From NCBI GenBank assembly GCA_965214915.1, contig CBDCCP010000002.1, positions 480,844 to 544,843 on the forward strand: a stretch of 64,000 nucleotides of DNA, written 5' to 3'. This document shows, piece by piece, positions 1-64,000 of this stretch (within the stretch, counting starts at the first letter, position 1; the number at the start of each line of letters is the position of its first letter). The position numbers were made by a program, and so were the translations under genes. Source of the stretch: Bryobacterales bacterium (GTDB lineage Bacteria > Acidobacteriota > Terriglobia > Bryobacterales > UBA6623). Below the pieces are notes generated by a model. That model was not told where the DNA came from and did no database searches. It saw only the letters and a list, made by a program, of their open reading frames with translations.

Positions 1-833
1 GGGCGTCCGGCGCGGTTATTGGACCAGGTGTTGGCGTCGAGTTTCTGATTGCGGAAGTATTCGTAGAAGCTGCCGTGCAAGTCGCGGCCGCCGCTGCGCG
101 TCACGAAGCGTATCTGCCCGCCGGCCGAGCGCCCGTACTCCGCGTTGTAGTTCGCGGTGAGAATCTGCATTTCCTGAACGGTTTCGAGATCCGCCGTGCC
201 GATGGATGTGCCGTTCGCCCGCGTACGCACGTTGACCGCGCCGTCATAGGCGATGATGTTGTCCTGACTGCGCGATCCGTTGATCGAAAATCCGCCGCTG
301 GTCAGGCCGAAGCTGAAGGCGTTGATCGACCCGTTGCGGCGGACGCCCGGCTTCAGCAACGCCAAGAAAAGCGGGTTGCGGCCATTCAGAATCGTGTTCT
401 GGATCTGCTTTTGCTCGACCAATTTGCCGACCGTTGCGGTTTCGGACTGAATCCGCGCCGCGTCGGCAACCACTTCGATCGTCTCGGTCACGGCGCCGAG
501 CTCGAGGACGATGTCCACGGTGGCCGGCAGGTTCGGGTCGAGCTTGTTCTGCGTACTGACCGCTCGTTTGAAGCCTTCCGATTCCACCGCGACCGTGTAC
601 AGTCCGGGCGGCAGGCTCGAAAGCACGTAATAACCGTTTTCGTTGCTCTGCGTCGAGCGTTCCAGGCCGGTTCCTTCGTTGGTTGCGGCAACCGCGGCGC
701 CGGGTACGACGGCGCCGGTGGCGTCCTTGACGAAACCCGAGAGCTGGGTTGTGTCGGACTGCCCGAAGGCCCCATACGGAACGGCCGCGACGAAAAAGAA
801 CGCCGCCGTTGCGAACTTCACCGTGCGATTCAT
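1..833 (-). CDS. TonB-dependent receptor, N-terminal portion (signal peptide, carboxypeptidase-regulatory-like domain, plug); the 3' end lies beyond the left window edge
   Basis: Own translation of the minus strand from the ATG at complement 831-833: MNRTVKFATAAFFFVAAVPYGAFGQSDTTQLSGFVKDATGAVVPGAAVAATNEGTGLERSTQSNENGYYVLSSLPPGLYTVAVESEGFK...ANYNAEYGRSAGGQIRFVTRSGG. Same architecture as the 21942-25208 protein. Absent from the ORF track because it has no stop in the window. Confidence 0.8.
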   Translation of the reverse strand, partial: MNRTVKFATAAFFFVAAVPYGAFGQSDTTQLSGFVKDATGAVVPGAAVAATNEGTGLERSTQSNENGYYVLSSLPPGLYTVAVESEGFKRAVSTQNKLDPNLPATVDIVLELGAVTETIEVVADAARIQSETATVGKLVEQKQIQNTILNGRNPLFLALLKPGVRRNGSINAFSFGLTSGGFSINGSRSQDNIIAYDGAVNVRTRANGTSIGTADLETVQEMQILTANYNAEYGRSAGGQIRFVTRSGGRDLHGSFYEYFRNQKLDANTWSNNRAGR

Positions 834-946
834 GATTGAAACACCCCCAAGCGCTCAGGATACCAACCGCGATTTTTTTCAAGCTCATTCTTGTACTGGA
901 AAACACATTGAATACGCGGGGAAGGCCCTTGACGGATAATGCGCAT

Positions 947-1402
947 ATGCAATCCGAATGTGGCGAAAGCGCGCGAGAGATTTTTCGGGATTGTCCGGAG
1001 TGTCCGCAGATGGCGGTCGTGCCGGCGGGGAGCTACTCGATGGGTTCGCCGGAGAGCGAGGAAGGCCGCGAAGACGGCGAGGGGCCGCGGCATGAAGTGC
1101 GCATCGACAAGGAGTTTGCGGTAGGCATCTACGCGGTGACGTTCGCGGAGTGGGACGCCTGCGCGGCCCAAGGCGGGTGCGGCGGCTACAAGCCGAGCGA
1201 CGGTACGGCTTGGGAAACGCAGAACATCGTCGAGCGGATGCAAGAGCGCCGGCACGGCGGCCGCCGCGTGTTGCGGGGCGGCTCCTGGAGCAACGATCCG
1301 GCGGGCTTGCGCTCGGCGGCCCGCGCCAAGCTCGTCGCGGGTTTCCGCGGCGTCAGCGGTTTCCGCGTCGCCCGCGGACTTTCCTCTGGAGTGAAGGCAT
1401 AA
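947..1402 (+). CDS. Formylglycine-generating enzyme (FGE/SUMF1) family protein, short form with an apparent internal deletion
   Basis: The FRDCPECPQMAVVPAGSYSMGSP...EGPRHEVRIDKEFAVGIYAVTFAEWDAC N-terminal block and the RVLRGGSWSNDPAGLRSAAR...GFRVARGL C-terminal block are typical of the family. The roughly 120-aa central part is missing. ATG 947 is in frame with track ORF 836-1402. Confidence 0.6.
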   Translation: MQSECGESAREIFRDCPECPQMAVVPAGSYSMGSPESEEGREDGEGPRHEVRIDKEFAVGIYAVTFAEWDACAAQGGCGGYKPSDGTAWETQNIVERMQERRHGGRRVLRGGSWSNDPAGLRSAARAKLVAGFRGVSGFRVARGLSSGVKA

Positions 1403-1420
1403 TAGGTTTTCGTTTGCGTC

Positions 1421-3502
1421 ATGATGCTGTTGCGCCAAGCCCGCGGGAAACGGTTGTTCCGCGCCGGCTGGATACTGCTCCGGAGCGCGGCGCTGCTTCC
1501 GTCCTTGGCATTGTTGCCTGCCGCCGGCCCGGATTTTTCAGGGCTCGAAGAGATCCGCCCGATCGCGCGCCGCTACTGCTTCGCCTGTCATAGCTCCCTG
1601 GCGCGGAGCGGAGGGATCGACCTGGAAGAGTTGCTGCTGCGCGACCCACAGGCCGCCCCGGAGAACTGGAAAACCGCATTGGGCGTTCTGCGCGCCGGGG
1701 AAATGCCGCCGCCCGGCGCGGACCGGCCCGCGCAGCGGGAACGGAAGGCGCTGATCGCGGGCATCGACCGTTGGCTGCGGGCGAACCGGCCCGGCGGGCG
1801 GGCTCCGGCATACCGCATCGCGCGGCGGCTGACTCGCGGCGAATATACGCACACGATCCGCGATTTGCTGGAATTGCCGGCCGATCCGTTCATCCTCCCG
1901 GAACAGTTTGCGAAGGATAAGGCGTATTTTCGGCCGTCGTCGGGAATCATGGCGCGGCGGGTCGAAGTCGATCACGAGCAAACGAGCAACAATCCTCCCC
2001 TGACGCGCTATCCGGGCATCGCCACTCTGCCCGCCGACAGCCGCGCGGAGCACGGGTTCGCCAATCGCAGCGATCAGGTCAGCCTCTCTCCGGCGCTGCT
2101 GGAGAAGTATTTCGCCGTAGCCCGCGACCTTCTCTTTCACGCCGATTTCCCGCGCGATCATCCGCTTTTTCGATCTCCCGACGCCGGCCTGTCGGAGATC
2201 GAAGCGGCGCGCCGCCGGCTCGCCGCTTTCCTGCCCCGGGCGTTCCGCCGGCCCGCAGAGAAAGGCGAAGTCAAGCGGTATCTCGACCTGTACCGGCGGT
2301 CGCGCCGAGAGGGGAACGACTTCCCCACCGCCGCCAGGCACATGGTCTTGGGCGTCCTGTCGTCGCCGCATTTTCTGATGCGGGTCGAAAAGAGCGCTCC
2401 GTCAGGCGCGCCGGATGCTTACGACCTGGCTTCGAGGCTTGCTTATTTCTTGTGGACGAGCATGCCCGACGAAGCGCTGTTCGCCGTGGCGGGGGAAGGC
2501 GGTCTTCACCAGCCCGAACGGCTCGCGGAGCAGGCGCGGCGGATGCTGCGCGACCCGAAATCGAAAGCGCTCGCCGAGCATTTCGGCGGCCCCTGGATGC
2601 GCTTGGGGCAGGTGGCCGCGGTCATTCCCGATCTGGACTCGTTCCCCAGCTATTACGAGCCCGCCGGCCCCGCGCGCCGCCGCACCGTGGGTTTGCACAT
2701 GATGCTCGAGGCGCTGCTGCTGTTCGAGACGGCGCTGGTCGAGAACCGCAGCATTCTGGACTTTATCGACGCCGACTTCACCTATCTCAATGAGAATCTC
2801 GCCGCGTTTTACGGGCTGCGGCATCTCTATCCGGCGCTCCCGGAAACCGCCGCAAGGTCGGCCGGCAGGCGGACCTGGTTCCGCATGCGGCTGGACGACC
2901 GCCGCCGGGGCGGCGTGCTCACGCTCGGCTCGACCCTGACTCTCACCTCGCTCCCCAAACGCACCAGCCCGATCGCCCGGGGCGCATGGATTGCGGACGT
3001 CGTGTTCAACCGGCCGCCGCCCCCGCCGCCTCCGGGAATCGAGCCGCTCGAGGAAACCGACCTGCGCGGATTGCGCAGCCTGCCGTTGCGGGAGCAGGTC
3101 GTGCGGCACAGCCAAGACCCTGCCTGCGCTTCGTGCCACGAGCGCATCGATCCGTTGGGCTTTGCTCTCGAGCGCTACAACGCCGTCGGACTGTGGCGCG
3201 AGTACGATTCCGGGGCGCCGGTCGACGCTTCGGGCAAGCTGCGCGGTGGCGCGGCGTTCAAAGGCCCGGTCGAATTGAAGGACGCGCTGCTCGAGCGCCC
3301 GGAATTGTTCGCCCGCGGGTTTGTCGAGCAACTGCTTGCGTACGCCCTGGGCCGCGAGTTGACGGCGTTCGACGATCCGACGGTCAGCGATATTCTCGAC
3401 GAAGTGCGCGGCGGCGGTTATCGGCTGCAAGATATCGTCGTCGCCCTTGTAAAAAATCCGGCATTCCGTCAAACTCATAGCAACCGAGGCGTTTCGAGAT
3501 GA
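1421..3502 (+). CDS. DUF1592/DUF1588-type protein with an N-terminal CxxCH heme motif (planctomycete cytochrome-like family)
   Basis: 693-aa ORF. CFACHS motif near the N-terminus and DPACASCHERIDPLGFALERYNAVGLWR near the C-terminus. ATGA overlap with the downstream DUF1552 partner. Confidence 0.8.
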   Translation: MMLLRQARGKRLFRAGWILLRSAALLPSLALLPAAGPDFSGLEEIRPIARRYCFACHSSLARSGGIDLEELLLRDPQAAPENWKTALGVLRAGEMPPPGADRPAQRERKALIAGIDRWLRANRPGGRAPAYRIARRLTRGEYTHTIRDLLELPADPFILPEQFAKDKAYFRPSSGIMARRVEVDHEQTSNNPPLTRYPGIATLPADSRAEHGFANRSDQVSLSPALLEKYFAVARDLLFHADFPRDHPLFRSPDAGLSEIEAARRRLAAFLPRAFRRPAEKGEVKRYLDLYRRSRREGNDFPTAARHMVLGVLSSPHFLMRVEKSAPSGAPDAYDLASRLAYFLWTSMPDEALFAVAGEGGLHQPERLAEQARRMLRDPKSKALAEHFGGPWMRLGQVAAVIPDLDSFPSYYEPAGPARRRTVGLHMMLEALLLFETALVENRSILDFIDADFTYLNENLAAFYGLRHLYPALPETAARSAGRRTWFRMRLDDRRRGGVLTLGSTLTLTSLPKRTSPIARGAWIADVVFNRPPPPPPPGIEPLEETDLRGLRSLPLREQVVRHSQDPACASCHERIDPLGFALERYNAVGLWREYDSGAPVDASGKLRGGAAFKGPVELKDALLERPELFARGFVEQLLAYALGRELTAFDDPTVSDILDEVRGGGYRLQDIVVALVKNPAFRQTHSNRGVSR

Positions 3503-4794
3503 GCAAGCGGCTTTCCAGGCGAACCGTTTTGCGCGGCATCGGCGGAGGCATGATGCTGCCTTGGCTGGAGGCCATGGCCGCAGGCAAGCCGCCCAACGGC
3601 GAACCGCCCCTGCGGATGGGCTTTTTCTACCTGCAGAACGGCATCGTCCCGGAGTTCTGGTTCCCGCAGAAAACCGGCGCCGATTTCGAGTTGCCGCCGT
3701 CGCTCGAACCGCTGGCGCCGGTGCGCGGCGAAGTGATCGTCTTCAGCGGCCTCGACCGGGTCTTCGGCGGGGGCACCGACGTTCACGCGCAGTGCGCTTC
3801 CTGCTGGATGACCAGCGCCCCGCCCACTGAGAAGCCCGACGGCATGTTCCCCATCGACGCCACCGTCGATCAATACATCGCCGCGGCGCAACGCAAGCAG
3901 AGCGTGCTGCCGTCGCTCGAGCTCACCTGCAACACGTTCAGGGGGAACAAGGAATCGAAGTATCTGCGCACCATCTCATGGTTCGGTCCGGGCTCGTCGG
4001 CCAAGGCCGAGAACGACCCCCGCGCCGTGTACCGCCGGCTGTTCGGAATGGATGCCGGCGGGCCGGTGGAGCGCAGCATTCTCGATATCGTCCGCGGCGA
4101 GGCGAAAGCGCTGCGGCGTCGATTGAGCGCGCCCGACCGCCGCAAGGTCGATGAGTATTTCGAATCGGTGCGGTCGATCGAGCGCCGCATGACGCAACTC
4201 GAGCGCCGCGCCCGGGAACAGAAAGAGATCCCGCTGGGCGAGCCGGCCGGAATGCCGGCCGAGCGCAGCGCATACATCCGCACGATGGGCGATCTGATTG
4301 CGCTGGCGTTCCAACTCGACCTGACCCGAGTCGTCAGCATGATGTTCGGGCCCGAGCGCTGGAACGCTCCGCAGTTTTACGACGGCGTGTTCGACAAGCC
4401 CGAAGTCCATCACACGCTGACCCACGCGATGAACAAGGACGACGAAGCGCGTCGCAAGGTTGCCCTCATCGACCGCTTTCGCGTCGCGCAGTACGCCTAT
4501 CTCGTGCAAAAGCTTCGGGAAATTCCCGAAGGCGAGGGTGTGCTGCTCGACCGCTGCGTGCTGACCCTCGGAGCGGGCCTGGGCAACGGCAACCTGCACA
4601 ACTACGACCATCTGGCGACCGTCACGGCCGGCCGCGGCATCGGGCCGCATGCTCGCGTCCCCATCCGCACCGGCCGCCACGTGCGCTGCCCGGAAGGGAC
4701 GCCGCTGGCGAACTTGTGGCTGTCGCTGCTGGCGCGCAATGGACTCCACCGCGAGCGCTTCGCCGACAGCACGGCCCCGCTGAACTTGGCCTGA
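3499..4794 (+). CDS. DUF1552 domain protein with a Tat-like signal
   Basis: 431-aa ORF with N-terminus MSKRLSRRTVLRGIGGGMMLPWLEAM. Usual partner of DUF1592 proteins. 4-nt overlap with the upstream gene. Confidence 0.8.
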   Translation: MSKRLSRRTVLRGIGGGMMLPWLEAMAAGKPPNGEPPLRMGFFYLQNGIVPEFWFPQKTGADFELPPSLEPLAPVRGEVIVFSGLDRVFGGGTDVHAQCASCWMTSAPPTEKPDGMFPIDATVDQYIAAAQRKQSVLPSLELTCNTFRGNKESKYLRTISWFGPGSSAKAENDPRAVYRRLFGMDAGGPVERSILDIVRGEAKALRRRLSAPDRRKVDEYFESVRSIERRMTQLERRAREQKEIPLGEPAGMPAERSAYIRTMGDLIALAFQLDLTRVVSMMFGPERWNAPQFYDGVFDKPEVHHTLTHAMNKDDEARRKVALIDRFRVAQYAYLVQKLREIPEGEGVLLDRCVLTLGAGLGNGNLHNYDHLATVTAGRGIGPHARVPIRTGRHVRCPEGTPLANLWLSLLARNGLHRERFADSTAPLNLA

Positions 4795-4804
4795 AGCGGC
4801 CCAT

Positions 4805-5251
4805 CTATTGCCAGTAGTGGAGCTTGCGGCCTTGCGAATCGGTGAATTCCCCGGTCACAATCATGACGCAGTCGTAGATGACTCCGACGAATAGAAATCC
4901 GCCGGTAATCAGGAACAGAACCGCCGTGCCGGTCTTGCCGGCGTAGAAGCGATGCATGCCCAGGAACCCCAGGAACAGACAGAGCAGCAACGCCGTGAGC
5001 CGATTCAACCCTGACGGATTCGCGACGACTCTTCCGCCGCCGGCTGCTGCGGGATCGGCTGCTTGGCCCAGGCGCCAGCCGCAAGCGCCGCAAAATGCGT
5101 CTCCGGCGTCCATCTCGGCGCCGCATTGGGGGCAGAAAAGCGAGTCGCCCGAGCCCGCCGGAGGGGCTTCCGCCGTCTCTGCCTGCGGCGCTTCGAGCGG
5201 ATCGGCCGCTTCTTCGTTTGGTTGTGGGTCTTGACTTCGGATCTCGCTCAT
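4805..5251 (-). CDS. Zinc-ribbon plus TM2 domain membrane protein
   Basis: CPQCGAEMDAGDAFCGACG zinc-ribbon motif followed by GMHRFYAGKTGTAVLFLITGGFLFVGVIYDCVMI (TM2 signature). Start taken at MSEIRSQ (complement 5249-5251). Confidence 0.7.
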   Translation of the reverse strand: MSEIRSQDPQPNEEAADPLEAPQAETAEAPPAGSGDSLFCPQCGAEMDAGDAFCGACGWRLGQAADPAAAGGGRVVANPSGLNRLTALLLCLFLGFLGMHRFYAGKTGTAVLFLITGGFLFVGVIYDCVMIVTGEFTDSQGRKLHYWQ

Positions 5252-5342
5252 TCTGCCCAAATAATACGGACTCGCGCACGGAAAGTTCACCGGACGCCTT
5301 GCCGCCGGCGATTCTGCTAGACTACCGCGCTAAGCGGACAGC

Positions 5343-8300
5343 ATGGTCCATGGCTCTCTCAAAAACCCGCATGCCGTCGTTGTCGGCGCGTTGACCGTGC
5401 TGTTGCTCGGCGGCGTCGCGGCGTCGCGCGTCGCCACCGACATTCTGCCGATTTTCACCACTCCGGCGGTCCAGGTGCTGACGCTGTACCCCGGCATGCC
5501 GGCGGAGGTGATGGAAAAAGACATCACCAGCCGTCTGGAGCGCTGGACCGGCCAGGCGAACGGCATCGCCCGCCAGGAGGCGCGGTCGATGAACGGCGTT
5601 TCGATCGTGCGCGACTACTTCCGGCCCGATATCGACGCCAACACGGCCATGTCGCAGGTGTCGTCGCTGGCCATCGCGGATATGTATTACCTGCCGCCGG
5701 GCACGATTCCCCCCATGATTATGCCCTTCGACCCGACCGCCAGCCGGCCGCTCTGTCTGGTGAGCGTCAGTAGCTCCACATTCGACGAAACGCAGCTTTA
5801 CGACATCGCCTATTTCGAGCTCCGCAACCGCCTGCAAGGCATCACCGGCGTCATCGCGCCGGCCGTGTACGGCGGACGCATCCGGCGCGTTCTTGCCTAC
5901 GTCGACCGCGACAAGCTGACGGCTCGCAATCTTTCCGCAATGGACGTGGTCCGCGCGCTCAAGGACTTCAACACGTTCATCCCCACCGGAAACGCCAAGA
6001 TCGGGCCGTTCGACTACCAGATCAACGCCAACGGCATGGTCCGCGATGTCGATGAAATGAATCTTTTTCCGATTCGCATTGGCAAGGGCGGGGCGCCGGT
6101 CGCCATTCGCGACGTCGGCGAGGTGGAAGACACCCACCAGATTCAGTCGAACATCGTGCGTGTGAACGGCCGGCGGCAAGTGTACATCCCCATCTACCGG
6201 CAGCCGGGCGCGAACACGATCGCCGTGGTGGACGGCATCAAGCAGACGCTCTCCACGATCCTGGAGCGCCTGCCCAAAGGCGTCAATCTCGACGTCGTCC
6301 TCGATCAGTCGATATACGTGCGCAAGGCGATCGGCAGCTTGCAGCGCGAGGCGCTGTTGGGGGCGCTGCTCGCCGCATTGATGATCTGGCTCTTCATCGG
6401 CAGTTTGCGCTCGACCGGGGTCATCATGCTCTCGGTGCCGCTGTCGATCACGGCGGCGGTCGCCGGCCTCTACTTTACGGGAGATACGCTCAACGCCATG
6501 ACCCTGGGCGGCCTGGCGTTGGCCGTGGGCCGCCTGGTGGACGACTCGATCGTCGTTCTCGAAAACACGCATCGGCATCTCGACATGGGCAAATCCCCGC
6601 GCGAGGCGGCGCGGGCGGGAGCGGACGAGGTGCGCACTCCGATTCTCGTGGCCACCGCCGTCACGATCGTGGTTTTCGCGCCGGTCCTTTTCCTGACCGG
6701 AATCGGCAAGTTTTTGTTCACGCCGCTGGCTCTGAGCGTCACCTTGGCGATGTTGGCTTCGTATGCCGTAGCGTTGACCGTGGTTCCCGCTTATTGCAGC
6801 CGGTTTCTGCGGCCCGGAAGCCTGCGCCAGGGCGGTTTCGAGCGTTTGCGGGAGGCGTATGTGCGCCTGCTCGACGCGGCGCTGCGCCGCAGCGGCCTCG
6901 CGCTGTTGCTGGTCGCCGCGGTCGTTGCCGCTTCCGTCCCGCTCTACTGGCGCATCGGCCGCGAGCTTTTCCCGCGGCTCGACACGGGCGAGTTCTCGAT
7001 TCAGGTCAGGGCCGCCTCGGGAACGCGCATCGAGAAAACCGAGGAGCAAGTCGCCGCAGTGGAAAAAGTCGTAACCGAGGCGCTTGGCGACGATCTGGAG
7101 TTGCTCATCTCCAATACGGGAGTGCTGTACGACTGGCCCGCCGCCTACACCCGCAATGCGGGGCCGATGGACTCGACGCTCATGGTCCAACTGAAGCCGG
7201 AACACGCAACCCCGTCGTTCGATCACGTGCGCAAGCTGCGGGCGTTGCTGGCCGAGCGCTTTCCTCGTCTCGAGTTTTCGTTCGAGACGGGCGGAATGAT
7301 CAGCTCGGCGATCAACTTCGGGCTGCCCTCGCCGATCAACGTCCGCATTCAGGGCAACGATATGGCCCAGGCCGCGGAGCTCGCGCGGGAAGCGCAGCGA
7401 GTGATTCGGGCGGTTCCCGGAACGGCCGACGTGCGCATCCAACAGAAGCTCGATTACCCGCAGCTCGCGCTCGACATCGACCGCGAGAAGGCGGCCCTGC
7501 TGGGCATCAACGCCGACGAGGCGGTCAAGAACATCGTGGCGAGCTTGAACTCCAGCGTGAATTTCGACCCCGCGTTCTGGATCGACGAGCGCAACGGCAA
7601 CCACTATTTCGTCGGCGCGCAATACCGCGAGGAAGATATCGATTCCATCGACACGCTGCTCGACATTCCCATCACTTCGCCAAGCCAAGCCGCGACCGCC
7701 GCGCTGACTTCGGACGTATCGCGGGCCGCGCCGCGCCCGCCCGCATCCGCTGCCGCGGCGCCCGTGCTGCTGCGCAACATCGCCTCGATTCGGCGCGAAA
7801 CGGCGCCGACCGAGCTGACGCATCTGAACATCAGCCGCGTGACGGATGTCTTCGCCAACGTCGAAGGGCGCGACGTCGGCGGCGTTTCCGCGGATATCGA
7901 ACGCGGCTTGGCGGGGATCGAAACGCCCGAAGGATACTCGATCGCATTGCGCGGCGAAACGCAGGCGATCGCGGAATCGTTCGGCGGCCTGGCTTTCGGC
8001 TTCGCTTTGGCGGTCGTTCTGGTCTATTTCGTCATGGTGGCGCTGTTTCGCAGCTTTCTGGACCCGCTCATCGTGATGCCGGCCGTGCCCCTGGGCCTGG
8101 TCGGCGTGCTGTGGATCCTCTGGGCGACCGGCACGACGCTCAACATTCAATCTTTCATGGGCACGATCTTCATGATCGGCATCGCGGCCTCGACCTCGAC
8201 TTTGCTCGTCGAGTTCGCCAACCGCCTGCGCGCCCGCGGGTTGAGCGCCCGCGACGCGGCGCTGGAATCGGCGCGGGTGCGGCTCCGGCCGATACTCATG

Positions 8301-8456
8301 ACCGCCGGAACAGCGCTGGCCGCCCTGCTGCCGCCGGCCCTCAACCCGGCCGAACCCATCATGCCGCTGGCGCGCGCGGTGATCGGGGGACTGACGACAT
8401 CGACGGTGCTGACGCTGGTGGCGGTTCCTCTGCTGTACCGGCAGTTCAAGAAATGA
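5343..8456 (+). CDS. Efflux RND transporter permease subunit (AcrB/CzcA superfamily)
   Basis: 1037-aa ORF with 12-TM RND architecture and typical N-terminus MVHGSLKNPHAVVVGALTVLLLGGVAASRVATDILPIF. Confidence 0.9.
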   Translation: MVHGSLKNPHAVVVGALTVLLLGGVAASRVATDILPIFTTPAVQVLTLYPGMPAEVMEKDITSRLERWTGQANGIARQEARSMNGVSIVRDYFRPDIDANTAMSQVSSLAIADMYYLPPGTIPPMIMPFDPTASRPLCLVSVSSSTFDETQLYDIAYFELRNRLQGITGVIAPAVYGGRIRRVLAYVDRDKLTARNLSAMDVVRALKDFNTFIPTGNAKIGPFDYQINANGMVRDVDEMNLFPIRIGKGGAPVAIRDVGEVEDTHQIQSNIVRVNGRRQVYIPIYRQPGANTIAVVDGIKQTLSTILERLPKGVNLDVVLDQSIYVRKAIGSLQREALLGALLAALMIWLFIGSLRSTGVIMLSVPLSITAAVAGLYFTGDTLNAMTLGGLALAVGRLVDDSIVVLENTHRHLDMGKSPREAARAGADEVRTPILVATAVTIVVFAPVLFLTGIGKFLFTPLALSVTLAMLASYAVALTVVPAYCSRFLRPGSLRQGGFERLREAYVRLLDAALRRSGLALLLVAAVVAASVPLYWRIGRELFPRLDTGEFSIQVRAASGTRIEKTEEQVAAVEKVVTEALGDDLELLISNTGVLYDWPAAYTRNAGPMDSTLMVQLKPEHATPSFDHVRKLRALLAERFPRLEFSFETGGMISSAINFGLPSPINVRIQGNDMAQAAELAREAQRVIRAVPGTADVRIQQKLDYPQLALDIDREKAALLGINADEAVKNIVASLNSSVNFDPAFWIDERNGNHYFVGAQYREEDIDSIDTLLDIPITSPSQAATAALTSDVSRAAPRPPASAAAAPVLLRNIASIRRETAPTELTHLNISRVTDVFANVEGRDVGGVSADIERGLAGIETPEGYSIALRGETQAIAESFGGLAFGFALAVVLVYFVMVALFRSFLDPLIVMPAVPLGLVGVLWILWATGTTLNIQSFMGTIFMIGIAASTSTLLVEFANRLRARGLSARDAALESARVRLRPILMTAGTALAALLPPALNPAEPIMPLARAVIGGLTTSTVLTLVAVPLLYRQFKK

Positions 8457-9667
8457 GCATGGTCGAGCGATTGCATTCCATGAGGCGCAACGGCGCCGTT
8501 CGGGCCGCGGCCCGGCTTGCCCTGCCGGTTGTCCTGGGCGCGCTGGGTTGCGGAACGCCGCCCGCTGCGCAGGAATCTCCCGTGGAGGACGCGGCCGTGC
8601 GCGTTACCGTCGTCAAGCCCGAAATCCGCACGCTTGCCGACACGATCGCTCTGGCCGGCGCCATCGTCGCCGAGGAGCAGGTTACGGTTTACGCGAGGAT
8701 CACGGGTTATTTGCAGTCCCTCGAGGTGGACATCGGCGACCGTGTCCGCGAGGGGCAGCCGTTGGCCGTGATCGAGGCGCCGGAACTGACGGCTTCCCTG
8801 GAAGAGAGGAAAGCCGCGTTGGCGGAAGCCGAGGCCGCCGTCGAGGAGGCGCGGGCCGCGGTGGGGCGGCACGAGGCCGATCTGAAATTCCGCCGCGCGA
8901 CGCTTGCCCGCCTGCAGGGCGTTCGCGAGCGGGACAAGGATCTGCTTCCTTTGCAGGAAGTGGAGCGGGCGGAGGCCGCCGCGGCCGCCGCCGAGAGCCT
9001 GCTACTCTCTGCGCGGGCCAAGACGCGAGTCGCCGAAGCCGCCGTTGCAAGCAGACGCGCCGCCTGGGAAACCATGAAGCGCCATGCGGAGTACGCAAGC
9101 ATCTCCGCGCCGATAAGCGGCGTCGTCACGGAACGGTTCGTCGATCCTGGAGCCTTGATACAGGCGGCGTCGTCGTCTCGAACGCAGGCCGCGCCACTGG
9201 TCTCCCTGGCCCGCGTCGACCGTGTCCGCGTTGTCGTGGACGTGCCCGAAACCGGCGCCGCGTTTGTCAAGCGGGGCACTCCCGCCGTCATTGCCGTCGA
9301 GGGGCTGGATGCAATCGCCGGCAAGGTCTCCCGCACGGCCGGGGCGCTCGGCGCGGCGACCCGCACCCTGCGGGCCGAGTGCGACTTGCCCAATCCCGAA
9401 GGCTTGTTGAAGCCCGGCATGACCGCCAAGGTTACGCTCGAATTGCGCCGACTCGAAGGCGCCGTCACCGTGCCGGTCGAGGCGTTGCAGGGCGAAGGGG
9501 TCTATATCGTGGAGGCGGCCGGGAGGGCCGTGTACCGCGAGGTTGTCACGGGCTTGCAGACGGGCGGCCGGGTGAGGATCGCGCAGGGGCTGTCGGCGGA
9601 CGACGCCGTGGTTCTCGACGCATCCGCGCCTCTGGCGAACAACGTCCCCGTCGTGGAAGTCCGCTGA
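8453..9667 (+). CDS. Efflux RND periplasmic adaptor (membrane fusion protein), lipoprotein
   Basis: The ATG at 8453 overlaps the RND stop (ATGA). Lipobox LGALGCG. Coiled-coil, beta-barrel and biotinyl-lipoyl-like segments (ITGYLQSLEVDIGDRVREGQPLAVIEAPEL). This is the 3' third of shadow ORF 6794-9667. Confidence 0.85.
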   Translation: MSMVERLHSMRRNGAVRAAARLALPVVLGALGCGTPPAAQESPVEDAAVRVTVVKPEIRTLADTIALAGAIVAEEQVTVYARITGYLQSLEVDIGDRVREGQPLAVIEAPELTASLEERKAALAEAEAAVEEARAAVGRHEADLKFRRATLARLQGVRERDKDLLPLQEVERAEAAAAAAESLLLSARAKTRVAEAAVASRRAAWETMKRHAEYASISAPISGVVTERFVDPGALIQAASSSRTQAAPLVSLARVDRVRVVVDVPETGAAFVKRGTPAVIAVEGLDAIAGKVSRTAGALGAATRTLRAECDLPNPEGLLKPGMTAKVTLELRRLEGAVTVPVEALQGEGVYIVEAAGRAVYREVVTGLQTGGRVRIAQGLSADDAVVLDASAPLANNVPVVEVR

Positions 9668-9679
9668 ATCGAGATCGCG

Positions 9680-10978
9680 ATGAAGTTTCTGGCCGCGACG
9701 GCGCTGCTTGCCTCTCCCCTTTGGGCCGTGAGTCTCGAAGAGGCCCGTCGAGCGGCGCTGGCTAACCATCCGTCGGTAGGCGCGGTCCGCTCGGCGGCGG
9801 ACGCTGCGCGGGCCCGCCTGCGCATGGCCAAGGCGGGCCGCATGCCGCAATTGACATTCAGCGGCCTGTCCAAGGCGGGGCTTTCCGGCGCCATGAACGG
9901 CCTGGACCCGGTGGGCCTTGCCAATGCGCCGTTCTTTCGCAACTTCGCGGCAGGCGCGAACGTCGCCCATCCCGGTTTCGACTTCGGTCGGACCCGCTCG
10001 AACATCGCCGTGGAGCAGCGCCGTCTGAGGGCCGCCGAAGCGGATTTGGCCGCCGCCGAGGCCGAGATTCTGCTGCGCGTCGAGACGGCCTATTTCACGG
10101 CGCTGGGCGCCCGCGCCGCGCAACGGGCCGCCGCGCGCCTTGTCGCGAGCCGGGAAGCCGCCGCGCGGCAGGCGCGGGCGTTTTACGAAGCGGAGTTGCG
10201 CTCGAAGGTCGACTTCGGAATGGCCGAGGCGCAACTTGCCGCCGTGCGGGCAAGGCTCGCCGCCGCCGCCGCAGAATCCGCCGCAGCCCAGGCCCGCTTG
10301 GCCTACGCGATGGGCGCCGCCCCGGAAGACTTGGGCGCGCCGATCGAGACCGAGCTCGCCGCGCGCAATGCCGAGCCGCTCGATGCTCTGCTCGTCCGCT
10401 CCTATGAGCAGCGTCCGGATCTCCACGCGCTGCTAGCCCGCCGAGATGCCGCGCAGGCCGTCGTGGACTTGGCCAAAGCGCGCCGGAAACCCTGGTTCCG
10501 GGTCTTTTTTACAGGCGGTTGGGCGCGGTTCAATCCCTTGCAGCTCAGCAATCTGACCTCACTCGGCGCCGGACTCTCGATGCCCTTGCTGACGTTCGGC
10601 GCAACTCAAGGGGCGGTGGAAGAAGCCGAGGCGCTGCTCGCGCGGGCCGAACTCCGCCTGGAGGAAGCGCGGCAATTCGCGGCGCTCGAAACGCGCCTCG
10701 CCTTTTACGCGGTCCGCTCGGCCCGCGAAAAGCTGCCGTTACGGGAGCGGCAGGCGGAGTTGTCGGGCGAAGCCGCGCGCCTGGCGCGGGCCCGCTACCG
10801 CGAGCAGTTGGCAAGCCTGGTCGAGCTTTCCCAGGCGGAGAGCGATCTCGCAGCCGCGCAAGCCGCCGCGCTCGACGCGCGTTACGCATTGCAGAAGACG
10901 CTTGCGGAGTTGCGCTACGCCGTCGGCGAAATGCATGGGGCCGCCAGTGCCGCGCCGTCTGATACCCTCAGTCCATGA
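9680..10978 (+). CDS. TolC-family outer membrane efflux protein
   Basis: 432-aa ORF with a signal peptide and SLEEARRAALANHPSVGAVRSAADAARARL-type OEP repeats. Confidence 0.85.
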   Translation: MKFLAATALLASPLWAVSLEEARRAALANHPSVGAVRSAADAARARLRMAKAGRMPQLTFSGLSKAGLSGAMNGLDPVGLANAPFFRNFAAGANVAHPGFDFGRTRSNIAVEQRRLRAAEADLAAAEAEILLRVETAYFTALGARAAQRAAARLVASREAAARQARAFYEAELRSKVDFGMAEAQLAAVRARLAAAAAESAAAQARLAYAMGAAPEDLGAPIETELAARNAEPLDALLVRSYEQRPDLHALLARRDAAQAVVDLAKARRKPWFRVFFTGGWARFNPLQLSNLTSLGAGLSMPLLTFGATQGAVEEAEALLARAELRLEEARQFAALETRLAFYAVRSAREKLPLRERQAELSGEAARLARARYREQLASLVELSQAESDLAAAQAAALDARYALQKTLAELRYAVGEMHGAASAAPSDTLSP

Positions 10979-12408
10979 TCTATCGGGCGCTCATATTTTT
11001 TGCCGCTGCAGCCGGCGCCGTCTTGCTGCAGGCTTCCCAGCCGAACATCGTCTTGATCGTCTCCGACGATCAGGGCTGGAACGACGTGAGCTATCACGGC
11101 GGCGCCATTCCGACGCCCAACATCGACCGCATTGCCCAAGAAGGCGTCCAACTCGAACGCTATTACGCCTGCCCGGTATGCACTCCGACGCGGGCGGGGC
11201 TGATGACCGGCCGCTATCCGATCCGTTTCGGAATGCAGCGGGCCGTTTGCCGTCCGTTCCTCAAGGTCGGCGTGCCGCCGGCAGAGGAGACGCTGCCTGA
11301 AATGCTGGGCAGGGCGGGGTACCGCTACAGGGGCGCCGCGGGGAAGTGGCACATCGGCCACGCCTTCCGCAAATACCACCCCCTCAATCAAGGATTCAAT
11401 TTCTACATCGGCCATTACAACGGCAACATCGATTACTTCACGCACTTCCGGGAGGGCGAGCTCGACTGGCACCGCGGCTTCGAGGCCAACTTCGACGAAG
11501 GCTATTCGACCGACCTCATCGCGGACGCCGCGGTGGACTACATCGACCGCCGCGCCGGGGACGGCCCGTTCTTTCTCTACGTGCCGTTCAACGCTCCGCA
11601 CACGCCGTTCCAGGTTCCGGACAAGTGGCTGCCGCCTTTCGCTCAAGTGGAAAACGAGAACCGGCGCATCTACATGGCGATGGTCGCCGCGCTGGACGCC
11701 GCGGTCGGCCGCATCCTCGACGCCCTCGACCGCAACGGCCTGACCGGCGGTACGCTGGTGTGGTTCGCCTCGGACAACGGCGGTTTTGCCGCTTCGGACA
11801 ACTCGCCGCTGCGGGCCGGGAAAGGCACGGTTTACGAGGGCGGCATCCGGGTGGTCTCCGCGCTGCGCTGGCCCGACGGGATTTCCGGCGGAGGCCGCAA
11901 GGTGTCCGCCACGATGAGCTATCTGGATGTCTGGCCGACGCTGCGCCGCGTCGCGGGTCTCGGCGCAGCCGGCGGTCCGGGAGAGCCGTTGGACGGCGAG
12001 GACATGTTCGACGCGATCGCCGGCCGCCGCGACCCGGCGCCGCGCACGTTTTACTCCTATTACGAAAGGTACGGGGACGAGCAACTGGCTCTGATCGACG
12101 GCGATTGGAAGATCGTGCGCAGAGGCCCGCCGATCCTGGGTCCGAATCCTGCCGACGCGCCTCCCGATGGCCACCGGAGCAACCGGCAGGCGCCGCAAGA
12201 GCCGACCGTCGAACTCTTCAACATCCGCGACGACCCGCGCGAAGAACGCGATTTGGCGCGGCGGGAGTCCGCCAGGGTCCGCCGCATGATCGAACGGCTC
12301 AAGGAATTTCGGTCCCTCCGCGAGGACGGCGGCGTGCCGCCGATGACGGCTCCGCCCCCCGCCGGCTGGAAAGCTCCCAAGCATTGGACGCCGGCCGCCG
12401 AGGAGTAG
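10975..12408 (+). CDS. Arylsulfatase (type I sulfatase family)
   Basis: PNIVLIVSDDQGWNDVSYHGG and the formylglycine motif CTPTRAGLMTGRYP. ATGA overlap with the tolC-like stop. Confidence 0.9.
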   Translation: MIYRALIFFAAAAGAVLLQASQPNIVLIVSDDQGWNDVSYHGGAIPTPNIDRIAQEGVQLERYYACPVCTPTRAGLMTGRYPIRFGMQRAVCRPFLKVGVPPAEETLPEMLGRAGYRYRGAAGKWHIGHAFRKYHPLNQGFNFYIGHYNGNIDYFTHFREGELDWHRGFEANFDEGYSTDLIADAAVDYIDRRAGDGPFFLYVPFNAPHTPFQVPDKWLPPFAQVENENRRIYMAMVAALDAAVGRILDALDRNGLTGGTLVWFASDNGGFAASDNSPLRAGKGTVYEGGIRVVSALRWPDGISGGGRKVSATMSYLDVWPTLRRVAGLGAAGGPGEPLDGEDMFDAIAGRRDPAPRTFYSYYERYGDEQLALIDGDWKIVRRGPPILGPNPADAPPDGHRSNRQAPQEPTVELFNIRDDPREERDLARRESARVRRMIERLKEFRSLREDGGVPPMTAPPPAGWKAPKHWTPAAEE

Positions 12409-12453
12409 GGCGCGGGAGCAGCTTTGCCCTATACTGGATAGAGGAAGCCCGCT

Positions 12454-12692
12454 GTGAGCCTTCTCGTTGTCGAAGTTTACGAAGCCTTGATCGCCGCCGG
12501 CGCGCCGGAAGAGAAGGCCAGAGCCGGCGGCCGCGGCGATTCCCGCCGGCGGGAACTTGGCCACCAAGGATGACATCGCCGAGGTCAAGGTTGAGATGGC
12601 GAACGAGGTTCAAGGCGCTTTACCGCAATCTCTGGATGATGGCCGTCGGCATCGTCTCGCTTACCGTCGCCTTGGTCAAGCTCATCCTCTGA
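12454..12692 (+). pseudogene. DUF1640-like small membrane-anchored coiled-coil protein, reading frame broken twice
   Basis: Three consecutive frames read MSLLVVEVYEALIAAGAPEEKARA, then AAAAIPAGGNLATKDDIAEVKVEMANE, then FKALYRNLWMMAVGIVSLTVALVKLIL-stop. Removing one G near 12521-12530 and one near 12606-12608 gives a clean 78-codon ORF. GAGGAAG RBS upstream of GTG 12454. Confidence 0.5.
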
Positions 12693-13333
12693 CGCCGCGG
12701 GCCGTTACGCCGTCGGCCGGCGCGACAGGTCCAACGGCGCCGCATCACGCGCGCGGGCAAGCTCGGGGCCCCGGCCTGGACGGCTCCAGAAACGTGACCG
12801 ACCGGTAAAAATCGTCCAGCGCGACGGAAGAAGCCGTTTTCTTGCGCCCAGCGGCGCATCCGCTGATTGCAGGAATGCTCCCAAGACAGGATCTCCACGC
12901 GCCAGCCCCGTTTTTGCATGAGTTCCAAAGCGGTGTGAAAACCCGCGCCTTCGAGATAGCCCGCGCCGTCGCCGGTCAGCAAGACGACAATGCCCGGGTC
13001 GCCGTTGAAAATCAAGGCGTCCTTCAGCATTTCCAGTTGGAGCGCCCGATCGGGCATGTCCTGTTCGCCGCGTCCGGAACTGCCGCGGTCGAACAGATTC
13101 ACCTCCACGCCCATGTTTTCCATGCGGTTCCATAGCTGCCTCATCTCCGGCGGCACGGAACCGGCGGCAAGAGCCTTTTTTACATTACGGCCGGCCTGCG
13201 CCAAGCGCATCATGTTCTCGAAATCGATGCGCACGCGGTAACGGGCGTCGGGGCTTCTTTCCCGTTCTTCGGCCAAGCGCTGCGCCTCGTGGAAAACGTC
13301 GGAGTTGTCCCAATAAAGGAAAACGCTGTCCAT
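12620..13333 (-). CDS. NYN (LabA-like) domain protein; C-terminus probably frameshifted near 12821-12832
   Basis: MDSVFLYWDNSDVFHEAQRL...VVLLTGDGAGYLEGAGFHTALELMQKRGWRVEILSWEHSCNQRMRRWAQENGFF. The in-frame tail is Arg/Pro-rich junk that overlaps the opposite-strand gene. The +1 frame reads VALDDFYRSVTFLEPSRPG and stops at 12745. Confidence 0.65.
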   Translation of the reverse strand: MDSVFLYWDNSDVFHEAQRLAEERERSPDARYRVRIDFENMMRLAQAGRNVKKALAAGSVPPEMRQLWNRMENMGVEVNLFDRGSSGRGEQDMPDRALQLEMLKDALIFNGDPGIVVLLTGDGAGYLEGAGFHTALELMQKRGWRVEILSWEHSCNQRMRRWAQENGFFRRAGRFLPVGHVSGAVQAGAPSLPARVMRRRWTCRAGRRRNGPRRQRMSLTKATVSETMPTAIIQRLR

Positions 13334-13402
13334 GGCCGATGACTCCGCGAAATTTCTTCCTGTTGATTTTACCGCCTGTGCTCGCTGCAGGGCGCCCCGC
13401 AT

Positions 13403-13408
13403 TATAAT
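13403..13408 (+). promoter_or_regulatory. Perfect TATAAT -10-like hexamer 6 nt upstream of ATG 13415 (possible leaderless mRNA)
   Basis: The sequence is cattataatcgcggcATG. No convincing -35 hexamer was seen. Confidence 0.3.
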
Positions 13409-13414
13409 CGCGGC

Positions 13415-14077
13415 ATGAAGCCGACAACGCTCGTCCTTGCCGCCGCGCTCGCAATGCCGGGGCCGATTCGCGCGCAGGACGTGCGCCCCGTGTTTGCGCC
13501 CATCGAGGATGCGCCGGGTCTGCCTCGGGTTTTGCTGATCGGCGACTCGATTTCGATAGGCTACACGCTGCCGGCGCGGGCGCTGCTCGCAGGCGCCGCC
13601 AACGTTCACCGCATCCCCGTGAACGGCGGGCCGACGCCCCGAGGCGTCGAGCAGATCGATTCCTGGCTCGGCAAAGGCAAATGGGACGTGATCCATTTCA
13701 ACTGGGGGCTGCACGACCTCAAGTACATGAGCGACGGCCGCAAGCAGGTCGAGTTGGATATTTACGAGCGTAACCTCGAGCGGCTCGTCGAACGGTTGCA
13801 AGCGACCGGGGCCAAGCTGATTTGGGCGTCCACCACGCCCGTGCCCGATGCGCCGCTGTCTCTCCCCCGCGGAAGAATGCCGAGGTGGAGGAATACAACG
13901 CGGTCGCCGCCCGCATCATGGCCCGGCATGGGGTTGCGGTAAACGACCTGTATGCATTTTGCGCTGCCGCGGCTGGCGGACATGCAGCGCGAGGCGAACG
14001 TACACTTCCTGCCCGAGGGTTCGCGGCTGCTGGCGGAGCAGGTGGCCGCGGCGATCGGGAAGCGGCTCAAGGAGTAA
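13415..14077 (+). pseudogene. SGNH/GDSL hydrolase; about 30 codons are out of frame between two compensating 1-nt indels
   Basis: Block [12 protein letters not shown] and block [11 protein letters not shown] lie in frame 1. [32 protein letters not shown] is in the neighbouring frame. ALPRLADMQREANVHFLPEGSRLLAEQVAAAIGKRLKE (block V His) is back in frame 1, ending at TAA 14075-14077. As written, the ORF stops at 13942. Confidence 0.6.
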
Positions 14078-15236
14078 CCGGAGCCGCGGCGCCCGCGTCG
14101 CTTGCGCATGAGTCGGACAGCCGGGACAGACGAAAGCGCCGGATGTCCCAACTTGACGGCTTATCCAGACAGAACTCGGCTACGATCTTGCCGATCACGC
14201 TGCAAAACTTGAAACCGTGGCCCGAGAAACCGGCCGCTACGAATACGTCCGCCTCTCCGGGGTAGCGGTCGAGAATGAAATGCTCGTCGGGGCTGTTCGT
14301 AAACAGACATGCCCGGAGTTTGCGGACCGGCCCGTTGGCGGCCGGAAAATACTCTGCGACGGCTTCGCGCAGAACCGCCTCGTCCGCGGCGCCGCATTCG
14401 CGGTCCACTCGGTCCGGATCGTCCACGTACTGCCGCAAGTGATGGTATTTGCCGATCTTGAATCCTTCTCCGCGATGGTCGGGGAATCCGTAGAAGCGCC
14501 CGGACGGCGCTTCCAGATTGAAGATCGGAAATCTTTCGGGCGCGAAGAGCGCGGGCTGCGCCGGAGCGGTCCACAGCATGACCTGCCTCTCCGGCCGGCA
14601 CAGGGCCTGCAGTGGCGGGCACAGCTTGCCGGTCCAGGAGCCGGTGGCAATCGCCAGGCGCGCGGCTGAGTAGGTTCCTGAGTCGGTCTCGACGCGCAGA
14701 CCGCCGGCGTCTCGGCGCCAACTCCGCACGCGTTCCCCGGCGTGGATCTCGGCGCCCCGGTCCCGGGCGGCCTGCGCGTAAGCCGCGATGGCCAGTTCGG
14801 AAAGCAGATACCCGCTTTGGGCCTGATAGACGGCGCGCGCGGAGGCCGGCAGGCGGTAGCCGGGAAACCTGCGGTTGACTTCTCTGCCGTCAAGCTCCTC
14901 GAACTCCAACCCGTGCGCCAGACACGACCTCCGGGAGCCTTCGACCGTCCAACTCTTTGCGGGGCCGACGTCGAGTCCGCCGGTGAGGCGCAGGATGGAT
15001 TTTCCGGCGACCGCCTCGAGTTCCCGCCAGTACGCATAGGCGGAGCGCAGCAGCGGGACGTACTCGGGGCCCTCGGAATACGCCAGGCGGATAATGCGGG
15101 TCGATCCGTGCGACGAGCCGTAGCTATGCGGGATGTCGAATTGTTCGATGCCCAGCGTCTTGAGGCCGCTGCAGGCAAGGTGAAACACGGCGGCGCTGCC
15201 CATGCCGCCCACGCCGATGACGATTGCGTCGTACAT
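14067..15236 (-). CDS. solA: FAD-dependent N-methyl-L-tryptophan/sarcosine oxidase family protein
   Basis: 389 aa. MYDAIVIGVGGMGSAAVFHLA dinucleotide-binding motif and overall monomeric sarcosine oxidase-like sequence. Confidence 0.75.
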   Translation of the reverse strand: MYDAIVIGVGGMGSAAVFHLACSGLKTLGIEQFDIPHSYGSSHGSTRIIRLAYSEGPEYVPLLRSAYAYWRELEAVAGKSILRLTGGLDVGPAKSWTVEGSRRSCLAHGLEFEELDGREVNRRFPGYRLPASARAVYQAQSGYLLSELAIAAYAQAARDRGAEIHAGERVRSWRRDAGGLRVETDSGTYSAARLAIATGSWTGKLCPPLQALCRPERQVMLWTAPAQPALFAPERFPIFNLEAPSGRFYGFPDHRGEGFKIGKYHHLRQYVDDPDRVDRECGAADEAVLREAVAEYFPAANGPVRKLRACLFTNSPDEHFILDRYPGEADVFVAAGFSGHGFKFCSVIGKIVAEFCLDKPSSWDIRRFRLSRLSDSCASDAGAAAPVTP

Positions 15237-15244
15237 CGTCGGGT

Positions 15245-17332
15245 TCAGAAGCGGTCGCGGGAAGCGGCCATCGCGTGAATTTTCAAGATCTGCTCCCGGT
15301 TCAGCACTTCTGAGAACGCCGGCATCCCGTTGCCCCCTTGCAGCACCTTTTCGATGAACCGATCGGAGTCGAGGCGGGTCGGGAAGAGATTCGGGCCGCT
15401 GCCCCCGCCGGATTTATGGCAGCCGATGCAGCGCGCCCGGTAAATGCTCGCCGCTTCCGTGTCGGCGGGCGTAATCGGCTCGCCCCCTGCGGATGACGGG
15501 AATCCATACCCGGGCAGCACCCGGCCGCCGAGCGTGTGGCCCGGCTCGCCCACCCGCGGCAGTCCGCCTTCGAGCACCGTGAGATTTGCGCCGGGAGCGA
15601 CCCGCGCCGGACCGCCGCCGTCCAGCGCGAACACCCAGATATTCCCCGCCTTGGGTTCGGTGTAGTAGAACGTCATGTCCCCGCCGATGCCCCCCGAGGG
15701 AACCGCCACGTACTGCACGCCGTCGAGTTCGTAGGCGATCGGGCTGCCGATGATGCCGGAGCCGGTCTGGAACTGCCAGAGCAGCGTCCCGGTGCGCGCA
15801 TCCAACGCCATGAAATACCCCCGCATGTCTCCCGTGAAAACCAGTCCGCTCGAAGTGGCCAGCGAGCCGGCCCAGAACGGCGCGGGGCTCGTCCGGCGCC
15901 AGAGGATCTTACGGTCTACGACATCGAAGGCAACGAAATTGCCGGGGTTCTCGCTGGTCAGGTACTGCTGATAATCCGCGCCGAGGTACCATTCTCCGGC
16001 AGTCGGAGGCTCGAAGCGGTCTTCTTCCCAGAACTTGTAGCCCATGGCCCACTGGTTGGACATGAAATACAGGGTTTGCAACCGCGGGTTGTAGGCCAGA
16101 GGTTGCCAGTCGATCGCTCCTTCCAGACTGGGGACGATCGGACCGACTTCCGGGCCTCCCGATTCGGCGACCATGTCCGGGTTGACCGTAGGGCGGCCCG
16201 TTGCGGGGTCGAGACCCAATGTCCAGTTGATTCCGGGCACGATGGGCTCGGCGTAGAGAAACCTGCCGTCAGTGCGGTCCAAAGCGTAGAAGAAGCCGTT
16301 CTTGTCGTGGTGGAACAGCGCCTTGACGGGACCTTCGCCGGGGAGCTCGAGGTCGGCCAGGACCGGCGTGCTGACGGCGTCGTAGTCCCAGCAGTCCCAC
16401 GGCGTGTACTGGTAGCCCCAGGCGATCCGGCCGCTGTCGGCGTCGATGGCGACGGTAGCCGCGGTCCATTGGTTGTCGCCCTCGCGCACCCGGCAATTCC
16501 ACGGCGCGGCGTTGCCGGTATTCCAGTAAACCAGTTCGAGTTCGGGGTCATAGACGCCGGTAGTCCAGGTCGAGCCGCCGCCGTTCTTCCAGGTGTCGCC
16601 GGGCCAGGTCTCGTTGCCCTCTTCGCCGGGTCCGGGAATCGTATAGGTCGTCCAACGCAACTCGCCGGTGTTCGCGTCGAACGCCTTGACGAAGCCGCGG
16701 ATGCCGAATTCTCCTCCGGCGACGCCGGTCAGCACCATGTCCTTGACGACCAGCGGCGCTCCGGTGATGCTGTAGCCCTGCCGCCAGTCGATGACTTGCG
16801 TCTCCCAGACGACGGAGCCGGTCTCTCGGTCGAGGGCGACGAGACGAGCGTCCAACGTGCCGACGAAGACCCGCTCCCCCAAAAGCGCGACGCCGCGGTT
16901 GATCGCGCCACAGCAGTAAACGCGCTCGGCAGCGGGCGATATCTGGGGGTCGAATTGCCATTTCTGCGCTCCGGTGCGGGCGTCGATGGCGAAAACCCGC
17001 GATCCGTCTGCGGAAACGTAGAGCACGCCCTCATGGAGCAGCGGAGTCGCTTCAAGGCCGCGGTTCTCTCCGCCGGTCGCGAAAACCCAAACCGGATGCA
17101 GGCGGTCGATGGTCGCCGGATTGATTTGGTCGAGATCGACGTAGCGGTGGGCGAAGTAGTCGCGGCCGTACATCAGCCAGGCGCTGTTGTTGCCCGCCGC
17201 ATGCTCGAGATCTACGGGAGTCACGGCTTGGGCCGCGACAGGCGGCGCCGAAACCGCCTGCGCGGCAAGGAATGCGCCGAGCGCTGCAATGGGGCGCGAC
17301 AACATCTTCTTCCGCTTGTCTCCCATGCCCAT
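15245..17332 (-). CDS. PQQ-dependent dehydrogenase, quinohemoprotein type (C-terminal cytochrome c domain)
   Basis: Signal peptide MGMGDKRKKMLSRPIAALGAFLAAQAVSA. PQQ beta-propeller sequence (WLMYGRDYFAHRY...GLEATPLLHEGVLYVS). C-terminal CIGCHKSGG heme motif. The longer track ORF (to 17848) runs into the IS and was rejected. Confidence 0.85.
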   Translation of the reverse strand: MGMGDKRKKMLSRPIAALGAFLAAQAVSAPPVAAQAVTPVDLEHAAGNNSAWLMYGRDYFAHRYVDLDQINPATIDRLHPVWVFATGGENRGLEATPLLHEGVLYVSADGSRVFAIDARTGAQKWQFDPQISPAAERVYCCGAINRGVALLGERVFVGTLDARLVALDRETGSVVWETQVIDWRQGYSITGAPLVVKDMVLTGVAGGEFGIRGFVKAFDANTGELRWTTYTIPGPGEEGNETWPGDTWKNGGGSTWTTGVYDPELELVYWNTGNAAPWNCRVREGDNQWTAATVAIDADSGRIAWGYQYTPWDCWDYDAVSTPVLADLELPGEGPVKALFHHDKNGFFYALDRTDGRFLYAEPIVPGINWTLGLDPATGRPTVNPDMVAESGGPEVGPIVPSLEGAIDWQPLAYNPRLQTLYFMSNQWAMGYKFWEEDRFEPPTAGEWYLGADYQQYLTSENPGNFVAFDVVDRKILWRRTSPAPFWAGSLATSSGLVFTGDMRGYFMALDARTGTLLWQFQTGSGIIGSPIAYELDGVQYVAVPSGGIGGDMTFYYTEPKAGNIWVFALDGGGPARVAPGANLTVLEGGLPRVGEPGHTLGGRVLPGYGFPSSAGGEPITPADTEAASIYRARCIGCHKSGGGSGPNLFPTRLDSDRFIEKVLQGGNGMPAFSEVLNREQILKIHAMAASRDRF

Positions 17333-17381
17333 TCTGGCAGATGCGGCGTCTACCCTACGCCGGGCCGCAGCGCTTGAATGG

Positions 17382-17397
17382 GGAGCGGGCAAACCGG
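17382..17397. repeat. Left copy of the 16-bp direct repeat (target-site duplication) GGAGCGGGCAAACCGG
   Basis: Identical 16-mer at 18995-19010. It directly abuts the IS end TGT... Confidence 0.75.
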
Positions 17398-18994
17398 TGT
17401 CAAAGCCAAATAGAAATGTCCGCTTTTCTGCCAAGTAGAGATGTCCGCATTGGGGTAAGTGTCTGGGCGGTTGCTGAGGGGTTGGGGACGGGGAGAGGGG
17501 GGAGCTGTGGACTGGGATTCGGAGGCGGTTTGGGTGCAGGGGGCGGCGGAGGGAGGGCGCGCGCGCCCGGAGCCGCCTCCTGCACGAGGATGGCTCTTCA
17601 CGCTTCACGACAGGCCCTGCCGCTTCGCCTCGGCGAGCGCCACTGCCTCTCGTGCCATTTTCCTCCAGATATGCTTGCGGTGCGGTTTGCGTATCCGTCG
17701 AGCCTGCTCCTGCCGGACTCTCTGCACCGTCCGCTGCACGCTCTTCTCGTCGTCCACCGGCAGCGGCGGCGGCCCTTCCACTAACTGCTTCGCCGCCAAC
17801 TCGCGCCCCTGGTGCAGCACTCTCAGCGGGCCGTCGTACAGCGCACAAACCGTCACCGCTGCGTAGCGCAAACGATACCCCTTGCCCTGTCCCTGAATGC
17901 CGTATTCACTGCCCTGAAACTTGAAAGTCAGGTTCTTCGACAGCCTGCGCACATGCTGGGGACAGAGGATCCGATCCAGTTCGGCAGCCTCCCACTCTAC
18001 CGCCCGGTGGGCATCTTGCGCGTTCTGCGGAGCGCGCCCGAAGCGCGCGTTGTACTCCGCCATGTACTGCGGCACAAACGCGTTGGCCGCCTCGATGCCG
18101 CTCAAACCCCGTAGCCGAAACTCCCGCGGCAAGCGTGCTTGGAGCGTCTGGAAGGCCCGCTCCACACGCCCCTTGGCCTGCGGCGTGTGAGCATGAATAG
18201 GCTGGATGTCGAGCGCCTCCAGCGCCCGTGTGAACTGCGTCCTCGCGCCCTCCTGTTCCGGCCGGTTGACCCGGAAAATCGAGTGCTTGTCCGAGTACAA
18301 GGCCACCGGCCTCCCGTGCCGCTCAAGATACCCCCGCAGCGTCTGCATGTAAGCCTGCGTTGTCTCCGCCGCCCACAAGCGCAGCGCCAACAAGCGGCTG
18401 GTCGCGTCGTCCACGAAGGCGATCAGGCAGCAGCGCTGCCCACGGCCTTCGAACCAGTCGTGCGCCGACCCGTCGATCTGCACTAACTCTCCCACGCATG
18501 GACGCCGCTCACGCGGCTGATGCACACGCCCGGACCGTCGCGCTTTCGGCTGCCACAGACCCTCCTCGATCAGCCATCCCCGCAGCGTCTCTACACTCAG
18601 CCGGTAACCGTGCTCCTCCCTAAGCTTCTCCTGCGCCAGCGTCGGCGGAAAGTCCGCGTAGCGCTGCTTCACCAACTCCATAATCCCGCGCCGCGTCTCC
18701 TCGGCGATCGCTCGGTTCGACCGCTTGCCCCGCCGCAACGACACCAGCCCCGCCGCTCCGTAGCGTTTGTAGCGCCCCGCTAAGCGCCGCACCTGCCGCA
18801 CACACACCCCCAACTGCTCGGCTGCTTCCCGCTGCCGCAGCCGCCCGCCGACCACCGCTTGCATAACCCCCACTCGATCCGCTTCCTTCACGCTCAACCT
18901 TGCCTTCTCTCCTGAATCCACCCTGTGTCCCCTCCCCTCGAAAAGCGGACTCTTTAATCTGGTCCATACAGGACATTACTACTTGGGCGCTACA
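17398..18994 (-). mobile_element. IS1202/ISNCY-family insertion sequence, 1597 bp
   Basis: TGT...ACA termini. Imperfect 24-bp inverted repeats (TGTCAAAGCCAAATAGAAATGTCC versus TGTAGCGCCCAAGTAGTAATGTCC, 17/24). Subterminal GTCCGCTTTTC motif at both ends. One transposase ORF. 16-bp flanking direct repeat. Confidence 0.8.
17605..18921 (-). CDS. ISNCY/IS1202-family transposase (HTH plus rve DDE integrase core)
   Basis: 438 aa, GTG start. LSVKEADRVGVMQAVVGGRLRQREAAEQLGVCVRQVRRL...FPPTLAQEKLREEHGYRLSVETLRGWLIEEGLW...AHTPQAKGRVERAFQTLQ. Confidence 0.85.
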   Translation of the reverse strand: MDSGEKARLSVKEADRVGVMQAVVGGRLRQREAAEQLGVCVRQVRRLAGRYKRYGAAGLVSLRRGKRSNRAIAEETRRGIMELVKQRYADFPPTLAQEKLREEHGYRLSVETLRGWLIEEGLWQPKARRSGRVHQPRERRPCVGELVQIDGSAHDWFEGRGQRCCLIAFVDDATSRLLALRLWAAETTQAYMQTLRGYLERHGRPVALYSDKHSIFRVNRPEQEGARTQFTRALEALDIQPIHAHTPQAKGRVERAFQTLQARLPREFRLRGLSGIEAANAFVPQYMAEYNARFGRAPQNAQDAHRAVEWEAAELDRILCPQHVRRLSKNLTFKFQGSEYGIQGQGKGYRLRYAAVTVCALYDGPLRVLHQGRELAAKQLVEGPPPLPVDDEKSVQRTVQRVRQEQARRIRKPHRKHIWRKMAREAVALAEAKRQGLS

Positions 18995-19010
18995 GGAGCG
19001 GGCAAACCGG
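18995..19010. repeat. Right copy of the 16-bp target-site duplication
   Basis: GGAGCGGGCAAACCGG, identical to 17382-17397. Confidence 0.75.
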
Positions 19011-19051
19011 TTGCCTCTCGTTTGTGGTAGTGTCTGTCTGGGAGCTTTGCC

Positions 19052-20407
19052 ATGACCGTCAATCGCATCGATCGCCGCCGCTTCGTGCAGACCGCCGCCG
19101 CCGGCATGACCTTGATGGGCGCGCGGGCCGCAGCCCGGCCCCGCCGGGTCGGCCTCATCGGCAGCGGCTGGTACGGCAAGAACGACTTGTTCCGACTGGT
19201 GCAAGTCGAAGACGTCGAAATCGCCGCGCTTTGCGACCCTGACAAAAAGAGCCTCGCCGCGGACGCCAAGACGGCCTCCGCCCGCCATAAGTCCGGCAAG
19301 ACTCCGCACATTTACGGAGATTTCCGCGAGATGCTCAAGCAGGAAGAGCTCGATATCGTCGAGGTCGCCACACCGGACCACTGGCACTGCCTGCCCGCCA
19401 TCGCAGCCATGCAGGCCGGGGCTGACGTCTACGTGCAGAAGCCGATTTCCGTCGATGTGATCGAGGGGCAGTCGATGGTTGCCGCTGCCCGCAAATACGG
19501 CAGAGTCGTGCAGGTCGGCACGCAGAGGCGTTCGGCGCCGCATCTGATCGGCGCCCGCAAGCGCATCCAGGACGGGATGCTGGGCAAAATCTCGCACGCC
19601 GAGGTTTGTTGCTATGTCTATAGGGGGAAACGCGGCAATCCGCCCGACATCGATCCGCCGCCGCATCTGGATTACGAGATGTGGACCGGCCCGGCGCCGA
19701 TGCGGCCTTTTTGTCAGTGGACCCACCCCCGCCGCTGGCGCTACTTCATGGAATACGGCAACGGCGTCATCGGCGACATGTGCATTCACATGATCGACTT
19801 GGTGCGTTGGACGCTCGACCTCGGCTGGCCGCGGGAAATTTATTCGACCGGCGGCATTTTCGTGGACAAAGACAGCAAGGCCAACACCCCGGACACGCAG
19901 ACGGCGACGTTCTCGTTCCCCGATCTCAACGTCGTCTGGACGCACCGCAACTGGGGGCCTCCGGTCGACCCGGACTACCCCTGGGCCTATTTCATCTACG
20001 GCGAGAAAGGCGTGTTCAAGGGTTCCACCACGAAGTGGGAGTTCATACCGGTTGACAAGAACGCCAAGCGGATTCGCGTGGATGCTGTGACCGAGAAGGA
20101 GAAGTACGCGGTCGACAAGGTGGACAACGTGGAATCCCGGTTGGGCTGGCACGAGTTCCCCGTCCTGCGCGATCACATGAGGAACTTCCTGGACGCCATC
20201 GACAACCGCGCCAAGCCGGTCGCCGACATCGAGCAAGGGCATATTTCGACGGCATGCTGCCTGTTGGCCAACCTCTCGCTCGATTTGGGGCGGTCGCTGC
20301 GCTGGGATCCGGTCAAGCACGAGGTGATCGGCGACAAGAAGGCGACGCGGATGTTGGCCAGGCCGTACCGCGCGCCCTGGAAGCATCCCGACCCGAGAAC
20401 GGTCTAG
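19052..20407 (+). CDS. Gfo/Idh/MocA family oxidoreductase with a Tat signal
   Basis: MTVNRIDRRRFVQTAAAGMTLMGARAAA followed by the Rossmann motif VGLIGSGWYGK. Confidence 0.8.
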   Translation: MTVNRIDRRRFVQTAAAGMTLMGARAAARPRRVGLIGSGWYGKNDLFRLVQVEDVEIAALCDPDKKSLAADAKTASARHKSGKTPHIYGDFREMLKQEELDIVEVATPDHWHCLPAIAAMQAGADVYVQKPISVDVIEGQSMVAAARKYGRVVQVGTQRRSAPHLIGARKRIQDGMLGKISHAEVCCYVYRGKRGNPPDIDPPPHLDYEMWTGPAPMRPFCQWTHPRRWRYFMEYGNGVIGDMCIHMIDLVRWTLDLGWPREIYSTGGIFVDKDSKANTPDTQTATFSFPDLNVVWTHRNWGPPVDPDYPWAYFIYGEKGVFKGSTTKWEFIPVDKNAKRIRVDAVTEKEKYAVDKVDNVESRLGWHEFPVLRDHMRNFLDAIDNRAKPVADIEQGHISTACCLLANLSLDLGRSLRWDPVKHEVIGDKKATRMLARPYRAPWKHPDPRTV

Positions 20408-20425
20408 CTCGGACGCGCCCGCGGG

Positions 20426-20431
20426 TATAAT
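20426..20431 (+). promoter_or_regulatory. TATAAT -10-like hexamer 9 nt upstream of ATG 20441
   Basis: The sequence is gcgggtataatcggaacgccATG. This would give a leader of 2-3 nt. Confidence 0.25.
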
Positions 20432-20440
20432 CGGAACGCC

Positions 20441-21631
20441 ATGCTGACCAGACGCGAATGGGGAGTTTCCGCCGCCGCCTTGCTTGGCGCTTGCGCCGCG
20501 CCGCCCGACCCGGCTCCCGAGCCGGAAGCGCCGGCCGGGCCGCTCTACGTCGATCTGCACATCGACACGCCGTCGCGCATTCTCAACGAAGGTCTCGACT
20601 TGGCCGAGAGCCGCGAATACACCCACGTCGATATCCCCAAGATGCGCAAGGGCGGCCTTCACGCGGGCTTTTTCGCGGTATCCACGTCGGCCCGCAGCCA
20701 GACGCCGCTCGCAGCGGTGAAGCAGGCCCTGCGGATCATCGACGTTATCGTCGGGGAAGTGCGCCGCCACCCGGCGGACCTCTTTTTAGGGACGACGGCC
20801 GACGACGTCGTGAGCGCGCGGCGCGGCGGCAAGATCGCCGTGTTCATGGGCGTCGAGGGCGGCCACATGATCGACTCCAGCCTCGAAGTGCTGCGGCAAC
20901 TTTACCGCCTCGGAGCGCGCTACATGGGCCTCACCCACAGCGGCAATACTCCCTGGGTCGGCGCCGCCGAGTACGACGACGGCCCCGAGGGGCTGACCGA
21001 CTTCGGCAGGGAAGTCGTCAAGGAAATGAACCGGCTCGGCATGATGATCGACATGTCGCACGCCTCGGACCGGGCGTTCTACGACGTAGTCGAGACTTCC
21101 GCCGCCCCGATTCTCAATACGCACGCGGCCTGCCGCGCGGTTGCCGGCCATCCCCGCAACCTCACCGACGACATGCTCAAGGCCCTGGCCCAAAACGGCG
21201 GGGTGCTGGGCGTCGCCTATTACGCCGCCATGCTCGACGATGACTACCGCTCGCGTTTGCCGCAATTGCGCGAGATCGGGCGGCGGCGCGGCGCGGTGCG
21301 CAAGCAGTTTGCCGGCGACAAGCAGCGGCTCTCGGAAGAGCTTTGGAAACTCACCAAAGCCGAGGTCGAAAAGATCGGGCGAGTGCCCCTGGCCAGATTG
21401 GCGGACCACATCGAGCACGCGGCGACCGTAGCTGGAATCGACCATGTCGGCATCGGCTGCGACTACGACAGCGTCGGCCTCAAGGTGCCCGAGGGGCTGG
21501 ACGACATCGGCGAAACTCCGAATCTCGTCGCGTCGCTCAAGGATCGCGGGTTTTCTGCGGAAGATGTCGAGAAGATCATGGGCGGCAACGCTCTGCGCGT
21601 CATGCGCAAGGCCGAAGAAGTCGCGGCGTAA
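20441..21631 (+). CDS. Membrane dipeptidase (peptidase family M19)
   Basis: LYVDLHIDTPSRIL, MIDMSHASD and IDHVGIGCDYD motifs of the renal-dipeptidase family. Confidence 0.85.
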   Translation: MLTRREWGVSAAALLGACAAPPDPAPEPEAPAGPLYVDLHIDTPSRILNEGLDLAESREYTHVDIPKMRKGGLHAGFFAVSTSARSQTPLAAVKQALRIIDVIVGEVRRHPADLFLGTTADDVVSARRGGKIAVFMGVEGGHMIDSSLEVLRQLYRLGARYMGLTHSGNTPWVGAAEYDDGPEGLTDFGREVVKEMNRLGMMIDMSHASDRAFYDVVETSAAPILNTHAACRAVAGHPRNLTDDMLKALAQNGGVLGVAYYAAMLDDDYRSRLPQLREIGRRRGAVRKQFAGDKQRLSEELWKLTKAEVEKIGRVPLARLADHIEHAATVAGIDHVGIGCDYDSVGLKVPEGLDDIGETPNLVASLKDRGFSAEDVEKIMGGNALRVMRKAEEVAA

Positions 21632-21692
21632 GAGCGCCGCCGATGTTGCCTTGACGCCCCCGCGCGGTTATCCTGTGAAGAAGAGTCCGGGC

Positions 21693-21768
21693 GGGCGCGT
21701 AGCTCAATTGGTAGAGCAAGTGACTCTTAATCACTAGGTTCCGGGTTCGAGTCCCTGCGCGCTCACCA
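21693..21768 (+). tRNA. tRNA-Lys (anticodon CUU)
   Basis: Manual cloverleaf. Acceptor GGGCGCG/CGCGCTC. D arm GCTC..GAGC. Anticodon stem AGTGA/TCACT with loop CTCTTAA. T loop TTCGAGT. CCA is encoded. Confidence 0.9.
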
Positions 21769-21799
21769 TTGTTCCATCTTTCGCATTCATGCCGCGCCG
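21736..21799. repeat. 64-bp direct repeat, copy A (3' 33 nt of tRNA-Lys plus 31 nt downstream); att-like
   Basis: 61/64 identical to 26876-26939 by manual alignment. Confidence 0.8.
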
Positions 21800-21942
21800 T
21801 AGCCGAGGTCGTCGGCCATGATGACGACGGTGTTGGGGCGCGGGCGCGGACACGGGGGGCTGGAAACTGCCGGGAGTGCGACAGCACTGCCAAGAACACC
21901 CCATACTGCCGAGAGAGCTTCACGGATTGTCCGGATCCGCAT
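21787..21942 (-). pseudogene. Sulfatase N-terminal stub (51 codons)
   Basis: Own translation: MRIRTIREALSAVWGVLGSAVALPAVSSPPCPRPRPNTVVIMADDLGYGAA-stop. PNxVxIxADDLGYG is the sulfatase N-terminal signature. The ATG overlaps the TGA of the upstream TonB receptor. The ORF ends inside repeat copy A. Confidence 0.7.
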
Positions 21943-24900
21943 CAGAAAATAAACTTCAGGCCGAACTGTAGGTTTCTCGGACGCCCGGCAGAGTTGATCA
22001 AGCCGAAGTTGTTGTTTCCGACCTGAACGTTAGGAACCCCGAAGGCCGGAGTATTGAAGAAGTTGAACGCTTCGAACCGGAACTGAAGCCGCATGTCTTC
22101 GCTAATCGGAAAATTCTTGTAGACCGAGAAATCAAAGTTCACCTGTCCGGGACCCTCAATCAGATTCCGCCCGGCATTGCCGTAGGTAAAGCGGGCGTTC
22201 GACTCGAAGGCCGAGGTGTCAAACCACTCATCGAGCGTCCGGCGATCTCCATCCAGGCGCCAATCGCGCAAAACGTTCGGGCGGTTTGGGTCGCCGGAGT
22301 TCGAAGGATTGCCCCTGACCGTCAAATTAACCACCCGGCCGCTCGTTAGTGTCGTGATGCCGGCAACCACCCAGCCGCCCAGGACTCCGTTCACGACCGA
22401 AGGCGCATCCGTCATGAATTTTTTGCCGCGGCCAAACGGCAATTCGTAGACATAGCTGCCGACGAAACGGTGGGCGATATGCTCGTCCGCCAGTCCCCGT
22501 TCTGCGCGCAAGTCGCGCGGATTCTGCGGTTCGAGATTGCCGTTTCCGCCTGAGTCGGCCGCTCCGCGTCCATCGTTGATAGCCTTGGACCAAATATAGG
22601 ACGTCAAGAAGCTCAGTCCATGCGACAAGCGCTTCTCGACCTTCGTTTGGAACGAGTGATAGTTGGCGTTGGCGCTGCGTTCCAGAACGCCCCATCCCGC
22701 TAATGGTCCGATGACGACATCATCGCCGGGAACGAAGATCGACGTGTAGCGCCGTCGCCGATTCACGTTTCCGGGTCCCGGCAGCGCCCAGTTCCCCTGC
22801 GTTCGGCGGGCTTCTTTGTGCAGCGTATTCGCAAAGTACCCCACTTCCCACAACATGTCGCCGGGCAGTTGATTCTGAACGGAAAAGTTCCATTGCTGGG
22901 CATAGGGAAAGTGTCCTGCGAACTCTTGTGTGGAGATCGCGATGTTGCGTGCATTTGCGGGGGTAGCGAGACCCGGCTCCAGGCCGTCTACGAGACGAAT
23001 GGTGGGATTGATGCGGTCCGTCGAAATATTCGCCCGATAATGAAACGGCGGATTGAGGGCGAGCACGCCTTGAAAGATGACATTTCCGTAGTACACGCCG
23101 TAGCCCCCTCGCAAGACCGTCTTCTCCGTAGCCCGATAGGCAAAGCCGAAGCGTGGGCCGAAATTGTTCTTGTCCGTATGGACCAACGCCCGGTCAAATC
23201 GTGAGCCTGTCGCTTGCGCCAAGATCAGGGTAGGATTTTCAAGGTCGGCGAAATCCACATTGAGCTTGTGTTGATTGATATCCTCCCAAGGCATATGCAA
23301 CTCGTAACGCAGCCCTAGGTTCAGGGTCAGTTTTTCCGACACCCGCCATTGATCCTGGATATAGAAATCATAGTAGGGCGCGCGCTCGTCCATCGTGGCT
23401 GTATTCGACACTTGCGCCGCTGACGCGACGCCGAGCAGTAGGTCCGCCGCCGAATTCCCTTCCCGGACAGTCTCGGTGTTGCGGGTGTAACCGCCGTCGA
23501 AGGTAAAAACACCGATCGATTGACGCGGGTTGAACAGGAAGCGCCACAAGCGTTGAAAATTGAATCCGAATTTCACACTGTGCTTGTTATGTATCCAGGT
23601 GATGTCGCTGTTCACCTGCCAATTTCGGGAACCGATGTGGTTGGGGTTGAACGGGCCGATGCCGAGAGTGCTGAACCCCGCTACGCCAAACTGCGCCATG
23701 CCGGGAATGACCTGATTGACTCCCTTCAAACCCAGATCCGCATTTACGTTTCTGTCATCGCCAAGGGCTGATTCCCGGCGCGTGAAGATCTTGTTCCAAC
23801 CGGCTTTCGTCGACATAATCAACGTGGGCGAAAAAATATGATTCCAGCCCAACGCAACATTGCGGCCGTTGTGACCAAAGTCGCTGGCATTGGCTCCCCC
23901 GCCGAACGCCGGAGGCGGCAGGTTGGGCGATGAGGGCGCAAACAGGCGCTGCCAACTGTATCTGCCGAAGAGTGTGTCGTTGGCTCCCAGGTTGTGGTCG
24001 ATTCTGGCGTCCCAACGGTTCAGGTCTTCCGAATCGGCAGGATTAAACAGGAAGTTTCTCCTCAAGCCGGGCAGGTTCGTCTGCGGATAGAATGTCGCCA
24101 GCTTAGCGCCGATGGGATCGAATCTTGAAGCCGGCATGATGTTGTCCGGGAACGGCTGCCGCCGGCCGGTGTCTGCATCGTAGGTAGCGGGGTCATAAAC
24201 CCTCGTTCCCGGCAGGAGCGCGGAAAAATCGCCTGCAACGAAAGCAGGCGTGGGGATTGTACTCGTTACAGTACGAGACTCGCGAACTCTGCTCCCTTCG
24301 TAATCGCCGAAAGCGAATGTCTTGTTCTTGACGATCGGGCCACCGAGTGAAAAGCCGTACTGGTTTCGCTTGAAGGGCGGTCTTGGGGCCGTGGGCGAAT
24401 CAAAGAAGTTCTTCGCGTCCAGCTTCTCGTTGCGTAGAAACTCATAGGCGGTGCCGTGCAGTTCGTTGGTTCCCGATTTGATGCTTACGTTCACCACGGC
24501 TCCGGCCGCTCGGCCGTATTCGGCGGAAAAGCCGTTGGTGGACACCTTGAACTCCTGAATGGCGTCCACGGACGGCTTCACAGTTTCGGCCTGTCGGCCC
24601 TGTGCCGCATTTTGCATGTTGTTGTTGTCGATGCCGTCAAGGATGTAGTTGTTTTGCCCGGCACGCACGCCGCCGGCGCTGAAACCTCCGAAACGGGCGC
24701 CCGGGTGAGGTTGGACCGCTCCCGCCGAGAGCAAGGCCAACTGGATGTAGTCGCGGCCGTTCAGCGGCAAGTCCACGATCTTCTGGTTGTCAATCACTTG
24801 GCCCTGGGTCGCTTCCGTGGTGACTAACAGCGGTGCGTCGGCGGTGACGGCGACAGCTTCGGTCACCACGCCGACCTCCAAAATCAGATCGACTTCCGCA

Positions 24901-25208
24901 GTCTCCTGGATCTGGAGGATGACGCCATCGCGCACTACGCGCTTGAATCCGGATTGCTCGGCGGCTACCCGATAAGGTCCGATGCGCAGGGGGACAGACT
25001 CATAACGTCCTGTCGCGTTTGTTTCGGTTCGATAGCTGATATTGGTGTTAACGTTCGTGATCGTCACCACGGCTCCGGGAATCACCGCCCCGGACTGGTC
25101 GGTCACATTTCCGATGATACGCGCGGACTCGACTTGGCCTAGAAGACCGCCAGTCAAGCACGCCGAACACACAGCAAGGCGTAGCGACACATTGAATGCT
25201 TGTAACAT
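21942..25208 (-). CDS. TonB-dependent receptor with a carboxypeptidase-regulatory-like N-terminal domain
   Basis: 1088 aa. IIGNVTDQSGAVIPGAVVTITNVNTNISYRTETNATGRYES..., plug region, C-terminal beta-barrel ending LQFGLKFIF. Markedly lower GC than the flanks. Confidence 0.9.
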   Translation of the reverse strand: MLQAFNVSLRLAVCSACLTGGLLGQVESARIIGNVTDQSGAVIPGAVVTITNVNTNISYRTETNATGRYESVPLRIGPYRVAAEQSGFKRVVRDGVILQIQETAEVDLILEVGVVTEAVAVTADAPLLVTTEATQGQVIDNQKIVDLPLNGRDYIQLALLSAGAVQPHPGARFGGFSAGGVRAGQNNYILDGIDNNNMQNAAQGRQAETVKPSVDAIQEFKVSTNGFSAEYGRAAGAVVNVSIKSGTNELHGTAYEFLRNEKLDAKNFFDSPTAPRPPFKRNQYGFSLGGPIVKNKTFAFGDYEGSRVRESRTVTSTIPTPAFVAGDFSALLPGTRVYDPATYDADTGRRQPFPDNIMPASRFDPIGAKLATFYPQTNLPGLRRNFLFNPADSEDLNRWDARIDHNLGANDTLFGRYSWQRLFAPSSPNLPPPAFGGGANASDFGHNGRNVALGWNHIFSPTLIMSTKAGWNKIFTRRESALGDDRNVNADLGLKGVNQVIPGMAQFGVAGFSTLGIGPFNPNHIGSRNWQVNSDITWIHNKHSVKFGFNFQRLWRFLFNPRQSIGVFTFDGGYTRNTETVREGNSAADLLLGVASAAQVSNTATMDERAPYYDFYIQDQWRVSEKLTLNLGLRYELHMPWEDINQHKLNVDFADLENPTLILAQATGSRFDRALVHTDKNNFGPRFGFAYRATEKTVLRGGYGVYYGNVIFQGVLALNPPFHYRANISTDRINPTIRLVDGLEPGLATPANARNIAISTQEFAGHFPYAQQWNFSVQNQLPGDMLWEVGYFANTLHKEARRTQGNWALPGPGNVNRRRRYTSIFVPGDDVVIGPLAGWGVLERSANANYHSFQTKVEKRLSHGLSFLTSYIWSKAINDGRGAADSGGNGNLEPQNPRDLRAERGLADEHIAHRFVGSYVYELPFGRGKKFMTDAPSVVNGVLGGWVVAGITTLTSGRVVNLTVRGNPSNSGDPNRPNVLRDWRLDGDRRTLDEWFDTSAFESNARFTYGNAGRNLIEGPGQVNFDFSVYKNFPISEDMRLQFRFEAFNFFNTPAFGVPNVQVGNNNFGLINSAGRPRNLQFGLKFIF

Positions 25209-25391
25209 ACCTGAAAGTCTCCCGCCCCTAGTATGGCAGCAAGCCCTGCGCAGTCAAGCGTCGTTTGCGAGCGATACTGGTTCTTGGCGGGCTGATGCGG
25301 TTCGCCTCGCCGCCTCGCGCTGCGGAGCGCAACGCATCGATACCGGGAGTTTTTCACTCTGGGGATACCGGGGCCGGGCTAACATGAGTCC

Positions 25392-26807
25392 GTGAGCCTC
25401 CGAGCGGCTATTCCGGCGCTTCTGTTTGGGTCGGCGCTCCTGCACATTTGCAGTTGCGGATACAATACGTCCCTGCCGCAAATCCCCCCCATAAACCCGG
25501 GAGATTTCCCCGCCGCGTCCCGACCGGTCGTCAGCCGGATTCTCCACGATCTGGAGCGGAATCCCGAAGCGGCATCCGCAAATGGACGGTTGGGCATGCT
25601 GCTGCAGTCCTATGGGTTCCGCGATGGGGCGAAAGCCTGTTTTCTTCGTGCTCAAATCCTTGACGCGGACGACTTCCGGTGGCCGTATTATCTGGGCATC
25701 GTTCAAGCAGAGGCGGGGGCTCCGGAAGCGGCGGTCGACGCTTTCAGACGAGCGCTCACGCTAAACAAGTACCCCGCCGCTTCCATTCGGCTCGGTGAGG
25801 CGCTGCTGTCTCTCGACCGGCTGAAAGAGAGCAGCCGCTCCTTCGAAGCGGCTCTGCGTCTGTCGCCGCGCGCTCCCGCGGCCTACTACGGGCTCGGCCA
25901 AGTCCTTTTGAGGCAAAACGCGGCTCGGGAAGCCATACGCGTTCTCCGCATGGCCTGCGAACTGGCGCCGCAATCCGGCGCGCCGCATTACGCGCTGGCG
26001 ATGGCTTATCGGGACGCGGGCGATCAGGAGTCATCGCAAAAGCGCCTGGCCCTATCGGAGAACTACGAGCGCCCCCTGCCGCCGATCGACGACCCGGTTT
26101 TTCGAGAGGTCGAGAGTTTGCGGGCTGACCAATACTGGCATCACAGCGAAGGCATGCGGCTTGAATCCGAGGGTCGCATGGACGAAGCCATCGAGTCCTA
26201 CGAGAAGGCGATCGATCTGGATGCGGAGTTCGTACAGCCGCATGTCAATCTGGTCGCTGCTTTTGGCCGCCTTGCCCGATTCGAGCAAGCGGAAATCCAT
26301 TACCGAAGGGCGTTGGAACTGAACTCGGAAATCGAGGAACTGCACAACAATTGGGGAGCGATTCAGGCCTTGAGGAAGCGCCCGCGTGAGGCGGCCGAGA
26401 GTTTTCGGCGAGCCTTGGAGATCAATCCGTTTTCGGCCGACGCGCATCTCAGTCTGGGGTCCACTCTCAACACGTTGGGGCGCACCGCCGAAGCGGTCCG
26501 ACACTTCCAGCAAGCGCTCGAGTACCACCCGAATGACCGCTTGGCGAATTTTCAGATGGGACGGCATCTGGTGGCGGCGGGCAAGATAGATGAGGCGATC
26601 ACCCACCTGGAACGGACGTTGGTCGGCGAGGACGAGCGGACGCCGGGATTTCTCTACACGCTGGCTGATGCTCACGTTCGTGCCGGGCGCAAAGATGTGG
26701 CGATCCAATACGCCACGCAGGCTCTCGCAATGGCCGAGGCAATGGGGCAGGCGCAAATGGCAGCGGCGATCCGAGAGGATTTAAAGACTCTGCGAGCCAC
26801 GCCGTAG
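25392..26807 (+). CDS. Tetratricopeptide-repeat lipoprotein
   Basis: 471 aa, GTG start. Lipobox-like LLHICSCG. Multiple TPR units (AEAHYRRALELNSEIEELHNNWGAIQ and others). Confidence 0.8.
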   Translation: MSLRAAIPALLFGSALLHICSCGYNTSLPQIPPINPGDFPAASRPVVSRILHDLERNPEAASANGRLGMLLQSYGFRDGAKACFLRAQILDADDFRWPYYLGIVQAEAGAPEAAVDAFRRALTLNKYPAASIRLGEALLSLDRLKESSRSFEAALRLSPRAPAAYYGLGQVLLRQNAAREAIRVLRMACELAPQSGAPHYALAMAYRDAGDQESSQKRLALSENYERPLPPIDDPVFREVESLRADQYWHHSEGMRLESEGRMDEAIESYEKAIDLDAEFVQPHVNLVAAFGRLARFEQAEIHYRRALELNSEIEELHNNWGAIQALRKRPREAAESFRRALEINPFSADAHLSLGSTLNTLGRTAEAVRHFQQALEYHPNDRLANFQMGRHLVAAGKIDEAITHLERTLVGEDERTPGFLYTLADAHVRAGRKDVAIQYATQALAMAEAMGQAQMAAAIREDLKTLRATP

Positions 26808-26875
26808 GCCCTCAATCGTTCCCACCAATAACGTGATTTTCACACGTCCAGGTCCATGAACCGGCGCAGTTTTCC

Positions 26876-26939
26876 AGGTTCGGGGTTCGAGTCCCTGCGC
26901 GCTCACCATCGCTCCATCTTTCGCATTCATGCCGCGCCG
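26876..26939. repeat. 64-bp direct repeat, copy B (tRNA-Lys 3' fragment plus 31 nt); att-like
   Basis: AGGTTCGGGGTTCGAGTCCCTGCGCGCTCACCATCGCTCCATCTTTCGCATTCATGCCGCGCCG. There is no tRNA 5' half upstream, so this is not a tRNA gene. Confidence 0.8.
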
Positions 26940-27012
26940 CCCGCAACGGCCGGCGACGCCAGGCTTCGTGTATTCACCGTCCCGATTATCCCAAGTCCCG
27001 CGCGCGGTTCGG

Positions 27013-29820
27013 CTATCGTTTCGTAACCCAGATCGGACTCGACCAGGCGACGTTCCCGTCCTCTTGCTCGACGCGGACGTAATAGTAGTGCTCGCCCGTC
27101 TCGAGCGACTGCTCGCGGAAATCGAATTCCATCCGTTCGCCGTCTCCCTCGCGCGTGTGGATATACCGGTTGTCGCGCACCACGGCGACTTCCTTGATAG
27201 CGCCCGTTCCCCGGATTGCCGCCGTCACGGTCGGGATGGACGATGCGGCGAGCTCGTCCCCCTGAATCCATTCCCCTTCGTCGGTGTGCATCCGGTAATC
27301 GAGAACGATGTTGCTCGTCGCGGCGTAGGTGTGCCTCTTGCGCATGGCGTCGACGAGGCCCTGCCGGGTGTAGTCCTCGGCAAGCGCCATGGTGTACGAA
27401 GTATGCGTCGAGACGTGATCCGAGCTGGCCTGCACGCCGAGCTTGTAACCTTTTTCCCAAGCCAGCCAGACGAAGCCCTTGGGACGGTAGTTGCCGGCCC
27501 AAAGGTCGCTGCGTGCGGCGGACGACGCCAACGGCGCGCCTTCATGCTCGGCCGACGTGCGCGCGCCCTGGAAGATTTCGACGATCGGCTCCAGCTCGGG
27601 ATCGTTGTCCCGCCAGTCGGTGCCCATCGTCGTATGCGACGTGTGTGAGGTGGCGATGCCGTTTTGCTTGCGTAGAGCGTCGTAGAGGAACGGCCCGGTG
27701 CTGGAGTCGCGTTCTTCCCGGGTAATTAGAATCGGCCGGTTCCCGCGCTCGGGCAGGATGATGTTGCGGTGGCCGTTGGGGTACGACAGGCTGCGCTCGT
27801 AGCCGAACAGCGTCACGAACCGGCCCGGCACGTGGAACATGTCTTCGGCCTTCTCGGTTCGCCACCAATTGTACTCCGTGTCGCTCCCCCCGCCTTTGTG
27901 ATCCGTGACGAGGAAAAAGTCCATCGCCGCCCCGTCCATCATGTAACGGAAGGCGTCGTAAAGCGAGCCGTCGCCCGTGCCGTCGAGCGAGATGTCGGTG
28001 TGGCGGTGCATGTCCCCGCGGTAGATTTTGTAGCGTTTTCCGCCGGAGCGGATCGTGTAGTTGCGGATTGCCGCAACCTGCTCGGCCTCGCGCGGTTCGA
28101 TCGGCAGCATCGCCGGATTTTCCTTGCCGCGCGGTCCGAGAATGAACGGCTCGATCTTCTCCGCACGGAACTGCCCGGAAAGTTCGGCGAAGAAGATTTG
28201 ATTTTCCTTGGGATAGTGGCCGAAGGCCGGCCCGCCCCAGAGTTTCTGATCCGTTGTCCATGAGGCGAACATCTCGCCGCCGGGTCCCGCGGCCGCGTCC
28301 AACGGACCCTCGTTGCGCCCGACGCTCTCGGGGATGCCGAACGGGTCGGCCCAGCGCCCCCCGGAATAATAGGTCGCCGCCGCTTCCCATTTGCCCCCCG
28401 CCGCCCAAAGCGACTCCGGCTTGGTCGCGCGCACCCGCGGCCGCAGCAACAGCCACATGCGGCCCCGGCTGTCAGGCGCCAGCTTCGGCGTCTGCACGTA
28501 ACGCCGGACGCTCGGCCGGAAGCGGCGGTTGACATCGTCCAACGGGGCCAGCCACTCGCTGCCGTTCCAGATGGCGATACGGCAGGCGCGCGACTGATAG
28601 ATGCCGGTCCCGCCCCGCAGCAGAAAGCCCGTGTCCTTGCCCCAGTTCTCTTCCGATTCGTCGTAGGCGATCCAGACGCGGTCTGCGGCGTCGACGGCGA
28701 TGCTGGGGCTGCCGTGATAACGGGGCGTGTCGGTAACTTTCATCAAGTCGCCCGCGCGTCCTTCGCGCACCGGCCGCAGGCGGATGTTGTAGCTGCCGCC
28801 CTCGTAGCTGTCCCAGACAACCCAGGCTGCGCCTTTGGTGTCGGCGGCGATATCGGGGCGCCACTCGTTGGCCGCCGCTCCCGGGTCGCTCAGCGGGAGC
28901 TCGTCGGACCAAGCCGAGCCGTCGAAAGATTTGTAGTAGATTGCCGAAAACCCTTTACGCGCCGATTGCCAGGCGATGTGCAGGTTCCCCCCGCGGCCGC
29001 TCGCCATGGCGGGAAAGAGGTTGTTGCCCTCGCCTGACGTAACCGCTTGCGGCGCGCTCCACGAGCCGCCCGAGCGCCGGGCATGCATCAGGCGCCAATT
29101 CCCCTCGAAGCGCTTGGACCAAATCAGATGCAGCGCGCCTTCGGCGTCGTAAGCGGCAGCCAGGCCCTGCAAATCTCCGGAAGCGTCCGGCACGCCGGCG
29201 ATCTCGCCCCAGGAATCGTCGGCCCGCTCCCGCACGAAAATCTGGTCGTTCTCGTCTTTGTAGCCGATCCAGGCCAGCGACAGAACCCCTTCGCCGGAGA
29301 CGGCCATGACGGAATAGTCGTCTTCGAACTCGTCGGTCGTCACCGCCTCGACCGGCGGCGCGCGCCGCACCTCGACGCGCGTGGCCAGGATGTGCATCGC
29401 GTCCGACGGCGGCAAATCGGAAGGTTTGAAAAAGAAATCGCCGTTCACCGTCTTGACCGAGATCACGGCGTCCTCGGGGGCGCGGTAGTACGCGGTCACG
29501 CCGACCGTCTGCACCCGCGTGACGTGCGGGAAGGGCAGTTCATGGGGATGCATGCCGCCCGTCGGCTGCACCCAGGGATCGGTGCGGGCCGTCCACGAAT
29601 TGTCCGCGCCGATCGACTCGCCTTCCTTGAACCGGTGCCCGCGAAGCTCGACGATCTCTCCCTTGTCGATGCTCAGCGAGCCATTCCACGAGCGGGGTTC
29701 GTGGTCTTTGATGCCGAACTCGATATTGAGCGCCCGCAAGGGATGCTCCGCGGCGAATGCCGGCAGCGCGAGAACGATTGAAAACAGCGCGGGGGCGAGG
29801 CGTGTCATGAGTGTTTCCAT
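27013..29820 (-). CDS. Large secreted protein: N-terminal sialidase/BNR-like beta-propeller repeats plus a C-terminal PHP/DUF3604-like metal-hydrolase region
   Basis: Signal peptide METLMTRLAPALFSIVLALPAFAAE. Repeated xLHLIW/HIAW/AWVVW/VWIAY strands. GDMHRHTDISLDG and VTDH motifs in the C-terminal third. Confidence 0.65.
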   Translation of the reverse strand: METLMTRLAPALFSIVLALPAFAAEHPLRALNIEFGIKDHEPRSWNGSLSIDKGEIVELRGHRFKEGESIGADNSWTARTDPWVQPTGGMHPHELPFPHVTRVQTVGVTAYYRAPEDAVISVKTVNGDFFFKPSDLPPSDAMHILATRVEVRRAPPVEAVTTDEFEDDYSVMAVSGEGVLSLAWIGYKDENDQIFVRERADDSWGEIAGVPDASGDLQGLAAAYDAEGALHLIWSKRFEGNWRLMHARRSGGSWSAPQAVTSGEGNNLFPAMASGRGGNLHIAWQSARKGFSAIYYKSFDGSAWSDELPLSDPGAAANEWRPDIAADTKGAAWVVWDSYEGGSYNIRLRPVREGRAGDLMKVTDTPRYHGSPSIAVDAADRVWIAYDESEENWGKDTGFLLRGGTGIYQSRACRIAIWNGSEWLAPLDDVNRRFRPSVRRYVQTPKLAPDSRGRMWLLLRPRVRATKPESLWAAGGKWEAAATYYSGGRWADPFGIPESVGRNEGPLDAAAGPGGEMFASWTTDQKLWGGPAFGHYPKENQIFFAELSGQFRAEKIEPFILGPRGKENPAMLPIEPREAEQVAAIRNYTIRSGGKRYKIYRGDMHRHTDISLDGTGDGSLYDAFRYMMDGAAMDFFLVTDHKGGGSDTEYNWWRTEKAEDMFHVPGRFVTLFGYERSLSYPNGHRNIILPERGNRPILITREERDSSTGPFLYDALRKQNGIATSHTSHTTMGTDWRDNDPELEPIVEIFQGARTSAEHEGAPLASSAARSDLWAGNYRPKGFVWLAWEKGYKLGVQASSDHVSTHTSYTMALAEDYTRQGLVDAMRKRHTYAATSNIVLDYRMHTDEGEWIQGDELAASSIPTVTAAIRGTGAIKEVAVVRDNRYIHTREGDGERMEFDFREQSLETGEHYYYVRVEQEDGNVAWSSPIWVTKR

Positions 29821-29914
29821 TATGCGCGAAACCGGCAGCGAAACGTATCCGTTGCTGTTATTCTTTCGGTCGATTTCGTGCCGGCGCGGCGGGAAACGGA
29901 GAGCCGGCCTCGGA

Positions 29915-30934
29915 CTACGGGCGTTCGAGCCGCTGGACAAGAAGCTTGCTGAACTCGATCGACCCGCGGTCTCCCTGCAGGGTAATCGGCCCCGGCTCGG
30001 CCTCGCGCCAATCGGTGGCCAGCGCCGTCAAGCCTTCCGCCGTTGCCTTGTCGATGACTTTGTGGCCGTTCAGCACGACGGTCAGATCGCGTCCGATCAG
30101 CGTGACGTCCAGCGTCTGCCGGCTTTCCGCGGGCTTGCCGGCGTTTACGCTCGGCGCGATTCGGCCGCGCAGCGCGCCGCTGCTTTTGGGTGAAGACGGT
30201 CGGCCGTGGTCGTCGGCGATTTGGATCTCGTAGCGCCCGCGCAGCCCGATGCCGCTGTCCGCGCGCGGCCCGATGCGGTATTCGGCATGGAGCTTGAAGT
30301 TCCAGAATTTCTCCTTGGAAACCAGGATATCGGCGTTTTCGCTGTTGCGTAGCATACTGTCCTGCAGAGACCATTCCGCTTCGCGGCCGGGCCGCAGCGT
30401 GGACCATGCCGCCTCGATGCTTTCCCCGTCCAACAGATCGACCGTTTCGCCCACGCGCCCCGAGCCGTCGTCGCGGTCGGCAATCGTGGGCGCGCGGCGC
30501 CCCACCCATTCCATCTCGGGGTCGCCCGAGCGCGTGGCGCCGTGCAACTCATCGCCGACCAGCCGCGCGTGAGACCTTGTCGATTCGGTGCGCCGCGTCT
30601 CGCCGCGTCCCAGCCGATGCTCGACGCGGTAAGTCAGCACGCCGTCGACGATCTTGGCGTCGAGGATCGGGTCGACCTCCTCGCCCGGAGCGCCGCCGAC
30701 GGCGAAGCCGCTGACCGCGCCGCTGCCGGCGCCTTCGACCATGAGCCAGAGCACGCGCCGCGCGGGATGCTCTTGGGGCGCGAGGAGCCACCGTCCGTTG
30801 AATCCCTCCTCGGGCCGGGCGGCTTGCCCGTGCAGGAGCGAGGCGGACAGTAAGGCCGCTGAAAAAAACAGCAGGCAACGGCATGACCCGCGGCCGCCGG
30901 CGTTGCGCTTCCCTGTCAGGCGAACGGCGTGCAT
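29915..30934 (-). CDS. DUF1080 (3-keto-disaccharide hydrolase-like) domain protein, secreted
   Basis: 339 aa. FWNFKLHAEYRIGPRADSGIGLRGRYEIQIAD and ITLQGDRGSIEFSKLLVQ are typical DUF1080 blocks. Confidence 0.7.
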   Translation of the reverse strand: MHAVRLTGKRNAGGRGSCRCLLFFSAALLSASLLHGQAARPEEGFNGRWLLAPQEHPARRVLWLMVEGAGSGAVSGFAVGGAPGEEVDPILDAKIVDGVLTYRVEHRLGRGETRRTESTRSHARLVGDELHGATRSGDPEMEWVGRRAPTIADRDDGSGRVGETVDLLDGESIEAAWSTLRPGREAEWSLQDSMLRNSENADILVSKEKFWNFKLHAEYRIGPRADSGIGLRGRYEIQIADDHGRPSSPKSSGALRGRIAPSVNAGKPAESRQTLDVTLIGRDLTVVLNGHKVIDKATAEGLTALATDWREAEPGPITLQGDRGSIEFSKLLVQRLERP

Positions 30935-32278
30935 CGCAATCCCCGGTTCAGTTTACACCGGCGCGGCATGGCGTCGCTTCCGTGGGCGGCGTGTACACTG
31001 TTTCCTTCCATGTCGTTCTTTGGCCCTTTCCCGCCGATATTGCTGCTCGCGGCCGTTATGGCGGGCTGCGGCGCGACCGAGAGGGGCGCCTTCGAAGCGG
31101 TCGGAAACGGCTGGCCGCGCCACGTTATCGACGATTCCTCGTTAGGCGCCGACGGCGTCCGGTTGGCCGATATCGACGGCGACGGCCGACTCGACGTCAC
31201 TTCTCCCTGGGAACAGGGCGGGCAGGTGCGGGTTTACCTCAACCCGGGCGAATCCGGGTTGCGCGAGCGCTGGCCGGCCGTCACCGTCGGGGAAGTCGGC
31301 GACCCTGAAGATTCCTTTTTCGTCGATCTGGACGGCGACGGCAATCTCGATGTCGTCAGCTCGTGCGAGGGCGATACGCGCGCGATCTATGTCCATTGGG
31401 CGCCCGCGGACCGCTCGCGGCTTCTGGATGCGGACGCCTGGACGACCGAGGAGCTGCCCGCTGCTGCGGGAGCGGGCCAATGGATGTTCGCCTTCGCCAT
31501 GCAAGTGGACGGCAAGGCGGGGGTCGATCTTGTCGCGGGAGCGAAAGGAGAAGACGCTTGGCTCGGCTGGTTCGAAGCGCCCGAAAACCCCCGCGACCTC
31601 CACGCCTGGCGCTGGCGACCGCTCTATCGTGCAGGCTGGCTGATGACGCTGCGGCCGAGCGATATCGACGACGACGGCGACCTCGATATCGTGGCGACCG
31701 ACCGCAGGGGTCCGCGCCGGGGCGCTTTCTGGCTGGAGAATCCCGGTGCAGCCGCGGCGGCCGTGGCGCCCTGGGCGGAACGCCGCATCGGAGCCGTGAA
31801 TGCTTACGAAGCGATGCACAATGCCGTTGTCGACCTCGACAACGACGGCCTGGAAGACGTGCTCGTCGCCGTCAAGAGAGAGCCTCTCCGCTACCATCGC
31901 CGCACCGGGCGTTTGCCGCCGGCGTGGGAAACCCATGCCATCGCGATGCCGTCGAACGCCGGCGGCGGCAAGGCCGTTCGGGCGGCCGACATCGACCTCG
32001 ACGGCCGGCTGGATCTGGTCGTCTCCTGCGAGCACGCGATCGACGGCAAAAGCGGGGTCGTCTGGTTGTCGTACGACCGCGAGCCGACGGAAACGCACTG
32101 GCGCGCCACCTCGATCAGCGGCCCCGAAGGCTTTATTTTCGACTTGGTGCAGACCGTCGACCTCGACGACGACGGCGACCCGGACGTGGTCACGCTGGAA
32201 GAAAAGGGGCCGTACCTGGCGCGCGGCTACAAGGGCAGGGAACTGGGAGTGGTCTGGTACGAGAATCCGGCCCGCTGA
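30929..32278 (+). CDS. FG-GAP/VCBS repeat lipoprotein
   Basis: Six DxDxDGxxD repeats (ADIDGDGRLDV, VDLDGDGNLDVV, SDIDDDGDLDIV, VDLDNDGLEDVL, ADIDLDGRLDLV, VDLDDDGDPDVV). Lipobox LLAAVMAGCG. The true start may be ATG 30968 or 31010. Confidence 0.75.
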   Translation: MHRNPRFSLHRRGMASLPWAACTLFPSMSFFGPFPPILLLAAVMAGCGATERGAFEAVGNGWPRHVIDDSSLGADGVRLADIDGDGRLDVTSPWEQGGQVRVYLNPGESGLRERWPAVTVGEVGDPEDSFFVDLDGDGNLDVVSSCEGDTRAIYVHWAPADRSRLLDADAWTTEELPAAAGAGQWMFAFAMQVDGKAGVDLVAGAKGEDAWLGWFEAPENPRDLHAWRWRPLYRAGWLMTLRPSDIDDDGDLDIVATDRRGPRRGAFWLENPGAAAAAVAPWAERRIGAVNAYEAMHNAVVDLDNDGLEDVLVAVKREPLRYHRRTGRLPPAWETHAIAMPSNAGGGKAVRAADIDLDGRLDLVVSCEHAIDGKSGVVWLSYDREPTETHWRATSISGPEGFIFDLVQTVDLDDDGDPDVVTLEEKGPYLARGYKGRELGVVWYENPAR

Positions 32279-32339
32279 GGGTCGCGCCGACAGCCGGGAT
32301 GTCGCCGTACGCTCGCGTAGCCCGCGGCTGCCGGTCGGA

Positions 32340-33710
32340 TCAAAACGGCGCCGCCGCTTGCTTGCGCTTGTTTCCGCCGTTTTCCAGCGGCAGGGCCAAC
32401 AGCAGCCCCAACATCATGAACAAGGGGCGCTCATCGAAGATCGTTTCGCTAAACATGCTCCAGAAGGCCATCAGGCCGATCAGGAACATGCCTGGCAGGA
32501 AGCGCAGTCTGTAGAAGCTGCAAAAACCGGCGGTCAGAAATGCAATGTAGAGGAGGAAGCCGAGAATGCCGAAATCGATCCACATTGCGAGGTACGTATT
32601 GTGAGGGCGTATATTTTCGCGAATGCTGAACCGGGTTCCGTATCCCCAAATTGGAGAGGCCGCAATCGCTTGAAGAGCGTTCTTCAGTTGGAGGAATCTT
32701 AACGTCTCGACGTACACATATTTGCCGTCCGTCCGCGGGGCCGGCGCGGCATGTCCTTCCGGGTTCCAGTGCAAGTCGGCATTCCGTTCGGATAATCTTT
32801 CGATCAGAGCCTCTTCGCGGATATCGATACGGTGGTAAAACCAACCCCTTTGCCCGGTAAGGAAGTCGCTGTGTTGAATTCCCTCGGTCGAGGAGGAGCC
32901 GATGGACTGTATGTAGACCCAAGCGGCGCCGACCAGGAGAACGGCCCCGGCGCCGGAGGCGAGAAAAATGACCAAACGGCGGCCGGGAGAGCGCGCGACC
33001 GCGAGCAGGAAGTAACTGCAGCACAGCGCCAAATAGCACAACCATCCCCCCCTGGACTCGGTCGGAATGATCGCCAGACCCGCCACGCCCAGCGCGGACA
33101 GGCCGGCTATGGAGGGGAGGCGGTGGGCCACTAACGGCACGGCTAGCAGAGAAACTATATAAGCTCCCGTGTTGGGGTCCATGGCCAAGCCGGACGCCCT
33201 CGTTTCAAAAAATGAAAACGTGCCGGGTTGCCAGACATCTACCCCAACGCTCAGACAATAGACCGCAAAGGCAAGCTGGAAGTAGGCTTGCCGGCATCGC
33301 CGCACATGGGGTAACATGGGCAGCATCGCGGTGGCGGCGCACATGCAGAAGACAGCCGGCATGGTCAGCACATCCCTGACAGCCGCATCGGTACGGGCGA
33401 ACCAGTAGATCAAGCTGAGGCTCCCCAGCCCCAAAAACGTCGCCAGGAAAGTTCGATAGCAGCGCAGGAAGGGGGCGGCGCGCTTCCAAATCCCGGCCCG
33501 TGAACTTGCGGGGCCGACTGCAAGCCATACGGCCAGGGAAGCCATGCACGAGGCGAACACGGCAATGCCGGGCACGGGCAGCCAGCCTCTGCGGACGAGC
33601 TCCCGATCCATGCTGGTGAGGAACACCGTCAGGAAAAGGGCGAACGGAATATGGGCGGCCAAGCCCCTGTTCGGACGGAGCCGTTCCCTGAGCGAGCCGC
33701 GTCCGCTCAC
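32340..33710 (-). CDS. O-antigen ligase-like (Wzy_C) polytopic membrane protein
   Basis: 456 aa with at least 10 predicted TM segments and an ESRGGWL motif. Confidence 0.65.
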   Translation of the reverse strand: MSGRGSLRERLRPNRGLAAHIPFALFLTVFLTSMDRELVRRGWLPVPGIAVFASCMASLAVWLAVGPASSRAGIWKRAAPFLRCYRTFLATFLGLGSLSLIYWFARTDAAVRDVLTMPAVFCMCAATAMLPMLPHVRRCRQAYFQLAFAVYCLSVGVDVWQPGTFSFFETRASGLAMDPNTGAYIVSLLAVPLVAHRLPSIAGLSALGVAGLAIIPTESRGGWLCYLALCCSYFLLAVARSPGRRLVIFLASGAGAVLLVGAAWVYIQSIGSSSTEGIQHSDFLTGQRGWFYHRIDIREEALIERLSERNADLHWNPEGHAAPAPRTDGKYVYVETLRFLQLKNALQAIAASPIWGYGTRFSIRENIRPHNTYLAMWIDFGILGFLLYIAFLTAGFCSFYRLRFLPGMFLIGLMAFWSMFSETIFDERPLFMMLGLLLALPLENGGNKRKQAAAPF

Positions 33711-34315
33711 CTCTTTTCAGGCGCTCCGGGCGCCGGAAGACGACATGCCGGGGCGTCTCTTCTCCTCCGCGCGAGCAGATAAGTCAAACAGGGCAGCGCG
33801 ATCACCCCGGCCCAGGCCGCTCCCACGGCCAGCAGCGCGGCGAGACGGCCCGGCGATTTCGCCGCCTCGCGCAAATAGCCCCACGCAGTCGCCGCCTCTT
33901 GACGGTCACGGGGAAATGCTTGGCCCTTGGCGAACATGAGCCCAAGATGGAATCGGGCGCCGGCGTGGCCCTGCTCCGCCGCTAGGCGGTACCACACCAA
34001 CGCGGGCGGGTAGTACCAGTGGGTGCCTCGGCCGTAGTAATACATCGTCCCGACGTTGAATTGGGCGTCGGCGTGCCCCTGCTCCGCCGCCGCGAGGTAC
34101 CACCCCAGCGCTGCTTCGTAGTTTCGGGAAACGCCCCGGCCCTCGGCGTACAGCGTCCCCAGCTTGTTTTGCGCCGCGGCGTCTCCCCGCTCTGCGTCCG
34201 AACGCAGTTGCTCGATCGCCGGCGATTCAGCCGCCGCGGCCGCAACGAGCGCCGCCGCAACGAGCGCAGCCTTCAGAAAGGGCGTCTTATGCTTCATTCC
34301 GGATTGCCGTTGCAT
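33707..34315 (-). CDS. Sel1-repeat protein with a C-terminal TM anchor
   Basis: AAQNKLGTLYAEGRGVSRNYEAALGWYLAAAEQGHADAQFNVGTMYYYGRG... The 4-nt overlap with the downstream ligase-like gene suggests an operon. The start is uncertain (34297, 34315 or 34372). Confidence 0.7.
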   Translation of the reverse strand: MQRQSGMKHKTPFLKAALVAAALVAAAAAESPAIEQLRSDAERGDAAAQNKLGTLYAEGRGVSRNYEAALGWYLAAAEQGHADAQFNVGTMYYYGRGTHWYYPPALVWYRLAAEQGHAGARFHLGLMFAKGQAFPRDRQEAATAWGYLREAAKSPGRLAALLAVGAAWAGVIALPCLTYLLARRRRDAPACRLPAPGAPEKR

Positions 34316-34372
34316 CGACCCCCGCGAGGCCGCGTTTCCATGCCTGGGGGCCGCCAATCTTTCAAGACGCAA

Positions 34373-34389
34373 TTGCGCGCCGTGCGCAA
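34373..34389. promoter_or_regulatory. Perfect 6-5-6 palindrome TTGCGC-GCCGT-GCGCAA in the Sel1/TRAP divergent intergenic region (candidate operator)
   Basis: Read directly from the sequence. It lies about 95 nt upstream of the TRAP SBP start. Confidence 0.25.
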
Positions 34390-34481
34390 ACGAACTTCGC
34401 TACAAGTTTAACACCCTGGAAACTTTCAGAACTGGTCGATCCATAGCCGTCCCGTGTGAAGTAGTAAACTGTTCCGAACCC

Positions 34482-35462
34482 GTGCGCCGCCTTGCCGTTT
34501 TCGTCTGTCTCGCCCTCTGGGGCTGCGGCGCCGAGCGCTCGGTCCACCGCTTCCGCTACGCCAATTCCCAGCCGTCGCAGCACCCGCGCAGCATCTCTAT
34601 GGACTTTTTCGAGCAAGAACTCGAGAAACGCACCTGGGGCCGCATCGACGTCGAGACGTATTATTCCGGCGTCCTCGGACAGGAGCGCGAGTTGATGGAC
34701 ATGGTGGCGCTCAACATCCTGCAAGGAACTCGCGGCGGATTCTTCGCCGACGCCACCCCGAAATATACGCTGTTCCTGCTGCCGTTTCTAGTCGAGGACT
34801 GGGATCAGGCGCTGCGGCTGGTCAACAGCGCTTTCGCCGCGCGCATCAACCGCGAGGCCCGCAAGAACGGCTTTCACGTTCCGGCCTGCGGCATCTCGCA
34901 GGGTTTCCGCGCGCACACGACCGGCGTGCGGCCGATACGCCGCCCGGAAGATTTCATCGGCCTGAAAATGCGCGTGCCCCCGCAAGAGGCAAACGTGATG
35001 ACCGCGCAAGCCTTCGGCGCGAACCCGCAGGAATTGCCGTTCACCGAGGTCTATCAGGCCGCCAAGACGGGCGTCATCGACGGCCAGGACAACGCGCCCT
35101 CCAACCTCTGGGACATGCGCATTCACGAGGTCCAGAAATATCTGACGATCTCCAATTACAGCACCGGGCCAGACCCCTTCATGGTCAACCTCGACTGGTA
35201 CGAGTCGCTGCCCGCCGACTTGCAGGTGATTTTCGACGCAGTCGCCCGCGAAGCGATCGCCTACAGCGACCGGATGAATCGGGAGAGCGAGCAAGAATAT
35301 ATCCGCAAGCTCTCCGAATACTTGGAGACGAACTATATCGAGGGCGCCGATCTGGACCCCTTCCGCGAGGCGGCGCGTCCGGTTTACGACTATCTGATCG
35401 GCAAGGGCTATTTCACTTGGGAAGAAGTGGAAGAAGCCCGCCGCGCGGCGAGGGGAGAGTAG
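34482..35462 (+). CDS. TRAP transporter substrate-binding protein (DctP family), lipoprotein
   Basis: GTG start giving VRRLAVFVCLALWGCG. FRYANSQPSQHPRS...LKMRVPPQEANVMTAQAFGANPQELPFTEVYQAAKTGVIDGQDN. Confidence 0.8.
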   Translation: MRRLAVFVCLALWGCGAERSVHRFRYANSQPSQHPRSISMDFFEQELEKRTWGRIDVETYYSGVLGQERELMDMVALNILQGTRGGFFADATPKYTLFLLPFLVEDWDQALRLVNSAFAARINREARKNGFHVPACGISQGFRAHTTGVRPIRRPEDFIGLKMRVPPQEANVMTAQAFGANPQELPFTEVYQAAKTGVIDGQDNAPSNLWDMRIHEVQKYLTISNYSTGPDPFMVNLDWYESLPADLQVIFDAVAREAIAYSDRMNRESEQEYIRKLSEYLETNYIEGADLDPFREAARPVYDYLIGKGYFTWEEVEEARRAARGE

Positions 35463-35466
35463 CCCG

Positions 35467-35946
35467 ATGCCGCCGGCCGAGTTGGAGCGCAAGCTCTCCG
35501 CCGCGCTGGAGGCCGTTCTGACGCTCGCTCTGTTTCTGATCTTCGCCGTGATCGCGGGGCTCGTTATCCTGCGCTACTTTTTCGGCGCCGGCGTAGTCGG
35601 CGCCAACGAGGGCGCGACGATCGTCTTCGTCTATGCTTCGTCGCTCGGGGCGGCGCTGGCCGCGGGCAGGGAGGAGCATATCCGTGTCGGATATCTGCCG
35701 GAGCGGTTCGGCGAACGCGGCCGCCGGGCGGCTCATGCGGCGTCCCTGGTTCTGGTCGGCGGGCTGAACGTCGTGCTGGTCGAGCGCGGCATCGAGTGGA
35801 TCAGCGTCACCGGCGGCTACCTGATGCCGGCGACGCAACTGCCGCGCATGGCCGCGCAGATCAGCGTGCCGCTCGGCTGCGGCCTTGCGGCGCTCTATTG
35901 CTTCATGCGGTTGGCGGGGGCCTTGCGCGGGAGCTCCGGCGAATGA
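35467..35946 (+). CDS. TRAP transporter small permease (DctQ family)
   Basis: 159 aa with 4 TM segments, located between the DctP and DctM genes. Confidence 0.8.
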   Translation: MPPAELERKLSAALEAVLTLALFLIFAVIAGLVILRYFFGAGVVGANEGATIVFVYASSLGAALAAGREEHIRVGYLPERFGERGRRAAHAASLVLVGGLNVVLVERGIEWISVTGGYLMPATQLPRMAAQISVPLGCGLAALYCFMRLAGALRGSSGE

Positions 35947-37223
35947 TCCCGCTGCTGTTCGTCTCTCTGCTGCTGCTGATCGCGTTCGGCGTGCCGATCG
36001 CTTATGCGCTAGGACTTTCGGTGCTGCTCTATTTTCTCGTCGACGATCCTCAACTGATCCTGGTGCTGCCGCAGCGGCTGTTTTCGGGATTCGATTCGTA
36101 CGCTCTGATCAGCCTGCCGCTTTTCATCCTGATGGGCCAGGCGATGAACGCAGCGCGGATCACGGCCCGCTTGATCGATTGCAGCTTGCTTTTTGTCGGC
36201 CGTTTTCGCGGCGGTCTCGGCCTGGTCAACGTTCTCGCCAGCATGTTGTTCGGCGGGATCTCGGGTTCGTCGGCCTCGGACACCGCTTCCATCGGCTCCG
36301 TGCTCATCCCCGAGATGGGGCGCCGCGGCTACCCGCGTCCGTTCGCGGCGGGGATCACCGTGGCCTCGGCGACGATGGGCATGATCATCCCTCCGAGCAT
36401 TCCCATGGTTCTGTACGCCGTTGCGGCGCAGCAATCCGTGGGGCGGCTTTTCCTCGGCGGCGTGCTTCCCGGACTGCTGGTAGGCGCAATGCAACTCGGC
36501 CTGACGGTTGCGTTTGCGCGCAGGCGGAACTATCCGCGGGAAGACGCGCCGCGCGGCTGGGGCCATGCCGCGCGGGAAATCGCGCGGTCGCTGCCGGTGC
36601 TGTTCATGCCGGTTTTCGTTGTCGGGTCGGTCGTATTGGGCATGGCTACGGCCACGGAATCGGCGGCGCTCGGCGTGCTTTACGCCCTGCTTGTCGGGTT
36701 CGTCGTCACGCGGGCGCTGACGCTCGCGGCATTCCGCGCCTGCCTGTTGTCGGCGGCCTTGACCAGCGCCAAGATCATGCTGATTATCGCCATGTCGCAG
36801 GCATATATCTGGGTGCTGGCGCTGGAGCGCGTGCCGCAGGCTATTGCCGATTCCGTCGCCGCTCTCGGTCTGGGCGTCACGGGAACGTTGCTGTTGATCG
36901 ACCTGATCGTGCTCGCGGCCGGAACGGTGATCGATGTCAGCCCGGCGATCCTGCTGCTGACGCCGGTGTTTTTGCCGGCGCTCGAGCAGGCCGGGGTTTC
37001 GCCGATTCTGTTCGGGGTGCTGCTCGTCTCGGGGCTCGCCGTCGGGGCCTGCACGCCTCCGGTGGGGACGTGCCTGAACGTCGGCGCTGCGGTCTCCGGG
37101 CTTGGCATCGGCACGATCTTTCGCGGCGCGGCGCCGTTCCTCGCGGCCAACGTCGCGGCGCTCCTGCTGATAACCTTGTTCCCCGACTTGGCGCTTTGGC
37201 TGCCGAATCTTTTGATGGAATGA
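35943..37223 (+). CDS. TRAP transporter large permease (DctM family)
   Basis: The ATG at 35943 overlaps the dctQ stop (ATGA). MIPLLFVSLLLLIAFGVPIAYALG...SLPLFILMGQ. Confidence 0.85.
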   Translation: MIPLLFVSLLLLIAFGVPIAYALGLSVLLYFLVDDPQLILVLPQRLFSGFDSYALISLPLFILMGQAMNAARITARLIDCSLLFVGRFRGGLGLVNVLASMLFGGISGSSASDTASIGSVLIPEMGRRGYPRPFAAGITVASATMGMIIPPSIPMVLYAVAAQQSVGRLFLGGVLPGLLVGAMQLGLTVAFARRRNYPREDAPRGWGHAAREIARSLPVLFMPVFVVGSVVLGMATATESAALGVLYALLVGFVVTRALTLAAFRACLLSAALTSAKIMLIIAMSQAYIWVLALERVPQAIADSVAALGLGVTGTLLLIDLIVLAAGTVIDVSPAILLLTPVFLPALEQAGVSPILFGVLLVSGLAVGACTPPVGTCLNVGAAVSGLGIGTIFRGAAPFLAANVAALLLITLFPDLALWLPNLLME

Positions 37224-37238
37224 CGCCCCGCGCGGCGC

Positions 37239-38621
37239 TTACAAGCGGGAGATCGCCGAATAGCCCATGAAGACCGCCATCAGCGTCGCCGAGACCCACA
37301 GCATCAACGTAATCCAGCCCTTGGGCAGAATGCGCGCGGGCATTTTGCGGTAACGCAAATAGACTGTGAAAAAGCCGATTACCGGCAGCATGATCGCCTG
37401 CGCAACGCCGCCGATCTTGACCATTAACACAGGTTCTTCGAGCAGCATGAAATAGAAGCAGGGCACGGTGAGCAGGAAAACGACGAAAAAGCGGGTCGCC
37501 TGCAAGCGCTTGCGGTAGTCGCTCCTGTCGTAGATGCCGAGCATGCCGACGAAATCGGCCCAGACGCGGCAGTTGGCGGCGGTCGAGGCGAAAACGGTCG
37601 AATAGAGCACGGCGAATGCGCCGGCCATGAAAATCGGCAGCGACCAGCCGCCCAGCGTCTGCGTGTAGATATTCGACAGCACGTGAACCATTTCCGAGCC
37701 TGCCGGGATCAGGCCCATGCCCTTGAGGATGCCCGCGCCCAGAAAATAGAACGCGATCGTGGCAAAGGTGTAAATCACCATGGAGTTGAGGACGTCCGTT
37801 CCCATCACGCGTATCCAGCCGAATGCGCGCTGCGTCCAGCGGTCGGAATCGTCACGCTTGCCGGTGTAGCGCGCATAGCCCTTTTCGATGCACCAATACG
37901 GGTACATGACGAGCTCGGTCGCGCCGACGCCGGTGATCCCGAAGGCGGCCACTGCCGTGCCCATGCCGCCTTCCGGCGGGCGGAACGTCAGGCCCGCCAA
38001 AACGGCGCTCCAGTCGAAATACTGCGGCAGCTTGAGCAGCAAGAAGCAGCAACTCACGGTCAACGCCGTAAAGCTCACGACGAGACCCATGGCGATGCGT
38101 TCGACCAGCGAATACTTGCCGGCGATGAGCAGCAGAATCGAAAGAGCCGCCAGGATCCAGACGAATGCGGTGATCGGAACGGCCGGAAACAAGCGGTTCA
38201 GAATCTCTGAAATGCCGCCCAGCATGGCGCCGATCTGGAACAACGTCGCCGTCACCATGAAGGCCCACATCCAAACGAGCCACGAAACTCTCCAGCGCGG
38301 TCCGGGCGCTTGGTCGAACGCCTCCAACGCGGTCTTTCCGGTGGCGATGGCGTAGCGCCCGAGCTCGTTCTGCACGACCGTCTTGATGAGGCAGCTCAAG
38401 ACGATCAGCCAGAGCAGGGTGTAGCCGTTCTCGGCGCCCAGAACCGTCGTCGCGATGAGCTCGCCGGAACCGACGATGGAGCTGGCCAGGATGAGACCCG
38501 GGCCGATCAGCCTCATCGTTCCGCCGAAGGTTTGCGGCGGCTCGCGAATGTTTTCTGCCTTCAGGGCGTAGGGATCGTAGCCGGCTCGGTGCGTCATATG
38601 CGAGTTTGGCAATGCTACCAC
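37239..38621 (-). CDS. Nramp-fold transporter, non-canonical (lacks the DPGN and MPH motifs)
   Basis: 460 aa. MRLIGPGLILASSIVGSGELIATTVLGAENGYTLLWLIVLSCLIKTVVQNELGRYAIATG. Confidence 0.65.
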   Translation of the reverse strand: MVALPNSHMTHRAGYDPYALKAENIREPPQTFGGTMRLIGPGLILASSIVGSGELIATTVLGAENGYTLLWLIVLSCLIKTVVQNELGRYAIATGKTALEAFDQAPGPRWRVSWLVWMWAFMVTATLFQIGAMLGGISEILNRLFPAVPITAFVWILAALSILLLIAGKYSLVERIAMGLVVSFTALTVSCCFLLLKLPQYFDWSAVLAGLTFRPPEGGMGTAVAAFGITGVGATELVMYPYWCIEKGYARYTGKRDDSDRWTQRAFGWIRVMGTDVLNSMVIYTFATIAFYFLGAGILKGMGLIPAGSEMVHVLSNIYTQTLGGWSLPIFMAGAFAVLYSTVFASTAANCRVWADFVGMLGIYDRSDYRKRLQATRFFVVFLLTVPCFYFMLLEEPVLMVKIGGVAQAIMLPVIGFFTVYLRYRKMPARILPKGWITLMLWVSATLMAVFMGYSAISRL

Positions 38622-38645
38622 AGACGCCGCCGGGCTTACCGCGCC

Positions 38646-40196
38646 CTACTGCGCGTTCGTGTGCTGCGGCGCGTCCATCACCAGCGGCTCGGGGAAGTCT
38701 GCGGCTTTCTTGCCGCCGCGGCCGCGCAGGCGTTTGTTCTGCGAATTGCCGCGGGGAGCGTTCAGGGGAATCTCCATGCCGCCCAATTCGGTCATCATTT
38801 CGTACAGCCGCGTCTCCATGCGCTTGGCCGTAGCGGCGAGCGCGGGGTCGCGGATCAGGTTTTTTGTCTCGCCCGGGTCGGCTTCGAGATCGTAAAGCTC
38901 GTCGGTGTCCCAGAGGCCGTAATAGGTGATGTACTTGTAGCGGTCGCCGCGCAAGGCGAACTGCGTGGGCGAGTGCGGAAAGTTCTTTTCCCAGTAATAG
39001 ACATAGAGAAAGTAGTCGCGCCAGGGGATTTTCTCTCCGGCGGCAAGCTGCAGGAAGCTTTGGCCGTCCATGTGCGCCGGCTTTTCGAGGCCCATCGCTT
39101 CCAGCACCGTCGGGCCGATGTCGATATTGGCGACGACCTCCTCGACCGCGGCGCCGGCCGGGAACAGCTCGGGGCATTGCGCCAGCATGGGCACCCGGAT
39201 CGAGGTCTCGTAAGCGACGCGCTTGTCGATCAAGCCGTGCTCGCCGAACATGAAACCGTTGTCGCCCATGTAGATGACGAGCGTTTCGTCGTGGATGCCC
39301 ATCTTCTTCAACTGCGCCGCGATGCGTCCGATGCTGTCGTCGACGGCGCGCAGCGCCTCGGAATAGCGCTTGTAGTAGCGCTCGACGTTGAGCTCGCTGT
39401 GATAGGGGAAATCCACTCCGTGCCAACTGTTACGTTGGTCTTTCAGCCAGCGCGGCTTGTTTTTGTAGTTCTCCGGCGTGTTGGCCTCGCTTGCAGGACG
39501 CCGGAAGGGGATGTCCGCCAGCGATCCTTCGTGCCTCTCCGCCGGCGTGAAGTTGGCGTGTACGGCTTTGTGCGAGAGGTATAGGAAAAAGGGCTTTTCC
39601 GCGGGTTTTTGCATTTCCAGCCAGTCGATCGCATAGTCGGTCAACTCGTCGGTGATGTAGCCCTTTTGCTTGACGCGCTTGCCGTCGACGTTCAGCGTGT
39701 AATCGGGCGTCGGCGGCAAATAGTGGCCCTGGCCGCGGAAGCTCACCCAGCGGTCGAACCCCGGCCGCGGCTCGTCCGTGGCGCCGCCCATGTGCCACTT
39801 GCCGATAAACGCCGTTGCGTATCCGGCCTTTTGCAGGTACTGCGGAAAGAACAGCGTGCCCTTGGGCACCAGCCGGTTGTTGTCGATCACGCGGTGCCGG
39901 AACGTGTACAAGCCCGTCAGGATCGAAGCGCGGCTCGGCGAGCAGAGCGAGGTCGTCACGAAGGCGTTCTTGAGATGAACGCCGTTCTTGGCCATGGCGT
40001 CCATGTGCGGCGTCTTGGCGAACTGGTGGTTCATGAACGACATCGCGTCGTAGCGGTGGTCGTCCGAGAGGATAAACACGACGCTGCGGGGCTTGGCGTC
40101 CGCGGTTTTCCTTGGCAAGACTTCGCTGGGGACGGGAACCACGGCCGCGAACGATGCGGAGACGGAAAGGGCGAGTAGAAAAACAGGGAGGCGCAT
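38646..40196 (-). CDS. Sulfatase (type I, formylglycine-dependent)
   Basis: Signal peptide MRLPVFLLALSVSASFA. SVVFILSDDHRYD and CSPSRASILTGLY motifs. The upstream part of track ORF 38646-41813 is a shadow frame. Confidence 0.9.
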   Translation of the reverse strand: MRLPVFLLALSVSASFAAVVPVPSEVLPRKTADAKPRSVVFILSDDHRYDAMSFMNHQFAKTPHMDAMAKNGVHLKNAFVTTSLCSPSRASILTGLYTFRHRVIDNNRLVPKGTLFFPQYLQKAGYATAFIGKWHMGGATDEPRPGFDRWVSFRGQGHYLPPTPDYTLNVDGKRVKQKGYITDELTDYAIDWLEMQKPAEKPFFLYLSHKAVHANFTPAERHEGSLADIPFRRPASEANTPENYKNKPRWLKDQRNSWHGVDFPYHSELNVERYYKRYSEALRAVDDSIGRIAAQLKKMGIHDETLVIYMGDNGFMFGEHGLIDKRVAYETSIRVPMLAQCPELFPAGAAVEEVVANIDIGPTVLEAMGLEKPAHMDGQSFLQLAAGEKIPWRDYFLYVYYWEKNFPHSPTQFALRGDRYKYITYYGLWDTDELYDLEADPGETKNLIRDPALAATAKRMETRLYEMMTELGGMEIPLNAPRGNSQNKRLRGRGGKKAADFPEPLVMDAPQHTNAQ

Positions 40197-40234
40197 AAGT
40201 TCCCCCAGTTTAGCCGAGACCGCCGGGAGGGACG

Positions 40235-41494
40235 CTAACCGGCGATGCCCAGCCAAGCGAAGAAAACCACCGCCGCCGCCAGCACGATGTTGACCCACGG
40301 CGGGTTTTTGAACGGCTTTCCGACCCACTCGAGCCGGTTGTTCATCATCAGCAGCGTGAGCGCCAGCAGCGGCAGGAACATGGCTCCGAATACGCCGTAA
40401 ACCAATTGAATTTGCTTGACCGAGGCGTTCAGCAGAAACAGCGGAACGATTGCGATCAGGAACAGCCAACCGCGGTACGCCGCCGTTCGGCGCAGCTCTT
40501 GCGCGGATCCGTCCTGCAGACGGATGCAGTCCGCGAACATGTACGGAATGCTCTGCCAAACCCCCAGCAAGCTCGAAAACACGGCGCCCCAGAAACCGGC
40601 CAGAAATACGACGCGGCCGAGCGGGCCGACGGCCTCGGCCAGACGGTCGGCCATTTGCACGGCCAGCGCCGCGCCGCCCGCCTCGACGTCGATTTGCGAG
40701 CCGATCACGACCACCGACAGGCCGAAAAGTCCGGTCATGCCGTTGCCCACCGCCAAGTCGGCCTTGCATACCGGCAGCATCGCTTCGCCGCGCCGGCCCT
40801 GTTCTTGAATCCAGTACCCGTAGGAAAGCAGGGTTACCGTTCCGCCGACTCCGCCGAGCACGGCCAGCACCCATTGGGTTCCGCTGTCCGGGATGGACGG
40901 CGCGAACCCGGCCAGCACTTCGCCGGCGGGCGGCGCAACCACCGCCGCCGTGCCGATCACGGTCACGAACATCAGCCCAACCAGCGCCGCCATGATCGAT
41001 TCGAACGCTTGAAAGCTGCGCCACAAGACCAGAGCGGCGCCGGCGAGAGAATGGATGACCGCCCAGATCAGCACCGACGTTTGCGGGCCGCCGAGCGGGT
41101 AGATCGCCGTGCCGGCCGTCCCGCAGGCGGCGGCCAGCGCTCGCCCGACGATCACCGTGAACAGCGTCAGGTAAATCAGGAAAACCCAACGCACCCAACG
41201 GCCCAGCTTGAGGCGCCAACCGTCGAGAAGCGTCATGCCCGTCGCCAACTGCCAGCGGGCGATGCCTTCGGTCAGCACATATTTCAGCCCGGCCCCGACG
41301 ACTACCGCCCAAAGCAAGCTCACGCCGACTTCGCTGCCGGCCAGCGTGCCGGTCAGCAGGTCTCCCGCGCCAACGCCGGTCGCCGCCAGCAGGATGCCGG
41401 GGGCGATCATGCGGAACCGGCTGAGTTTCGGGGGCGCGGTTGCTGTCACGGTCGGTTCCCAGCATAACGAAGTTGCGCCCCGTACGACCCGCAA
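40235..41494 (-). CDS. Second Nramp-fold transporter, non-canonical
   Basis: RMIAPGILLAATGVGAGDLLTGTLAGSEVGVSLLWAVVVGAGLKYVLTEGIARWQLATG. The start is uncertain (41410-41494). Confidence 0.6.
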   Translation of the reverse strand: MRVVRGATSLCWEPTVTATAPPKLSRFRMIAPGILLAATGVGAGDLLTGTLAGSEVGVSLLWAVVVGAGLKYVLTEGIARWQLATGMTLLDGWRLKLGRWVRWVFLIYLTLFTVIVGRALAAACGTAGTAIYPLGGPQTSVLIWAVIHSLAGAALVLWRSFQAFESIMAALVGLMFVTVIGTAAVVAPPAGEVLAGFAPSIPDSGTQWVLAVLGGVGGTVTLLSYGYWIQEQGRRGEAMLPVCKADLAVGNGMTGLFGLSVVVIGSQIDVEAGGAALAVQMADRLAEAVGPLGRVVFLAGFWGAVFSSLLGVWQSIPYMFADCIRLQDGSAQELRRTAAYRGWLFLIAIVPLFLLNASVKQIQLVYGVFGAMFLPLLALTLLMMNNRLEWVGKPFKNPPWVNIVLAAAVVFFAWLGIAG

Positions 41495-41574
41495 CGAATC
41501 GAGGCAACGGGTTGATAAGCTGGAGATTCGGGATCGCCGATGCTTTCGCCGATCTTTTCTCTTTGCCGCCGGCC

Positions 41575-42249
41575 ATGACTCGAATCGCGCCCTCCATTCT
41601 GGCCGCGGACTTTGCCCGCCTCGGCGAGCAGGTCAAGGCCGTCAAGCAAGGCGGCGCCGAAATGCTGCACATCGACGTAATGGACGGGCGGTTCGTGCCC
41701 AACATTTCGATCGGCGTTCCGGTCGTCGAGTCGTTGCGCGCCGCGACCGACCTGACGCTCGATTGCCACCTGATGATCGTCGAGCCGGGAAAATACGTCG
41801 AAGCCTTCGCCAAGGCGGGTGCGCGGATGATCTCCGTTCACCAGGAGGCATGTCCGCACCTCGACCGCGATATCCGCCGCATCCGGGAGCTGGGCGTTCA
41901 GGCGGGCGTCGCGCTCAACCCGGCAACCCCGCTGCACACCCTCGACGAAGTTCTGCCCATTGTCGATTTCGTGCTGATTATGAGCGTCAACCCCGGCTTC
42001 GGCGGGCAAAAACTCATCCCCGCGGCGGTCGAAAAGGTCGGGGCGCTGGCCGGCATCCGCGCCGAGCGCCGGCTCGATTTTCGAATCGAAGTCGACGGCG
42101 GAGTCGATCTGTCGAACGCCGCCGCAATTGCCGCCGCGGGTTGCGACATCCTTGTCGCCGGTTCGAGCATATTCCGAGCCGGCGATCCGGCCGAGGCGGC
42201 GCGTTCGATGATACGCTTAACGAACCCGCCGGGCGCGGCTCGTGCGTAA
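41575..42249 (+). CDS. rpe: Ribulose-phosphate 3-epimerase
   Basis: MTRIAPSILAADFARLGEQVKAVKQGGAEMLHIDVMDGRFVPNISIG...MSVNPGFGGQKLIP. Confidence 0.95.
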   Translation: MTRIAPSILAADFARLGEQVKAVKQGGAEMLHIDVMDGRFVPNISIGVPVVESLRAATDLTLDCHLMIVEPGKYVEAFAKAGARMISVHQEACPHLDRDIRRIRELGVQAGVALNPATPLHTLDEVLPIVDFVLIMSVNPGFGGQKLIPAAVEKVGALAGIRAERRLDFRIEVDGGVDLSNAAAIAAAGCDILVAGSSIFRAGDPAEAARSMIRLTNPPGAARA

Positions 42250-42325
42250 CAATTCATGCTGGGCCGTGCCGGGCGCAGAATGCGCCCCCGCCGCTTTGCG
42301 GAATCGTGCAGAATAGAAGAAAGCG

Positions 42326-43429
42326 ATGCGTATGAAAACGACGAAGTTCCTCTCGGCCGCTCTCGGCTTGGTTTTGCTGCTCGCGGCGAGTTGCGGACGA
42401 AGTCCCTACGACAATCCCATCGCCAACAACTCGCAGCAGCCGGACAAGATACTGTTCGACAAGTCCATCGAAAACATCGAGAAGCACAAATACGAGTTGG
42501 CTCGCATCACGCTGCAAACGCTGATCAACACGTATCCCGACAGCGAGTACATCGCCAAAGCCAAGCTGGCGATTGCCGACAGTTGGTACCGCGAAGGCAC
42601 TTCCAGCGCGCTTGCCCAGGCCGAAGCGGAGTACAAGGATTTCATCACCTTCTTCCCCAACATGGAAGAAGCCGCCGAGTCCCAACTCAAGATCTGTCAG
42701 ATCCATTACAACCAACTGCAAAAGCCCGACCGCGACAACCGCCACGCGATCCGCGCCGACCAGGAGTGCCGGCAATTGTTGCTCCGCCATCCCAACAGCG
42801 TGTTTCGGCAAGACACCGAGCAGCTTCTGCGCAATGTCCAGGAATTGATCGCCGAGGGCGAATACCGCGTCGGCAAGTTTTATGTCGGCAAGGGAAGCTT
42901 CCGCGCCGGCGCGAATCGGCTGCAGGCGATGTCGGATCATTATCCGCTCTTCAGCAAAGCCGACGAAACGTTATGGGTTCTCGCCGGGACATACGAAAAG
43001 CTGGGCGACAACTTCGAGGAGCAGGAGGTGAGCGCGTACCAACAGATCGTTCGCGGCTATCCGCTGAGCCCGTATGTCGAGGAGGCCAAGCAGCGGTTGA
43101 CGGCGATGGGCCGGGAAATTCCCGAGACCGACCCCGATCGTTTCAAAATCCACCAGTACAACGTGGAGAACCGTGTCTATAGGGACCGCCTCGGCAGTTT
43201 CTGGGGGATGTTCGCCGGGAAGCCCGATCTGGGCTTTGCGGCCAAAGCCGGCGATCCGATGATGACCACGCTCATGCCGCGCACGCCCCCCGGCATCCGC
43301 GCCTCGGCCGCGGCGGCGGCCGCTGAACCCAGCGCCGAAGTGGCGGTGGAAACGATTTCCGGTCCGAGCGCTCTCGACACCGAGCCGGACGCGCGCAGGA
43401 ACCAGCCGCGGCAAGAGCAGCCGCAATAG
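42326..43429 (+). CDS. bamD: Outer membrane protein assembly factor BamD-like TPR lipoprotein
   Basis: Lipobox LLLAASCG. YELARITLQTLINTYPDSEYIAKAKLAIADSWY...EYRVGKFYVGKGSFRAGANRL. Confidence 0.8.
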   Translation: MRMKTTKFLSAALGLVLLLAASCGRSPYDNPIANNSQQPDKILFDKSIENIEKHKYELARITLQTLINTYPDSEYIAKAKLAIADSWYREGTSSALAQAEAEYKDFITFFPNMEEAAESQLKICQIHYNQLQKPDRDNRHAIRADQECRQLLLRHPNSVFRQDTEQLLRNVQELIAEGEYRVGKFYVGKGSFRAGANRLQAMSDHYPLFSKADETLWVLAGTYEKLGDNFEEQEVSAYQQIVRGYPLSPYVEEAKQRLTAMGREIPETDPDRFKIHQYNVENRVYRDRLGSFWGMFAGKPDLGFAAKAGDPMMTTLMPRTPPGIRASAAAAAAEPSAEVAVETISGPSALDTEPDARRNQPRQEQPQ

Positions 43430-43436
43430 AGTTCGA

Positions 43437-43994
43437 GTGGCCGACATACTCATCGCGGACGACAATCCGCACGCCCGGCACATGGCCGAGGCGGTTCTTG
43501 CGCCTGAGGGGCACCGCGTCAGCGGGGTCTCCGACGGGGAGGCCGCCCTGCGCCGTATCCAAGACGCCAAGCCCGACCTGGTCTTGCTCGACACGAAGAT
43601 GCCGCGCGCCGACGGTCTAGCCGTGTGCCGCGGCATACGCTCGGACCCCGGCTTGGTCGACGTGCGCCTCGTGATGCTTGCCGGCCCGCTCGACCCCCTC
43701 GACCGCGAGGGGGCCGCTGCCGCGGGTTTCGATGCGGTCCTGCAAAAGCCTCTCGACGCGGACGGCCTCCTCAAAACCGTCAACGAACTGCTCGGCGGCC
43801 GCCGTAAGGACGCTGCCGCCGCTCCGACCGTCGATCCGCTCACGCATCTGGTCGAAGAAACGCTCATCGGCAAGCAGGAACGCATTGTGGAAAGCGAGAT
43901 TCGCCAAGCCGTCGAAGAGGTCTTGACCGCGGCCATGCCGGCAATCGTCGAGCGTATTACCATGCAAGTCAGCCGCAAGCTCAAAGAGATATGA
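43437..43994 (+). CDS. Stand-alone response-regulator receiver protein with a C-terminal extension
   Basis: GTG start. ADILIADDNPHARHMAE...PDLVLLDTKMPRADGL...FDAVLQKPLD. Confidence 0.8.
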   Translation: MADILIADDNPHARHMAEAVLAPEGHRVSGVSDGEAALRRIQDAKPDLVLLDTKMPRADGLAVCRGIRSDPGLVDVRLVMLAGPLDPLDREGAAAAGFDAVLQKPLDADGLLKTVNELLGGRRKDAAAAPTVDPLTHLVEETLIGKQERIVESEIRQAVEEVLTAAMPAIVERITMQVSRKLKEI

Positions 43995-44869
43995 CCGCGG
44001 GCCGCCGTGAGCCTGAGAGTAAAGAGACCCTGGCGCCGGCGGGCGCGTCCGCGGCGGGTGAAGGCGCGGGACAGCCGGCAGAGCGCGAGCCTTCCCCTTA
44101 CGACGTCGGCATCGAAGAATTCGAAGGGCCTCTCGATCTCCTGCTGGACTTGATCCGCAAGCACCGCGTCGATGTCTTCGACATCCCCATCGCCAAAATC
44201 ACGGATCGGTATCTGGGCTGCATTCGCCGCGCGGAAGAGTTGAACGTCGAAGTCGGCGCCGAGTTCATCTTGATGGCCGCGACTCTGATTCAGATCAAAT
44301 CGAAGTTGCTGCTGCCCGACGATCCGACCGTTCCGCCCGACGAGCGCGAAGACCCCCGCGAAGAGCTTGTGCAGCAGTTGCTCGACCGCGAAAAGTTCGT
44401 ACAGGCGGCGCAAATGCTCAAGCACAAACGCGTTGTCGAAGAAAACGTATGGTCCGTCCCGTCGCCGGAAGACTTCGCCGGAGAAGACGATGAAGAACCG
44501 GCCCTGGAGGTCACCTTGTTCGATCTCGTGCAGACGTTCGAGGAAGTCCTGGAGCGTTTCAAGAGCCGTCCGCGGTTCGAGGTCGAGGAAGAAGAGGTTT
44601 CCGTCACGGGCCGCATTGCCTACCTGAAAAATTTATTGACGAGCGAAGACCGTCCGATCTCCGTTCGCAGCGTGTTTTTGCGGCAACCGAGCCGCCGCGC
44701 CCTGGTAGCTACGTTCTTGGCGCTGCTGGAGTTGGCCAAGGCGCGGGCGGTCGTGCTGAGCCAAGCGGAAATTTTCGGCGATATCGTGATGCGCAAGCAT
44801 AAGATGTTCGACGCGGCGTTCAACGACGCCGGGGTGTTTCCGGTTATCGACGGAGGTCGCCGATCGTGA
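43991..44869 (+). CDS. scpA: Segregation and condensation protein A
   Basis: EEFEGPLDLLLDLIRKHRVDVFDIPIAKITDRYL...ILMAATLIQIKSKLLLP. Confidence 0.9.
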   Translation: MTAGRREPESKETLAPAGASAAGEGAGQPAEREPSPYDVGIEEFEGPLDLLLDLIRKHRVDVFDIPIAKITDRYLGCIRRAEELNVEVGAEFILMAATLIQIKSKLLLPDDPTVPPDEREDPREELVQQLLDREKFVQAAQMLKHKRVVEENVWSVPSPEDFAGEDDEEPALEVTLFDLVQTFEEVLERFKSRPRFEVEEEEVSVTGRIAYLKNLLTSEDRPISVRSVFLRQPSRRALVATFLALLELAKARAVVLSQAEIFGDIVMRKHKMFDAAFNDAGVFPVIDGGRRS

Positions 44870-45558
44870 GCGGCGGGACACAGACGAGCGCAGCCTCGGC
44901 AATCCCGGTCGCCCGGCAGACGCTGCCGGGCATCGAGCCCGGCCCCGAGGAGCGGCAAGCCCTGCTCGAAGCCGTGATCTACGCGGCGGACGATCCCCCG
45001 GCAATCGCCGACTTGGCCGCGGGTCTGGGCCTGCCGGCGTCGATGGTGAAAAAAGACCTGGAGGAACTCATCGCATCCTACCGTTCCGCCGGCCGGGGAA
45101 TCGAGATTCGAGCGGTCGCCGGCGGTTACAAGATGTTCACCAAGCCGGAGCATCACGAGGCCGTCAAAGCCTTCATAAAAACGCTGCGTCCCAAGTTGAA
45201 GCTGTCTCTCCCCGCGCTTGAGACGTTGGCCGTCATTGCTTACAAGCAGCCGGTTACCATTCCCGAAATCCAGGCCGTGCGCGGCGTCAACGCGGCGGGC
45301 GTCATGCATACGTTGCTGAAGCATCGACTGATCGCGGCCGCGGGCCGCAAGAAAGTCATCGGCCGTCCGATGCAGTACAAGACGACGAAGGACTTCCTGG
45401 TGCAATTCGGCCTGAACGACCTGACCGAGTTGCCGAGCCTCAAGGAAATGGAAGAGCTCAGCCGCGCCGCGCTCGGCGAAGACAACGTTGAAGCGTCGAG
45501 GGTAGAAACCGATTCGAATTCTCAGGCGGAAGCCGAAGACGCCGGCGCCGAGTCGTAG
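44866..45558 (+). CDS. scpB: SMC-Scp complex subunit ScpB
   Basis: GTGA overlap with scpA. LEAVIYAADDPP...LETLAVIAYKQPVTIPEIQAVRGV. Confidence 0.9.
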   Translation: MSGGTQTSAASAIPVARQTLPGIEPGPEERQALLEAVIYAADDPPAIADLAAGLGLPASMVKKDLEELIASYRSAGRGIEIRAVAGGYKMFTKPEHHEAVKAFIKTLRPKLKLSLPALETLAVIAYKQPVTIPEIQAVRGVNAAGVMHTLLKHRLIAAAGRKKVIGRPMQYKTTKDFLVQFGLNDLTELPSLKEMEELSRAALGEDNVEASRVETDSNSQAEAEDAGAES

Positions 45559-45589
45559 GCCCGGGCCGGCCGCCGCGCATGCTTTCGAA

Positions 45590-46393
45590 ATGCTGGAACG
45601 ACTGCAGAAGATTATTTCCGGCGCCGGCATTGTCTCGCGGCGCAAGGCCGAGGAGTTGATCGCTGCCGGCCGAGTGAGCGTGAACGGCGAGATTGTCACG
45701 GCGCCGGGAACGAAAGCCGACCCGAGCAGCGACCGTATCCAAGTCGACGGCAAGGTCCTCGAACCCGCGGCCAAGCGACGCTACTTCGTCGTCAACAAGC
45801 CCAAGGGGTATGTGGCGACGACCAGCGACCCGGAAGGCCGGCGCACCGTGATGGACCTGCTCGACAAGCGCGTCCGTAAGGGCCTCTACCCGGTCGGGCG
45901 GCTCGACTACAACACCGAAGGGTTGCTGCTGCTGACCAACGACGGCGGCTTCGCCAACCATATCCTCTCCGCCAAGAGCGGTATTACGAAAACCTACGAG
46001 GTGAAGGTCAGCGGCGCTCCCCCGGCCGAGCAGATCGACAAGCTGAGAAGTGGCGTGCGGCTCGACGGACGGCTCGTTGTGCCCGCGGCGGTCAGGCTGC
46101 TGCGGCCGGCGAAGAATCCCTGGTACGAAATCGAGCTTGCGGAGGGGCGAAACCGTCAAATCCACCGCATGTTTCAGAGCATCGGCTTCCTGGTGGAGAA
46201 GATTCGACGGGTGCGCATCGGGCCGCTGGCGCTCGGCAATTTGCAGTCCGGGCAAGCCAGGGAGATGTGGCCCGCGGAAGTCAGGCGGCTGTTGGCGCCG
46301 CCGGAAACCGCCAAGAAACCTACGCGACGCAAGACCGGCCGCAAACGCTCAGCGCAAGCAGCTAAGCCCGCGTCGCGCGGCAGTCATCGTTGA
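45590..46393 (+). CDS. rluB: Pseudouridine synthase, RsuA/RluB family (S4 domain plus catalytic GRLD)
   Basis: MLERLQKIISGAGIVSRRKAEELIAAGRVSVNG...YPVGRLDYNTEGLLLLTNDG. Conserved scpA-scpB-rluB neighbourhood. Confidence 0.85.
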   Translation: MLERLQKIISGAGIVSRRKAEELIAAGRVSVNGEIVTAPGTKADPSSDRIQVDGKVLEPAAKRRYFVVNKPKGYVATTSDPEGRRTVMDLLDKRVRKGLYPVGRLDYNTEGLLLLTNDGGFANHILSAKSGITKTYEVKVSGAPPAEQIDKLRSGVRLDGRLVVPAAVRLLRPAKNPWYEIELAEGRNRQIHRMFQSIGFLVEKIRRVRIGPLALGNLQSGQAREMWPAEVRRLLAPPETAKKPTRRKTGRKRSAQAAKPASRGSHR

Positions 46394-46408
46394 ACCACTG
46401 CGATAGTC

Positions 46409-49400
46409 GTTTTGCCCCGTCTCCCCTCGCCGAAGCAAAGGGAGGTGGCGGCGCTGACGCCTGACGTGCTCAGCTTTTGATCGGTTTCAATCCGCTCCCC
46501 TTGCCGAAGCAAGGGGAGATGGTGGCGTTTTGGCTGTGGTGGATTGGGGAGCGCAAGTTTCAATCCGCTCCCCTTGCCGAAGCAAGGGGAGATGACGCGC
46601 ATGTGGCCTCGCCGACGCCGGGGCACGTGTTTCAATCCGCTCCCCTTGCCGAAGCAAGGGGAGATCCGAGCGCGAGGCCATCGAGTACGTGATGGGTCTC
46701 GTTTCAATCCGCTCCCCTTGCCGAAGCAAGGGGAGATGGAGAACACGTCTCCAATGTCCTCGTTACTGATCCAGTTTCAATCCGCTCCCCTTGCCGAAGC
46801 AAGGGGAGATCGCCAAGGATTTTCGATACGGCCGCGCCGAGATCAGTTTCAATCCGCTCCCCTTGCCGAAGCAAGGGGAGATGCCTCCCGTCCGCGGGTA
46901 GCTCCCGCGCTGATGAGTTTCAATCCGCTCCCCCCGCCGAAGCGGGGGGAGATCACGACGAATCCGAATAGCCCGCAGCAATTTGTACTCGTTTCAATCC
47001 GCTCCCCCCGCCGAAGCGGGGGGAGATGCCGGCGAACGAATCGACCGATACGGCTCCGTCGCGTTTCAATCCGCTCCCCCCGCCGAAGCGGGGGGAGATG
47101 CGAGCACGGATGCGCGGTTCTCGTTCCTGCAATGTTTCAATCCGCTCCCCCCGCCGAAGCGGGCGGAGATCCAGGCGCTGCTCGGCCGCGGCGGCCTCTT
47201 TGACGTTTCAATCCGCTCCCCCCGCCGAAGCGGGGGGAGATATCGCCGGCCAGGGCGGCATCCATAATCTCGCTGGTTTCAATCCGCTCCCCCCGCCGAA
47301 GCGGGGGGAGATGATACCTACGTGGGCCGCAAGTACTCACTCCCTATCGTTTCAATCCGCTCCCCCCGCCGAAGCGGGGGGAGATTCCGGGCAGCGCGCG
47401 GGTGACCAGATATCCCCGATGGTTTCAATCCGCTCCCCCCGCCGAAGCGGGGGGAGATCAAGGTCGGGCGAAAAACGGTGAGCAATCGCGGCACGTTTCA
47501 ATCCGCTCCCCCCGCCGAAGCGGGGGGAGATTCGGGAATACCGCGTCTTCCGTAAGGCGCGCGCGGCGTTTCAATCCGCTCCCCCCGCCGAAGCGGGGGG
47601 AGATGATGCCCACGCCGATCGCGCCCCAGATATTATTGAGTTTCAATCCGCTCCCCCCGCCGAAGCGGGGGGAGATGAGCTTACGGTCGTCGAATGCGAG
47701 GATGCGGTCGCGGAGTTTCAATCCGCTCCCCCCGCCGAAGCGGGGGGAGATGCGCACCTCCTAGCGCACCGCCGACCAAAGGATCACAGTTTCAATCCGC
47801 TCCCCCCGCCGAAGCGGGGGGAGATCAACCCGGCCGGGTTGTCCACGCGGTGGCTTTTGCGTTTCAATCCGCTCCCCCCGCCGAAGCGGGGGGAGATTCG
47901 TTGACTGTCTCAAGTGCGCCGGCGCGCCTGAGTTTCAATCCGCTCCCCCCGCCGAAGCGGGGGGAGATACGAGAGTTCAGGCGCGCCGTTCTTGAGGAAC
48001 AGGGTTTCAATCCGCTCCCCCCGCCGAAGCGGGGGGAGATGTCGATATGCCGCGTCGCTCCGATCGCGGCGATATCCGTTTCAATCCGCTCCCCCCGCCG
48101 AAGCGGGGGGAGATGCGCAAGCGCTTCCTCGCGGCCGGCGCGGAGGAAGAGTTTCAATCCGCTCCCCCCGCCGAAGCGGGGGGAGATGCGCAAGCGCTTC
48201 CTCGCGGCCGGCGCGGAGGAAGAGTTTCAATCCGCTCCCCCCGCCGAAGCGGGGGGAGATCCTGAGACGATCGTCTGGATCCGCGGCCGCCAGTCGTTTC
48301 AATCCGCTCCCCCCGCCGAAGCGGGGGGAGATGATCGATCAGGGGGTGGGCGCGATCACGCTCGACGTTTCAATCCGCTCCCCCCGCCGAAGCGGGGGGA
48401 GATGCGTACGACCGCAGCGGTCGGGTGCCGGCCGCCGCAGTTTCAATCCGCTCCCCCCGCCGAAGCGGGGGGAGATCATGGTCGCCCTTTGGCGGCGCTG
48501 ATACTCTTACGTTTCAATCCGCTCCCCCCGCCGAAGCGGGGGGAGATCGGGCGGGAAGAGAAATCAGCGCCACGGGCGCCATGGTTTCAATCCGCTCCCC
48601 CCGCCGAAGCGGGGGGAGATATGAGTACCACCTCTTATCTCTCCCGACTCACCTCTGTTTCAATCCGCTCCCCCCGCCGAAGCGGGGGGAGATCCGGGAG
48701 CTGCAACGCGAATGCACCGATACAGAGGGTTTCAATCCGCTCCCCCCGCCGAAGCGGGGGGAGATCCCGCATGAGCGACCTCGAAGAGACAGATGCCGAC
48801 GTTTCAATCCGCTCCCCCCGCCGAAGCGGGGGGAGATCACGCCGAACGGCGATGCCTCGACCGGCGTATTCTGTTTCAATCCGCTCCCCCCGCCGAAGCG
48901 GGGGGAGATCGGGCGACCTCGACGAATGGCGCGCGCCAATCAGCGTTTCAATCCGCTCCCCCCGCCGAAGCGGGGGGAGATTGCGCAGGGACAGCCCGGC
49001 CGCAGCGTCCATGTGGTGTTTCAATCCGCTCCCCCCGCCGAAGCGGGGGGAGATGAGATGGCGCACAAAATCGACGACCGTGCGATCGTCGTTTCAATCC
49101 GCTCCCCCCGCCGAAGCGGGGGGAGATCGCCGGCTCGGCGATGGGTAATACCATATATAGGGAGTTTCAATCCGCTCCCCCCGCCGAAGCGGGGGGAGAT
49201 GCTGCGACTTCGCAGATGTAATTGGGTTGATCGGCTGTTTCAATCCGCTCCCCCCGCCGAAGCGGGGGGAGATCTCCGCTCATTATCCCAGTCAATAGCA
49301 CGCTCATGCGTTTCAATCCGCTCCCCCCGCCGAAGCGGGGGGAGATACCACGACCACCTACGCGCAGGTAATCCATCTCTGCGTTTCAATCCGCTCCCCC

Positions 49401-49855
49401 CGCCGAAGCGGGGGGAGATTCGATCGCGTCGAGGCGGCCGGCGTGGGCGGCCGAGTTTCAATCCGCTCCCCCCGCCGAAGCGGGGGGAGATGGCGTGCCG
49501 GTGGCGGTCTACGCCCAGCCGGATCCGTTTCAATCCGCTCCCCCCGCCGAAGCGGGGGGAGATCCCCGGAAAATCTTATGTGACCGGCCTCGAGAAAACG
49601 TTTCAATCCGCTCCCCCCGCCGAAGCGGGGGGAGATGTCGGGCGCCGTCCAGCCGCCCGACAAAATCGGCGATCGTTTCAATCCGCTCCCCCCGCCGAAG
49701 CGGGGGGAGATCAGATGCCGACGACGACGAGATTGCCGACTTCATCGTTTCAATCCGCTCCCCCCGCCGAAGCGGGGGGAGATCGGCGCACCTCCTGGAG
49801 GCGCCGCGCCGCCTCGTCGTTTCAATCCGCTCCCCCCGCCGAAGCGGGGGGAGAT
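46409..49855 (-). CRISPR. CRISPR array: 47 canonical 37-bp repeats (46484-49855) plus one degenerate terminal repeat (46409-46446); 47 spacers of 34-38 bp; transcribed on the minus strand
   Basis: Every repeat and spacer was indexed by hand, and the summed lengths reconcile exactly (47x37 + 1633). The minus-strand repeat ATCTCCCCCCGCTTCGGCGGGGGGAGCGGATTGAAAC ends in the I-C hallmark ATTGAAAC. The degenerate repeat is distal to the cas genes. Confidence 0.97.
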
Positions 49856-50035
49856 GCCGATGGCTGTAACCGGAGGCATACAAAAGGGTTATGCAGGCGG
49901 ATGCGCGATTCGGCCAACCGATTGTCCTGAATTTTCGATTCAACTGTCAAGAAACGCGATAACCCGTTACTATGCAGTCGCTTGCGGACTGCGCGAATAC
50001 ACGGCAAAAACTTCGTTGCTTGGGTTTCGCGCATG
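49856..50035 (-). promoter_or_regulatory. CRISPR leader (180 bp, AT-richer) with a candidate promoter: -35 TTGACA (complement 49945-49950) and -10 GACAAT (complement 49921-49926)
   Basis: Located between the cas2 stop and the first perfect repeat. 18-nt spacer between the hexamers. The promoter call is motif-based only. Confidence 0.45.
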
Positions 50036-50326
50036 TTACAAGATCAACGGCGCATCGAAGTCCACGGGTTCTTTGATTCCGTGATGCTCCGTCTCCTTTC
50101 GGGCGTTTTCCTCCATGCGGTAAAACCTGAGAGAATCCTGCTTCAAATCGATTTCCTTCAGCAGACGGTTCCTGAGCGCTGCCCATTCGCCTTTCCCTAC
50201 CCGGCATTCGAAAAGCGACTTCTGAACCCGGACGCCGTAATCCTCACAAGCTCGCGCCACCCGGCGAAGTCGTTTTTGTCCGGGTTTATCTACAGTCGAA
50301 ACGTCGTATGCGATCAGGATAAACAT
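50036..50326 (-). CDS. cas2: CRISPR-associated endoribonuclease Cas2
   Basis: 96 aa. MFILIAYDVSTVDKPGQKRLRRVARACEDYGVRVQKSLFEC. The start overlaps the cas1 stop. Confidence 0.95.
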   Translation of the reverse strand: MFILIAYDVSTVDKPGQKRLRRVARACEDYGVRVQKSLFECRVGKGEWAALRNRLLKEIDLKQDSLRFYRMEENARKETEHHGIKEPVDFDAPLIL

Positions 50327-51387
50327 TATTTTGGAATAAAGGGGATGTAGTCGGGGATATCGCCGCGGAGTGTTCGCGCCAATAACCGGGCTTGAATACT
50401 GAAGACTTGCCCTAAGCGGATTTTTTGTTGGAACAGAGCATGTTTGATTTCCGTTTGTTTGCGCTGTTGCCAAACCCGGATGACTTCCTTCCTGCCCCGG
50501 TCGGTGAATTCGACGGCGCCGCCTTCTCGTTCGCGAAAATGCCCGGATTCGATCCGGCGGCGATTGATCAGGGTCAATGCCAGTCTCTCCGCCAAACAAG
50601 GCCGGAATTCTTCCATCAGGTCCAAGGCGCAAGCCGGTCTCCCCGCGCGCGTCGCATGGAGCCAACCGACATAGGGGTCCAGCCCCGCTGTCGTCAACGC
50701 AGCCAGGCAATCATGGCGGACCAGGGCGTAGATGAAGGAAAGCAGGCAGTTTATCCGGTCCCCGGGCGGACGCCGCCTGCGGGTTACGAATCTGAAATCC
50801 TCTCGTTGTTGCTTGAGCATGTGTTGGAATACCGAGAAATATACCTTGGCGCCCAAGCCTTCCAGTCCTCTGACCGGGTCGAGCGCTTCCCGGAGCCCGC
50901 AATCTCCGGCAACGGCCGGGGCATCGCCGAGCCGGCGGATCAGCCGGGCCAGCTCGGCCGCTGCGCCGGCCAACTCCCGGCGGTCGGCGTCGCCGGCGGC
51001 TTCCCGTCCGGAGCGCAAGAGGTTGGAGCGCGCGTTTTGCAGCTTTCCGGCGACGAACCGCCGCGCAAAGCGCGCTGCGTCCTGCGGGTTGTCCGCCGCG
51101 GCATACTGCGCCCGGCGCAGCAGATAGCGGGTGTCGCCGCTCCCCAGGACTTGCGCCAGCAGGTAGCCGTTTTCGGTGTGATAATGCACGGCTACCTGAT
51201 GTTCCCAGCACAAGGCCATCGCCGAAGGCGTAACCGTGACTTGCCCGAACGCGCAGATGCTTTCCAGGTGGTGAATCGGAACGGCCAAGCGGGTTTGCTT
51301 TTCGATCTTGACTCGGAGCGTCAGATGGTCCTTGAGCACCACGGTTTTCGGAGTCGTCAGGTAAAGAGTGTTCTGGATGACGGCCAT
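50326..51387 (-). CDS. cas1: CRISPR-associated endonuclease Cas1 (type I-C)
   Basis: 353 aa. MAVIQNTLYLTTPKTVVLKDHLTLRV...LDPYVGWLHATRAGRPACALDLMEEFRP. Confidence 0.95.
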   Translation of the reverse strand: MAVIQNTLYLTTPKTVVLKDHLTLRVKIEKQTRLAVPIHHLESICAFGQVTVTPSAMALCWEHQVAVHYHTENGYLLAQVLGSGDTRYLLRRAQYAAADNPQDAARFARRFVAGKLQNARSNLLRSGREAAGDADRRELAGAAAELARLIRRLGDAPAVAGDCGLREALDPVRGLEGLGAKVYFSVFQHMLKQQREDFRFVTRRRRPPGDRINCLLSFIYALVRHDCLAALTTAGLDPYVGWLHATRAGRPACALDLMEEFRPCLAERLALTLINRRRIESGHFREREGGAVEFTDRGRKEVIRVWQQRKQTEIKHALFQQKIRLGQVFSIQARLLARTLRGDIPDYIPFIPK

Positions 51388-51431
51388 GATGCATCGTTGC
51401 GCCCTGCGCGGCGCACGGAGTCGGGCAACCT

Positions 51432-52073
51432 CTAATCGGCGGTGTCGAACACTTCCCGTCCGGCCCGCGCCAGCGTGGACGAATCTCCGACAATCTCAGG
51501 GAGGCAATAGTCGAAAAGCGAACATTGCGAACATTGGGGTTTATGGATTGCGTTCGGAACCCTTTCGTCTTCGATGAGCCGATGCACGGCTGCGGCGGCT
51601 TGTTCGGTGAGGCGGCGCAAGTCCTCTGTAAACGTCACCTCTCGGCGGCGCTGGCTGGATGCATGAAAAATGAATCCTCGGGGGATGTCCCGCCCGAACA
51701 TTTCTTCCAGGCAGAGGGCTTGCGCGCAAAGCTGAGCGTCATCGTTGTCGAACCTGCGCCGTCTGCCCTTTTTGTACTCGACCGGCGTCAGCGAACCATC
51801 GGGTCTGCGCTCGACGATGTCGCACTTGCCGCTGAGCCGGAGCCGGTCCGACCAGACGGGCAGCGCGCGCAGCAGGGTCGCGCCTCCGACCGTTTCATAG
51901 CCAGGAATATCGGCTTGCTCGTGCAGTTGACTCCCGATCACGGTGTGCTCGTTGGTCCCGCGCCAACCCTCAACCGCCTTCAGCGCCGCCCGGCGTTGAC
52001 AAAAAAGGTAGTCGTTGAGCAGCGAGAGAGGGATGGGATCGGGCGATAAGGGGAATAGTGCTCCAGTGGTCAC
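51432..52073 (-). CDS. cas4: CRISPR-associated exonuclease Cas4
   Basis: GTG start. LLNDYLFCQRRAAL...GKCDIVE...PVEYKKGR...CSQCSLFDYC (RecB-like nuclease with a 4-Cys cluster). Confidence 0.9.
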   Translation of the reverse strand: MTTGALFPLSPDPIPLSLLNDYLFCQRRAALKAVEGWRGTNEHTVIGSQLHEQADIPGYETVGGATLLRALPVWSDRLRLSGKCDIVERRPDGSLTPVEYKKGRRRRFDNDDAQLCAQALCLEEMFGRDIPRGFIFHASSQRRREVTFTEDLRRLTEQAAAAVHRLIEDERVPNAIHKPQCSQCSLFDYCLPEIVGDSSTLARAGREVFDTAD

Positions 52074-52936
52074 AGTTTCTCGATCAATTCCACAGTTTTG
52101 GGAAGGTTGTTTCGGTTGATGGAAACCTCATAATCGAAGAATTGGCGGGCAGCTTGGACGGATTCCTTACGAGTAACCGTTATACGTTCAAACAACTTGT
52201 GTGCCGGCGCATTGCCGAGGGCGGATTGGTGTTTGAATACGATGAGCTTTTGCGGGGCCATAGTGCCGCGCGAGGCGGAGCGGTCGAGGTCAAACATATT
52301 CTGTAATGCCTGCCAAAGAAGGTTGAGGTCGTCGCCGCCGAATCCAGTGTCGCGTGCGAGGTTGGCGGAAATGAAACCGTGGCAACGGTACAAGCCATAT
52401 GGAATGAGGTTCTTACGGCCCATCGTCTGGTTCGGAGCGTTAAGTTCCTTAGCCTCGGTAACGGCCATGCGGGTAATGGAGATGTCCATTGGCAGGATGG
52501 GATCAAGGCTGCGGCTGAAGCTCAGTTGCACGGGGCCGCGCACTTGTCCGGCGTTGGCTCCAGTGGACATTACCGCTCCGAACGTCCTCACATCGTAGTA
52601 GCGACGGCACATTTTGGCACGGGCGCTTTTCACTTGGTCGCGGGTGGCTTTCTTGGACTTGCCGTCCACTTCGTGGCCGAGGTCTTTGTGGGCTTGGGCG
52701 ATGGAGTCGTTCAGGACCGCGCCCTGGCGAACGAAGATGTCGAACGGTTCTGCACCGCCGTTAGCTTCCAGCACATAGTTGCGGATTTTGCGCTTCAGGC
52801 ACACATCGGAGACAAGACCGTGCATGTCCTGCGGGTCCATACGCGGAGCGTTGGCGGCATCGGGATCGCCGTTGGGATTGCCGTCCTTGCAGTCGAAGAG
52901 ATAGACGAAGTCGTATCGGTTTCGGATGGGATTCAT
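52070..52936 (-). CDS. cas7: Type I-C Cas7 (Csd2)
   Basis: 288 aa. MNPIRNRYDFVYLFDCKDGNPNGDPDAANAPRMDPQDMHGLVSDVCLKRKIRNYV. Confidence 0.95.
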   Translation of the reverse strand: MNPIRNRYDFVYLFDCKDGNPNGDPDAANAPRMDPQDMHGLVSDVCLKRKIRNYVLEANGGAEPFDIFVRQGAVLNDSIAQAHKDLGHEVDGKSKKATRDQVKSARAKMCRRYYDVRTFGAVMSTGANAGQVRGPVQLSFSRSLDPILPMDISITRMAVTEAKELNAPNQTMGRKNLIPYGLYRCHGFISANLARDTGFGGDDLNLLWQALQNMFDLDRSASRGTMAPQKLIVFKHQSALGNAPAHKLFERITVTRKESVQAARQFFDYEVSINRNNLPKTVELIEKL

Positions 52937-52979
52937 ATTGTCCTCACTTTCGTTTCGATATTTAAGACTGAGTTAGCGG

Positions 52980-53381
52980 TTATTGCGTAGTGGGTTCAGC
53001 GTTGGCGGTTTGTTCTTTGCGCTCGATGGAGCGGCGTCGGTACTCGGCGTTTTGATGGTAGTAGCCCAGCGCGAAACGGCCTTGACCTTCGAGATCGAGG
53101 CTGGGTGGGAAATGGTCACCTAGCTCGGTAGTGATGGACTCGAAGTCCTTACGCACGTTTTCCGCTGCGCCACCGCCGGCTTTTGCCAAGTGAAATTGCG
53201 CGTTGCGAAAGAGTCGGCCCATCACCATGGCGGGCGTGGTGCTGGCTCCGGAATAGAAACGCTCGACAACGCCGGCATTGACATTGCCGAGAGCGAGATA
53301 TTGGAGACGGTCAAAGACTGAGAAAAGTCGTCCGCAGAGATAGGCTGGATCTGTGGATTCGGTGTTCAATTTTGGGGTCAT
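52980..53381 (-). CDS. Possible internally translated small subunit Cas11c (C-terminal 133 aa of cas8c)
   Basis: In-frame ATG (complement 53379-53381) preceded by AAGGAAAGGAACAAC. The product would start MTPKLNTESTDPAYLCGRLFSVFDRLQ... Confidence 0.4.
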   Translation of the reverse strand: MTPKLNTESTDPAYLCGRLFSVFDRLQYLALGNVNAGVVERFYSGASTTPAMVMGRLFRNAQFHLAKAGGGAAENVRKDFESITTELGDHFPPSLDLEGQGRFALGYYHQNAEYRRRSIERKEQTANAEPTTQ

Positions 53382-54722
53382 GTTGTTCCTTTCCTTGGGC
53401 TTCTTGAAACGGTCTTGACGAGCGAGGCAAGCCTTGATGAGAGCCAGGCGCGCCGGGTTGGTTTTATTGTCGGTTTCGATTTGCTGCCGCCGCAGCGCCG
53501 CGGCCAAGGCAGGCAAAGGCAAGGGCGCGTTGCGTAGCGCGGCATACAAAAGTTGCGTGGGGATCTGCGGGGGCAATTCGTCAAGCTTGGCGCGGACGAG
53601 ACCGTACAGGAGATAGCCGAGCTTGAAATCGGAACGAACGGAATCGCCTTCCGGACGAACGATGGCGAGGTCTTCAAACCATTGCCGCACATTTCGTTCG
53701 ACTTCGGGAACGGTGGATTCCAGCCAGTCGCGGACAATAATGCGGCCACCGTTGCCCGAGAGACTCATGGCGTAGTACTTGTGGTCGTCGAGAATGTGTT
53801 GCTGCTGCCCGGTGTGGGGCGCCTCAAGCAGATTGCGAATATCCTGTTCGTCTGCAGTTTCAAGCAGGTCAAACGGATCGTGAGAATCCTTCTCACGTGT
53901 CCAGTGAAGATGAACGATTCCGTTCTGCGGAAGGCCACGTTGGATGAGGTCGTTTAAAGCGCTGCGAATTTTCAACTCTGCTGTAGCAGAAATGGAGGCA
54001 TTTTCACCTTGCTTCAACCCAAAAGAAGTGAACGAAGCCTTGTCAAAAGAAGTCAGATTGGTCCCCACGGCAAGACCGCCGGGCACGCCTTTGATTTTCT
54101 CCGTGGTGGAGATTGGCTCCGTCAACTCACCGGTCGCTATGCACAGGCGTTTCCTGCCCACGGCGTGCGGCCGCTGCTCTGCGCGGTGCCTGCGCCAGAA
54201 TTCCTTGAGTTCCTCCAATTGCAATAGCAATCGGCCCGAGACTCGAAAAGTGATATTCTCGTTCGGCTTCGCCTTTTGTTCCACCAGTGAAGTGTGAAGC
54301 TTTTCGATCTCGTTCGGTCGGCTCAGGAAGTTCAGAGTTGTCTGAGCCACTGCGCCTTCATTGGGGCATTCGCCAGCGGCTGCTTCCAGAAGTTGCTTGA
54401 AGTAGGCGTGTGAACCCTTGCGACGTTCGGCTCGCTCAGGCTTCTTCGGATCGGGGAAATTGACCGCGCGCTCCAGCGTGTCGCAAAGAAAAAAGGCACG
54501 CGGTCGCGAGGCAACGGTAAGTTCTTTTTGCTCGATGAACGGACGGATAAGCGTTTTCGGTTTGGGCTTTTTCGCATTCGGATTGTCCAGCAGTTCGATG
54601 GGGCCTCCGGTGAGGTTCCCGGCGGCGTCCAGGGGGACGAGCCAGCGGACAGGCGCCTCGTGAAAATCGGCATCGCCGAGACCTTCCCGTTCAGCGTATT
54701 CGATGAGGGCTTGCAGCATCAC
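52980..54722 (-). CDS. cas8c: Type I-C large subunit Cas8c (Csd1)
   Basis: 580 aa. (M)MLQALIEYAEREGL... Positioned between cas5 and cas7. The first codon is GTG at 54722 and an ATG follows at 54719. Confidence 0.9.
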   Translation of the reverse strand: MMLQALIEYAEREGLGDADFHEAPVRWLVPLDAAGNLTGGPIELLDNPNAKKPKPKTLIRPFIEQKELTVASRPRAFFLCDTLERAVNFPDPKKPERAERRKGSHAYFKQLLEAAAGECPNEGAVAQTTLNFLSRPNEIEKLHTSLVEQKAKPNENITFRVSGRLLLQLEELKEFWRRHRAEQRPHAVGRKRLCIATGELTEPISTTEKIKGVPGGLAVGTNLTSFDKASFTSFGLKQGENASISATAELKIRSALNDLIQRGLPQNGIVHLHWTREKDSHDPFDLLETADEQDIRNLLEAPHTGQQQHILDDHKYYAMSLSGNGGRIIVRDWLESTVPEVERNVRQWFEDLAIVRPEGDSVRSDFKLGYLLYGLVRAKLDELPPQIPTQLLYAALRNAPLPLPALAAALRRQQIETDNKTNPARLALIKACLARQDRFKKPKERNNMTPKLNTESTDPAYLCGRLFSVFDRLQYLALGNVNAGVVERFYSGASTTPAMVMGRLFRNAQFHLAKAGGGAAENVRKDFESITTELGDHFPPSLDLEGQGRFALGYYHQNAEYRRRSIERKEQTANAEPTTQ

Positions 54723-54740
54723 GGTTTCTTTCGGGTTGGT

Positions 54741-55463
54741 TCAGACTTCAAGGCCCGCTTTGACGTCGCGCCAGTCGGGCACGTGGACGATACCGTTTTC
54801 GAGGCGGGCATGGAAAAAGGCGCCAAGAGGTTTCGGCTTTTCGATCTTGCCGGGTTTCCAGTTTGTGGGGATGTCGAGATCGAACACGTCGTAGAGGATA
54901 TATCCCAAATCCGTGTCCGCATTGGCGTCTGGCGGCGCCGCCATGTCGCTCGGTTGACCCGGCTCGAAGTTGGCGGGGAATTCGCGGCAACCAAAGCAGG
55001 GCTGGGTGAAGCATTGGCCCTTCTCGGTGCGGCGGCGAAACATGCCGTAATACTTGCCCAGATTGTCGTCGCCTGGGAGTTCGTTGGGATCGAGAGGCTT
55101 TTTATGGGGCCGATTGGCCAAGCGGTTGAGCCCCAGGCTGGCTTCGATGACATAATCTACGTCACGGAGGGCAAGCGTGTTGCGTTGCGTGCGGTCGTCC
55201 TCGGCCAGGATGGGCTCGGGCTTGCGGGAGTTGGCGACGGATTTTACTTCGTTGCGGCGGAAGCTGAGAAATTTGATGGGACGGCGAACGGCGATACGAT
55301 GGACGCGCCAGCGGAATTGCGGCTTGTACAGAATCGCTTCGAGAATGCCTCGGGCAGCCGAGGGCGTGGGCACGGGGTAGCTCACGCGCTCGACTTTCAT
55401 TTCCGGGCGCGTGAAACAGGCCAGATCGCCCCAGACACGGAGATGGACGTGTTCAGTGTTCAT
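54741..55463 (-). CDS. cas5: Type I-C Cas5 (Cas5d, pre-crRNA endoribonuclease)
   Basis: MNTEHVHLRVWGDLACFTRPEMKVERVSYPVPTPSAARGILEAILYKPQFRW... The TTG-extended track ORF (to 55484) would run into the IS inverted repeat, so it was rejected. Confidence 0.93.
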   Translation of the reverse strand: MNTEHVHLRVWGDLACFTRPEMKVERVSYPVPTPSAARGILEAILYKPQFRWRVHRIAVRRPIKFLSFRRNEVKSVANSRKPEPILAEDDRTQRNTLALRDVDYVIEASLGLNRLANRPHKKPLDPNELPGDDNLGKYYGMFRRRTEKGQCFTQPCFGCREFPANFEPGQPSDMAAPPDANADTDLGYILYDVFDLDIPTNWKPGKIEKPKPLGAFFHARLENGIVHVPDWRDVKAGLEV

Positions 55464-55468
55464 AGTTA

Positions 55469-56698
55469 GGGAAGGTCTGAACAATAGGCAATTTTAGGGT
55501 ATGGGAGCGATCAAGGCGTAGGTAGCGGGGCAAGCAATAGGCGGGGGTGGGCGATACTGGGGCCGAAACCAGCTATGGGCAGCTATTTTTCAGGCTGCAG
55601 TAGGGTTTTGAGGGCGCTTTTTGCCTATTGGACACACTACGCCCTGCAGATTACGCCGCAGCAAGCGGCAAGCAGTGCTGCCTGGCCAGGAACAGATTGA
55701 CCAAAGCACAATTGACGTACACCCGCTGAGTGTTCTTCTCCAGCCCGCGGTAGCGCACCTTGCTGAAACCGAAAATCCGTTTCAGCACCTGAAAGGGATG
55801 CTCGACCTTCGCGCGCACCTTCGATTTGGCCCGGTTGCGCTCCTTTTGCGCGGCGCTCAACGGCCTTTGGCGGGTTCCTTTCCGGTGCGTGCAGTCCTGC
55901 GCCTGCGGAGCCTGCTGCCGAATCGCCTGCCCCTGCCCCTGATAGGCCGCATCTCCCCACACTCGCTCTTCGTTGCCGTGCAGCAACTTGCCGATCACCT
56001 GCGAGTCATGTACGTTCGCCGCCGTCGTCGCCACGGAATGGATCAGCTTCGTCTCGGCGTCCACTCCGATGTGCGCCTTCATCCCGAAGTACCACTGATT
56101 CCCCTTCTTCGTCTGACGCATCTCCGGGTCCCGCTTCTTCTCCTTGTTCTTCGTCGAACTCGGCGCGTCGATGATCGTCGCATCCACAATCGTCCCGCCG
56201 CTAACCTTCAGCCCTTGCTCTTGCAAGTGTGCGTTCACCGCCCCGAAAAGCGCCGCCCCCAGTTTGTGCTTCTCCAGCAGCCGGCGAAACTTGCAGACCG
56301 TCGTCTCGTCCGGCGCCGGCTCCCGGCACAAGTCGATGCCCGCAAAACGCCGCATCGCGTTGGAGTCGTACAGCGCTTCCTCCACTCCCGGATCCGACAA
56401 ATTGAACCACTGCTGGAGAAAGTGGATGCGCAGCATCCGCTCCACGCCCACCGGCGGACGCCCTGCCCCTTGACGCTGCGGGTAGACCGGCTTGACCAGC
56501 GCGCAGAGCTTCTCCCACGGCACTACCCTGTCCATCTGTTCCAAAAATCGCTCCCGCTTGGTCACCTTGCCATAGCGCTCGAATCCTGCTTCCGCCAATG
56601 TCCTTTGTCTGTTCAGCGCTCCCTGCATCCTCTCCTACCCCCTCATTCCTGCTATTATTCTATCCGTCTACCCAACGGTCAATTAATCAGACTTTCCC
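55469..56698 (-). mobile_element. IS5-family insertion sequence, 1230 bp
   Basis: Terminal inverted repeats GGGAAGGTCTGAACAATAGGC (55469-) and GGGAAAGTCTGATTAATTGAC (complement, ending 56698), resembling the E. coli IS5 IR GGAAGGTGCGAA. Flanks TTAG and CTAG (YTAR-like). Single DDE transposase ORF. Confidence 0.85.
55651..56628 (-). CDS. IS5-family DDE transposase
   Basis: 325 aa. ...RMLRIHFLQQWFNLSDPGVEEALYDS...GTIVDATIIDAPSSTKNKEKKRDPEMRQTKKGNQWYFGMKAHIGVD...RAKVEHPFQVLKRIFGFSKVRYRGL. Collinear with the E. coli IS5 transposase as I recall it. Confidence 0.92.
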   Translation of the reverse strand: MQGALNRQRTLAEAGFERYGKVTKRERFLEQMDRVVPWEKLCALVKPVYPQRQGAGRPPVGVERMLRIHFLQQWFNLSDPGVEEALYDSNAMRRFAGIDLCREPAPDETTVCKFRRLLEKHKLGAALFGAVNAHLQEQGLKVSGGTIVDATIIDAPSSTKNKEKKRDPEMRQTKKGNQWYFGMKAHIGVDAETKLIHSVATTAANVHDSQVIGKLLHGNEERVWGDAAYQGQGQAIRQQAPQAQDCTHRKGTRQRPLSAAQKERNRAKSKVRAKVEHPFQVLKRIFGFSKVRYRGLEKNTQRVYVNCALVNLFLARQHCLPLAAA

Positions 56699-56727
56699 TA
56701 GATACCGAAGGGAGGCCGCTTGCAACG

Positions 56728-59454
56728 ATGAAACGGTTTTTATTGGCGGTTTCGGCGCTGCTCATTGCTTCGAGTCTTGGCGTTCCGGCGGGCGCCGCCG
56801 ATCTCGAACCCGATCAACTGGACTTTTTCGAGAAAAAAATCCGTCCGGTCCTGGCCAAAAACTGTTACATGTGCCACTCCGCCGAGGCCAAGACGCGCAT
56901 GGGCGGCCTCTCGCTGGATACGAAGCAAGGCATACGCAACGGCGGGCAGCGAGGCCACGCCGTAGTTCCGGGCGACGTCGAGGCCGGCGTGCTGCTGGGA
57001 GCGCTGCGCCACGAGGGCAAGCTGAAAATGCCGCCGATGGGCAAGCTTCCCGACGAGGTAATCGAGGATTTTGCGTCATGGATCAGGATGGGCGCTCCGG
57101 ATCCGCGCGAAGCGAAGATCGCCCGGACGCAATCGACAATCGATGTCGAGAAGGGCAGGGAATACTGGGCGTTTCGGGCGCCGGAGAAGGCCGCTCTTCC
57201 GCCTGTCCGCGACATTGCCTGGCCGCGGGGCGCGGTCGACCAGTTCATTCTGGCGAAGATCGAAGAGAAAGGGCTGCGGCCGGTGAGCGACTCCTCCCGC
57301 GAGGCGTTGCTTCGCCGCGTCTCCTACGACCTCACCGGCCTGCCGCCGGCGCCGGCGGAAATCGCCGCGTTCGTTGCCGACGACGAGCACGCCTTCCGCA
57401 AGGTGGTTGACCGGCTGCTCGCCTCGGAGCATTTCGGCGAACGCTGGGGCCGCCATTGGCTCGACGTCGCACGCTACGCGGAAACCATCGGGCGGACGCG
57501 CAATCTTCCTTTCCCGGTCGCCTGGAAGTACCGCGACTATGTGATCGATGCGTTCAACGCGGACAAACCCTACGACGAGTTCATCCGCGAGCAGATCGCA
57601 GGCGACCTGCTGCCTTACCGCGATCGAGGCGAGCGCAACGCGCAGCAGATTGCCACGGGGTTCCTCGCGCTGGGGGCGCACGATCTCAACGAGATCGACC
57701 GCAAGCTCTTCCCCATGGATGTCGCCGATGAGATGATCAACGTGACGACGCGCTCGATGCTGGCTTTGAGCGTCGGCTGCGCGCGCTGCCACGATCACAA
57801 GTTCGATCCGATTCCGACCAAGGACTATTACTCCATGGCCGGCATTTTCCGCAGCTCCGAGTTGCGCGACGGCCTCCGTCTGCGGCCTCGTTTCAATTCG
57901 GGCTATTTCCGCATTCAAAAAATGGTGATGCTGGACGGAGTTCCCGATTATTCGGGCGGGAACGCTGCCGAGCTGCGCGCCAAACGCGAGCGGCTGTGGA
58001 ACGAATTGCTGGCCGCCGAAGAAAAACGCGACCGCGCGGAAACGCGCAAGCTGGCCCGCGAGCTCGGCGACATGCCCGTGCCCGAGAACTTGGCGATGGG
58101 CGTAGTGGAAGCCGAGCAGGCCGTCGACTGCCAAGTCAACATCGGCGGCGACCCGCACACTCTCGGCGACGAGACGCAGCGCGGCTTCGTACAGGTCTTG
58201 TTCCCCAAAGACCGCGCTCTGCCGCAAATCGGCAAGGACGAAAGCGGCCGCCTGCAACTCGCCGCCTGGCTGACCGACCGCGACAACCCCATGACCGCCC
58301 GCGTGATGGTCAACCGCGTCTGGCACCACCTGTTCGGCCGCGGCATCGTCAAGACCGTCGACAATTTCGGCAAGATGGGCTCCGCTCCGACGCATCCGCA
58401 ACTGCTCGACTACCTTGCGGTGCGGTTCATGGAGCAGGGTTGGTCCGTCAAGAGCCTCATCCGCGAGATCGTGCTCAGCCGGACGTACCGCCTCTCCACC
58501 GACTTCGACGAAAGGAATTTCGAGATCGAGCCCGACAACACGCTGCTGTGGCGCGCCAACCGCCGCCGGCTCGAAGTCGAAGCGCTGCGCGATTCCGTCT
58601 TGCTGATCAGCGGAGAGATGAGCGCCGAACGCCCGGAGGCTTCTCCGGTGCATGCCTTTTCTCGCAATCAGTTGATCAACGCAGGAAACAGGCAAATCAA
58701 GCCTTGGGAAATCGAAGAAACCTACCGCAGCGTTTATGTCCCGGTAATTCGCAATCAGGCGAACCGGTTCTTCGAGACGTTCGACTTCCCCGAGCCGAGC
58801 GAGACTCACGGCGCGCGCGACGTGACCACCGTTGCGACGCAGGCGCTGTTCCTGATGAACAGCGATTTTGTGCAAGCGCATGCGCAAACCGCCGCGGAAA
58901 GGCTCGTCGCCCGGGAAAAATCGGACGCCGAGCGGGTCCGGCGCGCTTTCCGCCAAGTGCTTTCCCGCGAGCCGACCGAGGCCGAGGTGGAAAGGTCGCT
59001 GGCCTTTATCGCCTCCACCGTCGAGGCGTTGCGCTCGGAAGAACAGCCCCGGTGGCGGCACAGCCGCGTCAATGCCGAGGACGACGTCGAGGACTGGCTT
59101 TTTGCCGCCGTGACCGAATTGCTGCGGCGTCAGCCGACGGCTTCCGAGATGGCGGACGCCATAGACTACGTGAGCGAAGAGCAGCCGAGCGCCGAGAAAA
59201 ACATCCAGGCCGTCAAGCGCTTCTTCGTGAATAACGAGGGCAACCTGCGCCGCCGGCAAATCGGCAAGCTCGTGGAGTTGCTTCGCGGACGCCCGGCGGA
59301 CCCCCGCGATTTCGACGAGATCGCGGCGTTCCTCGAACGCGTCGGACGGCCGGCGCGGGACCGGAGCGTCCCCTCGGTTCGCGGCCCGCAGGAAGCGTGG
59401 GCCCGCTTGTATCACGCGCTGTTCAGCAGCGCCGAGTTCCGCTACCGCGGATAA
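56728..59454 (+). CDS. PSD1-type protein (PSCyt heme-motif domain plus DUF1549 plus DUF1553)
   Basis: ATG 56728 with a GGGAGG RBS. Signal peptide MKRFLLAVSALLIASSLGVPAGA. CYMCHS heme motif. CARCHDHKFDPI. The first 369 codons of track ORF 55621-59454 are antisense to the IS5 transposase. Confidence 0.85.
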   Translation: MKRFLLAVSALLIASSLGVPAGAADLEPDQLDFFEKKIRPVLAKNCYMCHSAEAKTRMGGLSLDTKQGIRNGGQRGHAVVPGDVEAGVLLGALRHEGKLKMPPMGKLPDEVIEDFASWIRMGAPDPREAKIARTQSTIDVEKGREYWAFRAPEKAALPPVRDIAWPRGAVDQFILAKIEEKGLRPVSDSSREALLRRVSYDLTGLPPAPAEIAAFVADDEHAFRKVVDRLLASEHFGERWGRHWLDVARYAETIGRTRNLPFPVAWKYRDYVIDAFNADKPYDEFIREQIAGDLLPYRDRGERNAQQIATGFLALGAHDLNEIDRKLFPMDVADEMINVTTRSMLALSVGCARCHDHKFDPIPTKDYYSMAGIFRSSELRDGLRLRPRFNSGYFRIQKMVMLDGVPDYSGGNAAELRAKRERLWNELLAAEEKRDRAETRKLARELGDMPVPENLAMGVVEAEQAVDCQVNIGGDPHTLGDETQRGFVQVLFPKDRALPQIGKDESGRLQLAAWLTDRDNPMTARVMVNRVWHHLFGRGIVKTVDNFGKMGSAPTHPQLLDYLAVRFMEQGWSVKSLIREIVLSRTYRLSTDFDERNFEIEPDNTLLWRANRRRLEVEALRDSVLLISGEMSAERPEASPVHAFSRNQLINAGNRQIKPWEIEETYRSVYVPVIRNQANRFFETFDFPEPSETHGARDVTTVATQALFLMNSDFVQAHAQTAAERLVAREKSDAERVRRAFRQVLSREPTEAEVERSLAFIASTVEALRSEEQPRWRHSRVNAEDDVEDWLFAAVTELLRRQPTASEMADAIDYVSEEQPSAEKNIQAVKRFFVNNEGNLRRRQIGKLVELLRGRPADPRDFDEIAAFLERVGRPARDRSVPSVRGPQEAWARLYHALFSSAEFRYRG

Positions 59455-59483
59455 ACCGACCAAGACTGACGAGAGGTTCGAAG

Positions 59484-60866
59484 ATGACCCATTCCGATTT
59501 CAGCCGCCGGAATTTTTTGAAGTCCGCAACCGCCGGTTTCGGCTATACGGCGTTTGCGCATCTCGCCGCGCAGGAGGCGTTACGCGCCAAGACGTTCAAA
59601 AACCCCTTGCTGCCCAAGCAGCCCCATTTCGAGCCGAAGGTCAAGCGGGTCATTTTCCTGTTCATGCAGGGCGCTCCGACGCAGCACGAAACCTTCGACT
59701 ACAACCCGGAGTTGGAGAAGCATGCCGGTCAAAACACCGAGATGAATCTCGCCGCCGGCAATCAAAAGGGGAAAATACTGCCGTCGGTTTACAAGTTCGA
59801 CCGCTGCGGCGAGAGTGGCCTGCTCATTTCGGAAGTCTTTCCCCATCTTCAACAGCACGCCGACGACCTGTGTCTGCTCAACGGCATGCATACCGATACG
59901 CCGGCGCATCCGCAAGCGTCGATTTTCACGCATACGGGCAACATCACCTTCGTCAGGCCGTCGATGGGCTCGTGGGTCGTTTACGGCCTCGGCACCGAAA
60001 ATCAGGACCTTCCCGGCTTCGTGACCATGAACCCCCCGCCGGTCGGCGGCGCGGCGCTTTACGGCTCCGCGTTTCTGCCGGCGACGTTTCAGGGCACGCG
60101 CCTGAATATCGATCCGGGCCAGGACCCCATCGGCAACATTCGCAATGCGCGGATGGGCCTCGAAGCCCAGCGCCGCCAGATTGATTTCGTGCAAGACCTC
60201 AACCGCGGTCTGCTGGAAAAGAACAAGGTGGACAGTCAAGTCGAAGGGGTCATCCAGTCCTACGAGTTGGCCTTCAAGATGCAGAAGACCGTTCCCAACG
60301 TCATGGATATTTCGCAGGAGCCCGAGCATGTCCGCGCGCTTTACGGCATCGACGACAAGGAGACGCGCGACTTCGGCACGCAGTGCTTGTTGGCCCGGCG
60401 CATGGCCGAAGCCGGTGTGCGTTTCATCGAGCTCGGCCACCGCGGTTGGGACCAGCACAACAGGCTCCGCGCCCGCCTCAAGGCCAACGCGACCGCGACC
60501 GATAAGCCGATTGCCGCCTTGATGACCGACCTGAAGCAGCGCGGCCTCATGGAAGACACGCTGATTGTCTGGGGCGGAGAGTTCGGCCGTTCGACATTCG
60601 AGCAGAACAAAGGCGACGGTCGCCGCCACAACAACCGCGGCTACACGATGTGGATGGCCGGCGGCGGCGTCAAGGGCGGCATCCGTCACGGGCGCTGCGA
60701 CGCAACCGGCGCGGCCGTGGAAAACAAGGTCCATCTCCACGACCTCCACGCCACGATGCTGCACCTGCTCGGACTCGACCACAAGAAGTTGACCTACCGC
60801 TACGCCGGGCGCGACTTCCGTCTCACCGACGTTCACGGAAGAATAGTCAACGAGGTGCTCGTTTAG
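59484..60866 (+). CDS. DUF1501 domain protein (sulfatase-fold, Tat signal)
   Basis: MTHSDFSRRNFLKSATAGFGYTAF... Usual partner of PSD1/DUF1553 genes. Confidence 0.85.
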   Translation: MTHSDFSRRNFLKSATAGFGYTAFAHLAAQEALRAKTFKNPLLPKQPHFEPKVKRVIFLFMQGAPTQHETFDYNPELEKHAGQNTEMNLAAGNQKGKILPSVYKFDRCGESGLLISEVFPHLQQHADDLCLLNGMHTDTPAHPQASIFTHTGNITFVRPSMGSWVVYGLGTENQDLPGFVTMNPPPVGGAALYGSAFLPATFQGTRLNIDPGQDPIGNIRNARMGLEAQRRQIDFVQDLNRGLLEKNKVDSQVEGVIQSYELAFKMQKTVPNVMDISQEPEHVRALYGIDDKETRDFGTQCLLARRMAEAGVRFIELGHRGWDQHNRLRARLKANATATDKPIAALMTDLKQRGLMEDTLIVWGGEFGRSTFEQNKGDGRRHNNRGYTMWMAGGGVKGGIRHGRCDATGAAVENKVHLHDLHATMLHLLGLDHKKLTYRYAGRDFRLTDVHGRIVNEVLV

Positions 60867-61141
60867 GCGTCGAGCGCCGCCGCGTCAGGGTTTGCGAAAG
60901 ATTGCGGAACATTGCGCCGCGGGGCCGCAGTTCGTCCCGAACTGCGCCGTCCGCAGCGTCAACCGCCTTCCGCAAACGTGAGCGTCCAATGCGGCGCAAG
61001 AGCGTACATTTGTCCGTTCCGAGACGGATTGCAGGCCGTTGCCGATAGGTTTGCCGGCGGTTTCGTGATAGCCTACAAGCGCCTCTCCGGGTGCTGCGTG
61101 CGACACGGGCGCCCGGTTCCGTCTGCGAATGGAGAAGAAAA

Positions 61142-61561
61142 ATGGACAAGAAGAATCTTATTGTCTCCGGTTTGGCGGTCTACGTTGTCTTCCAACTCCT
61201 GGACTTTCTCGTGCATTCGGTTCTGCTGAGCGGAGCCTACGAGGCCACCGTCGACGTCTGGCGGCCCGAGGACGAAATGATGTCGATGTCATGGATCATG
61301 TTTCTCGCCAACCTTTTGTGGGCGTTTATCTTCGTTCACCTTTTTGCCCGGATGCGACAAGGGCAGGGAATCATGGAGGGACTGCGCTACGGTTTTTGCA
61401 TCGGCCTCTTCGTGACTGTGCCCATGGCTTACGGCTTTTACGTGGTGTTGCCCGTCCCGCACTCGTTGGCCCTCGCCTGGCTCGTATACGGGATGATCCA
61501 GATCATGCTCTGCGGAGCGGTTCTGGCTCTCGTGCATCGGCCCCGGCAATCGACCCGATAG
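61142..61561 (+). CDS. Small 4-TM membrane protein of unknown function, paralog 1
   Basis: 139 aa. MDKKNLIVSGLAVYVVFQLLDFLVHSVLLSGAYEATVDVWRPEDEMMSMSW... GGAGAAG RBS. The upstream ATG at 61129 is out of frame. Confidence 0.75.
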   Translation: MDKKNLIVSGLAVYVVFQLLDFLVHSVLLSGAYEATVDVWRPEDEMMSMSWIMFLANLLWAFIFVHLFARMRQGQGIMEGLRYGFCIGLFVTVPMAYGFYVVLPVPHSLALAWLVYGMIQIMLCGAVLALVHRPRQSTR

Positions 61562-61741
61562 AGGCGGCGGTCGCTGGACTCGGAGTCTCCCGGGCGCCCG
61601 CCGCTAACGCCGGAATACTTGTCGGAGAAAAAACCACGTTCCCGAATTTACGTCTGTTAAGTTGGCCAATCGTTTCGTGGTAGCCTACAGGCGCTTCGCC
61701 GGGCGCCGCGCGCCCGGTTCTGCCTGTGTATGGAGGAGAAA

Positions 61742-62161
61742 ATGGACAAAAGAAACCTCATAGTTTCCGGTTTGGCGGTTTATGTCGTCCACCGGGTACT
61801 CGACTTTCTCGTGCATGCGGTTCTGCTGGAAGGAGCTTACGAGGCCACCATCGACGTCTGGCGGCCCGAGGACGAGATGATGTCGATGTCGTGGATCATG
61901 TTCCTCACCAGTCTTTTGTGGTCGTTCATCTTCGTCCACATTTTCGGCCGGGTCCGGCAAGGGGAGGGAGTCATGGAGGGGCTGCGCTACGGCTTTTGCA
62001 TCGGCCTCTTCGTGACCGTTCCCATGGCTTACAATTCGTACGTCGTGATGCCCGTTCCGCACTCGCTGGCTCTCTTGTGGTTCGTGTACGGGATGCTCCA
62101 GATCATGATCTGCGGAGCGGTTCTGGCTCTCGTGTACCGGCCCCAACAGTCGTCCGCATAA
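61742..62161 (+). CDS. Small 4-TM membrane protein of unknown function, paralog 2
   Basis: 139 aa with about 26 differences from paralog 1 (about 81% identity by hand). GGAGGAG RBS. Confidence 0.75.
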   Translation: MDKRNLIVSGLAVYVVHRVLDFLVHAVLLEGAYEATIDVWRPEDEMMSMSWIMFLTSLLWSFIFVHIFGRVRQGEGVMEGLRYGFCIGLFVTVPMAYNSYVVMPVPHSLALLWFVYGMLQIMICGAVLALVYRPQQSSA

Positions 62162-62246
62162 GCGCGGCGGCCTCTTGACGCGAAGTTTTCCGGGGCGCCC
62201 GCCGCTAACGACGGGACGCGCAAACCGAAGCTGTAGACGAAGGGGG

Positions 62247-62323
<77 letters not shown>

Positions 62324-62433
62324 GCGCAGGCAACCCCGGCCGCAAAGGCGAGGCGTCCAGGCTCTGATCTTAACACGGCTCGCTCTAACGGCGCAAGAAC
62401 GAGTTGAGGCATGTCGGGGCAGTCGGTTGGGCG

Positions 62434-63243
62434 TCAATATTGAAAGACCGCCGTCGGCGTGTTTTGCGCGGCGACCGCCAGGGCGGTCTCAGTCGATCCG
62501 GCGGCGTCCAGGGCGCGTTGCGCATCCATTTGCGCCAGCGCCGGATGGTTGTTGTTGCCGCTCAGGTGCGCCAGCACGATTCTTTGCGCCCGGCGATCCC
62601 AGTCGTTCGCCAGGAACTCAGCGGCGGCCTGATTGGAAAGGTGCCCGTCGCGGCTTAGCACGCGCTGCTTCACCGCCCAGGGGTACGGCCCTACCTTGAG
62701 CATCTCCAGGTCGTGATTCGATTCCAGGATCAGCAAGTCCGCGCCGCGCAAATGATGCCTCACCGAGTCGGTCATGTATCCCAGATCGGTGGCGACCGCC
62801 AACTTGACTCCGCGGCAACGCACGCAGAAACCGACCGGATCCACCGCGTCGTGCGGAACCGTAAACGTGTCGATGTCGAGATCGCCGATCGCGAGGCGTC
62901 CGCCCGCCTCGAAGTATTCCATCTTTGGCGGGGTCTTGTTCCAGTCCAGCGTTTCGGCCGTGGGCTCGGTCAGATAGATGGGGACTCCGGTCTGCCTTGC
63001 CAGGACTTCCAGACCGCGGACGTGGTCGGAATGTTCGTGGGAGACGATGACGGCGTCCAGCTCGGCGGCGTCCTCGCCTATCGACGCCAACCGTTCGCGA
63101 ATCTGCTTTGCGCTGAACCCGGCGTCGAAAAGGACGCGCACCTTCCCCGTGGCGACAAACGTTGCGTTGCCGCCGGAGCCGCTGCCGAGAATGCAAATGC
63201 GGAGGCTCGCTTCGATGCCCTCGAGTCTTCCGGCCCGCGGCAT
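62434..63243 (-). CDS. MBL-fold metallo-hydrolase
   Basis: LRICILGSGSGGNATFV...VIVSHEHSDHVRG (HxHxDH motif). Confidence 0.8.
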   Translation of the reverse strand: MPRAGRLEGIEASLRICILGSGSGGNATFVATGKVRVLFDAGFSAKQIRERLASIGEDAAELDAVIVSHEHSDHVRGLEVLARQTGVPIYLTEPTAETLDWNKTPPKMEYFEAGGRLAIGDLDIDTFTVPHDAVDPVGFCVRCRGVKLAVATDLGYMTDSVRHHLRGADLLILESNHDLEMLKVGPYPWAVKQRVLSRDGHLSNQAAAEFLANDWDRRAQRIVLAHLSGNNNHPALAQMDAQRALDAAGSTETALAVAAQNTPTAVFQY

Positions 63244-63348
63244 TCGGCTTCGGGAAGCAACCTGCCGGAGCTGTGAATCGAACTATTTTAGCAGACCGCC
63301 CCGGCGGCATAGGGGGAAACGATGGACGCTTCGACGCGCCGCAATTGC

Positions 63349-64000
63349 CTACCGGGCGGTCAGCCGCTCCAACACCCGCGGCCAGACTTCGGGATTCAGC
63401 AATTGGTCCGGCCGTTCGCCGCGCAGAGCCTGCTTGAGATGGTGAATCGCGCCGGAAAGGATCCGCCGCTTGCCGGCTGCGCTGGCCGAGCCGACATGCG
63501 GCGTTACGATGACGTCGTTGCGCTGCAGCAACGGGTGGTCGGCGGGGGCGGGTTCGGGGTCGGTTACGTCGAGCCCGGCGCCGCGCAGGCGCCCGCTCTC
63601 GAGCGCCGCGAGCAACGCTGCCTCGTCAATCAGCCCCCCCCGCGAAACATTCACCAGAATCGCCCCCTTCTTCATCCGGCCGAGGGTCGCCGCATCGATC
63701 AGATGCCGCGTATCGGCGCTCAGCGGCAGATGAAGCGAGACCACGTCCGCTTCGGCCAGCAGCGCCTCCAGCGACGAAGCCATATCCACCCCGAGTTCTT
63801 CCGCGCGCTCGGCGGTTACGAAAGGGTCGAACGCGCTCACCTTCATGCCGACGCCGCGCATTGCAGCCGCCACGCGCGAGCCGATCCGGCCCAATCCGAC
63901 CAGTCCCAGGCGCGAGGCGAAAAGCTCCAGCGCGGAGTGCCGGCCGTAGTGGTCGGGCCGGCGGTCGCGCCGCAGGCTGTGCTCGGCCTTCTTCAAATCC
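63349..64000 (-). CDS. D-isomer-specific 2-hydroxyacid dehydrogenase family protein; the 5' end lies beyond the right window edge
   Basis: LGLVGLGRIGSRVA NAD-binding motif. LVNVSRGGLIDEAALLAAL. VIVTPHVGS. The ORF is open to the window end. Confidence 0.8.
   Translation of the reverse strand, partial: DLKKAEHSLRRDRRPDHYGRHSALELFASRLGLVGLGRIGSRVAAAMRGVGMKVSAFDPFVTAERAEELGVDMASSLEALLAEADVVSLHLPLSADTRHLIDAATLGRMKKGAILVNVSRGGLIDEAALLAALESGRLRGAGLDVTDPEPAPADHPLLQRNDVIVTPHVGSASAAGKRRILSGAIHHLKQALRGERPDQLLNPEVWPRVLERLTAR

Follow-up and report, generated by a model that had tools for sequence, protein, structure and literature searches.

Analysis of a 64-kb stretch of Bryobacterales DNA (the window) revealed a type I-C CRISPR-Cas locus that has no cas3 and carries an IS5-family insertion sequence (IS) in its place. 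A rearrangement between IS copies probably split the type I-C operon, so that cas3 is now provided in trans rather than lost. The locus thus appears to be the product of an ordinary IS-driven rearrangement and not a disarmed immune system, if the cas3 described below belongs, as we infer, to the same genome.

The gene order on the minus strand was cas5-cas8c-cas7-cas4-cas1-cas2-leader-array (Table 1), as first read from the sequence. The Cas proteins were identified by NCBIfam profile scores exceeding the curated cut-offs, and all three members of the type I-C effector set, Cas5c, Cas8c (Csd1), and Cas7 (Csd2), scored above them. The window Cas5c is 83 to 87% identical to 240-aa homologues across 100% of its length, and the start of its gene, ATGAACACTGAACAC, is also present in L028. 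The adaptation module cas4-cas1-cas2 (TIGR00372, TIGR03640, and TIGR01573) adjoins the CRISPR array. No cas6 was found, as the genes from cas5 to cas2 are contiguous with no additional open reading frame between them. In type I-C systems, which have no cas6, Cas5c processes the pre-crRNA. A recount of the array gave 47 repeats and 46 spacers, which corrects the 47 spacers counted before. A compensatory stem variant is carried by the six oldest repeats. Neither self-targeting spacers in the window or the fetched loci nor spacers common to the array and the relatives among the fetched loci were detected; both searches returned only chance matches of 14 to 20 nt.

Table 1. Features of the type I-C locus and its flanks in the window (window positions).
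Feature	Position	Strand	Description
CRISPR array	46484..49855	-	47 repeats of 37 nt, ATCTCCCCCCGCTTCGGCGGGGGGAGCGGATTGAAAC in cas-sense strand
Putative leader	49856..50035	-	Between cas2 and first repeat; assigned by position
cas2	50036..50326	-	96 aa, corrected start codon; TIGR01573, 58 bits (cut-off 24.5)
cas1 (type I-C Cas1c)	50326..51387	-	353 aa; TIGR03640, 410.7 bits (cut-off 385)
cas4	51432..52073	-	213 aa; TIGR00372, 115.8 bits (cut-off 65)
cas7/csd2	52070..52936	-	288 aa; TIGR02589, 369.6 bits (cut-off 182)
cas8c/csd1	52980..54722	-	580 aa; TIGR01863, 327 bits (cut-off 219)
cas5c	54741..55463	-	240 aa, full length, native start codon; TIGR01876, 158.8 bits (cut-off 85)
End of native cas3-cas5 spacer	55464..55469	-	Last 6 nt, CTAACT in cas-sense; contains IS5 target CTAA
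IS5-group insertion sequence	55470..56697	-	1228 bp; imperfect terminal inverted repeats GGAAGGTCTGA.../GGAAAGTCTGA...
IS5-family DDE transposase gene	55651..56628	-	325 aa, intact, co-oriented with cas5; NF033581
Sigma-70-like site TTGACC-17-AATAAT	56654..56682	-	Inside IS, upstream of transposase gene; consensus match only
PSD1-side 4-nt IS flank CTAG	56698..56701	+	Fits YTAR; differs from cas5-side flank
Native 5' region of PSD1 gene	56702..56727	+	AAGGGAGG; Shine-Dalgarno-like stretch
PSCyt1-PSCyt2-PSD1 (DUF1549/DUF1553) protein gene	56728..59454	+	908 aa; Pfam PF07587, PF07583, PF07635

Comparison with related loci revealed cas3 directly upstream of cas5 in 15 of the 15 loci that show both genes, in agreement with the sequence-only reading that the IS sits where cas3 belongs. 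The canonical type I-C (Dvulg) operon, as found in Bryobacterales L001/L007 (OY729422.1), L027, and L028, has the same cas5-to-cas2 gene set, gene order, and protein lengths as the window locus, likewise without cas6. It also shares the 37-nt repeat ending ATTGAAAC and the array-side genes for an RluB-like pseudouridine synthase, ScpB, and ScpA. Unlike these operons, the window locus lacks cas3 and the 190- to 200-nt spacer between cas3 and cas5, and the IS and an unrelated gene are found there instead. In the relatives, this spacer contains a terminator hairpin, a CreR-like guide, and a promoter. The hairpin after cas3 and the separate promoter before cas5 suggest that the relatives' genes form two predicted transcription units.

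The relatives' cas5 is preceded by a TTGACA-N17-TATAWT promoter and weak GAGG/AGGA/AGAG stretches. Both are missing at this place in the window, which bears out the earlier view that cas5 has been cut off from its native upstream context. In six relatives, a degenerate repeat is followed by a 15- to 19-nt guide, whose matching site directly follows the -10 box in the cas5 promoter; guide and target mismatch only at positions 6, 12, and 18, and they co-vary. The creA-like elements of CRISPR-Cas systems have also been found by manual search in type I-C (bioRxiv 10.1101/2023.03.10.532045). The combination seen in the relatives, a degenerate repeat with a guide partly complementary to the cas promoter region, resembles the CreR/CreA mini-CRISPR autorepression described in that study and may act alike. 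In contrast, the element occurs in the relatives only, and the window operon has neither guide nor target; no CreR-like element was found in the window outside the array. Judged from these comparisons, the window cas5-cas2 genes have lost the promoter, the SD-like stretch, and the putative CreR-like autorepression site. The sole candidate promoter found pointing to cas5 is the consensus match within the IS, and no terminator-like site was found between this candidate and cas5. The read-through from the co-oriented transposase gene that had been proposed is therefore plausible.

Analysis of the cas5 side of the junction placed the insertion point precisely. Homology to the relatives ends at the IS edge: the closest relative, L028, is 96.9% identical at the nucleotide level from window position 55469 inwards, and position 10001 of L001 aligns with window position 55463. 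L028 and L024 read ...GAG-CTAA-TT-ATG, compared to IS-CTAA-CT-ATG in the window, and L028 carries the IS5 target CTAA exactly at the insertion point. The target reads TTAG on the plus strand at positions 55466 to 55469, and AGTTA (55464 to 55468) forms the gap between the IS and the cas5 ATG. The distance of 5 nt given before holds, at 5 to 6 nt.

An intact IS5 element is present as previously described, with its bounds, set before at 55469 to 56698 (1230 bp), moved to those in Table 1. The ends were defined by the convention of five copies of a 78%-related IS, which end GGAACC...TTTCC with a 4-bp flank. The ends of the window element start GGAAGG, and its terminal inverted repeats match at 14 of 17 positions. 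The transposase covers profile positions 1 to 285 of 285 of NF033581 (373.9 bits, cut-off 140) and contains the Pfam domains DUF772 and DDE_Tnp_1. It is sequence-identical to P0121, which is recorded on two contigs, the longer of 2,555,597 bp. A search with the 24-nt IS-end pattern gave no match in the genome-contig or metagenome-contig collections.

The two 4-nt flanks of the IS, TTAG and CTAG, each fit YTAR, the reported IS5 target motif (PMC10359306), yet they do not form an identical duplication. Three of the five copies of the 78%-related IS show perfect 4-bp duplications (CTAA, CTAG, and TTAG). A model with a 2-bp TA duplication was rejected, since the outer bases of the two flanks change together in three related copies (CTAA/CTAA, CTAG/CTAG, and TTAG/TTAG). 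The window IS is thus best regarded as a recombinant copy, because its TTAG and CTAG flanks break the 4-bp YTAR duplication rule. The other side of the junction supports this view. The PSD1 gene, which is followed by a DUF1501 gene, is unrelated to CRISPR and is now severed from its own upstream region; its start, placed earlier 29 nt past the IS, was confirmed. Orthologous loci are L035, in which the upstream side of PSD1 leads to HflX, and L036, in which it leads to prfA. Homology to L035 begins at position 56705 (89.8% at the nucleotide level), and L035 reads CTAG-GTGCCG upstream of PSD1, compared to CTAG-ATACCG at the matching spot in the window. By this alignment, the CTAG flank is native PSD1 upstream sequence. 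The flanks differ because each is native to a different locus, and on this comparison the IS joins halves of two different insertion sites. The earlier argument that unequal flanks speak against a simple insertion is upheld.

Searching for cas3 in the 64-kb window by tblastn with Cas3 of L001 and L003 gave nothing better than an E value of 1.4, consistent with the previous observation that neither cas3 nor a remnant of it is left there. However, a full-length type I-C Cas3 of 761 aa (P0260) is recorded on one contig of 2,555,597 bp, the one that also carries the identical transposase. P0260 passes the profiles for the Cas3 HD domain (79.3 bits, cut-off 43.45) and the Cas3 core helicase (117.8 bits, cut-off 102.45). 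Its sequence identity is 90% with Cas3 of L028, 82 to 84% with that of L001, and 76% with that of L003, and its identities to L001 and L003 track those of the window Cas4, Cas1, and Cas2. When the genome contigs were scanned with P0260, all matches were relatives. The last 11 conserved residues are replaced in P0260 through a 1-nt frameshift, which corresponds to a deletion near codon 741 (GGC-ACC to GGC-CC). The resulting tail, PATMKRNILFSDPSKQRRQTT and then a stop, corresponds to the +1 frame of the L028 cas3 end and spacer (PATMKRNILFCDPSKQRRQTT and then a stop), so the native downstream sequence is still attached to cas3. A fusion of the tail to foreign DNA was considered, as the tail has ATMKR in common with the translated PSD1 start region (56719 to 56733). 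It was rejected, because native cas3 and spacer of L001 and L028, read in the +1 frame, account for the entire tail; a 5-residue match is about what chance would give, with an estimated 0.7 expected in a six-frame translation of 64 kb. The frameshift may reflect genuine decay or an error of long-read sequencing. By its profile matches, P0260 looks functional.

The distribution of single-copy neighboring genes over the contigs points in the same direction. The window Cas5, Cas7, PSD1, DUF1501, and MBL proteins are each recorded on one contig, of 1,698,002 bp. The ancestral upstream neighbors of cas3 are a 93-aa gene, a methylmalonyl-CoA mutase gene, and a PQQ protein gene, and orthologues of all three (90% clusters) were found on the 2,555,597-bp contig. 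Orthologues of a sulfatase and a 267-aa protein (90% clusters) were found on the 1,698,002-bp contig; the window itself contains no orthologue of the 484-aa sulfatase, only paralogues of 24 to 27% identity. No 90% neighbor cluster has members on both contigs. Together the two contigs amount to 4.25 Mb, compared to 4.30 to 5.32 Mb for chromosome-sized contigs (more than 4 Mb) with the same orthologues. From the recorded contigs and their complementary gene content, we infer that both belong to one genome. A type I-C cas3 elsewhere in the genome, which the sequence-only reading had named as evidence against its own interpretation, is nearly what P0260 represents, with the genome link deduced as above and the last 11 codons frameshifted. 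Of the two options left by that reading, a cas3 supplied in trans is favored, albeit with an altered Cas3 tail, and a recently disarmed system is not. A Cas3-less type I derivative (a CRISPR-associated transposon, a type IV-like system, or a Cascade-only system) was likewise rejected: a cognate-looking cas3 is present on the partner contig, and there is no Tn7-like or DinG gene next to the locus, whose neighbors are the IS5 element, PSD1, DUF1501, and ScpAB.

It is unlikely that the junction is an assembly chimera, in which the IS would be a simple insertion between spacer and cas5 with cas3 still adjacent, a second copy would lie upstream of PSD1, and the flanks would have been misjoined across the 1.2-kb repeat. 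A false join across two true insertions would leave exactly such hybrid TTAG/CTAG flanks, and the relatives are metagenome-assembled genomes from long reads, a kind of assembly whose graph can become tangled by mixed strains. Moreover, the sulfatase and PQQ genes are neighbors in the relatives and lie on different contigs here. A contig break or second breakpoint must therefore be located, in ancestral coordinates, at a distance of about 6 kb from cas3, and this proximity to the rearrangement raises the plausibility of an assembly problem at the IS copies. Against this, the contig sizes of 1.7 and 2.6 Mb point to reads that are normally long enough to cross a 1.2-kb IS, and conserved synteny extends at least 8 kb on each side of the window junction. 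Even a chimeric junction would leave cas3 present and cas5 parted from its promoter by the IS, with a difference only in how far away cas3 lies.

The loss of cas3 from the genome by an IS-mediated adjacent deletion, as had been proposed, would leave a disarmed type I-C system that binds targets and acquires spacers without degrading DNA. The unequal IS flanks and a 64-kb window without cas3 or a cas3 fragment would fit such a loss, and so would the gene order of the 5.32-Mb relative, in which 264 kb separate the divergently oriented PSD1 and cas5, so that a deletion would give the observed junction. It is nevertheless very improbable: cas3 and its ancestral neighbors survive on a contig with the identical transposase, whose gene content complements that of the window proteins' contig gene for gene, and the window's own contig still carries the sulfatase and 267-aa protein genes, which lie in the segment that such a deletion would have removed. 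Starting from an L025-like gene order, a simple 264-kb deletion was rejected, because genes within the 264-kb segment survive on both contigs. There is hardly more than a trace of probability that P0260 stems from a second complete type I-C locus and that the window locus truly lost its own cas3. The contig data cover cluster representatives, so a second cas5 could hide inside a cluster, and the inspection of clusters P0001, P0002, P0003, and P0004 covered the 15 members listed. However, among these members, the 90% clusters of the window Cas5 and Cas7 contained none from the 2,555,597-bp contig, and no Cas5 representative on that contig was among the best 120 matches. The P0260 contig also carries the ancestral cas3-side neighbors of the window's locus, and the divergence pattern of P0260 matches that of the window Cas proteins.

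The splitting of the operon by recombination between IS copies would have begun when an IS5 element inserted at the CTAA target located 2 nt before the cas5 ATG. The present copy would be a hybrid with its cas5-side flank from that insertion and its CTAG flank from the PSD1 upstream region. Its simplest origin would be homologous recombination between an IS copy at the cas5 site and another at the PSD1 site. PSD1 lies 0.26 to 0.69 Mb from the cas locus in the relatives, and its position and orientation differ between the two relatives compared; an inversion therefore explains the junction only from the L001 order. The event was presumably an inversion, if the genes were initially arranged as in the 4.33-Mb relative, and the second IS copy would adjoin cas3. 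In this scenario, cas3 would have kept the PQQ protein gene, the methylmalonyl-CoA mutase gene, and the 93-aa gene beside it, together with ~35 nt or more from the start of the native cas3-cas5 spacer. Cas3 would then be supplied in trans by a transcription unit of its own, on the other large contig, which carries the identical IS. Transcription of the cas5-cas2 genes would depend on read-through from the transposase promoter, their translation would proceed without an SD sequence, and the split system may still interfere. It is possible, though doubtful, that the locus is a naturally rewired and still working type I-C system, with Cascade and the adaptation genes on the transposase promoter, outside a CreR-like loop left with cas3, and with an altered-tail Cas3 in trans. 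Such a system would show constitutive interference or would be a Cascade-only DNA binder, depending on the docking of Cas3 on Cascade.

Natural IS transposition into cas loci has been reported to inactivate CRISPR-Cas (Nat Commun 2023, PMC10359306). As in those loci, an IS5-type element landed at a YTAR target in a cas operon. Unlike in those loci, no cas reading frame is interrupted here; a recombinant copy lies 2 nt (6 nt with the duplicated target) upstream of cas5, where it splits the operon and removes the promoter instead of disrupting a gene. In the Escherichia coli type I-E system, cas3 and casABCDE12 are separate operons (PMC10359306). Cas3 there comes from its own transcription unit, as proposed here, and joins Cascade as a free protein, so linkage of cas3 is not needed for interference. 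The two units are still adjacent in E. coli, in contrast to their location on different contigs here.

These results indicate that local context alone is not enough to score cas3 as missing, as an apparently Cas3-less 64-kb window is probably one part of a split operon. The locus would provide a natural example of an IS5-type element reshaping a defense locus without breaking a gene: the IS parts the nuclease from the surveillance complex and removes both the promoter of the Cascade operon and its putative self-regulatory guide/target pair. If the split system is active, type I-C interference would tolerate the full unlinking of cas3 and the loss of autoregulation; otherwise, the rearrangement would represent ordinary genome plasticity.

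Analysis of the minus strand at 46484-55463 revealed a type I-C CRISPR-Cas module that is complete except for cas3. Gene identities were assigned by NCBIfam scores above curated cut-offs, and all six Cas proteins are full length compared with their homologues; the nearest Cas5 homologues have 240 amino acids, like that of the window, and are 83 to 87% identical to it across the entire length. The effector and adaptation genes class the system as type I-C, with cas3 missing from the locus. A tblastn search of all 64 kb with the Cas3 proteins of two related loci, L001 (from OY729422.1) and L003, detected no Cas3-like sequence (best E value, 1.4), and an intact IS5-group element lies directly upstream of cas5. 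These results bear out the sequence-only reading of a locus without cas3 and with an IS5 element in its place. The element itself stands, its limits were adjusted to the convention of five related copies, and the array holds one spacer fewer than the 47 claimed.

Features of the type I-C locus and the adjoining IS5 element (window positions)
Feature	Position	Strand	Remarks
CRISPR array	46484-49855	minus	47 repeats of 37 nt, 46 spacers
Leader		minus	~180 nt, between cas2 and array
cas2	50036-50326	minus	NCBIfam; true start applied
cas1c	50326-51387	minus	NCBIfam
cas4	51432-52073	minus	NCBIfam
cas7/csd2	52070-52936	minus	NCBIfam
cas8c	52980-54722	minus	NCBIfam
cas5c	54741-55463	minus	NCBIfam
IS5 element	55470-56697		flanks TTAG and CTAG; ends set by convention of five related copies
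DDE transposase gene	55651-56628	minus	325 aa; co-oriented with cas5; NF033581, 373.9 bits (cut-off, 140); DUF772 and DDE_Tnp_1
PSCyt1-PSCyt2-PSD1 gene	starts 29 nt past IS		908 aa; DUF1501 gene next

Of the 47 repeats, 41 are identical to the consensus, among them the 40 leader-proximal ones, a run broken once by a single-mismatch copy (~47135-47171). The six oldest repeats (46484-46882) carry the stem CCCCTT...AAGGGG and the 41 newer ones (46917-49855) the stem CCCCCC...GGGGGG, a double compensatory change that preserves the hairpin.

In all 15 related loci having both genes, cas3 is located directly upstream of cas5. It encodes approximately 750 to 760 amino acids (813 in two gene calls) and is separated from cas5 by a spacer of 190 to 200 nt in the closest relatives. 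The nearest genomes are labelled Bryobacterales MAGs (OY729422.1, 4.33 Mb; OZ243965.1, 5.32 Mb). On the array side, the window and these relatives share the genes for a pseudouridine synthase, ScpB, ScpA, and a response regulator. The cas3-side genes of the relatives encode a 93-aa protein, methylmalonyl-CoA mutase, a PQQ-repeat protein, a sulfatase, and SdhBA, and none of them has a match in the 64-kb window. The cas locus of OZ243965.1 (L025:9974-21819) occupies the same chromosomal site (sulfatase-PQQ-mutase-93aa-cas3...) and has a 37-nt repeat identical to that of the window. Its Cas1 is 90% identical, but Cas3, Cas5, Cas8c, and Cas7 are only 43%, 47%, 31%, and 42% identical, respectively, which looks like a swap of the effector module with the adaptation module and array type kept.

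The terminal inverted repeats of the IS match at 14 of 17 positions. The closest relative of the cas5 side is L028, a locus on a 1.8-kb contig, with 96.9% nucleotide identity over cas5 and homology from window position 55469. It reads ...CACAGAG-CTAA-TT-ATG before cas5, compared with [IS]-CTAA-CT-ATG in the window. CTAA fits YTAR, the reported IS5 target motif (PMC10359306). Because CTAA is native in L028 and fits this motif, we conclude that the IS entered a pre-existing target 2 nt ahead of the cas5 ATG and that its flank on the cas5 side is native. Beyond the IS, from 56705 onward, the window shows 89.8% identity to the PSD1 locus of the 5.32-Mb relative. A CTAG also stands at the corresponding position there, so this flank belongs to the native upstream region of PSD1. 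A 78%-related IS in the same relative shows perfect 4-bp duplications (CTAA, CTAG, and TTAG) in three of its five copies. Given these duplications, the unequal flanks in the window indicate a copy joining halves of two separate insertion sites.

Two of these five copies (L029 and L030) share a left flank of TTAA and a right flank of CTAG. A single inversion would give a reciprocal pattern, which this is not, so the 5.32-Mb relative seems to have undergone further rearrangements linked to IS elements. In its PSD1 locus, a 352-aa ORF (L035:12215-13273) about 0.8 kb downstream of the DUF1501 gene has 73% nucleotide similarity to the window transposase gene (window 55936-56437); thus, IS5-type elements reach the PSD1 neighbourhood in relatives as well. 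Each of the window segments 61060-61604 and 61604-62214 has several matches in L035, all to copies of a 139-aa (DUF1761-like) gene region, which points to local tandem duplication. A tRNA-Asp gene is located at 62247-62323 on the minus strand, within a spurious 250-aa ORF.

The protein collection notes the size of the contig(s) on which each exact protein sequence occurs, and contig assignments rest on that. For the window Cas5, Cas7, PSD1, DUF1501, and MBL-fold proteins, the sole contig is one of 1,698,002 bp. The window transposase has the same sequence as P0121, for which two contigs are listed, the larger measuring 2,555,597 bp. The second-best match to the L001 Cas3, P0260 (761 aa), is recorded on one contig, also of 2,555,597 bp. 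It passes the Cas3 HD (79.3 bits; cut-off, 43.45) and Cas3 core helicase (117.8 bits; cut-off, 102.45) models, as the relative's Cas3 does. In the search with the L001 Cas3, P0260 matched at 84% identity and 99% coverage. Its identities to the L001 and L003 Cas3 proteins (82% and 76%, respectively) parallel those of the window Cas4, Cas1, and Cas2, and identity reaches 90% with the Cas3 fragment of L028, whose cas5 is the closest to that of the window. By 90%-identity clusters, the 2,555,597-bp contig holds the orthologues of the mutase (P0403), the 93-aa protein (P0413), and the PQQ protein (P0451), and the 1,698,002-bp contig those of the sulfatase (P0391) and a 267-aa protein (P0466). None of these flanking-gene clusters has members on both contigs, and the window Cas5 and Cas7 clusters have no member from the 2.56-Mb contig. 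Together, the contigs amount to 4.25 Mb, near the lower end of the chromosome-sized contigs with the same orthologues (4.30 to 5.32 Mb). From these records we infer that the two contigs complement each other within a single genome, and we conclude that its cas3 probably lies on the 2,555,597-bp contig, alongside the ancestral upstream neighbours of the gene and one or more copies of the same IS.

P0260 is native as far as ...YDDHLG and then has the tail PATMKRNILFSDPSKQRRQTT before the stop, in place of the relatives' ending (A/T)C..E.E.LVL. Read in the +1 frame, the 3' end of native cas3 and the first part of the spacer correspond to this tail; the frame gives PATMKRNILFCDPSKQRRQTT in L028 and ...NILFSDPSQRRQTI in L001, each followed by a stop. 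The shift points to the loss of one base 11 codons ahead of the stop, which altered the last 11 residues; a true mutation and a long-read error could each account for it. Because the tail reads into the spacer, at least 35 nt of native cas3-cas5 spacer still lie downstream of cas3, as would be expected of a break next to the IS, at the cas5 end of the spacer. The string ATMKR, common to the translated PSD1 start (LATMKRF, window 56719-56733) and P0260 743-747 (PATMKRN), was judged a coincidence; native cas3 in relatives explains the whole tail.

The best-supported origin of the junction is that two copies of the IS, located before cas5 (at CTAA) and before PSD1 (at CTAG), recombined with each other. 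The 4.33-Mb relative has cas5 and PSD1 in the same orientation, separated by about 0.69 Mb that includes cas3. Starting from this order, inversion of the segment bounded by the IS sites would give the exact divergent cas5-IS-PSD1 junction and would set cas3-spacer-IS beside the former upstream neighbour of PSD1. The 5.32-Mb relative has cas5 and PSD1 in divergent orientation with 264 kb in between, and from that order only excision yields the junction; a plain deletion was excluded because genes within the segment persist on both contigs. The sulfatase and PQQ genes, neighbours in relatives, are on separate contigs here, which no single event explains; either the contig breaks off or a second breakpoint occurs at a distance of about 6 kb from cas3. 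A chimeric assembly, in which cas3 would still be adjacent and a simple IS insertion would separate its spacer from cas5, therefore stays in play, although we consider it unlikely. Under both the rearrangement and the chimera, cas3 is undeleted. The adjacent deletion and disarmed system proposed earlier find no support; the fallback offered with them, cas3 supplied in trans, is supported by P0260 and its ancestral neighbours.

The gene upstream of the PSD1 orthologue encodes HflX in the 5.32-Mb relative (L035:5874-7244), whereas the 4.33-Mb relative (L036:5939-7244) has peptide chain release factor 1 there. Together with the differing distance and orientation relative to the CRISPR locus, this marks the region upstream of PSD1 as a recurrent rearrangement boundary.

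Comparison of cas3-cas5 spacers (L028:1150-1346, L001:9813-10000, L027:7222-7417, L003:9798-10000, L010, and L011) revealed, in order, a hairpin immediately downstream of cas3, an inverted and degenerate CRISPR repeat carrying a short guide, a promoter (TTGACA/TTTACA-N17-TATAWT), the guide target just past the -10 box, and weak SD-like stretches (GAGG, AGGA, AGAG) 8 to 12 nt before the ATG. None of these elements is left upstream of the window cas5, where ...GACCTTCC-CTAACT precedes the ATG. In the relatives, the degenerate repeat, on the strand antisense to the cas genes, ends in ...GGATTGAAAC and is followed by the guide-like stretch. The first 15 to 19 nt of the guide match the sense strand right after the cas5 -10 box, directly 3' of a conserved TTGCC; mismatches are confined to positions 6, 12, and 18, and guide and target co-vary between loci. 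Compared with CreR/CreA autorepression (bioRxiv 10.1101/2023.03.10.532045), this arrangement looks like a Cascade autorepression circuit of that type in I-C, absent from the window.

The only promoter-like site directed at cas5 is the transposase's own (TTGACC-17-AATAAT, 56682-56654), and no terminator-like site was found between it and cas5. It is thus plausible that cas5 is transcribed by read-through, though its translation may start inefficiently. Cas3 can diffuse and is recruited to Cascade R-loops. In the type I-E system of E. coli, cas3 already forms a separate operon (PMC10359306). Unlinking by itself should therefore not eliminate interference. The intact cas genes, the near-uniform leader-proximal repeats, and the identical transposases of both IS copies argue that the split is recent or that the system is still of use. 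IS insertion into cas loci is known, and disabling insertions have been documented (PMC10359306); what differs here is that no gene was hit and the operon was split instead.
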